The notes: generated by a model from the letters alone, not told the origin. A DNA stretch of 31,336 nucleotides from Prevotellaceae bacterium UBA3646 (GCA_002373535.1 DFKL01000076.1:1-31336), one strand, 5' to 3'. Shown: positions 1 to 31,336, numbered from the stretch's first letter. A program made the numbers and translations.

Positions 1-1774
<1,774 letters not shown>

Positions 1775-1831
1775 GCATTATAATTTAATTTGCCTTGCCG
1801 CGGCATCAATGGAGATTAATGTTTTTTTACG

Positions 1832-1862
1832 AAAAAAGCAACCATCTGTCATGATGGTTGCT
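1832..1862 (-). terminator. Intrinsic terminator downstream of rpsT
   Basis: Perfect 10-bp stem AGCAACCATC / GATGGTTGCT with a 6-nt loop, followed on the minus strand by a T run. Confidence 0.8.
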
Positions 1863-1890
1863 ATATTCTTTTGCCTGTAAGCAGATAGGG

Positions 1891-2145
1891 CTATCCCAGT
1901 TTGCTTATATACTTGGCCAGTTTGCTCTTCAGGTTGGCAGCCTTGTTCTTGTGTATGATATTGACTTTTGCCAGCTTGTCCAGGGCTTTCTGGATGTTAG
2001 GGTACATCTCTGTTGCAACGGCCTTGTCTGTAGTGGCACGCAACTTGCGCACTGCATTACGCATGGTTTTTGCGTAATATCTGTTGTGCAGTCTCTTCTT
2101 CTGTTCCTGACGAATTCTCTTCAGGGATGATTTGTGGTTTGCCAT
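1891..2145 (-). CDS. rpsT: 30S ribosomal protein S20
   Basis: [13 protein letters not shown]...[19 protein letters not shown]...[22 protein letters not shown] is a typical S20 sequence. Confidence 0.97.
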
Positions 2146-2223
2146 TTGTTTGTTTTGTTTAATTTGTTAGTCGGAGTCTGATGTGGTATGGCTAAAATGA
2201 CCTCGCACCTCTCTCCTGTTTCG

Positions 2224-2295
2224 TAGTCCCTAGGGGAGTCGAACCCCTCTTTAGAGAATGAAAATCTCTTGTCCTAACCGATAGACGAAGGGACC
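2224..2295 (-). tRNA. tRNA-Glu (anticodon TTC)
   Basis: GGTCCCTTCGTCTATCGGTTAGGACAAGAGATTTTCATTCTCTAAAGAGGGGTTCGACTCCCCTAGGGACTA folds as a cloverleaf: acceptor GGTCCCT/AGGGACT, anticodon arm AGAGA-TTTTCAT-TCTCT, T-arm AGGGG-TTCGACT-CCCCT. CCA is not encoded. Confidence 0.96.
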
Positions 2296-2351
2296 TTACC
2301 TTCGGCTTTTATTGCCAGTGCATAAAGGACTTTCGTCCAAATTTGCGGTTG

Positions 2352-2382
2352 CAAAGGTACATTGATTATGCGAAATGACAAA
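2352..2382 (-). promoter_or_regulatory. Bacteroidetes promoter for tRNA-Glu / rpsT
   Basis: Minus strand TTTG (2382-2379), 19 nt, TACCTTTG (2359-2352): exact consensus and spacing, about 56 nt upstream of the tRNA. Confidence 0.8.
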
Positions 2383-2454
2383 ATATTTTACTGAAAAAAT
2401 ACTGTTAGTAAAGTAAAATAATATGTTTGGCATGGCATAAGAGCCATAAAAGAG

Positions 2455-2462
2455 TAATTTTG
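2455..2462 (+). promoter_or_regulatory. Putative -7 promoter box for recO
   Basis: TAATTTTG matches TAnnTTTG, 36 nt upstream of the GTG start. No correctly spaced -33 TTTG. Confidence 0.45.
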
Positions 2463-2498
2463 TATCTTGTTGAATGACAGCAATAGCATAAGTGGCAG

Positions 2499-3221
2499 GT
2501 GGAGACGACGAAGGCAATAGTTTTGAACTGTATCAGATATGGAGACAACAGTGTCGTTGTTTCGTTCTTCTCAGAAAAGTTCGGCACGATTTCCTCTCTG
2601 GTCAGGATGCCAAGGACAAGAAGGAATGACGCCCGCTACTCATTGTTGCAGAGACTCTCTGTCGTAGAGGTTGGGCTCGATTATCGGGAATCACGTGAGA
2701 TGCAGGGCATCAGGAACATTTCATCATTTCATACCTGGAAGAGCATACCATACCATCCGCTTAAGGTATCCGTAGCAATGTTTCTTGCAGAATTCCTTTA
2801 TAATGCTTTGAGGTCCGAAAGCCAGAACGCCAGGTTATTTGATTTTCTCGAGAAATCGTTGATATGGTTTGACGAGACCGACAATGGAATATCCGGCTTT
2901 CATCTGATCCTTCCGCTGAAACTTACGTTGTTTTTAGGTATTAGGCCAAATATTGAGGGGTATAAGAGAGGGATGTTCTTTGACATGCAGAGCGGAGTGT
3001 GCGTGGATGTGCCTCCGTTACATAAGTATGTACTCACTAGGGAAGAGGCTGCTTTCTTGCCGCTCCTGCTCAATACGGACTACGGACAGATACATACGCT
3101 GGCTCTTACCAGGGAACAACGTTGGCACATACTGAAGATAATAATTGTATATTATCGACTGCATGTGCCAGGTTTTTCTCCCTTGCGAAGCGCAGATATA
3201 CTTCGTGAGGTATTTTCGTAG
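2499..3221 (+). CDS. recO: DNA repair protein RecO
   Basis: N-terminal OB-fold pattern TKAIVLNCIRYGDNSVVVSFFSEKFG, then HPLKVSVAMFLAEFLY and C-terminal YYRLHVPGFSPLRSADILREVF as in Bacteroidales RecO; 240 aa. Confidence 0.9.
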   Translation: METTKAIVLNCIRYGDNSVVVSFFSEKFGTISSLVRMPRTRRNDARYSLLQRLSVVEVGLDYRESREMQGIRNISSFHTWKSIPYHPLKVSVAMFLAEFLYNALRSESQNARLFDFLEKSLIWFDETDNGISGFHLILPLKLTLFLGIRPNIEGYKRGMFFDMQSGVCVDVPPLHKYVLTREEAAFLPLLLNTDYGQIHTLALTREQRWHILKIIIVYYRLHVPGFSPLRSADILREVFS

Positions 3222-3245
3222 GTTTCGGGACCTTGCTTCTTCTAT

Positions 3246-4502
3246 TTATGCATCTCCGGACAGGAGCTTCAGGTCTTCCTTGCTTCTCAGGCAGGCAGGC
3301 GTTGCATCGACGCGAGATATTATATCATCATCATCCATGCTGTCTGCTGTATAGATAAAGATGTTGTGCTTTTGATGCCTGATTATGGTATTGCCACCTT
3401 TACCATATAGTTTTTCATAGAATTCCTTTAGGCGTTCCTCTTTTTCGGCCTCTTCTTCCGTAAGCGTTTTTTTCTGCTCTATTTTATGGTCGCTCATACC
3501 ATTTATGCTCTGTATGCCGAAACCAGTTGCAAGCAATGTAATCTTTACTTTGTTTCCCAGAGACGAATCGGTAGCCAGACCCCATTTCGTTTCAACGTCT
3601 TTGCGGAATTTGATCAGGAATTCGTGGACTTCGTTCATCTCCTCCATCATCAGGGATTCATTTTCCTTGTCGGCACAGAAGTTTATGTTTAGCAGGATCT
3701 TTTTGGAATTGAAGATGTCATTGTGGTTTAGCAGGGGAGAGTTGAGAGCCTCTGTTATTGCCTTTGTTACACGGTTGTCCCCTTCTCCATATCCCGTACT
3801 CATGATAGCGACGCCTCCGTCCTTGAGTACTGTCTTTACATCCTGGAAATCGAGGTTGATAATGCCGTGCATGGTAATTATTTCGGCAATGCTCTTGGCT
3901 GCCGTAGACAGGGTGTCGTCTGCACGGGCAAATGCATTGATGACCGTCAGCTCTGGGTATATTTCGCGAAGTCGCTCATTGTTTATGACGAGCAGGGCGT
4001 CTACGTGTTTTGATATTTCCTCGACACCGTCCAGTGCCTGTTTTATTTTCGGCATGCCTTCAAAGAGGAAAGGAATGGTCACGATGCCCACTGTCAGGAT
4101 TCCTGCTTCCTTTGCACATTGTGCAATAATTGGAGCGGCACCAGTGCCTGTACCTCCACCCATTCCTGCAGTGATGAAGACCATGCGTGTACCGTCGTTT
4201 AGCATCTCCTTGATGGCATCCATGCTTTCATTTGCAGCTTCGCGGGCCTTTTCGGGGCGGTTTCCTGCTCCAAGTCCGTCCTTGCCCAACTGAAGATGAT
4301 TGGGAACGGCGCTGTCATCCAGTGCTTTCTTGTCAGTATTGCATACTACGTACGAAACATCATGTATGCCTTCGCGATACATGTGGTTTACGGCATTTCC
4401 TCCACCTCCGCCTACACCGATGACTTTTATTATACAGTTGTTTGTTTTGGGGAGATTTACTATTGGCAGTCCCTCAAAATCCATATCTTGCTGAAAATCC
4501 AT
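3246..4502 (-). CDS. ftsZ: Cell division protein FtsZ
   Basis: IKVIGVGGGGGNAVNHM, tubulin signature AGMGGGTGTGAAP, GIINLDFQDV. Confidence 0.98.
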   Translation of the reverse strand: MDFQQDMDFEGLPIVNLPKTNNCIIKVIGVGGGGGNAVNHMYREGIHDVSYVVCNTDKKALDDSAVPNHLQLGKDGLGAGNRPEKAREAANESMDAIKEMLNDGTRMVFITAGMGGGTGTGAAPIIAQCAKEAGILTVGIVTIPFLFEGMPKIKQALDGVEEISKHVDALLVINNERLREIYPELTVINAFARADDTLSTAAKSIAEIITMHGIINLDFQDVKTVLKDGGVAIMSTGYGEGDNRVTKAITEALNSPLLNHNDIFNSKKILLNINFCADKENESLMMEEMNEVHEFLIKFRKDVETKWGLATDSSLGNKVKITLLATGFGIQSINGMSDHKIEQKKTLTEEEAEKEERLKEFYEKLYGKGGNTIIRHQKHNIFIYTADSMDDDDIISRVDATPACLRSKEDLKLLSGDA

Positions 4503-4522
4503 AATCTTGTCGTGTTAAAGTG

Positions 4523-5815
4523 TTAGTCTTCCTGGTTTAGTGCGTCCTGTATGATTTTCCAGAAGTTCTTCTTGGCCGGTTTGGGATTATTGTCTTCAGG
4601 CTCTTTGTCGATGGGCGTATCTGGAACGACAGGTGGCTTTACTTCCGTTGGTTCTTCATTATTGGTGTTGCTGACACAGTTTTGGTCGCCATGCATCAAT
4701 AGTGCAATGACTGTGTTCATGCATCCGTTGTCGGCAATGTGTATACCCGGAGCGGTACTTATATCCGATGGAAGCTTTGCTATGCGTACGATTTTGTCTG
4801 TATGGGAGAATTCATGGAAGGCCTCCTGCAAGGCACGTATCTGTGATGCACCTCCCGTGAACACTATTCCGGAAACAAACTTTTCGTTGTGTGCCTTTAG
4901 CTGGCTCCACACATTGCTTAGGATTTCCTCGTATCTTGCCTGGATTATGTCGGATAGGATCTTGTCGTCTACGTTCCTTTCGTGCGAGATTGCAAATGTC
5001 TTTGTCTCCTCACCGCTGACGAAAGTCTTCCATGCGTATCCATGACGTAGTTTTAGTGCTTCTGCTTCCTCGTTTTCGACAGACAGGCAGGTAGCAATGT
5101 CTGTCGTGACATTGTTGCCACCCAAGGGAATTACACATAGCTTGCGTAGGATATTCTTAGTATATATGCTGACAGTTGATGTGTCGGCTCCGAGATCGAC
5201 AAGAGCACATCCCGAACGTTTTTCTGATGCATTGAGTAATGTGTCTGCAAGTGCCATGGGGGCAATTAGCAGCTCTGCAACGTCGTAGCCGGCAGAACGT
5301 ATGCATTTTTCGATGTTTTCCTGAAGAGAAGTGCGGGCTATGACGTTCATGAAACTTGCTTCCAGCATGTCTACCTGCATGCCTACTACATCAGTTTCCG
5401 TACGGGTCCCGACATGATATTCCTGTGGGACGACCTCAAGTATTTCCGAGTCAGTATATACTACACCACGGTTCGTGTCCATCAACTGGTCTATCATGTC
5501 GTTTGTGACTTGGGTCTTCTCTGTAAATGTACGCTGGACCTTGTTTTCTACAGAATGTAGAGACTGCCCTCCCAAACCGACATAGACACGACGTACGCTT
5601 TTTCCAAGCTGCAGCGATATCTGTCCCAGGACACGTGATATTGCCTGTGTGGTCTTGTCAATATTGTCCACCACACCCTTGCGGATGCAGTTGGATGCAT
5701 TTTCCTCGGCTATTGCCATGATTTGCATGGTTCCGTCAGCCATTCGCTGTCCTGCAATGGCACGAACTGCCGTTGTCGCAAGTTCCAATGCTACGATAAT
5801 GTCTTTGTCTGCCAT
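4523..5815 (-). CDS. ftsA: Cell division protein FtsA (probable start MADKD at 5815)
   Basis: Actin-like motifs LVDLGADTSTV, IPLGGNNVTTDI, EAEALKLRHG, IVFTGGASQI; lies between ftsQ and ftsZ. Confidence 0.94.
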   Translation of the reverse strand: MADKDIIVALELATTAVRAIAGQRMADGTMQIMAIAEENASNCIRKGVVDNIDKTTQAISRVLGQISLQLGKSVRRVYVGLGGQSLHSVENKVQRTFTEKTQVTNDMIDQLMDTNRGVVYTDSEILEVVPQEYHVGTRTETDVVGMQVDMLEASFMNVIARTSLQENIEKCIRSAGYDVAELLIAPMALADTLLNASEKRSGCALVDLGADTSTVSIYTKNILRKLCVIPLGGNNVTTDIATCLSVENEEAEALKLRHGYAWKTFVSGEETKTFAISHERNVDDKILSDIIQARYEEILSNVWSQLKAHNEKFVSGIVFTGGASQIRALQEAFHEFSHTDKIVRIAKLPSDISTAPGIHIADNGCMNTVIALLMHGDQNCVSNTNNEEPTEVKPPVVPDTPIDKEPEDNNPKPAKKNFWKIIQDALNQED

Positions 5816-5826
5816 AGTATATTGTT

Positions 5827-6561
5827 TCAGTTTATGTCTTTCTTTGTACACACTACCTGCCCTTTGAAGCTCAGGTCTATGAAGTCATATTTGTTCCATC
5901 CGGCCTTGTCCAGTCCCTCTTTTGTGAAAACCAGGTATTTTTCCATTTTCTCTTCAATATCCTTGGCTTCACCTATTCGGATATGATGTTCACCTGTTAA
6001 TGGTATCAGTTCGATGTGCTTTTCGTCTATTACGTTTACCTGCTGAATTTCGGTATCCCATGGTTTGTTGTTGTTTATGAACAATGCCAGCGGAAGTAGT
6101 TTGTCCTTTGCCAGTTTCTTGTTGATGTTCCCGGTAAACAGACACAGGTCCAGATTAAAGTTTCCTGCAGGCATTGCATGACCGTTGGCATCTACATAGT
6201 ATTCTGTGTCGTTAGTGATGACGTGCATTACCGGTTTACGTGGAACGACGCTGATACAAAGATTGTGCTTGGGTGTAAAATAGCATTGTACAGAGTCTAT
6301 ATATGCATTCTTGCATATAATGTTCTTTATCCTGTTAATGTCTATATTTGATATAGTCTGACCTTGTGGTGAGATATGCTGGCTTGCCAGGATGTCGGAT
6401 ACGAATTCCTTCTTGATCAAGCTGTTTCCATTATTGCCGTGTATGACTATGTCAACGCCGTTGCAGACATAGTCATCGTTCTTGCGGGACAATGAAATGA
6501 CGGCAAAGAGGAGATAACCGACGATGCTTGTCAATAATATTATTTTAAAGGCAGTTTTCAT
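5827..6561 (-). CDS. ftsQ: Cell division protein FtsQ/DivIB
   Basis: Single N-terminal TM segment, POTRA-like region, C-terminal YDFIDLSFKGQVVC; dcw position. Confidence 0.88.
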   Translation of the reverse strand: MKTAFKIILLTSIVGYLLFAVISLSRKNDDYVCNGVDIVIHGNNGNSLIKKEFVSDILASQHISPQGQTISNIDINRIKNIICKNAYIDSVQCYFTPKHNLCISVVPRKPVMHVITNDTEYYVDANGHAMPAGNFNLDLCLFTGNINKKLAKDKLLPLALFINNNKPWDTEIQQVNVIDEKHIELIPLTGEHHIRIGEAKDIEEKMEKYLVFTKEGLDKAGWNKYDFIDLSFKGQVVCTKKDIN

Positions 6562-6597
6562 ATAGGCTGTCTGTTTCTTTTGTCAGCTCCTGGATTG

Positions 6598-7953
6598 TCA
6601 GTTCAGTATGTTTGCTATTTCTCCGGAAAGATCTTCGATGTCGCCGGCTCCTAATGTTACCAGGACGTCGAAGTCTTTTTTACGGACCAAATCCAGTATT
6701 TTGTCTTTCGGGCATTTTTGCTTTTTGACGTTGCTTGCCAGATTATCATAGATCAAGTCTGACGTCACTCCGGGAATCGGTTCCTCGCGTGCGGGATATA
6801 TGTCTGTTATTACGACATCGTCCAGTTGTGAAAGGGCATCCGCAAATTCCATGTAGAAGTCACGCGTCCTGGAGTATAGGTGTGGTTGGAAAATCACACG
6901 TATACGGCGTCCTTCATATAGTTGCTTTATGCTTGCAAGGCTCTTTCTGATTTCTTCGGGGTGATGTGCATAGTCGGACAGATATACCATGTCATTACGT
7001 CGGACGCGGAAGTCAAAGCGGCGGTCGACCCCGCCAAAACTGAGCATCGCACGACGGATTTCTTCTTCTGTGGCACCGGCAATCTGCGCCAGTGCCATGG
7101 CACCGATGCCGTTGTCTATGTTTACGGTCACAGGCACTCCCAACTCGATATCCTTGATGTCTCCGAGAGGTGAGACGAGGTCGAAAGTTATCCTGCCGTT
7201 GCCGGTTTTTATATTTTCCGCATGGATATCACCGTCTTCAATTCCATATGTATATGTCGTTACACCTTTTTGAGTGTCTGGCTTCATTTTCAATCCTGTA
7301 TGTAGGATGAGAAAGCCGTTTGGGACAATCAGGCTGGAATATTTGCGGAATGACTCCAGATAGGCATCTTCTGTTCCATATATGTCAAGGTGATCGGCAT
7401 CCGTAGAGGTAATGACTGTTGCCCATGGCGTCAGCCAGTGAAACGACCGGTCAAACTCATCAGCCTCGATGACCACGTATTGACTTTTTTTGGAAAGGAT
7501 GTAGTTCGTGCCGTAATTCTTTGTTATTCCCCCCAGGAAGGCATTGCAGTCCACGTGGCTTTGATGTAGTATATGGGCAGCCATTGACGATGTCGTCGTC
7601 TTGCCATGCGTGCCGGCGACGCACAATCCTTTAAGTGAGCGCGTCAATGTTCCCAGGACCTGGGCACGTTTCTGTATGTCGAAGCCATTGTCGCGGAAAA
7701 ATGTCATCTCGGTGTGAGAGTCGGGAATGGCCGGAGTGTATATCACGAGGCACTCGTTTTTGTCTTTGCATGCCTTAGGTATCAGGCCGACATTGTCCTC
7801 GTAGTGTATCATGGCACCTTCTTTTTCCAAGGCATGTGTCAGTGTACTTGGTGTCTTGTCATATCCGCCTACGGTAACACCAATGTTCAGGAAATAGCGG
7901 GCTATGGCGCTCATTCCTATTCCTCCGATACCTACAAAATATACTGCTTTCAT
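6598..7953 (-). CDS. murC: UDP-N-acetylmuramate--L-alanine ligase
   Basis: YFVGIGGIGMSAIA, VAGTHGKTTTSSM, VIEADEFDRSF, DYAHHPEE, FQPHLYSRTRDF, DIYPAREEP. Confidence 0.97.
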   Translation of the reverse strand: MKAVYFVGIGGIGMSAIARYFLNIGVTVGGYDKTPSTLTHALEKEGAMIHYEDNVGLIPKACKDKNECLVIYTPAIPDSHTEMTFFRDNGFDIQKRAQVLGTLTRSLKGLCVAGTHGKTTTSSMAAHILHQSHVDCNAFLGGITKNYGTNYILSKKSQYVVIEADEFDRSFHWLTPWATVITSTDADHLDIYGTEDAYLESFRKYSSLIVPNGFLILHTGLKMKPDTQKGVTTYTYGIEDGDIHAENIKTGNGRITFDLVSPLGDIKDIELGVPVTVNIDNGIGAMALAQIAGATEEEIRRAMLSFGGVDRRFDFRVRRNDMVYLSDYAHHPEEIRKSLASIKQLYEGRRIRVIFQPHLYSRTRDFYMEFADALSQLDDVVITDIYPAREEPIPGVTSDLIYDNLASNVKKQKCPKDKILDLVRKKDFDVLVTLGAGDIEDLSGEIANILN

Positions 7954-7982
7954 TATAGTGTCATTTTATTCTTGTATGATTG

Positions 7983-9095
7983 CTATACCCCTTCGTCTGC
8001 CAGTTCCAGGACCTCCTTCGCAATTATGTGGGCAGAATCCGGAATTGCCATTTTTTTTGCATTTGCTCCCAAAGCAGACAGCTTGCATTCATTTGCGACG
8101 GTTTCCAATGCAGTAGGTATGAGTTTTTGTACGGCTTCCGCATCACGGACAATAATTGCCGCATCACGATTTACCAGAGCCATTGCGTTGTGTGTCTGGT
8201 GATCTTCGGAGACATTCGGACTGGGAACCAGGATGCTTGGCTTGCCGAGGAGACACAGTTCACTTATGCTGCTTGCACCTGCACGGCTTATGACCAGGTC
8301 GGCAATACGATATGCCTTGTCCATTTCTTTTATAAAGTCATATACGATCAGGTTCTGTGGCTTTCCCCTTTTGTCCAGTTCCTGTCTTATCATGTCTTTA
8401 TAGAAACTTCCCGTCTGCCAGATAAATTGTACATGCGAGGTCTCTATCTTGTCCAGGGACGACAGGACGCTCTCATTCAGCGTCTTTGCACCCAGGCTGC
8501 CGCCGATTATAAGTATAGTTGGCTTGTCCGTGTCAATCCCGAAAGTCTTTGCAGCTTCTTCGCGTGATATGTCGCTACACAGTTCCTGACGCACAGGATT
8601 GCCGGTTAGCATAATGTTTTCTTTAGGGAAGAAACGTTCCATTCCTTCGTATGCTACACATATTTTGCGCGCTTTTTTTGCCAGGGTTTTATTGGTAAGG
8701 CCAGCAAAGCTGTTCTGTTCCTGAATGAGACAGGGAATACCCATGTCATAGGCAGCATTTAGCGTAGCAGCACTTGCATATCCTCCAACTCCGACGGCAA
8801 CCTGTGGCTTGAACTCCATAATAGTGTTGCGTACCATTTTCTTGCTTCTAAGGAAGTCAATCAGCACACCGATGTTTCTTGGACTCCACAGAGGGCGTAT
8901 CAATCCGCGAACCGGAAGACCTTTTATGTCATATCCGGCAGCAGGGACACGCTGCATTTCCATGCGGCCGTCAGCCCCGATAAACAGTATTTTTGTATCA
9001 GGGCGTATTGCCTTGATGGCATTGGCTATGCTCACGGCAGGGAATATGTGCCCCCCGGTACCTCCGCCACTTATGATAACTCTTGTTTCCTTCAT
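7983..9095 (-). CDS. murG: Undecaprenyldiphospho-muramoylpentapeptide beta-N-acetylglucosaminyltransferase
   Basis: SGGGTGGHIFPA, GVGGYAS, IQEQNS, TGNPVR, GGSLGA, SRAGAS, EDHQTHNA. Confidence 0.97.
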   Translation of the reverse strand: MKETRVIISGGGTGGHIFPAVSIANAIKAIRPDTKILFIGADGRMEMQRVPAAGYDIKGLPVRGLIRPLWSPRNIGVLIDFLRSKKMVRNTIMEFKPQVAVGVGGYASAATLNAAYDMGIPCLIQEQNSFAGLTNKTLAKKARKICVAYEGMERFFPKENIMLTGNPVRQELCSDISREEAAKTFGIDTDKPTILIIGGSLGAKTLNESVLSSLDKIETSHVQFIWQTGSFYKDMIRQELDKRGKPQNLIVYDFIKEMDKAYRIADLVISRAGASSISELCLLGKPSILVPSPNVSEDHQTHNAMALVNRDAAIIVRDAEAVQKLIPTALETVANECKLSALGANAKKMAIPDSAHIIAKEVLELADEGV

Positions 9096-10330
9096 GATTC
9101 ATTCACTTTTCTCTCGGTATGCACGACCTCGGAATCCTCATCTATCTTTCTTGCCGAGCGGCTTACGCTTAACATAATTCCCATATATGCACAGTTCACG
9201 ATAGTACTGGTTCCACCACGGCTGATTAATGGAAGAGGCTGGCCCGTGACGGGCATGGCACCGACATCTACGGCCATGTTTACCATTGCCTGAGTAACCA
9301 TCATCAGTGCAAGTCCCATTATCAGGTAGGCAGGAAACAACGCTTTACACCTTTTGGCAATGATCATGGAGCGGTATAGTAGGAACATGTATAGAAACAT
9401 GACAGAAACGGCAGCAATTATTCCGCCTTCTTCGATTATTATGGCATAGATAAAGTCGTTGTCTGCATGAGGCAGATAGTCTCTTTCAACCGAATTTCCG
9501 GGCCCCTTGCCCAAAATACCGCAAGTTCCGATTGCAATCTGAGCGTGCGTAACCTGGATGTCTTCGGTAATATTAAAATCGCGTGGGTTGTCTGGTATGT
9601 CGCTCCCTTTCTTGATTCTGTTTGCCCAAGTCTGAACCCTGTGAAGGACAGGAACGTTGTCCTGGTGCCACTTCTCCATTACCGAATCAGGGATTGAATA
9701 TATAGCCACCATTCCGATTATGATACTGCCGCCTATAAGGGCGACAATGGATAACAGCCATTTCGTCGGTATTTGCGTGTAGAAGCCAATTGCGCATAGC
9801 ACCATGAATAGAATGCCTGCGGTACTTAGGTTTTCAGGCGCAATCAGAGCCAGTATCGTCAATGCGACGCAGGCAGCAAGCCTTACCCCGAATGTACTCA
9901 CTCCGTTTTTTGTCCGGAAAGTGCTGAAGACAAATGCCGAGAACATAATCATCCCTAATTTTGCGACCTCGCTGGGCTGAAATGTAAGCGGACCCAGTGG
10001 AATCCATCGTGCGGCACCGTTCTTCTGCCCTACGAAATAGGCTATAACCAATAGCACAAGAGAAATCAGGACGAGCACTAACCCGATTAGCTTGTATAGT
10101 TTACATGGCAATATATGCAGCACCCATGCGATGCATATACCAAAAAAGACGATGCTGGCATGCTTCATGACAGGAACCCAATATTCTCCGTTGGAATATG
10201 ACATGTTGCTGGATGCACTATAGACCTCTATGACCGAAATCATGCATAGTAAAAAGAATATCATCCACAAAGTAAGGTCACCTTGCAAAAATCCTTTCTC
10301 CCTGAAATTCTCTCTATTCCAATTTATCAT
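9092..10330 (-). CDS. ftsW: SEDS peptidoglycan polymerase FtsW
   Basis: Multi-TM protein with GAARW, FQPSEVAK, GKGPGNS, LPHADNDFIYAII, TGQPLPLISRGGTS; 4-nt overlap with murG. Confidence 0.94.
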   Translation of the reverse strand: MINWNRENFREKGFLQGDLTLWMIFFLLCMISVIEVYSASSNMSYSNGEYWVPVMKHASIVFFGICIAWVLHILPCKLYKLIGLVLVLISLVLLVIAYFVGQKNGAARWIPLGPLTFQPSEVAKLGMIMFSAFVFSTFRTKNGVSTFGVRLAACVALTILALIAPENLSTAGILFMVLCAIGFYTQIPTKWLLSIVALIGGSIIIGMVAIYSIPDSVMEKWHQDNVPVLHRVQTWANRIKKGSDIPDNPRDFNITEDIQVTHAQIAIGTCGILGKGPGNSVERDYLPHADNDFIYAIIIEEGGIIAAVSVMFLYMFLLYRSMIIAKRCKALFPAYLIMGLALMMVTQAMVNMAVDVGAMPVTGQPLPLISRGGTSTIVNCAYMGIMLSVSRSARKIDEDSEVVHTERKVNES

Positions 10331-10360
10331 TTTATTTTTGTCTTCAGCATTATTTTTTGT

Positions 10361-11695
10361 CTACAGAGCCTTTACCAAGGCTTTGAACTGTTCGCCACGA
10401 TCCTCCATGTTCTTGAAAAGGTCAAAACTTGCACAGCACGGACTCAGCAGGACGGTATATCCGGGTTTAGCCATTTTTACACATGCTGCGACACAATCCT
10501 TCATGCTATGTGTGTCAGCAGTAGGAATACCCATTTTGTCGAAGAAATTATGCAGTTTGGTGTTGTCTGCTCCCAGATACACGATTCCTGCACATTTCTG
10601 CTTTACCAGCTCACGTATGGCTTCGTAGTCATTACCCTTGTCTTTGCCGCCGATGATCAGGATCGTCGGCGTCTCCATGCTTTCAAGTGCATACCAGCAA
10701 GCATCGACATTGGTCGCCTTCGAGTCATTGATAAAGTGTACGCCACCTACGGTCGCAACCTTTTCGAGACGATGCTCGACACCTTCAAAGTCAGACAGGC
10801 TCTTCCGCAGGTTTTCGTCACTTACACCAGCTATACGGGCAGCTATGCCGGCAGCCAGGGAGTTATACATATTATGCTTACCATGCAGTGAAAGAGATTC
10901 CTGCTCCATGTTAAACGGAGTCGGTTGCTCAATCGTATACGTTCCGTCACATATATAGCCTATCATTCCTTTCTTGCTCAATATGGAAAAAGGACATTTT
11001 TTTGATTTTATGCCATACTTCTTCAGTTCCTTCTTTATGATAGGATCGTCAGCCCAATAGATAAAAGCATCTTCCTCTGTCTGGTTCCGGATAATACGCA
11101 TCTTGGAATCAGTATAGTTCTGCATGTTATTGTCGTATCTGTCCAGATGGTCAGGAGTTATATTCAGGAGGATTGCGATGTTTGCACGGAAATCGTACAT
11201 GTTATCCAACTGGAAGCTGCTAAGCTCGATTACATAGTGAGTATAGCTGCACCCTTCTGCTATCTGCAGAGCCAGTGAGCGTCCGATATTGCCAGCCAGT
11301 CCTACGTTGTACCCAGCTTCCTTGAATATATGATATATCAGGCTTGTCGTGGTTGTCTTGCCATTGCTGCCTGTGATACATATCATCTGGGCGTTAGTGT
11401 AACGGCCGGCAAACTCTATCTCGCTGATTATGGGAATACCGGCATCTGAGGCTTTTAGTACTATGGGGGCATTGTCAGGTATCCCCGGACTTTTTACTAT
11501 CTCATCCGCAGATACGATTTTCTCCTCCGTATGCTTGTTCTCTTCCCATTCAATTCCATATTTGTCAAGAATATCCTTGTACCCGGCCTTGATGTTTCCC
11601 ATATCGCTTACAAAGACCTCGAAGCCTTTTTTCAGGGCCAGTACGGCAGCGCCTACTCCGCTTTCTGCAGCACCGAGAATTACCATCCTCTTCAT
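10361..11695 (-). CDS. murD: UDP-N-acetylmuramoyl-L-alanine--D-glutamate ligase
   Basis: VKSPGIP, ITGSNGKTTT, GNIG, ELSSFQL, NITPDHLDRY, HRLE, NDSKATNV, GGKDKG, LSPCCASFDLFKN. Confidence 0.97.
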   Translation of the reverse strand: MKRMVILGAAESGVGAAVLALKKGFEVFVSDMGNIKAGYKDILDKYGIEWEENKHTEEKIVSADEIVKSPGIPDNAPIVLKASDAGIPIISEIEFAGRYTNAQMICITGSNGKTTTTSLIYHIFKEAGYNVGLAGNIGRSLALQIAEGCSYTHYVIELSSFQLDNMYDFRANIAILLNITPDHLDRYDNNMQNYTDSKMRIIRNQTEEDAFIYWADDPIIKKELKKYGIKSKKCPFSILSKKGMIGYICDGTYTIEQPTPFNMEQESLSLHGKHNMYNSLAAGIAARIAGVSDENLRKSLSDFEGVEHRLEKVATVGGVHFINDSKATNVDACWYALESMETPTILIIGGKDKGNDYEAIRELVKQKCAGIVYLGADNTKLHNFFDKMGIPTADTHSMKDCVAACVKMAKPGYTVLLSPCCASFDLFKNMEDRGEQFKALVKAL

Positions 11696-11737
11696 TATAT
11701 GTATAAATTATGAAGTACTATATTGTTATTTCTGTTC

Positions 11738-13003
11738 TTATCTGATCTTCAAGGTGACGATTGCCAATGCCGCCATTATTATCGTAACAATCCAGAAACG
11801 GATAGTTACCTTGCTTTCCAGCCAGTAGCCCTTCGGCCAGTAGAGGAAGATTTTCAGATCCTTTGTCAGGTCCTCTGGCCTTACACGGAAAGTGTCATGT
11901 ATCGGTGCTCTCTTTATTATGCGCCATTTCTCCCCACGCTTGTTACCCATCTTAGCCACTTTGGTCTGTAATAGTACGCTGATACTTTCTACAAGGAACA
12001 CAAAGCAGATGACTGGGATAAGCAACTCTTTGTGAATGATAATGGCAGTAACGGCAATGATTCCTCCGATAGCCAGCGAACCGGTGTCTCCCATAAAGAC
12101 CTGGGCGGGATATGCATTATACCATAGGAAGCCAATTAGGGCCCCCATGAAGGCCAGCAGGAAAATAACCACCTCTTCCGAACCGGGGATGAACATTATG
12201 TTCAGATAGCTTGCCATCGTGATATGGCTTGACACATAGGCCAGAATAGCCAGGGCAGCACACATTATGGCAGAATTGCCGGCACACATGCCGTCCATTC
12301 CATCGTTCAGGTTGCTGCCGTTACTAACACCCATTACCACAAACGTTACGACTATGACGAAGAATATCCAGCCGGCAGCAGTCCTGTATTGCCCGAGGAA
12401 GGAGAACAGGTTACTATAGCTCAGGTTGTTGTTCTTTACGAACGGTATTGTCGTTATCGTGCTCTTGACAGGTTCGCTTTTGTGGATGACAATCTCTGTA
12501 TCCCCCCTTCTTGTCGTGGTGACGTTTTCGCGAATCACCGCATCAGGGCTCTGCCATAGGACCAGGCCTATCGTCAGGCCCAGCAGAGCCTGGCCGGCCA
12601 GTTTGTATATGGGCTTCAGACCGTCTTTGTGCACTTTCATCTTAATGTAGTCGTCCAGAAAGCCGATAAATCCCAGCCACAATGTCGTGACAAGCATCAG
12701 TATCATATATATGTTGCGCAGTCGGCCGAACAACAGGCAAGGAATAATGGTAGCGACAATAATTATCACCCCACCCATTGTAGGCACGTTCTTCTTCTGC
12801 ACGCCATACGGGTCGATACTGGCATCCCGCTGTTTTTCGTTGATATTATGCTTTTTCATCCATTTGATGAAATACTGGCCGAACCACATGGATATCAGGA
12901 GACTCAGTACCAGAGTCAGTAACCCCCTGAACGAGATGTACTGCCACATTCCGGAACCACTTATACCATAGCTTTCAAGGAGCCTGAACAGATAATATAG
13001 CAT
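11738..13003 (-). CDS. mraY: Phospho-N-acetylmuramoyl-pentapeptide transferase
   Basis: PTMGG, IGFLDDYIK, SNGSNLNDGMDG, YNAYPAQVFMGDTGSL; Bacteroidetes-type periplasmic insertion; loop-E motif is variant (see findings). Confidence 0.96.
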   Translation of the reverse strand: MLYYLFRLLESYGISGSGMWQYISFRGLLTLVLSLLISMWFGQYFIKWMKKHNINEKQRDASIDPYGVQKKNVPTMGGVIIIVATIIPCLLFGRLRNIYMILMLVTTLWLGFIGFLDDYIKMKVHKDGLKPIYKLAGQALLGLTIGLVLWQSPDAVIRENVTTTRRGDTEIVIHKSEPVKSTITTIPFVKNNNLSYSNLFSFLGQYRTAAGWIFFVIVVTFVVMGVSNGSNLNDGMDGMCAGNSAIMCAALAILAYVSSHITMASYLNIMFIPGSEEVVIFLLAFMGALIGFLWYNAYPAQVFMGDTGSLAIGGIIAVTAIIIHKELLIPVICFVFLVESISVLLQTKVAKMGNKRGEKWRIIKRAPIHDTFRVRPEDLTKDLKIFLYWPKGYWLESKVTIRFWIVTIIMAALAIVTLKIR

Positions 13004-13026
13004 ATTAGTCGTATTTTATTGTAATG

Positions 13027-14481
13027 TTACGCAATGCCAAATGCTTCGCGTATAACCTCGTGATCATCAAAATGATGTTTGATTCCCTGGATAATCTGAT
13101 AATCTTCATGTCCCTTTCCTGCAACCAGCACGGCATCGCCCGGACGGGCCATCATACATGCCGTACGTATTGCCTCACGACGATCCACGATGCTTATCGT
13201 CTTCTTCATGTCTTCCTCGGTCAGGCCGGCAAGCATGTCATTGATAATCTCTTGCGGATTCTCAAATCGTGGGTTGTCGCTGGTAATAATTACATGGTCG
13301 CTGTACTTGGCGGCCTCCTGGGCCATAAGCGGACGTTTTCCCTTGTCGCGGTTTCCTCCGGCACCGCATACTGTCCAGCATTGGCCTTTGCCGTTCATAA
13401 CCTCGTTTATGGTAGACAGGACGTTTTCCAGTGCGTCAGGTGTATGCGCATAGTCTACAATAGCCGTTATGCCGTTATTTGAGCGTATTGTCTCAAAACG
13501 GCCATTGACAGGTTTCATTGCGCTCAGTTCTACGAGAGCATCCTGCCTGCTTATTCCCATCATGCGAAGAGTCCCATATACAGCAAGCAGGTTCTGTACG
13601 TTGAAACGGCCTACGAACTGAACGAATACATCCGTATCGTCAATCTTCAGTGTCATACCCTCAAAGCTCTCCTCCAAGACCTTTGCGCGGAAGTCGGCAA
13701 TACCGCGTATAGAGTAGGTCTTGACAACAGCTCGTGTATTCTGGGTCATGACCATGCCGTTTCTGTCATCTGCATTCGTGACTGCAAACGCATCTTTGGG
13801 CAGCATGTCAAAGAACCCCTTTTTGGCGTCACGGTAGTTCTCAAAAGTCTTGTGATAGTCCAGATGGTCACGAGTCAGGTTCGTGAACACTCCGCCCGCA
13901 AACGTGAGTCCACCGATGCGTTTCTGTGCGACAGAGTGGCTGCTAACCTCCATAAATGCATATTTACAGCCGGCATCTGCCATTTCCCCCAGCAGGCGAT
14001 TAAGGGTAATAGGGTCAGGAGTAGTACACTCCGTTGGACAGGCTTTGCCGTCAATATAGTTGCATACGGTACTGCATAACCCCGCTTTTATACCCATGTG
14101 CCGTACTATGTTGTACAGAGTGGTTGCAATCGTAGTCTTGCCGTTTGTGCCGGTCACGCCTATCAGTTTTATTTTCTTGGTAGGGTTGCCGTAGAATTCC
14201 GTAGCCAGCGGACCCACGGCATCCTCTGTATTGTCATATTGGAGATATGTGACGTTTTCAGACAAAGTCTCTGGCAGTTTTTCGCATACGATTGCACTTG
14301 CACCCGACTCTATTGCCTTGGCAATATAGTCGTGTCCGTCCGCCATAGTGCCGCGCATGGCAATGAAAGCCGTATTCTTTTCAACTTTGCGCGAGTCTAT
14401 CTCCAGCTTGCCGATCTCAATGTCAGCATTGCCAAGAATGTTGGCAGGCTTGCAGTGCTCTATGATTTGAGTCAGTTTCAT
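13027..14481 (-). CDS. murE: UDP-N-acetylmuramoyl-L-alanyl-D-glutamate--2,6-diaminopimelate ligase (probable start MKLTQ at 14481)
   Basis: [50 protein letters not shown] (the meso-DAP specificity motif), AGKGHEDYQ. Confidence 0.97.
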
Positions 14482-14535
14482 ATACCTTGGTAATATAATA
14501 TATATTATATAATATGTATCAGGCAATCCCCGTTC

Positions 14536-16578
14536 CTATTCCAAAGTCAGGCTTATAGTCGTAGGATTTGTAATTTTTGTACCTGCGGCAATGCTTTGCT
14601 CCTTGACCGTCCCCGTTCCGTGCAACTTGACCCTGAGGCCTCTTTTCTTCAATACATAAACTGCATTTCGTGCCCCCATGCCGGTAACGTCAGGAACATG
14701 CTTGTCGTCTGTGGCATCAGCTTTGCTGCGTGACTTTTTCTTCGTAGGAGTGTAGACAGAGAGACTGTCTGCCGCCTCTTTGGCATCGCGATCCAGCGAT
14801 TGTGCCATTACGAATTGTGATATCTGGCTGAATACGGGGCCGCACTGGCCGCCGCCGGAAGCCGGCAGGCCACGCTTTACGATGCATACGATACTGCTGT
14901 AGCGGGGAGCTTCGCTCGGATAATACCCACAGAAGCTTACCATATATTTGTGTGAGGCATAGCTGCCGTTCTCCGAGAATTGAGCCGTTCCTGTCTTTCC
15001 GCTGACCTCAAACAGCTTGCTGCCGTTACCGGCTTTGTGCCCCAGACCGATCTTCACTACGTTGTGCAGGCAGAACTGAATGTCCTTCAGTGTTGAAGGC
15101 TTGCATATCTGCTGCTTTATTATTTCCGTTGGAAATTCGCGGATCACATGGCCGTTCACCATCTCAGCCTTAACGAATCTTGGACGCACCATGGTACCAT
15201 TGTTGGCAATTGCGTTGTAGAATGTCAATGTACTTATCGGAGGCAGCATGGTGACATAACCTATACTCATCCATGGCAGGTCAGTCTTGCTCCAATATCT
15301 TTTTGGGTCATCCGGGCGTGGTATGATAGGTTCTCCCTTGCCGGCAAAAGGAAGGTTCAGCGGTATGCCTACACCTTCTCTCAACAGTCCGTCCACGAAA
15401 GCCTTGGGATTGTCGTGATAAGCCTTGTCTATGATGCGGCTGACACCTATGTTGCTGCTGTATTCCAGAATCTGTGATATTGTCAGTGTGCCATATCCTC
15501 CACGATGCCAGTTATGGTCTTTCATCGTGCGGCCATACATGTTGTATTGTCCTTTGTTGCAGTCTACGGTGTTGTCCAGTGTAATTTTGCCGTCGTCCAA
15601 GGCAAGCATTATGCTGGCGGTCTTGAAGGTAGAGCCGGGTTCCATCAGGTCGCTGACGGCACTGTTCTTCATTTCATAGTACTCTCCGTCTTCTGCACGG
15701 TGCATGTTTACGATAGCCTTTATGTCACCTGTGGCACACTCCATGACTATTGCAACACCTATTTCCCCGTTCACCGACGGCTCCTTTAGCTTGGCCACCA
15801 AGGCTTTCTCCGCAAAGTCCTGGATGTCCACGTCTATTGTCGTCATCAGGTCATGTCCCTGTATTGGTTCACGGTCGATTATGCTTACACGGCGGTTCCT
15901 GATTTTCATTCTGTGGCTCACACCGTTTTTCCCGCGTAGAATCGAGTCATAGCTAAGCTCGATTCCGTTTTTTGCAGCATCAGAGTCGCGCCACAGGTCT
16001 CCCAGCGTACGTGATGCCAGTGAACCATATGGATGCTTGCGCTGTAATATCTCTTCTGCATAGAAACCACCCTTGAACGAAGGGTCTCTCAGTAGAGGGA
16101 GTTGCTTGCATTCCTTATATTGTATATAAGTGGCATGACGAGGATATATCCTCCAGGCGTGGCTCCCTTTTCTCTTGCCTTTCAAGAGGCGCGTCCTGAA
16201 CCACTCTGAAGTCTTGTCCGGGAAAATCTTGGCCAGTCCGTCACATATGCTGTCCAGCTTTTCGTCAAAGACAGAATCGCGATAAGCCTGAGCCTTGACT
16301 CTTGCCTTTTCATTCTTGTCGATGACGACATAATCCATGTAAATGCGATACTCCGGCACGGAGCCAGCCATCAGTTTCCCGTTACAGTCGTATATGTTGC
16401 CTCTGGTCGCCTGTATAGGTACGTTCTCCTTGACGAACATCTTGCTTACTTCAGTCCAGTACTCGCGCTTGCTGGTCATTGTATACAAGGCAGTACTCAG
16501 GATATATGCCCCCATCAAGCCCATAATGATGACAATGATCAGGAAACGTCCTATGCTATTCTTCTTGTCAGCCTTCAT
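14536..16578 (-). CDS. ftsI: Class B penicillin-binding protein (FtsI/PBP3) with C-terminal PASTA domain
   Basis: N-terminal TM, RGNIYD, SxxK (EPGSTFK), SxN (YSSNIG), KTG (SGKTGTAQ), PASTA-like VPDVTGMGARNAVYVLKKRGL. Confidence 0.93.
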   Translation of the reverse strand: MKADKKNSIGRFLIIVIIMGLMGAYILSTALYTMTSKREYWTEVSKMFVKENVPIQATRGNIYDCNGKLMAGSVPEYRIYMDYVVIDKNEKARVKAQAYRDSVFDEKLDSICDGLAKIFPDKTSEWFRTRLLKGKRKGSHAWRIYPRHATYIQYKECKQLPLLRDPSFKGGFYAEEILQRKHPYGSLASRTLGDLWRDSDAAKNGIELSYDSILRGKNGVSHRMKIRNRRVSIIDREPIQGHDLMTTIDVDIQDFAEKALVAKLKEPSVNGEIGVAIVMECATGDIKAIVNMHRAEDGEYYEMKNSAVSDLMEPGSTFKTASIMLALDDGKITLDNTVDCNKGQYNMYGRTMKDHNWHRGGYGTLTISQILEYSSNIGVSRIIDKAYHDNPKAFVDGLLREGVGIPLNLPFAGKGEPIIPRPDDPKRYWSKTDLPWMSIGYVTMLPPISTLTFYNAIANNGTMVRPRFVKAEMVNGHVIREFPTEIIKQQICKPSTLKDIQFCLHNVVKIGLGHKAGNGSKLFEVSGKTGTAQFSENGSYASHKYMVSFCGYYPSEAPRYSSIVCIVKRGLPASGGGQCGPVFSQISQFVMAQSLDRDAKEAADSLSVYTPTKKKSRSKADATDDKHVPDVTGMGARNAVYVLKKRGLRVKLHGTGTVKEQSIAAGTKITNPTTISLTLE

Positions 16579-16587
16579 GTCTGTGTG

Positions 16588-17004
16588 TTACTTGTTTGGG
16601 GTGAATATATGGTATGGAGCCTTGTTGCTGACTCTTATTGTACTGTCTCCTAACGATTTGAGTCGTAGTTCAATCTGGCTTTGTCTGGTGCAGAAAGTCA
16701 GTTCGCTGTTTCTTGTCAGGCTTTTGAATTTCCAGTCCTGCAATTCTTCCCGCAATGTCTGTTCCTCGATTATTTCCTGTTGGGCACCATAGCGGTTGGT
16801 GATATATACTATTATACCGGCCACGATTACCACGAATAACCATATCTGGCGTTTGAACCACTGGCCGTCAATGCTAATCTGCCTCCAGGCGTCCCTTAGT
16901 TGCCTGAGTGCCAGTTCATCGTCTGTCTCAGCCTGTCTGCTCCTGCGTCTTACGACCTTTTTCTCAACATCCAATGTTTCTTTTTCCTTCTCGTTCTCTT
17001 TCAT
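16588..17004 (-). CDS. ftsL: FtsL-like cell division protein
   Basis: One TM segment (IWLFVVIVAGIIVYITNRY) then a coiled coil (LREELQDWKFKSLTRNSEL); between rsmH and ftsI. Confidence 0.8.
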   Translation of the reverse strand: MKENEKEKETLDVEKKVVRRRSRQAETDDELALRQLRDAWRQISIDGQWFKRQIWLFVVIVAGIIVYITNRYGAQQEIIEEQTLREELQDWKFKSLTRNSELTFCTRQSQIELRLKSLGDSTIRVSNKAPYHIFTPNK

Positions 17005-17918
17005 CTTTTCTCTGCAATGCGAAGTTTGGCAGATCGGCTGCGCGGGTTGTTTCTTATTTCTTCATCCGAAGGGACAATGACTCCCTTGCTTATATCTTTT
17101 AGCGCAGAAGTCGGATTTCCGAAAATCCACGCCTCTCTGTTGTCGTTCCCGTTCTCTGCTCCGGAATACCTTATGTGATTCTTGACTATTCTGTCCTCAA
17201 GGCTGTGATAGGTGATTACGGCCAGTCTGCCGTTCTTTTTCAGCACCGATGTTGCAGCATCGAGCATCTCTTCCAGGGCTTTCATTTCTCCGTTGACCTC
17301 TATTCTCAGGGCCTGGAATATCCTGGCCAGGTCTTTCTTTTCCCGCTCTCGACCCAATAGAGGCACGACAATATCGGCAAGTTGTCCAGTCGTCTTGATG
17401 TCCTTCTGTTTCCGGTGCCTTGCAATCTCTGCGGCAATGCGCCTGCTTTGCTTCAGTTCGCCATACATGAACATTATATCGGCAAGCCTGCCCTCCGGAT
17501 AGTCCATGACAATGTCATGCGCGGTAGTCAGGCTTCTCCTGTTCATCCTCATGTCCAGGGGAGCATCGTACCTGAAGGAAAACCCCCTTTCCCCGTCGTC
17601 CAGATGATGGCTGCTCACGCCCAGGTCGGCCAGAATGCCGTCCACCCCATCCACCTTGTAGTACTGCATCCAATTGGCAACAAACCTGAAATTGCTGTGT
17701 ACGAATGTGAATCTCTCGTCATCTGTTGCACCATCCTTGGCATCATTGTCCTGGTCAAATCCATAGAGATGCCCGCCCTTACCGAGCCTTTTTATGATTT
17801 CCCTGCTATGGCCGCCGCCACCATACGTCAGGTCAGCATAAATGCCGTCGGGCTTTATGTCTAAGCCCTCCATGCACTCATTCAGCATAACAGGAATATG
17901 GTAAGTCGGACAATCCAT
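17001..17918 (-). CDS. rsmH: 16S rRNA C1402 N4-methyltransferase
   Basis: HIPVML, DLTYGGGGHS, DLGVSSHHLD, RGFSF, PLDMRM, FQALRIEVN, ITYHSLEDRIVK, NPRSRSAKLR. Confidence 0.97.
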   Translation of the reverse strand: MDCPTYHIPVMLNECMEGLDIKPDGIYADLTYGGGGHSREIIKRLGKGGHLYGFDQDNDAKDGATDDERFTFVHSNFRFVANWMQYYKVDGVDGILADLGVSSHHLDDGERGFSFRYDAPLDMRMNRRSLTTAHDIVMDYPEGRLADIMFMYGELKQSRRIAAEIARHRKQKDIKTTGQLADIVVPLLGREREKKDLARIFQALRIEVNGEMKALEEMLDAATSVLKKNGRLAVITYHSLEDRIVKNHIRYSGAENGNDNREAWIFGNPTSALKDISKGVIVPSDEEIRNNPRSRSAKLRIAEKR

Positions 17919-17939
17919 TTTTTTCTTGGGACGATATGT

Positions 17940-18392
17940 TTAGTCAGTCTTCGTGTTCATCAATGTCTCCAGGCTCTGAGCCAATTCCTCGGTACGCGAC
18001 AGCATTTCAATGGCAGACTGCTTGTTCCAGATTTCTATGGTGTCATCTACGCCAATGAATCTGACCTCATAGTCCAGCCCTGCAATTTCCGCATATCTCT
18101 GCGGTATCAGTATTCGTCCGTTGCTGTCCATGTTTATACTTTCCGCACCTGCCACAAATCCGCGCAGGGCAGCACGGCCCTTGCTGTCAAACATGTTCGT
18201 ACGTTGGGTGATGGCATCCACTTGGGCGTTCCAGACATTTTCAGGGTACAGGACCAGACACTGCTGGAACACGTCACGCCTCAGTATCAGTCCGTCAACG
18301 CCCTCACGCTGCATTACCCTTCTGAAAACGGCAGGAAGGAAGACGCGTCCTTTCTCGTCCATTTTTGCGTCGATATTGCCTGTAAATCTCAT
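17940..18392 (-). CDS. mraZ: Division/cell wall cluster transcriptional repressor MraZ (probable start MRFTG at 18392)
   Basis: Two AbrB-like halves: DAKMDEKGRVFLPAVFR and NMDSNGRILIP; IGVDDTIEIWN. Confidence 0.95.
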   Translation of the reverse strand: MRFTGNIDAKMDEKGRVFLPAVFRRVMQREGVDGLILRRDVFQQCLVLYPENVWNAQVDAITQRTNMFDSKGRAALRGFVAGAESINMDSNGRILIPQRYAEIAGLDYEVRFIGVDDTIEIWNKQSAIEMLSRTEELAQSLETLMNTKTD

Positions 18393-18424
18393 GTGCGTGT
18401 ACCTTTTATTGATGAATTTGGGGA

Positions 18425-18456
18425 CAAATATACAATTTTCTCCACAATTCCCCACC
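18425..18456 (-). promoter_or_regulatory. dcw operon promoter (-7 box) with MraZ-box-like direct repeats
   Basis: Minus strand GGTGGGGAATTGTGGAGAAAATTGTATATTTG: GTGGG and GTGGA exactly 10 bp apart, then TATATTTG (TAnnTTTG). GTGG(G/A) repeats at 10-bp spacing are the known MraZ operator pattern. Confidence 0.75.
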
Positions 18457-18616
18457 GCTTTTTTAATTTATTTTTGCAGGCGGCACTAATATTTGTTCAG
18501 GCCATCGTGTGCGACATGCGCCATGCAGTATTCTGCTGTCGATAAAATGGGCAATTTACGAACAATTTTAACATTTATGTTTCCTAAGATAAAAATATTG
18601 CAAGATAAGTTTTTCA

Positions 18617-18640
18617 GGTGGGGAATTTTTCTTAACTTTG
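18617..18640 (+). promoter_or_regulatory. Promoter (-7 box) of the cyclophilin gene
   Basis: TAACTTTG at 18633-18640 (TAnnTTTG), preceded by GGTGGGGAATT at 18617-18627. Confidence 0.6.
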
Positions 18641-18671
18641 CCGGCAATGATTAAATTGACTGTTCGGGAAT

Positions 18672-19397
18672 ATGTTTGGGAACACAAGGAACATTCCTGT
18701 GAAAGTAGTGGCCGTAGTGCTCATCGTCTTGCTGGCAAGTCCTTCGGTGTGGGCAAGACGCAAGGAAAAAAGGAGTGTGGTACGTCTCGAGACGACAATG
18801 GGAACAATACGTATTGCACTTATGGATGAGACACCTGTCCATCGGGACAATTTCCTGAAGCTCACGGAACAAGGGTTTTACGACGGGACGCTGTTCCATC
18901 GCGTTATCAAGGACTTTATGATTCAGGGCGGAGACCCAGCCAGCCGCACCGCACGTCAGGGCGAGGTCCTCGGCAACGGTGACGTAGGTTATACCCTGCC
19001 GCCGGAATTCTTCCTGCCCGATCTGTACCACAGGCGCGGCATGGTTGCGGCAGCCCGTGAAGGAGATGACGTCAATCCTGGCCGCCGCAGCAGCGGGTGT
19101 CAGTTTTACATCGTGTGGGGAAGGAAATGGAGGCCTGCGCCTCTCGATAGAATCCGCGCGTCTTGGGAAGAAAAGGGGTACGAATACACACGTTTTATGA
19201 CAGACGATTATCAGACCCTGGGCGGAACGCCCCATCTTGATGGGGAATATACAGTGTTCGGCGAGGTGATAGAAGGTCTCGGCGTCGTAGGTGAAATACA
19301 GCTTGCCGACACGGACTCCAACGACCGTCCTGTCCGCGATATTCGTATCCTCAAGGCTGTCGTGGAGCAATACGGCCGTGCTGCGCAATATCGTTGA
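18672..19397 (+). CDS. Cyclophilin-type peptidyl-prolyl cis-trans isomerase with signal peptide
   Basis: LETTMGTIRIAL..ETPVHRDNF, YDGTLFHRVIKDFMIQGGDP, RGMVAAAR, SSGCQFYIV, GGTPHLDGEYTVFGEV; hydrophobic N-terminus ending SVWA. Confidence 0.95.
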   Translation: MFGNTRNIPVKVVAVVLIVLLASPSVWARRKEKRSVVRLETTMGTIRIALMDETPVHRDNFLKLTEQGFYDGTLFHRVIKDFMIQGGDPASRTARQGEVLGNGDVGYTLPPEFFLPDLYHRRGMVAAAREGDDVNPGRRSSGCQFYIVWGRKWRPAPLDRIRASWEEKGYEYTRFMTDDYQTLGGTPHLDGEYTVFGEVIEGLGVVGEIQLADTDSNDRPVRDIRILKAVVEQYGRAAQYR

Positions 19398-19475
19398 AAC
19401 CGACATGTTTAGACGACATTGTGGTAAAAAGGCACAATTTGTCCATTTCTTCATGCACACGCGAAAAGAAAAGTG

Positions 19476-19483
19476 TATTTTTG
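19476..19483 (+). promoter_or_regulatory. Putative -7 promoter box for the surface-protein operon
   Basis: TATTTTTG matches TAnnTTTG, about 54 nt upstream of ATG 19537. No correctly spaced -33 element. Confidence 0.5.
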
Positions 19484-19536
19484 TCGTCGCATAGGAGTAT
19501 CGTTGTAGGTTATTTCGAGAAAACAAACGTCATGAC

Positions 19537-22500
19537 ATGAAGATAAAGTCACTTTTAATATCTGTTTTAATGGCGATGTCGTCAACAGTATTGATGGTTT
19601 CCTGTATATCCGAGGCACCATTGGAAATTGAATGCGATATCGATGAAATATATGTCCATGTAGACAAGCCTCTGGAAGTTTTCAACAGCGAGTCGGATAC
19701 CCTGCACCAGTTCCTCCCTATTGATACCAGACACGTGTTTTCTGTCAGGCACGACGCAAGTCTGGGACGGTACCCAGTGTACATCAAGACATCCAAGGGC
19801 TCGACTGCATATATTGTCGTAGACGGCAGGGAGGAGCTGTTCGAAAACGGCATGCCAGTGGATTTCGCCGGTGAGCGGATTCAGAAATTTGTCGTTCGCT
19901 GTGAGAGTGGCGAGTGGAGCAAGACTTACGAGATTTCAATGGAGCGTCAGCCTGCATATACCGTTTTGACCGAGATGCTGATAGACTTCAACGGCAATTA
20001 TACAGTCCAGGGCACTACCTCTGCTACACCAGGCTACTACGTCTGGAAGGAAACGGATCCGGTAATAACCAAAAATCTTTTCCGTGCCGGAGACCCTGTA
20101 TGGAAGAACGGAAATCCCGGGTATATATTGAGCCGCGGGTCTTCCGCACCGGAGGACTATCCCACGGTACCGGTATTTAACGGAGGCATGGACGGAACAG
20201 ACTGCGTCAAGTTGCATACACGCAGCACAGGCTCGTTTGGACAGATGGTGAACATACCTTTGGCAGCCGGCAGTATGTTCAACGGACTTTTCGATTCAAG
20301 CAAGGCATTGAGCGATGCCCGCAAGGCAACACGCTTCGGAGCGCCATGCCCCCATAAGCCTGTCCGTATCGAGGCAGACCTTAAGTACGAGCCGGGCTCA
20401 AGGTTTCAGGATTCTGAAGAAAATGAGATTACAGGTGTCGTCGACGAACCGGACTTGTATTGTGTGATCTATCGCAACGTCGACGAGAACGGCAATCCTG
20501 TCATGCTTGACGGCGACGACATCCTGACCAGCAAGTATATTCTCGGGGTAGCCCGTCTGCAACACACTTACAATATGGTCTGGAACGAGGAGGAACAGCG
20601 CCATATACCCGAACCGGTGCTTACCAATAGCCCAACGCATGGCGTCACGACAGAGTGGGGGCACGTGTCGATACCCGTCAACTACGACTTTTTCCAGACA
20701 GGGCACGAGAACACGCTCGACCCGGTGATATTGAAGAACCGTGGCTACAGCGTCGTGATAGGTTCGACCAGCAGCTGGCGCGGAGCCTATTTCGAGGGAG
20801 CGTTGGATTCCAAGCTGTATATGGACAATATCAAGGTCATCTTCGAGGATCCCGAAGACCAGGGCGACGATACGCTTCCCATAACCTCAGCCAGCATTGT
20901 CGTCGATGACCCGTTGGCATTGTTCCAGGAAGAGTCAGACAGCGTCCGGTATCTGGAAGAAGGGGCCACCAATATCATCTTCCCCGTCAAGTGGGATGCC
21001 GATATGAAATCCGTACCGCTCACCATTCATGCAGGAAAAGGCTATGCCGTATATGACGAGAACGGCAAGGCTTTTGTCTCAGGGACAAAGGTGGATCTCT
21101 CCAAGGATAAAGTCTTGAAGCTCAAGGTACGTGATTCCGAGGGCAAATTGGAAATTGTCTATACCGTCAGTGCCAAGTTCCAGGATCAGCCGGTTCCGAC
21201 ACTCTCAACAGCCGCCATCATAGTCAGCACCCCGTTGTCCATATTCAACAGCGTGGGTGACAGCGTGCAGGGCCCCTCAGCGTCCAACGAGATAATATTC
21301 CCTGTCAGGTGGGACGCCGTCGTCACCTCAGTACCCCTGACCCTCAATGTCAGCAAGTGGGCTACAATCCAGGACGCAGCAGGCAATGCTTTCGTGTCTG
21401 GAAGCACTGTCGACCTGTCGGACGGACAGTTCCACCAGTTCAAGGTCTTCAGTCAGGACGGCTCTCAGGAGAATACCTACAAAGTCAAGGTTCAATACGC
21501 CGGGCAGACAGAGTTCTCCGTGTCGTCATTCAGCATCGTGGTGCAGAACCCGCTTGATATTTTCAGGCAGGCAGCCGACAGCGTCCAGACAGCCAGCGAG
21601 GCCGGCGAAGTCATCTTCCCTGTCAAGTGGAATGCCGACGTGACGTCCGTTCCACTTACGATACACGCTACAAGGTTCTCGACGATCTATGACGAGAATG
21701 ACGACACGTTCATCTCAGGTCAGAACGTAAACCTCTCGGATGGCCGTTTCCATACCTTTACGGTAAAGAGCCGCTTTGGCAAGAAGACACTGACGTACAA
21801 GGTCAGGGCTGACATAGGACAGGAACCACGCTATGTCTTCAGCTTCGAAAACGGAAGCACCACAAGCGGATACTACACATGGTCAGATGCCAATCTTGCA
21901 TCGTCATGGCAAACGACAAACGCAATGTTCAAGGTCCTCCGTAACGGAGCCTCCGTTGCAGAGTGCCCGGCCCGGCTGGACGGAACCACGTTGCTGCTCG
22001 AGACGACGGCCAACAATCCGACATACGCACCGATACTGAAGATGCGTACCGTCCCCGGGATGCTGTTTAACGGAACTATGGATTCATACAGCCAGCAACA
22101 GGCAATCAGCGGAGGACAGCCATATTTCCAGTCACTTCCACATTACGGAGCACCATTCCTACACAAGCCTACTAAGATGAAGGTACGTGCCAAGTATATC
22201 CCGGGCGAGAAATACTACAGAGGCAATACATACATTGCCGACGAGACAGATTCCCCCGACGTCTACTGCGTGTTCTACCGCAACATGGGCGGACAGTTCA
22301 CACTCTCTGCCGACAATCTGTTCACACACGGCAATATCGCAGGATATGCACGCCTTCATGGTTCTGGCAAGAGGATTGGCACTACATGGACAGACCTTGA
22401 GTTCAAGATAGAGACCTACAACGTAGATGCAAAGGCCATGGCAGGCGGAGGCTACAGCATGGCAGTCGGAGCGACCAGCAGTTGGAATGCCCTGAATATG

Positions 22501-22560
22501 GAGGGAGCCGAAGGGTCCAGGCTCTATATCGAAAGTATAACCATATATTACGAAGATTGA
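19537..22560 (+). CDS. Lipoprotein with two PCMD-like (putative carbohydrate metabolism) domains and four Ig-like repeats
   Basis: SPII lipobox LMVSC (Cys23). PCMD hallmarks occur twice: NIPLAAGSMFNG...FGAPCPHKP...SSWRGAYFEGALDSKLYMDNIKV and TVPGMLFNG...YGAPFLHKP...SSWNALNMEGAEGSRLYIESITI. Recognised by eye. Confidence 0.8.
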   Translation: MKIKSLLISVLMAMSSTVLMVSCISEAPLEIECDIDEIYVHVDKPLEVFNSESDTLHQFLPIDTRHVFSVRHDASLGRYPVYIKTSKGSTAYIVVDGREELFENGMPVDFAGERIQKFVVRCESGEWSKTYEISMERQPAYTVLTEMLIDFNGNYTVQGTTSATPGYYVWKETDPVITKNLFRAGDPVWKNGNPGYILSRGSSAPEDYPTVPVFNGGMDGTDCVKLHTRSTGSFGQMVNIPLAAGSMFNGLFDSSKALSDARKATRFGAPCPHKPVRIEADLKYEPGSRFQDSEENEITGVVDEPDLYCVIYRNVDENGNPVMLDGDDILTSKYILGVARLQHTYNMVWNEEEQRHIPEPVLTNSPTHGVTTEWGHVSIPVNYDFFQTGHENTLDPVILKNRGYSVVIGSTSSWRGAYFEGALDSKLYMDNIKVIFEDPEDQGDDTLPITSASIVVDDPLALFQEESDSVRYLEEGATNIIFPVKWDADMKSVPLTIHAGKGYAVYDENGKAFVSGTKVDLSKDKVLKLKVRDSEGKLEIVYTVSAKFQDQPVPTLSTAAIIVSTPLSIFNSVGDSVQGPSASNEIIFPVRWDAVVTSVPLTLNVSKWATIQDAAGNAFVSGSTVDLSDGQFHQFKVFSQDGSQENTYKVKVQYAGQTEFSVSSFSIVVQNPLDIFRQAADSVQTASEAGEVIFPVKWNADVTSVPLTIHATRFSTIYDENDDTFISGQNVNLSDGRFHTFTVKSRFGKKTLTYKVRADIGQEPRYVFSFENGSTTSGYYTWSDANLASSWQTTNAMFKVLRNGASVAECPARLDGTTLLLETTANNPTYAPILKMRTVPGMLFNGTMDSYSQQQAISGGQPYFQSLPHYGAPFLHKPTKMKVRAKYIPGEKYYRGNTYIADETDSPDVYCVFYRNMGGQFTLSADNLFTHGNIAGYARLHGSGKRIGTTWTDLEFKIETYNVDAKAMAGGGYSMAVGATSSWNALNMEGAEGSRLYIESITIYYED
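20875..21822 (+). repeat. Three tandem ~105-aa Ig-like repeats inside the lipoprotein (a fourth, more diverged copy at ~19630-19950)
   Basis: IIFPVKWDADMKSVPLTIH / IIFPVRWDAVVTSVPLTLN / VIFPVKWNADVTSVPLTIH; AFVSGTKVDLS / AFVSGSTVDLS / TFISGQNVNLS. Confidence 0.9.
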
Positions 22561-23408
22561 TGAACAGGATAGTAAGATATGCCACGGCATTCATATTATG
22601 CGCCATCTCGGTGCAGACGTGGGCCCAGGAGACAAATGTCGACACACCTATTCCCGTTGCAGACAAGTGGGAACGCTGGGGACCGACCAGTCGTACAGGC
22701 TTTGGTTTCCTCTTGAAGATGGGCTACAGCATAGGAGGCTATTCACCACTCCCCATTCCGCGCGAAATCCGTGAGATACAGAAGTTCAGTCCTCAAGGCG
22801 GTCTCAGCGTAGGCGTAGAGGGATACAAGATGTTCAATCGCCGCTGGGGACTCAAGGTAGGCCTCATTCTGGCCAATCAGGGATTCTCCACAAAGGCCGA
22901 GGTAAAGAACTACTATACCAAGATAGTACTTGACGGCGAAGAGCAGAAAGGCTGGTTCACGGGAATTAACGAGACCAGCATCAACAACTGGACTATAACG
23001 ATACCCGTAATGGCCACGTTCCGCATGAGTCCCAGGTGGAATGTCAGCCTGGGCCCCTATCTCCAGATGTTCCTGTCAAAGAACTTTGATGCCAAGGTAC
23101 ACGGCTTCCCCGAGGCCGAGCGTGCCGAGTCGGCATACCTCCGCGTAGACCACGGTGATGGCACAGGCCCTACGCAGGACAAGAACATATTTGGCCCGGA
23201 CAAGGTAGCCACTGCCAGCCTTGGAAAGGATATGGTCACCTGCACCACAGGCATGGAACTCCTCTTTGACTGGAAGGTCACCAGGCACATAAGTGCTTTT
23301 GGCAAGCTCGACTGGGGCTTTACCAGCATCTTCCCCGGCGATTACGACACCGTTCGCTTCAAGATGTTCCCGATATTCGGGACGATAGGCGGAGCATACA
23401 GCTATTAG
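22560..23408 (+). CDS. Outer-membrane beta-barrel (porin/PorT-like family), probable start MNRIVRY at 22560
   Basis: SPI signal (…VQTWA-Q), amphipathic strands (LKMGYSIGG, WGLKVGL, WNVSLGPY, ISAFGKLDWGF), C-terminal beta-signal FGTIGGAYSY; TGATG overlap with the upstream lipoprotein stop. Confidence 0.85.
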   Translation: MNRIVRYATAFILCAISVQTWAQETNVDTPIPVADKWERWGPTSRTGFGFLLKMGYSIGGYSPLPIPREIREIQKFSPQGGLSVGVEGYKMFNRRWGLKVGLILANQGFSTKAEVKNYYTKIVLDGEEQKGWFTGINETSINNWTITIPVMATFRMSPRWNVSLGPYLQMFLSKNFDAKVHGFPEAERAESAYLRVDHGDGTGPTQDKNIFGPDKVATASLGKDMVTCTTGMELLFDWKVTRHISAFGKLDWGFTSIFPGDYDTVRFKMFPIFGTIGGAYSY

Positions 23409-23456
23409 CGATAGTATTAAAGGAAACAGGCAGAATCAATAAAAAGAGAACTTCAG

Positions 23457-26363
23457 ATGAGGAAAATATTTACGTCGTTAGTTGTAAGCCTTCTAGCCTT
23501 CGCAGTCAGGGCGCAGGAAACATACATGTTTCAAAACCCCGGTTTCGAGCAGTGGGGAGATATATCCTACAGCGGAGTGACACAGACAGCCCCCGTGGCA
23601 TGGCATTCCTACCTTACAGGCACGGGAGCGGTAAAGGCCAACGCTACAAAGTATGCAGCCCCGCTGGAAAAAGGAGAGCCACGCCCTGGCTCAGCAGGCA
23701 CCACAAGCGTTGTTATAAAGGCCAAGAACTATCTGACGCTGAATCTTGCAGGTAACATAACAACAGGATGTGTCGAGATGGGACACCTCAACCAGGGAAA
23801 CACCACAGTCAACTACAACTACACCGACATCCCCGGAGGCCAGGCTATGCCGTTTACCGGACGCCCTGATTCTATGAAGGTCTGGATTCGTTTCAGCGGC
23901 GTGAACAAAGGACAGATAGCAGCATACCTGCACAGCGATGGACGCTTCCAGTTCCCGATAGCCACAGGCCAGGCAATTACGGCACAGATGGTAGGCAGCG
24001 CAGCATCGTTTGCCGACAGCAACGACCAGTGGACGGAATACACCATACCATTCAACTATGTAGGCATAGACAATCCGGCATATGCACTCGTATCGTTCAC
24101 GACCACCAACATACCAGGCCGTGGCAGCAAGGACGACTACATGTACATAGACGACATCTCACTCGTATACAACAGCGAGCTTACCGAGATCAAGTACAAC
24201 GGTAAAAGCATAATAGGCAAGACTTCCGTAGATGCCGAATACGACGAGAGCAAACTTTCCGGACTTAGGTCCAATGGAGCCGGAGCCGTCATATCACACG
24301 AGTACGATCCTGACACATACATCCTTACCGTAAAGGTGACAGCCCAGGACGAAAGCTCCACACACACATACACCTACCAGTTCCGCAAACCCACCGTATA
24401 TTATACCATCACATTCCTTACCCATGACGGCCAGACAATAACCTCCAGGACCGTTCAGGAGGGAACCCCCGTCACCCCGCCCAATGCACCGGCACGCGAA
24501 GGATATACTTTCTCCGGATGGAGTCCCGAGATTGTCTCCCCGGCACAAGGCGATGCCACCTATACGGCCACCTACGAGGAGATAGTTCCCGACGACGTAT
24601 ACTACACAGTCACCTTCCTGGACTATGACGGCCAGACCATCTTCACCACACAAGTCAAGGAGGGCGACAACATCATCGTCCCGGACGACCCTGTACGCGA
24701 AGGATACACCTTTACAGGATGGACGCCGGCCATCGTCAGCATCGTAACCGCCAACGCCACCTACATGGCCACCTACGAGAAGGACGAAGAGCCGGAACCC
24801 GTACACCAATGGCCAACCGCAGGGACCGAGAAGACATACCAGGACAATGTCACCGTGGCAATCAACGGCCAGAAGGAAAATCCGCAGCCATGTACCGTCC
24901 TTGTCAGATACGGCCAGGATGGAGCCATAGATTTCTCCCTCAATGATTTTGTACTCATCAGCAACGGAGACGAAATCCCCGTCGGCAATATCAGCGTCAG
25001 CAACATAGCCCAGGAATGGGACCGTACCATATCCGCCGGCAAGTTCACCTACAACGGCAACATCACCATCCCCGAGGGTAGCGACCCTTCAAAGTTCTGG
25101 ATGGGACCCTACCTTGGTGTCATACCAATGCAGATGACAGGCGAGATGAACGACGGTCAGCTGCATGTACGCATCTTCATCAACCTCATGTCCACCATGG
25201 GGCAGATGATACAAGTCGAGGTCGGAAACGAACTCGGTCAGGATGCCGAGCCCATAATAACCTATAAGCTCAAGCCCGGCTCCGTGACCTTCACCCCATC
25301 CGTGCTGACATACGATGCAACCACCGTCCAGATGTCCTACGTAATACTCAAGCACTCATCCAAGGCAGACGTCCAGGACGTCGAGATACCACGCACTGCC
25401 ACCCTTGACTGGTTCCGGACAGACGCCGAGAAGCCTATAGCCGGCACATACTACGATTCAGAATACAAGGTAGAGGTACAGTACTATATCCTCAAGCCCG
25501 CCAAGCCCGCCCCCAAGATAACCTATTGGCTCAAGTCGGAATCCATCAGCTACAGCCCGGAGGTAATACCGTACGATGCCACGTCCGTCAACCTCAACTA
25601 TGTCGTCATCAAGCACTCTTCCGACGAAAGCGTTGCAGACCAGGAGATAAACCGCACATACGCCATCACGTGGGAAGCAACAGACGACGAAGTCAAGATG
25701 AGCGGCACATACACAGACACCAAGTACGGCGTACAAGTACCATACAGCATCTGGAAGCTTGCCAAGCCGGCATGGGTCATGCCCACCTCAGGCACCAAGA
25801 CATACAAGGAAGATCTCTACGTCGGAGTCGACGGCAAGCTCAACGGCCCCATGGACAGCGAGGTGCAGATTACGTTTCATGACGACAACACCATAGACCT
25901 GGCACTCTACAATTTCATCCTCAAGTCAGGAGACTCGGAACTATACGTAGGCAACATCCTCATAGAAGCCGTAGACCTCACGGACACAGGCCATCACTAT
26001 TCGACCTTCGAGTACAACGGAACTTTGGAGATAGCCGCAGGCACAGACCCCTTCGATGCACAATGGATGGGTCCCCTGCTGGGCACCCTGCCACTGCCTA
26101 CGGCCGGCAAGATCAACAACGAGGAACTCTTCGTAACCATCCAGTTAAAGGCCGGTGGACAGAATATAGACGTACAACTCGGTCACAAGACCTTCTTCGA
26201 CAATCTGGACGGTCAAGAATTTACCGGCGTCACGGATTTCGGTACACACACACCCTCGTTCCGCCCCGCCGTCCGCTCATGCTACGACCTGCAAGGCCGT
26301 CGCACAAGCCCTTCGTCCCGTGGAATACACATCATAGACGGCCGCCTCGTCATGAGACAGTGA
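23457..26363 (+). CDS. Secreted modular protein: PCMD-like domain, 2x InlB-B/Listeria-Bacteroides repeat, 2x calycin-like domain, 2x unassigned repeat, T9SS-type CTD
   Basis: SPI (FAVRA-Q); NPGFEQW...FTGRPDSMKVWIRF...YMYIDDISLVY; YTITF..DG...P.REGYTF.GW twice; WMGPYLG / WMGPLLG; C-terminus YDLQGRR...RGIHIIDGRLVMRQ. Confidence 0.78.
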   Translation: MRKIFTSLVVSLLAFAVRAQETYMFQNPGFEQWGDISYSGVTQTAPVAWHSYLTGTGAVKANATKYAAPLEKGEPRPGSAGTTSVVIKAKNYLTLNLAGNITTGCVEMGHLNQGNTTVNYNYTDIPGGQAMPFTGRPDSMKVWIRFSGVNKGQIAAYLHSDGRFQFPIATGQAITAQMVGSAASFADSNDQWTEYTIPFNYVGIDNPAYALVSFTTTNIPGRGSKDDYMYIDDISLVYNSELTEIKYNGKSIIGKTSVDAEYDESKLSGLRSNGAGAVISHEYDPDTYILTVKVTAQDESSTHTYTYQFRKPTVYYTITFLTHDGQTITSRTVQEGTPVTPPNAPAREGYTFSGWSPEIVSPAQGDATYTATYEEIVPDDVYYTVTFLDYDGQTIFTTQVKEGDNIIVPDDPVREGYTFTGWTPAIVSIVTANATYMATYEKDEEPEPVHQWPTAGTEKTYQDNVTVAINGQKENPQPCTVLVRYGQDGAIDFSLNDFVLISNGDEIPVGNISVSNIAQEWDRTISAGKFTYNGNITIPEGSDPSKFWMGPYLGVIPMQMTGEMNDGQLHVRIFINLMSTMGQMIQVEVGNELGQDAEPIITYKLKPGSVTFTPSVLTYDATTVQMSYVILKHSSKADVQDVEIPRTATLDWFRTDAEKPIAGTYYDSEYKVEVQYYILKPAKPAPKITYWLKSESISYSPEVIPYDATSVNLNYVVIKHSSDESVADQEINRTYAITWEATDDEVKMSGTYTDTKYGVQVPYSIWKLAKPAWVMPTSGTKTYKEDLYVGVDGKLNGPMDSEVQITFHDDNTIDLALYNFILKSGDSELYVGNILIEAVDLTDTGHHYSTFEYNGTLEIAAGTDPFDAQWMGPLLGTLPLPTAGKINNEELFVTIQLKAGGQNIDVQLGHKTFFDNLDGQEFTGVTDFGTHTPSFRPAVRSCYDLQGRRTSPSSRGIHIIDGRLVMRQ
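24396..24783 (+). repeat. Two tandem InlB B-repeat-like (Listeria-Bacteroides repeat) units
   Basis: VYYTITFLTHDGQTI...PAREGYTFSGWSP...GDATYTATYE and VYYTVTFLDYDGQTI...PVREGYTFTGWTP...ANATYMATYE; DNA similarity is also visible (gacggccagac; cgcgaaggata). Confidence 0.85.
25254..25769 (+). repeat. Two tandem ~86-aa unassigned repeats
   Basis: ITYKLKPGSVTFTPSVLTYDATTVQMSYVILKHSS...GTYYDSEYKVEVQYYILKPAKP versus ITYWLKSESISYSPEVIPYDATSVNLNYVVIKHSS...GTYTDTKYGVQVPYSIWKLAKP. Confidence 0.88.
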
Positions 26364-26412
26364 AACGACATCCGACAGAAGATAACCAAGAAAGCAGAAG
26401 AAAGAAAATAAG

Positions 26413-29400
26413 ATGAAAAGAATCTTTTACACCCTTGTCATGGCAGCAGCAGCCATCTCATCCAACGCACAGTACCAGATAGGCAATTCAGACTTCGAGC
26501 AGTGGGAAAGCGTTACCTACAGCGGAAAGACAGGCGAGGAGCCCCTGCAGTGGAGTTCATTCCTGGACGGCACCGGCTCCATGAAGGGAATGGCAGGAGC
26601 AGCACAACTCTGGAAGAGCACCGAGACACGCCCTGGCACCGAGGGACGCTATAGCGCAGAAATCAAGGCACGCAACGTAATGTTCGGCATCATAGCCCAG
26701 GGCAACCTCACCACAGGCTGCGTCAATATGGGCTCCACTACCGCCACAGATGCAAGCGGCAACTACAACTATATCAACGAGAGCCGCACCGACCAGTCAA
26801 TGCGCTTCACCGGTCACCCCGATGCAGCACGCTATTGGGTCAGGTTCAACGGCAAGAACGACGGCAAGGTCAGCATCATCCTCACCACCAAAGGCTACTA
26901 CCAGGACCCTCAGGCCAACAAAATTACCGCTACCGTCGTAGCCAGCAGCATCAAGTCCACCCCCAGCAACGGCACCTGGACCCAGTACGTCGTACCCTTC
27001 GACGTCAAGGACGCGACCCTGGACCCATACTACGTCCTCGTAAACGTAAGCACCAGCGCAGTACCCGGTGACGGCGCCGAGGCCGACCACCTCTACATCG
27101 ACGACATGGAGATGCTCTACTACAGCGAGGCCAAGAGCATCATCTACGACGGCCAGGACATACTCGGTCAGAGCAAGATGAACTGCCTTTTCGACCCCGA
27201 AAAGCTCACCACCGTCACTACCACCGGCCGTGCCGCCACATGGACATACAGCTTCGACTACAACACATACGCCCTTACCGTGACCGTCAAGGGCGAAGAC
27301 ATCAGCCATAACCCCGACAACTACCACACATACACCATACCGTTCACCAAGCCCGATGCCGACATCAGCACCGCCACACAGGACGGCATAGACCTGCTTG
27401 CCAACTCTCAGAGCGTTATATATAATAAGGAACGCGTACAGCTCACCTTCAACCAGGACGTCAAGTCACACACCGAGACCTTCGACGTCACTACCTGTCA
27501 GCTTACGGTCGTGATGACAGACATCTTCGACAACAAGATAACACGCGTCATCCAGTTCCACGTACCAGCTCCCGCCATCGAGTCCGCCATGTGGCAAGGT
27601 GAGCCCGTCGGAGTAGAAGACTTTGCCACCACGGACATCTACAGCGAACAAGACTTCGTACTCACGCCCAACGCCGATGCAAACCTCGTACGCACGTTCG
27701 ACGAGACCACCCTCATCCTCACCGTCACCGCCCAGGCGGCACCAGGCTACGAAATCTTCAATCGCATATACACATACCAGTTCGGCCTCGGCCAGATGCC
27801 AGACCCGCGACAGGAAACCGTCGAGCCCGTCAAGATGGAGAAGAACCGCCAGTACTATATCAAGAACAAATACCACGGCCGGTACGTCAAGGACGACAAC
27901 ACCCTCTCCTCAGGCGAAGGCACCGAGCTCACCAAGTGGACCGTGACAGACGACAACTGCATACGAAGCTCAAACAACAGATACTTCAACATCACCATCA
28001 ACACCAGTGCCCTTGTCACATCCCCCTCGAGCGTATCCTATAGCGTCAGCAGCACCTCCGCCTCCCAGCTCGACATACAGCAGTCTACCGACGGCTACAT
28101 CTTATCCAGCACCGCCACATGGTGGGCATGGTTCGTCGAGCGCTCATACCAGGCATACCTCTACTGGAAGGAAAATCCGGCAGAAGGCGTCGACGGAGCC
28201 AACACCATGCAAGCCTACGGCGACGGAGACCCCCGCAACGACCTTGCCAAGTGGCAATTCTTCGACTGCAACACAGTAGACTGCCTCAATCTCCGCATAC
28301 AACTGTACGACGAGCTCACCCGCGCCCAGCAGATGGGAATGGACATCACGGCCTATCGCCAGACCATGAACAAGAACGCCACCGACAAGAACGTCCTTAA
28401 CGAGCTTCTTGCCACCGTCCGTGCCGACCAGTTCAACTTCGTCAACGACGGATTCACCGTAGACCGCACCGCCCTGCTCGGCACCACAGACCTCACCGAC
28501 GCCACATATTGGAATACCAATATGTCCAAGAACACCACCGGTGGCCATCACTGGGACGGCACCATGACACCATACTACGAGCAGTCAGCCTCCCCCGTCA
28601 ATCTGTACGACACATCCGCCCCATGGACATCCAGCGCCAGCCAGACCGTCCATCTCCCAGCCGGCCACTACATGGTCAAGGCCACCGCGCGTGCCAGCCA
28701 GCAAGCCCAGTCATACATCCAGGTCGGCGATCAGCAAGTCTCCTTCCCCTCCAAGGGCGATACCGGCCGTGGCGTAGACGTCAACGGCAAAGTCAATTTC
28801 CGTAGCTCCGGCACCTATGCCAACAACAACATCGGTCGCGGCTGGGAATACCGCTACCTCGCCTTCGACGTGCAAAATCCAGACGACGCCGTCACCATCG
28901 AGATTGGCGGCTCCTGCCCCGGCATCATCCACCAGTGGATCTCCATCAGCGACATCCAGCTCCTTGCCAAGCCAGCCCCCGAGCTCAAGATGCTGCAGTA
29001 CACATACGACGGCAAGGACTATACACCCACAGCCGACAACACCATCGACCTCTCAGACATCTACTGGAAGGAAGAACTCACACCCGAAGTCCATACCGCC
29101 GGCTACGGTGACTACGAGTGCCGTTTCGACTCCGTCCAGTGGCAGATGCACGTAACCCTCACCCAAGAGTCCGGCATCAACTACGGCTACGCCCCCGTGC
29201 GTTACACCATCCAGTACCACAAGCCCTCGCCCGCCCTCACCACCCTCACCTTCGACGGCGAGGACATCCTCGGCGCCACCACCGTCGACAAGTACTACAA
29301 TGCCAGCCTGCTGACCTACGCCACCAACCAGGACACACAGAAAGTACGCCAGACCTTCGACCGCAAGACCAACGTACTCACCATCGTCACCAGCGGCTAC

Positions 29401-30000
29401 AATCTGGAACACACCTACACCATCACCTTCCGTGACGCATCCGCTGTCAGCACCCAGTTCACCGAACTCGTAGCCGTCACCATCAACGATGACGCCTCCG
29501 ACCCCGAGCAGACCACCGTCTACACCCGCGACAACGGCGACGGCACCTTCGACTTCGAGCTCCCCGACTTCCAGCTCAACGTCGGCGGCGAGGCAATGCC
29601 CATCGGCACCATCGTCCTCTCCGGCATCACTATGACCAACCAAGACGGCGTCAGCACGTTCCGCATCCGTCAGACCGTCACCATTGCCGCAGGCGACAAG
29701 GAAGGAATCACCACCGACGAATGGTTCGGTCCCTGGCTCGGCAATATACCCATCGACCTCACCATAGGCAAGATCTACGCAGGCCGCCTGTACTGCGAGA
29801 TGGACATAGACATGCAGGAGACACTCGGCCAGACCATCCGCGTCGTCGTCGGCCAGGACATCGAGACCGCCGTCCGTGACATCAACGCCCATGGCACGCA
29901 GGACACCTCCGCCCCCGCCTACGACCTCAGCGGACGCCGCATCACCTCCGGCACGCGCGGTATACAGATACGCCGTGGTCACAAAGTCATAGTCCGATAG
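26413..30000 (+). CDS. Secreted modular protein: PCMD-like domain, five copies of an unassigned ~70-80-aa module, lectin/CBM-like core, calycin-like domain, T9SS-type CTD
   Basis: SPI (ISSNA-Q); NSDFEQW...FTGHPDAARYWVRF...HLYIDDMEMLY; calycin-like WFGPWLGNIP...LGQTIRVVVG; C-terminus TAVRDI...AYDLSGRR...RGIQIRRGHKVIVR. Confidence 0.78.
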   Translation: MKRIFYTLVMAAAAISSNAQYQIGNSDFEQWESVTYSGKTGEEPLQWSSFLDGTGSMKGMAGAAQLWKSTETRPGTEGRYSAEIKARNVMFGIIAQGNLTTGCVNMGSTTATDASGNYNYINESRTDQSMRFTGHPDAARYWVRFNGKNDGKVSIILTTKGYYQDPQANKITATVVASSIKSTPSNGTWTQYVVPFDVKDATLDPYYVLVNVSTSAVPGDGAEADHLYIDDMEMLYYSEAKSIIYDGQDILGQSKMNCLFDPEKLTTVTTTGRAATWTYSFDYNTYALTVTVKGEDISHNPDNYHTYTIPFTKPDADISTATQDGIDLLANSQSVIYNKERVQLTFNQDVKSHTETFDVTTCQLTVVMTDIFDNKITRVIQFHVPAPAIESAMWQGEPVGVEDFATTDIYSEQDFVLTPNADANLVRTFDETTLILTVTAQAAPGYEIFNRIYTYQFGLGQMPDPRQETVEPVKMEKNRQYYIKNKYHGRYVKDDNTLSSGEGTELTKWTVTDDNCIRSSNNRYFNITINTSALVTSPSSVSYSVSSTSASQLDIQQSTDGYILSSTATWWAWFVERSYQAYLYWKENPAEGVDGANTMQAYGDGDPRNDLAKWQFFDCNTVDCLNLRIQLYDELTRAQQMGMDITAYRQTMNKNATDKNVLNELLATVRADQFNFVNDGFTVDRTALLGTTDLTDATYWNTNMSKNTTGGHHWDGTMTPYYEQSASPVNLYDTSAPWTSSASQTVHLPAGHYMVKATARASQQAQSYIQVGDQQVSFPSKGDTGRGVDVNGKVNFRSSGTYANNNIGRGWEYRYLAFDVQNPDDAVTIEIGGSCPGIIHQWISISDIQLLAKPAPELKMLQYTYDGKDYTPTADNTIDLSDIYWKEELTPEVHTAGYGDYECRFDSVQWQMHVTLTQESGINYGYAPVRYTIQYHKPSPALTTLTFDGEDILGATTVDKYYNASLLTYATNQDTQKVRQTFDRKTNVLTIVTSGYNLEHTYTITFRDASAVSTQFTELVAVTINDDASDPEQTTVYTRDNGDGTFDFELPDFQLNVGGEAMPIGTIVLSGITMTNQDGVSTFRIRQTVTIAAGDKEGITTDEWFGPWLGNIPIDLTIGKIYAGRLYCEMDIDMQETLGQTIRVVVGQDIETAVRDINAHGTQDTSAPAYDLSGRRITSGTRGIQIRRGHKVIVR

Positions 30001-30008
30001 ACATACAC

Positions 30009-31151
30009 ATGCAAGAAATGGACAGCAACGCCAACATACTGATGCTCACCTTTGCCTGCTGCACCATGGCACACGCCGTGGCCACCGCAGTTATGGCAAT
30101 ATACGCACGCTACAAGGTCCAATACCTCAGTCTCGCATGGATTATGGGCGTCTTCACCGCCATCCTGCTTGTCATTACCCCCTACAGCACCAGCATAGCC
30201 CACGGACACCCCGGTCTCCTGCACCCCGGCATGCTGCTCATGTTCGTCGTCGGCAGCTACCTGCAGAGCATCTATACCTTCGGCTTCACCATGCCAGGAT
30301 TCCTGCAGTGGGAACGCATGTGGGGCTATGCAGCCCCCATCATCATCCTGGCCCTCGTCTCCCTTGTAGCCTTCTATCCCTTCGGCAGCCTCACCAAGGT
30401 CTATACCATTTCCGAACTCCTCGACAACATCCTCTCCCCCGAGCTCATACTACGCATCATAGCACTTGTCATGGGTATCTACTACGTCATCAACATCTTC
30501 CGCCTTCCCCACCGCATGGCCTACAAGACCACCATACCCCCATACCTTGTCAGGTACTGCACGTTGCTCGGCCTCAGCTCCATACTCTACATCTACGTAT
30601 GTTTCAACTACAGCCCCGTCGGCCTATGCTGGTACGTAGCCGTTTTCTCCGCCATCAACCTCTATCTCGTCTTTCAGACCCTGGACAACATGGCACGCAC
30701 GCTGCCCCCGCCCCACATAGTCACCGAAGACGGCACCATCGAGGAAGACCCCGATGAAACCAGCCAAAATGACGACGAGGCCGAGGCACGCCGTCAGGAA
30801 GACTTCAACGAGAAGAACCTCCACTACTATCACCGTATACAGCATTGGATGCAGACCCACCGCAACGACTGGTGCGACTACACCTTCAACCGCGACCGCC
30901 TGTGCGAGGAGACCGGCATCAACCGTCAGCTCATACTCCAGTGCCTGCGCAGCCAGGGCTACAACAACGTACACGAATACATCACCATCTATCGCGTGCA
31001 GGAACTCAAGAACCTCATCAAGTCCGGACAGATGCAGACAGCCACCGAGAGCGACCTCGCCGGCTTCGCCACCGCCAAGACCGCCCGCCTCAGCTTCCAG
31101 CGCATCTACGGCATCAGCCTCGACCAGTACATCTCCCAGCACGCCAAGTAA
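30009..31151 (+). CDS. Membrane-embedded AraC-like transcriptional regulator (about 7 TM segments, acidic linker, HTH)
   Basis: Seven hydrophobic segments in aa ~10-225; acidic linker EEDPDETSQNDDE; AraC-like C-terminus RDRLCEETGINRQ...YITIYRVQELK...AGFATAKTARLSFQRIYGISLDQY. Alternative start at 30018. Confidence 0.78.
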   Translation: MQEMDSNANILMLTFACCTMAHAVATAVMAIYARYKVQYLSLAWIMGVFTAILLVITPYSTSIAHGHPGLLHPGMLLMFVVGSYLQSIYTFGFTMPGFLQWERMWGYAAPIIILALVSLVAFYPFGSLTKVYTISELLDNILSPELILRIIALVMGIYYVINIFRLPHRMAYKTTIPPYLVRYCTLLGLSSILYIYVCFNYSPVGLCWYVAVFSAINLYLVFQTLDNMARTLPPPHIVTEDGTIEEDPDETSQNDDEAEARRQEDFNEKNLHYYHRIQHWMQTHRNDWCDYTFNRDRLCEETGINRQLILQCLRSQGYNNVHEYITIYRVQELKNLIKSGQMQTATESDLAGFATAKTARLSFQRIYGISLDQYISQHAK

Positions 31152-31268
31152 GGCCGATCCGCACGCCCGGCATCCCTCAAATCCCACGGCTTTATCATGT
31201 CTCTGTCTACAAAAAATCTTTACACCCTTTCCCGGGGATATCAGAAAGACGCCAATTTTTTATACCTG

Positions 31269-31293
31269 TAACCCACTGATATTCAAACAGTTT
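31269..31293. promoter_or_regulatory. Dyad with IHF-consensus-like half sites
   Basis: AAC-N4-TGA-TAT-TCA-N4-GTT (31270-31292). Minus strand 31281-31269 reads TATCAGTGGGTTA, matching WATCARNNNNTTR. Confidence 0.45.
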
Positions 31294-31303
31294 ACTACAC
31301 TTC

Positions 31304-31336
31304 ACCGCTATATCGCCGGCTAAAGACCGGCTAAAG
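31304..31336 (+). repeat. Start of a short direct-repeat array truncated by the window edge
   Basis: CCGGCTAAAG at 31316-31325 and 31327-31336 (11-bp period), preceded by a degenerate copy CCGCTATATCG. Confidence 0.6.

Follow-up and report, generated by a model that had tools for sequence, protein, structure and literature searches.

A lipoprotein and barrel pair with two large type IX-type cargo proteins in a rumen Prevotella-like bacterium, a possible glycan-binding surface cassette

Gene content and transcription of the locus

We analyzed a window of 31,336 nt from Prevotellaceae bacterium UBA3646 (GCA_002373535.1 DFKL01000076.1:1-31336). ORF calling placed five genes, g1 to g5, in a common orientation on the + strand, with successive gaps of -1, 48, 49, and 8 nt, the -1 being a TGATG overlap of g1 and g2. 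The features of the locus are as follows.

18672..19397, + strand: exported cyclophilin-type PPIase, the upstream neighbor (PF00160, E 2e-40; hydrophobic N-terminus)
19476..19483, + strand: TATTTTTG, Bacteroidota -7-type promoter box (TAnnTTTG type), read from the sequence
19537..22560, + strand: g1, 1007-aa lipoprotein (lipobox LMVSC, Cys23; PF13201)
22560..23408, + strand: g2, 282-aa small outer-membrane beta-barrel (PF13568), its start overlapping the g1 stop
23457..26363, + strand: g3, 968-aa predicted secreted protein (Pfam, PCMD homology)
26223..26360, + strand: predicted short T9SS-type C-terminal signal of g3, 46 aa (in tail alignment A8; profile E 4.7e-14, own genome)
26413..30000, + strand: g4, 1195-aa predicted secreted protein (Pfam, structure model)
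28462..28974, + strand: CBM-like beta-jelly-roll domain of g4, residues ~684-854 (fold match only)
29860..29997, + strand: predicted short T9SS-type C-terminal signal of g4, 46 aa (tail profile E 4.8e-17)
30009..31151, + strand: g5, 380 aa, seven hydrophobic segments and a putative divergent AraC-type HTH; a neighbor by position

The initial annotation had described five closely spaced, co-oriented genes behind one -7 promoter box with no terminator between them. The ORF coordinates returned the same spacing, TATTTTTG is the box in question, and a scan of 18400-31336 for terminator-like sites returned none on the + strand. In metatranscriptome assemblies (4 runs, 3 studies), RNA contigs of the cassette start at 19502-19548, about 20 nt past the box, and those of the PPIase stop at 19178-19284, a weak hint of a transcription start near 19490. 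A single contig of 7708 nt spans 19502-27209 and crosses the g1/g2, g2/g3, and g3/g4 junctions; the g4/g5 junction (30000/30009) is bridged in two studies. All four junctions are thereby bridged across the 3 studies, consistent with the earlier proposal of one expressed unit, with the qualification that RNA assemblies may include DNA and that a contig holding two genes does not prove one transcript molecule. The promoter-bearing 218-nt spacer upstream of g1 lacked coverage in all four RNA runs, which argues for an RNA origin of the contigs. The host is a rumen Prevotella-like bacterium with an enlarged, expressed copy of the cassette. The PPIase, which has its own RNA contigs here, adjoins the cassette in varying orders in other genomes.

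Pfam and NCBIfam searches of the five proteins detected no SusC/D, glycoside hydrolase, or peptidase families, and no ORF of the window encodes a SusC-like TonB-dependent transporter or a SusD-like lipoprotein. With no adjacent SusC/SusD in the window, we rejected a polysaccharide utilization locus (PUL), in agreement with the earlier view that this is not a standard one.

The lipoprotein and barrel pair and its cargo proteins

Judged by its sequence, g1 is a doubled BT2081-type protein, laid out as an Ig-like domain, a PCMD domain, three Ig/cadherin-like repeats, and a second PCMD domain. It matches PF13201 over two stretches at E 6e-81 and 272 bits, above the curated cutoff of 28, and its PDB relatives are 4het, 3hbz, 4jrl, and 3s30. 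The g1 family profile (A6) aligns with 4het from end to end (1e-95) and with 3hbz (1e-85); overall, residues 1-440 of g1, like its 400-aa homologues, resemble the BT2081-type proteins (3HBZ, 4HET, 4JRL, 3S30; PF13201) over their full length, with profile E values of 1e-95 to 1e-80. Both have the lipobox, an Ig-like domain, a jelly roll, and, following the lipid-bearing cysteine, the motif C-x-x-(D/E)-E-P-x-N-x-E-C-D, which is found in 33 homologues; g1 differs in being 1007 aa long and doubled, with three additional Ig-like repeats. BT2081 combines an Ig domain with a jelly roll whose deep pocket is lined by conserved aromatic residues (PMC2954218). The 2010 paper describing it makes no mention of a partner barrel and links the family to SusC-type PULs (PMC2954218).

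The partner here is g2, which scores 60.8 bits against PF13568 (OMP_b-brl_2; cutoff 27) and ends in ...AYSY. Its model (pLDDT 84) has two strands of ~29 residues and resembles OmpA, OprG, Ail, OmpW, Omp25/31, and Opa most closely, at TM values of about 0.36-0.41. By its score, its C-terminal aromatic residue, and its small-barrel fold, g2 is a small barrel of the OMP_b-brl_2 type. A complex prediction, which the initial annotation had suggested as a check, gave the lipoprotein (24-440) with the barrel (31-282) a score of 0.44 against 0.00 for the best control; 58 of 80 solved complexes passed the mark for such scores, as did 2 of 110 mismatches, and scores of 0.60 or less at that mark came from only 7 of the 80 solved complexes plus both mismatches. 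The lipoprotein-barrel runs agreed in at least 34% of contacts, with a partner pLDDT of at least 81. We count this as weak support for an interaction.

The protein encoded by g3 appears to comprise a signal peptide, a divergent PCMD head, an Ig-like domain, two Flg_new domains, a calycin domain, two tandem repeats of ~90 aa (residues ~597-775, read off the translation), a second calycin domain, and a short CTD. In g4, a signal peptide and a putative divergent PCMD head are followed by Ig-like repeats (240-470), an unresolved region (480-610), a helical hairpin (619-680), the CBM-like domain (~684-854), a further Ig-like region (860-1010), one calycin domain (1014-1146), and a short CTD. Both proteins score above the Calycin_like cutoff of 30 (PF13944), g3 with 106.2 bits over two stretches and g4 with 63.5 bits over one. 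The modeled g4 domain has a calycin-like fold, aligning by VIA-align with 3rwx (Z 12.3, rmsd 2.6, 120 aligned) and with BT2261 (3h3i; Z 9.1, rmsd 3.1, 104 aligned). Against PCMD, g3 reached 22.5 bits in Pfam, under the cutoff of 28, and g4 gave no match; nevertheless, the N-terminal domains of the two proteins matched PCMD by hhalign (probability 95.5%, E 1.4e-8), and their profile matched 3hbz (2e-5) as well as 4jrl, supporting their assignment as divergent PCMD domains. Modeling of the g4 head yielded no fold (pLDDT<50). Residues 684-854 of g4 aligned by VIA-align with the CBM61 structure 2xom (Z 10.8, rmsd 2.5, 123 aligned) and with 2zxq (Z 11.1), 8zqf (Z 10.7), 2zew (Z 9.9), and 4d0q (Z 9.2). 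Across g1-g4, Pfam, hhalign, and profile matches give four PCMD-type and three calycin-like domains, the same count as in the initial annotation.

The T9SS-type tails ascribed earlier to g3 and g4 are present and are of a short kind. The canonical CTD models TIGR04183 and PF18962 found no match at E<=10 in the last 99 residues of either protein, and we ruled out a canonical T9SS type A CTD, the ~72-position model being unmatched; TIGR04183 has only 1 match in the whole own genome, which encodes SprA, PorV, and GldM. Against RgpB CTDs, the tail profile gave no better than E 0.15-0.46. In Prevotella intermedia, cleavage and glycosylation have been shown for short CTDs 43-55 aa in length (PMC11969387). 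The tails here have a similar length (44-46 aa) and the same motif order, a cleavage region followed by motifs B, D, and E, and the two share a conserved I/V, motif B (YDLSGRR), a short gap, and motif D/E (GIYI.NGKKV..K). The present tails occur in many copies per genome and in SprA genomes only: five SprA-positive genomes carry 33, 48, 89, 19, and 19, and a tail-profile search of five complete SprA-negative genomes found 0. We classify the g3 and g4 tails, by length, motif order, and co-occurrence with SprA, as short T9SS CTDs of the P. intermedia type. P. intermedia has been called the only species reported with both CTD kinds (PMC11969387), unlike the 19-89 short-tail copies found here in rumen and gut relatives.

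PorP/SprF-type barrels anchor type B T9SS cargo, as in SprB-SprF. The present locus resembles such systems in having a dedicated barrel gene beside large T9SS cargo genes and differs in that g2 belongs to PF13568 rather than PorP_SprF, the tails are short and type A-like rather than type B, and genomes lacking SprA also have barrels of the g2 family, each accompanied by the lipoprotein. As g2 matched PF13568 only, with no NCBIfam match and no type B tails, we discarded it as a PorP_SprF cargo-anchoring barrel.

Distribution of the cassette and the place of g5

The gene order is kept across many genomes at 35-87% identity, indicating that the arrangement is not due to chance. In 42 of 42 loci, the gene immediately upstream of the g2-family barrel encodes a PCMD lipoprotein; this pairing of a BT2081-type PCMD lipoprotein with a downstream OmpA-like small barrel makes up the conserved core. 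At E<=1e-30, the barrel family is found in 174 of 298 high-quality genomes of the GTDB family and in 18 of 27 genera, mostly in single copy. Calycin-bearing proteins follow the core pair in Prevotella-like genomes; among the 42 loci, they lie within 9 kb in 33 and carry a tail in 29. The smaller module that the initial annotation had described does exist: all eight large SprA-negative genomes have the pair, and a calycin lipoprotein lies close by in 1 of them at a strict threshold or in 3 at a lenient one. Genomes lacking SprA encode the calycin protein as a lipoprotein whose signal is of the CSSDDDD type. The g4 orthologue of the nearest relatives ends in a dockerin and has no CTD, a poor fit to a simple T9SS route. 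Divergence of the cassette is fast (36-52% identity vs 67% for MraW).

The initial annotation had assigned g5 to the system as its 7TM-AraC regulator. The protein scores 23.5 bits against the AraC-type HTH model, below the cutoff of 33.6; 19 of 20 homologues match it at E<=0.01 (best 7.9e-7), and the g5 profile hits 12aw, a hybrid two-component protein, in its HTH (6e-4). We consider it unlikely that g1-g5 make up a single regulated system in which g5 would be the dedicated membrane sensor and AraC-type regulator. In favor of such a system are the shared orientation, the 8-nt gap to g4, the RNA contigs across that gap in two studies, and the extreme third-position C content common to g4 and g5 (0.62-0.63); in addition, 11 of 26 barrel-selected loci have g5 at the cassette's 3' end, although their cargo genes vary. 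However, 7 of 15 g5-selected loci have no cassette within ~9 kb, including L045 and L048, which read mraZ-PPIase-g5 with nothing between; in five g5-selected loci g5 lies on the opposite strand, four of them (L050, L051, L053, and L054) convergent to the cassette end, as in genus g40. Moreover, genomes G179 (93% complete) and G050 (100%) keep g5 at 49% identity with no barrel match, and g5, a single-copy gene, is found in 4 of 35 genera, against 18 of 27 for the far wider barrel family. These comparisons do not support the regulator assignment; g5 looks like a conserved dcw/PPIase neighbor rather than a cassette component, and is probably transcribed with g4 here by read-through.

A proposed surface complex

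We favor, at somewhat better than even chances, a reading in which g1-g4 would encode a glycan-binding cell-surface complex of an uncharacterized Bacteroidaceae/Prevotellaceae type. Its base would be the pair, a surface lipoprotein with an Ig-like stalk and a deep-pocket PCMD jelly roll, doubled here, and a dedicated OmpA-like barrel whose long hairpins may project out of the membrane. The g3 and g4 proteins would leave by Sec export, pass the outer membrane through the type IX system by means of the short three-strand C-terminal signal, and then probably be cleaved and LPS-linked right behind the last calycin-like domain, so that this domain would sit next to the membrane, where it may dock on the base; spacers, CBM-like module, and PCMD-like head would face outward. 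As these proteins lack a catalytic domain, they would likely bind a plant or host glycan for adhesion or substrate capture. Of the glycan and/or hydrophobic ligand that the initial annotation had proposed, only the glycan has support at the level of fold, from the CBM-like domain of g4; the PCMD heads also suggest a glycan.

A precedent for docking comes from BT2261/BT2262, lipoproteins that form a stable assembly with the BT2263-64 SusCD complex ('utilisome'-type). There, as proposed here, a calycin-like fold belongs to an accessory surface protein attached to an outer-membrane barrel complex. Unlike BT2263-64, the present barrel is small and OmpA-like, with no TonB-dependent transporter, SusD lid, or plug, and import through it is unlikely.

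The calycin fold could instead indicate a hydrophobic ligand. The cassette would then take up a small lipid, sterol, pigment, or haem-like molecule, bound by the calycin domains and the aromatic PCMD pocket and passed to an OmpW/OprG-like barrel. We regard this as improbable. The three Calycin_like domains, the deep aromatic-lined pocket of BT2081 (PMC2954218), and OprG and OmpW among the closest folds of the barrel would fit, but OmpA, Ail, and Opa match it equally and at low TM, and the cassette has no inner-membrane transport genes. Of the nearest solved relatives, 3rwx was deposited as a hypothetical OMP and 3h3i is titled 'putative lipid binding protein', a label that is the depositor's guess. 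The CBM-like module of g4 and its Ig spacers, usual in adhesins and glycan binders, also speak against uptake.

Less probable still is that the PCMD domains are glycoside hydrolases and the cassette a polysaccharide-cutting surface enzyme system. Depositors titled 4het, 3hbz, 4jrl, and 3s30 'putative glycoside hydrolase', and Asp259 and Asp338 of BT2081 were proposed as possible catalytic residues in an exo-acting pocket, although the same authors held a non-catalytic CBM role equally possible (PMC2954218). We found no literature report of measured activity for any BT2081-family member, the five proteins contain no detectable CAZy-type catalytic family, and no product-importing SusC/D is adjacent.

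Most improbable is that the cassette builds the envelope or forms a structural coat in connection with cell division, which would account for the fixed place by the dcw cluster and the exported PPIase (mraZ/mraW adjoin the cassette in most Prevotella-like loci, and the PPIase stays adjacent in changing orders, even without flanking mraW in L029, L040, and L043), but the barrel is absent from same-genus genomes that are 93-100% complete, missing in all from 11 of 28 high-quality members, so that the cassette is dispensable, the pair lies elsewhere in large SprA-negative genomes, and fast divergence and modular cargo fit accessory surface proteins.

Returning to the glycan-binding complex, the cassette type is widespread in Bacteroidaceae/Prevotellaceae and so far uncharacterized. 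As a tentative and rather doubtful extension, the lipoprotein and small-barrel pair may be the base of an undescribed, non-SusCD surface apparatus of Bacteroidota that docks membrane-proximal calycin modules belonging to large binding proteins, with an interchangeable tether (short T9SS signal and LPS, N-terminal lipid, or dockerin). If this were true, tethering would swap between lineages, even between close relatives.

Layout and transcription of the locus

The cassette (g1 to g4) and its flanking genes are arranged as follows.

Features of the locus in the window
18672-19397, + strand: exported cyclophilin (PPIase), upstream neighbour of g1
19476-19483: promoter box TATTTTTG, read from the window sequence
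19537-22560, + strand: g1, ORF, PCMD lipoprotein
22560-23408, + strand: g2, ORF, small outer-membrane barrel
23457-26363, + strand: g3, ORF, secreted calycin-bearing protein
26413-30000, + strand: g4, ORF, secreted calycin-bearing protein
30009-31151, + strand: g5, ORF, 7TM/AraC-like protein

The ORFs and the box agree with the initial annotation, which had five co-oriented genes following a -7 box with gaps of -1 (the g1 stop and g2 start share one base, TGATG), 48, 49 and 8 nt and found no terminator-like hairpin between them; a consensus scan of 18400-31336 likewise found no terminator-like site on the plus strand. The dcw cluster, from mraZ to ftsZ, lies on the minus strand upstream of the PPIase gene and the cassette. 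The window (31336 bases) starts at the beginning of a 38.1-kb contig in a 1.6-Mb MAG. The closest public relatives are Prevotellaceae-type MAGs from the rumen and gut of water buffalo, yak, goat and other hosts. No second cassette was found by tblastn of all domains against the window's own genome, which is 64.5% complete.

We examined transcription in four metatranscriptome runs from three studies. One 7708-nt RNA contig (19502-27209) spans the g1/g2, g2/g3 and g3/g4 junctions, two more runs have contigs across g3/g4, and contigs from two studies cross g4/g5. In every one of the four runs, the g1 contigs begin at 19502-19548, the PPIase contigs stop at 19178-19284, and the 218-nt spacer holding the promoter box is uncovered. 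Because the spacer is uncovered and the contig ends agree, the data argue for RNA rather than contaminating DNA as the source of the contigs, and they hint at a transcription start ~20 nt past the promoter box. RNA contigs bridge every junction of the five genes, as would be expected of co-transcription, although contig spans are not proof of a single transcript.

The frequency of C at third codon positions rises along the operon (g1, 0.37; g2, 0.41; g3, 0.46; g4, 0.62; g5, 0.63), compared to a genome ORF mean of 0.338 (sd 0.085), and g4 and g5 rank 7th-8th among 1065 ORFs. The genes that follow return to 0.31-0.42. Other ORFs with high values include likely highly expressed enzymes and other proteins bearing the C-terminal tail of g3 and g4. 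As high values are shared with likely highly expressed genes, horizontal transfer was not favoured as the source of the high GC of g4-g5. The gradient is weaker in the nearest relatives (L019 and L020) and absent in two further homologous loci (L022 and L024).

Conservation of the lipoprotein-barrel pair and the position of g5

The gene-neighbourhood survey proposed in the initial annotation covered 42 barrel loci: the window itself, 26 that a barrel profile retrieved, seven from a survey of g5 and eight from large genomes. A PCMD lipoprotein gene lies directly upstream of the barrel gene in all 42, and calycin proteins are encoded within 9 kb of this pair in 33, with tail-bearing versions in 29. 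Cargo genes (those encoding the calycin-bearing proteins) differ widely among loci in number and architecture, while the pair is constant. Of the 298 high-quality genomes in the GTDB family, 174 encode a member of the barrel family (E<=1e-30), nearly always just one, and they represent 18 of 27 genera. The barrel occurs in 17 of the 28 genomes of the window's own genus and is therefore dispensable. In one relative (L033, ~10800-11590, equivalent to L015:10612-11439), the cassette is split by an unrelated 275-aa ORF (MTKKQALKLFQDRNVRVVWDDETEEWYF...) that follows the barrel gene and precedes the first cargo gene; on visual inspection, this ORF is reminiscent of a phage antirepressor or a Bro-N-type DNA-binding protein.

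The g5 product has seven hydrophobic segments and a probable, divergent AraC-type HTH, and the initial annotation took it to be the regulator of the cassette, a rival reading that the distribution of the gene disfavours. Among 15 loci selected by g5, the cassette is co-oriented with g5 in only two. It is missing within ~9 kb in seven, two of which read mraW-mraZ / PPIase-g5 with nothing between, and lies on the opposite strand in five, with g5 convergent to its end in four (L050, L051, L053 and L054); the remaining locus, L052, is a short contig with a convergent cargo gene and no barrel in reach. In addition, no barrel match was found in two same-genus genomes (93% and 100% complete) that keep g5 (49% identity). 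Since g5 loci often have no cassette or one in the opposite orientation, and g5 occurs without the barrel, the cassette behaves as a variable insert between the PPIase gene and g5. We conclude that g5 is a positional neighbour that in this genome is probably read through from g4.

The g5 gene is single copy and was found in four of 35 sampled genera. Its homologues (alignment A9) form a compact family of ~380 aa with many invariant residues in the membrane part, nearly always encoded near the dcw cluster and PPIase. The PPIase gene itself varies in position: it is upstream of the cassette in the window and many relatives, directly 3' of it in L029, L040 and L043 (all without mraW in the flank), and, in loci lacking the cassette, between mraZ and g5. 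Its product could be a folding helper, or its position could reflect mere synteny.

Domains, folds and probable export signals of the cassette proteins

The g1 lipoprotein has the lipobox LMVSC and two PCMD units (PF13201, E 6e-81) with cadherin/Ig-like repeats in between. A profile built from its first 440 residues and 22 shorter homologues matched solved lipoproteins of the BT2081 type over their full length (4het, 1e-95; 3hbz, 1e-85). The g2 protein is an OMP_b-brl_2 barrel (Pfam, 60.8 bits) whose model (pLDDT 84) includes two strands of ~29 residues each. Its closest folds were small 8-10-strand barrels in the PDB (OmpA, OprG, Ail, OmpW and Pla) and OmpA, Omp25/31 and Opa among Swiss-Prot models (TM ~0.36-0.41 for both sets), and the model is more suggestive of an anchor whose hairpins protrude than of a wide channel. 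We also considered g2 as a PorT-type T9SS component, which was unsupported: there was no NCBIfam match, and the barrel is also present in genomes negative for the T9SS marker SprA.

The adjacency in 42 of 42 loci and the start-stop overlap gave a fair prior for a lipoprotein-barrel complex. The multimer prediction suggested in the initial annotation, run with lipoprotein residues 24-440 and barrel residues 31-282, returned "weak support", with a score of 0.44 versus 0.00 for the best control, on a mark reached by 58 of 80 solved complexes and two of 110 mismatches (at <=0.60, by seven of the 80 and both mismatches). At least 34% of contacts agreed between runs, and partner pLDDT was at least 81. 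The prediction lends modest support to a pair.

Pfam identified two Calycin_like and two Flg_new domains in g3 and one Calycin_like domain in g4. The N-terminal 225 residues of both proteins are probably a divergent PCMD domain (hhalign probability 95.5%, E 1.4e-8; profile matches to 3hbz and 4jrl). With the two units of g1, these heads agree with the earlier count of four PCMD-type and three calycin-like domains. Between the calycin domains of g3, residues ~597-775 (25245-25781) comprise two ~90-aa tandem repeats (ITYKLKPGSVTFTPSVLTYDAT... and ITYWLKSESISYSPEVIPYDAT...) without a Pfam match.

The full-length g4 model (mean pLDDT 62) left the PCMD head unfolded and residues 480-610 at low pLDDT; it resolved Ig-like repeats, a helical hairpin, a CBM-like jelly roll (~684-854) and the calycin domain. 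The jelly roll resembles CBM61 (2xom; Z 10.8, rmsd 2.5, 123 aligned) and, in fold, EngBF, CBM16 and alginate-, porphyran- and hyaluronan-binding modules. The calycin domain resembles 3rwx (Z 12.3) and BT2261 (3h3i; Z 9.1, rmsd 3.1, 104 aligned), which is one of two lipoproteins stably complexed with the BT2263-64 SusCD pair. ESM Atlas leads for residues 470-865 were all <0.9 (HpiC1-like, CBM_4_9, RicinB), Foldseek with the whole g4 model gave diffuse multi-domain matches, none usable, and single-sequence PDB searches found no match for g4 or g5. The only NCBIfam match among all five proteins (E 2e-4; 20.6 bits versus a cutoff of 220) linked the BT4411 hyaluronan-binding family with g4 residues 1-52; it was rejected because it mostly covered the signal peptide.

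Canonical CTD models did not match g3 or g4. Their last 44-46 residues instead belong to a tail family (consensus ..TGI..V.........YDLSGRR.....KGIYIVNGKKV..K). The MAG, 64.5% complete, has at least 33 ORFs with this tail, many of them >1000 aa (on contigs such as C151, C18, C173 and C149), compared to a single ORF with the canonical TIGR04183 CTD. The tail profile had 33, 48, 89, 19 and 19 copies in five SprA-positive genomes and none in five complete SprA-negative genomes; as these ten genomes come from few clades and the contrast is not a statistical test, the association of tail and SprA is suggestive. The profile also matched the C-termini of the rumen arabinanase 4kca (9e-10) and of 7jvi, and RgpB CTDs weakly (E 0.15-0.46). 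A 2025 paper (PMC11969387) counts 48 "short" CTDs of 43-55 aa in P. intermedia, shows that they are cleaved and that the new C-terminus is glycosylated, and predicts a three-strand sheet as their mode of binding to PorV; their motif order is shared by the g3 and g4 tails. Given this likeness and the SprA contrast, we read the tails as short T9SS signals. The at least 33 ORFs here, the 19-89 tails per relative and the lone TIGR04183 match make such signals seem the rule in this rumen/gut lineage and not a P. intermedia peculiarity.

The predicted mature N-termini of g2, g3 and g4 start with Gln, in keeping with the Bacteroidota "Q-rule". Where SprA-negative genomes have a calycin partner, it is a lipoprotein whose signal is acidic and of the CSSDDDD type, so that in T9SS-tail and lipoprotein versions alike the calycin module would end up tethered near the membrane. 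In L019 and L020 (barrel 86-87% and g4 orthologue 76-78% identical to the window), a type I dockerin module replaces the short tail at the end of the g4 orthologue (L019:17194-17493 and L020:17203-17502, equivalent to 29701-30000), and likewise at L033:14354-14653 and L047:10838-11137. Pfam Dockerin_1 scored 22.1 bits in L019, just below cutoff, and 26.8, 47.2 and 33.7 bits in the other three loci. We know of no route across the Bacteroidota outer membrane for a signal-peptide protein with neither lipobox nor CTD, nor of a cohesin-like partner here.

A candidate surface complex

The best-supported reading is that the g1-g4 products assemble at the cell surface into a complex whose base would be the BT2081-type lipoprotein with its dedicated small barrel. 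Large modular proteins, at least one per complex, would bear PCMD-like and CBM-like binding modules on Ig-like spacers and be held close to the membrane behind the calycin module. The target is most likely a glycan, as judged from fold likeness only; capture of a hydrophobic ligand is the rival. Another rival has the PCMD domains act as glycosidases; Pfam and NCBIfam searches of the five proteins found no glycoside hydrolase family and, in agreement with the initial annotation, no SusC/D or peptidase family. A third has the cassette serve envelope building. We favour the glycan-binding surface complex. The cassette in the window is an enlarged variant: its lipoprotein is doubled, and its two cargo proteins measure 968 and 1195 aa.

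Already known are the domain families and one crystal-structure paper: literature searches for the function of PF13201, PF13944 and the PDB codes gave nothing past the 2010 BT2081 structure paper, and we found no paper describing the cassette, its barrel partner, its T9SS-fed cargo or its spread. Prevotella-type bacteria dominate the rumen and many guts, and to our knowledge no role has been assigned to most of their large surface proteins. The cassette occurs in over half of the sampled good genomes of the family and is transcribed in rumen/gut metatranscriptomes from three studies. An identified ligand would give PF13201, PF13944 and a PF13568 subfamily a function at once and would show the part that non-PUL surface proteins play in attachment to fibre or host glycans. 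Our survey also suggests that the short T9SS signal, reported so far for one oral species, is common in rumen and gut relatives.
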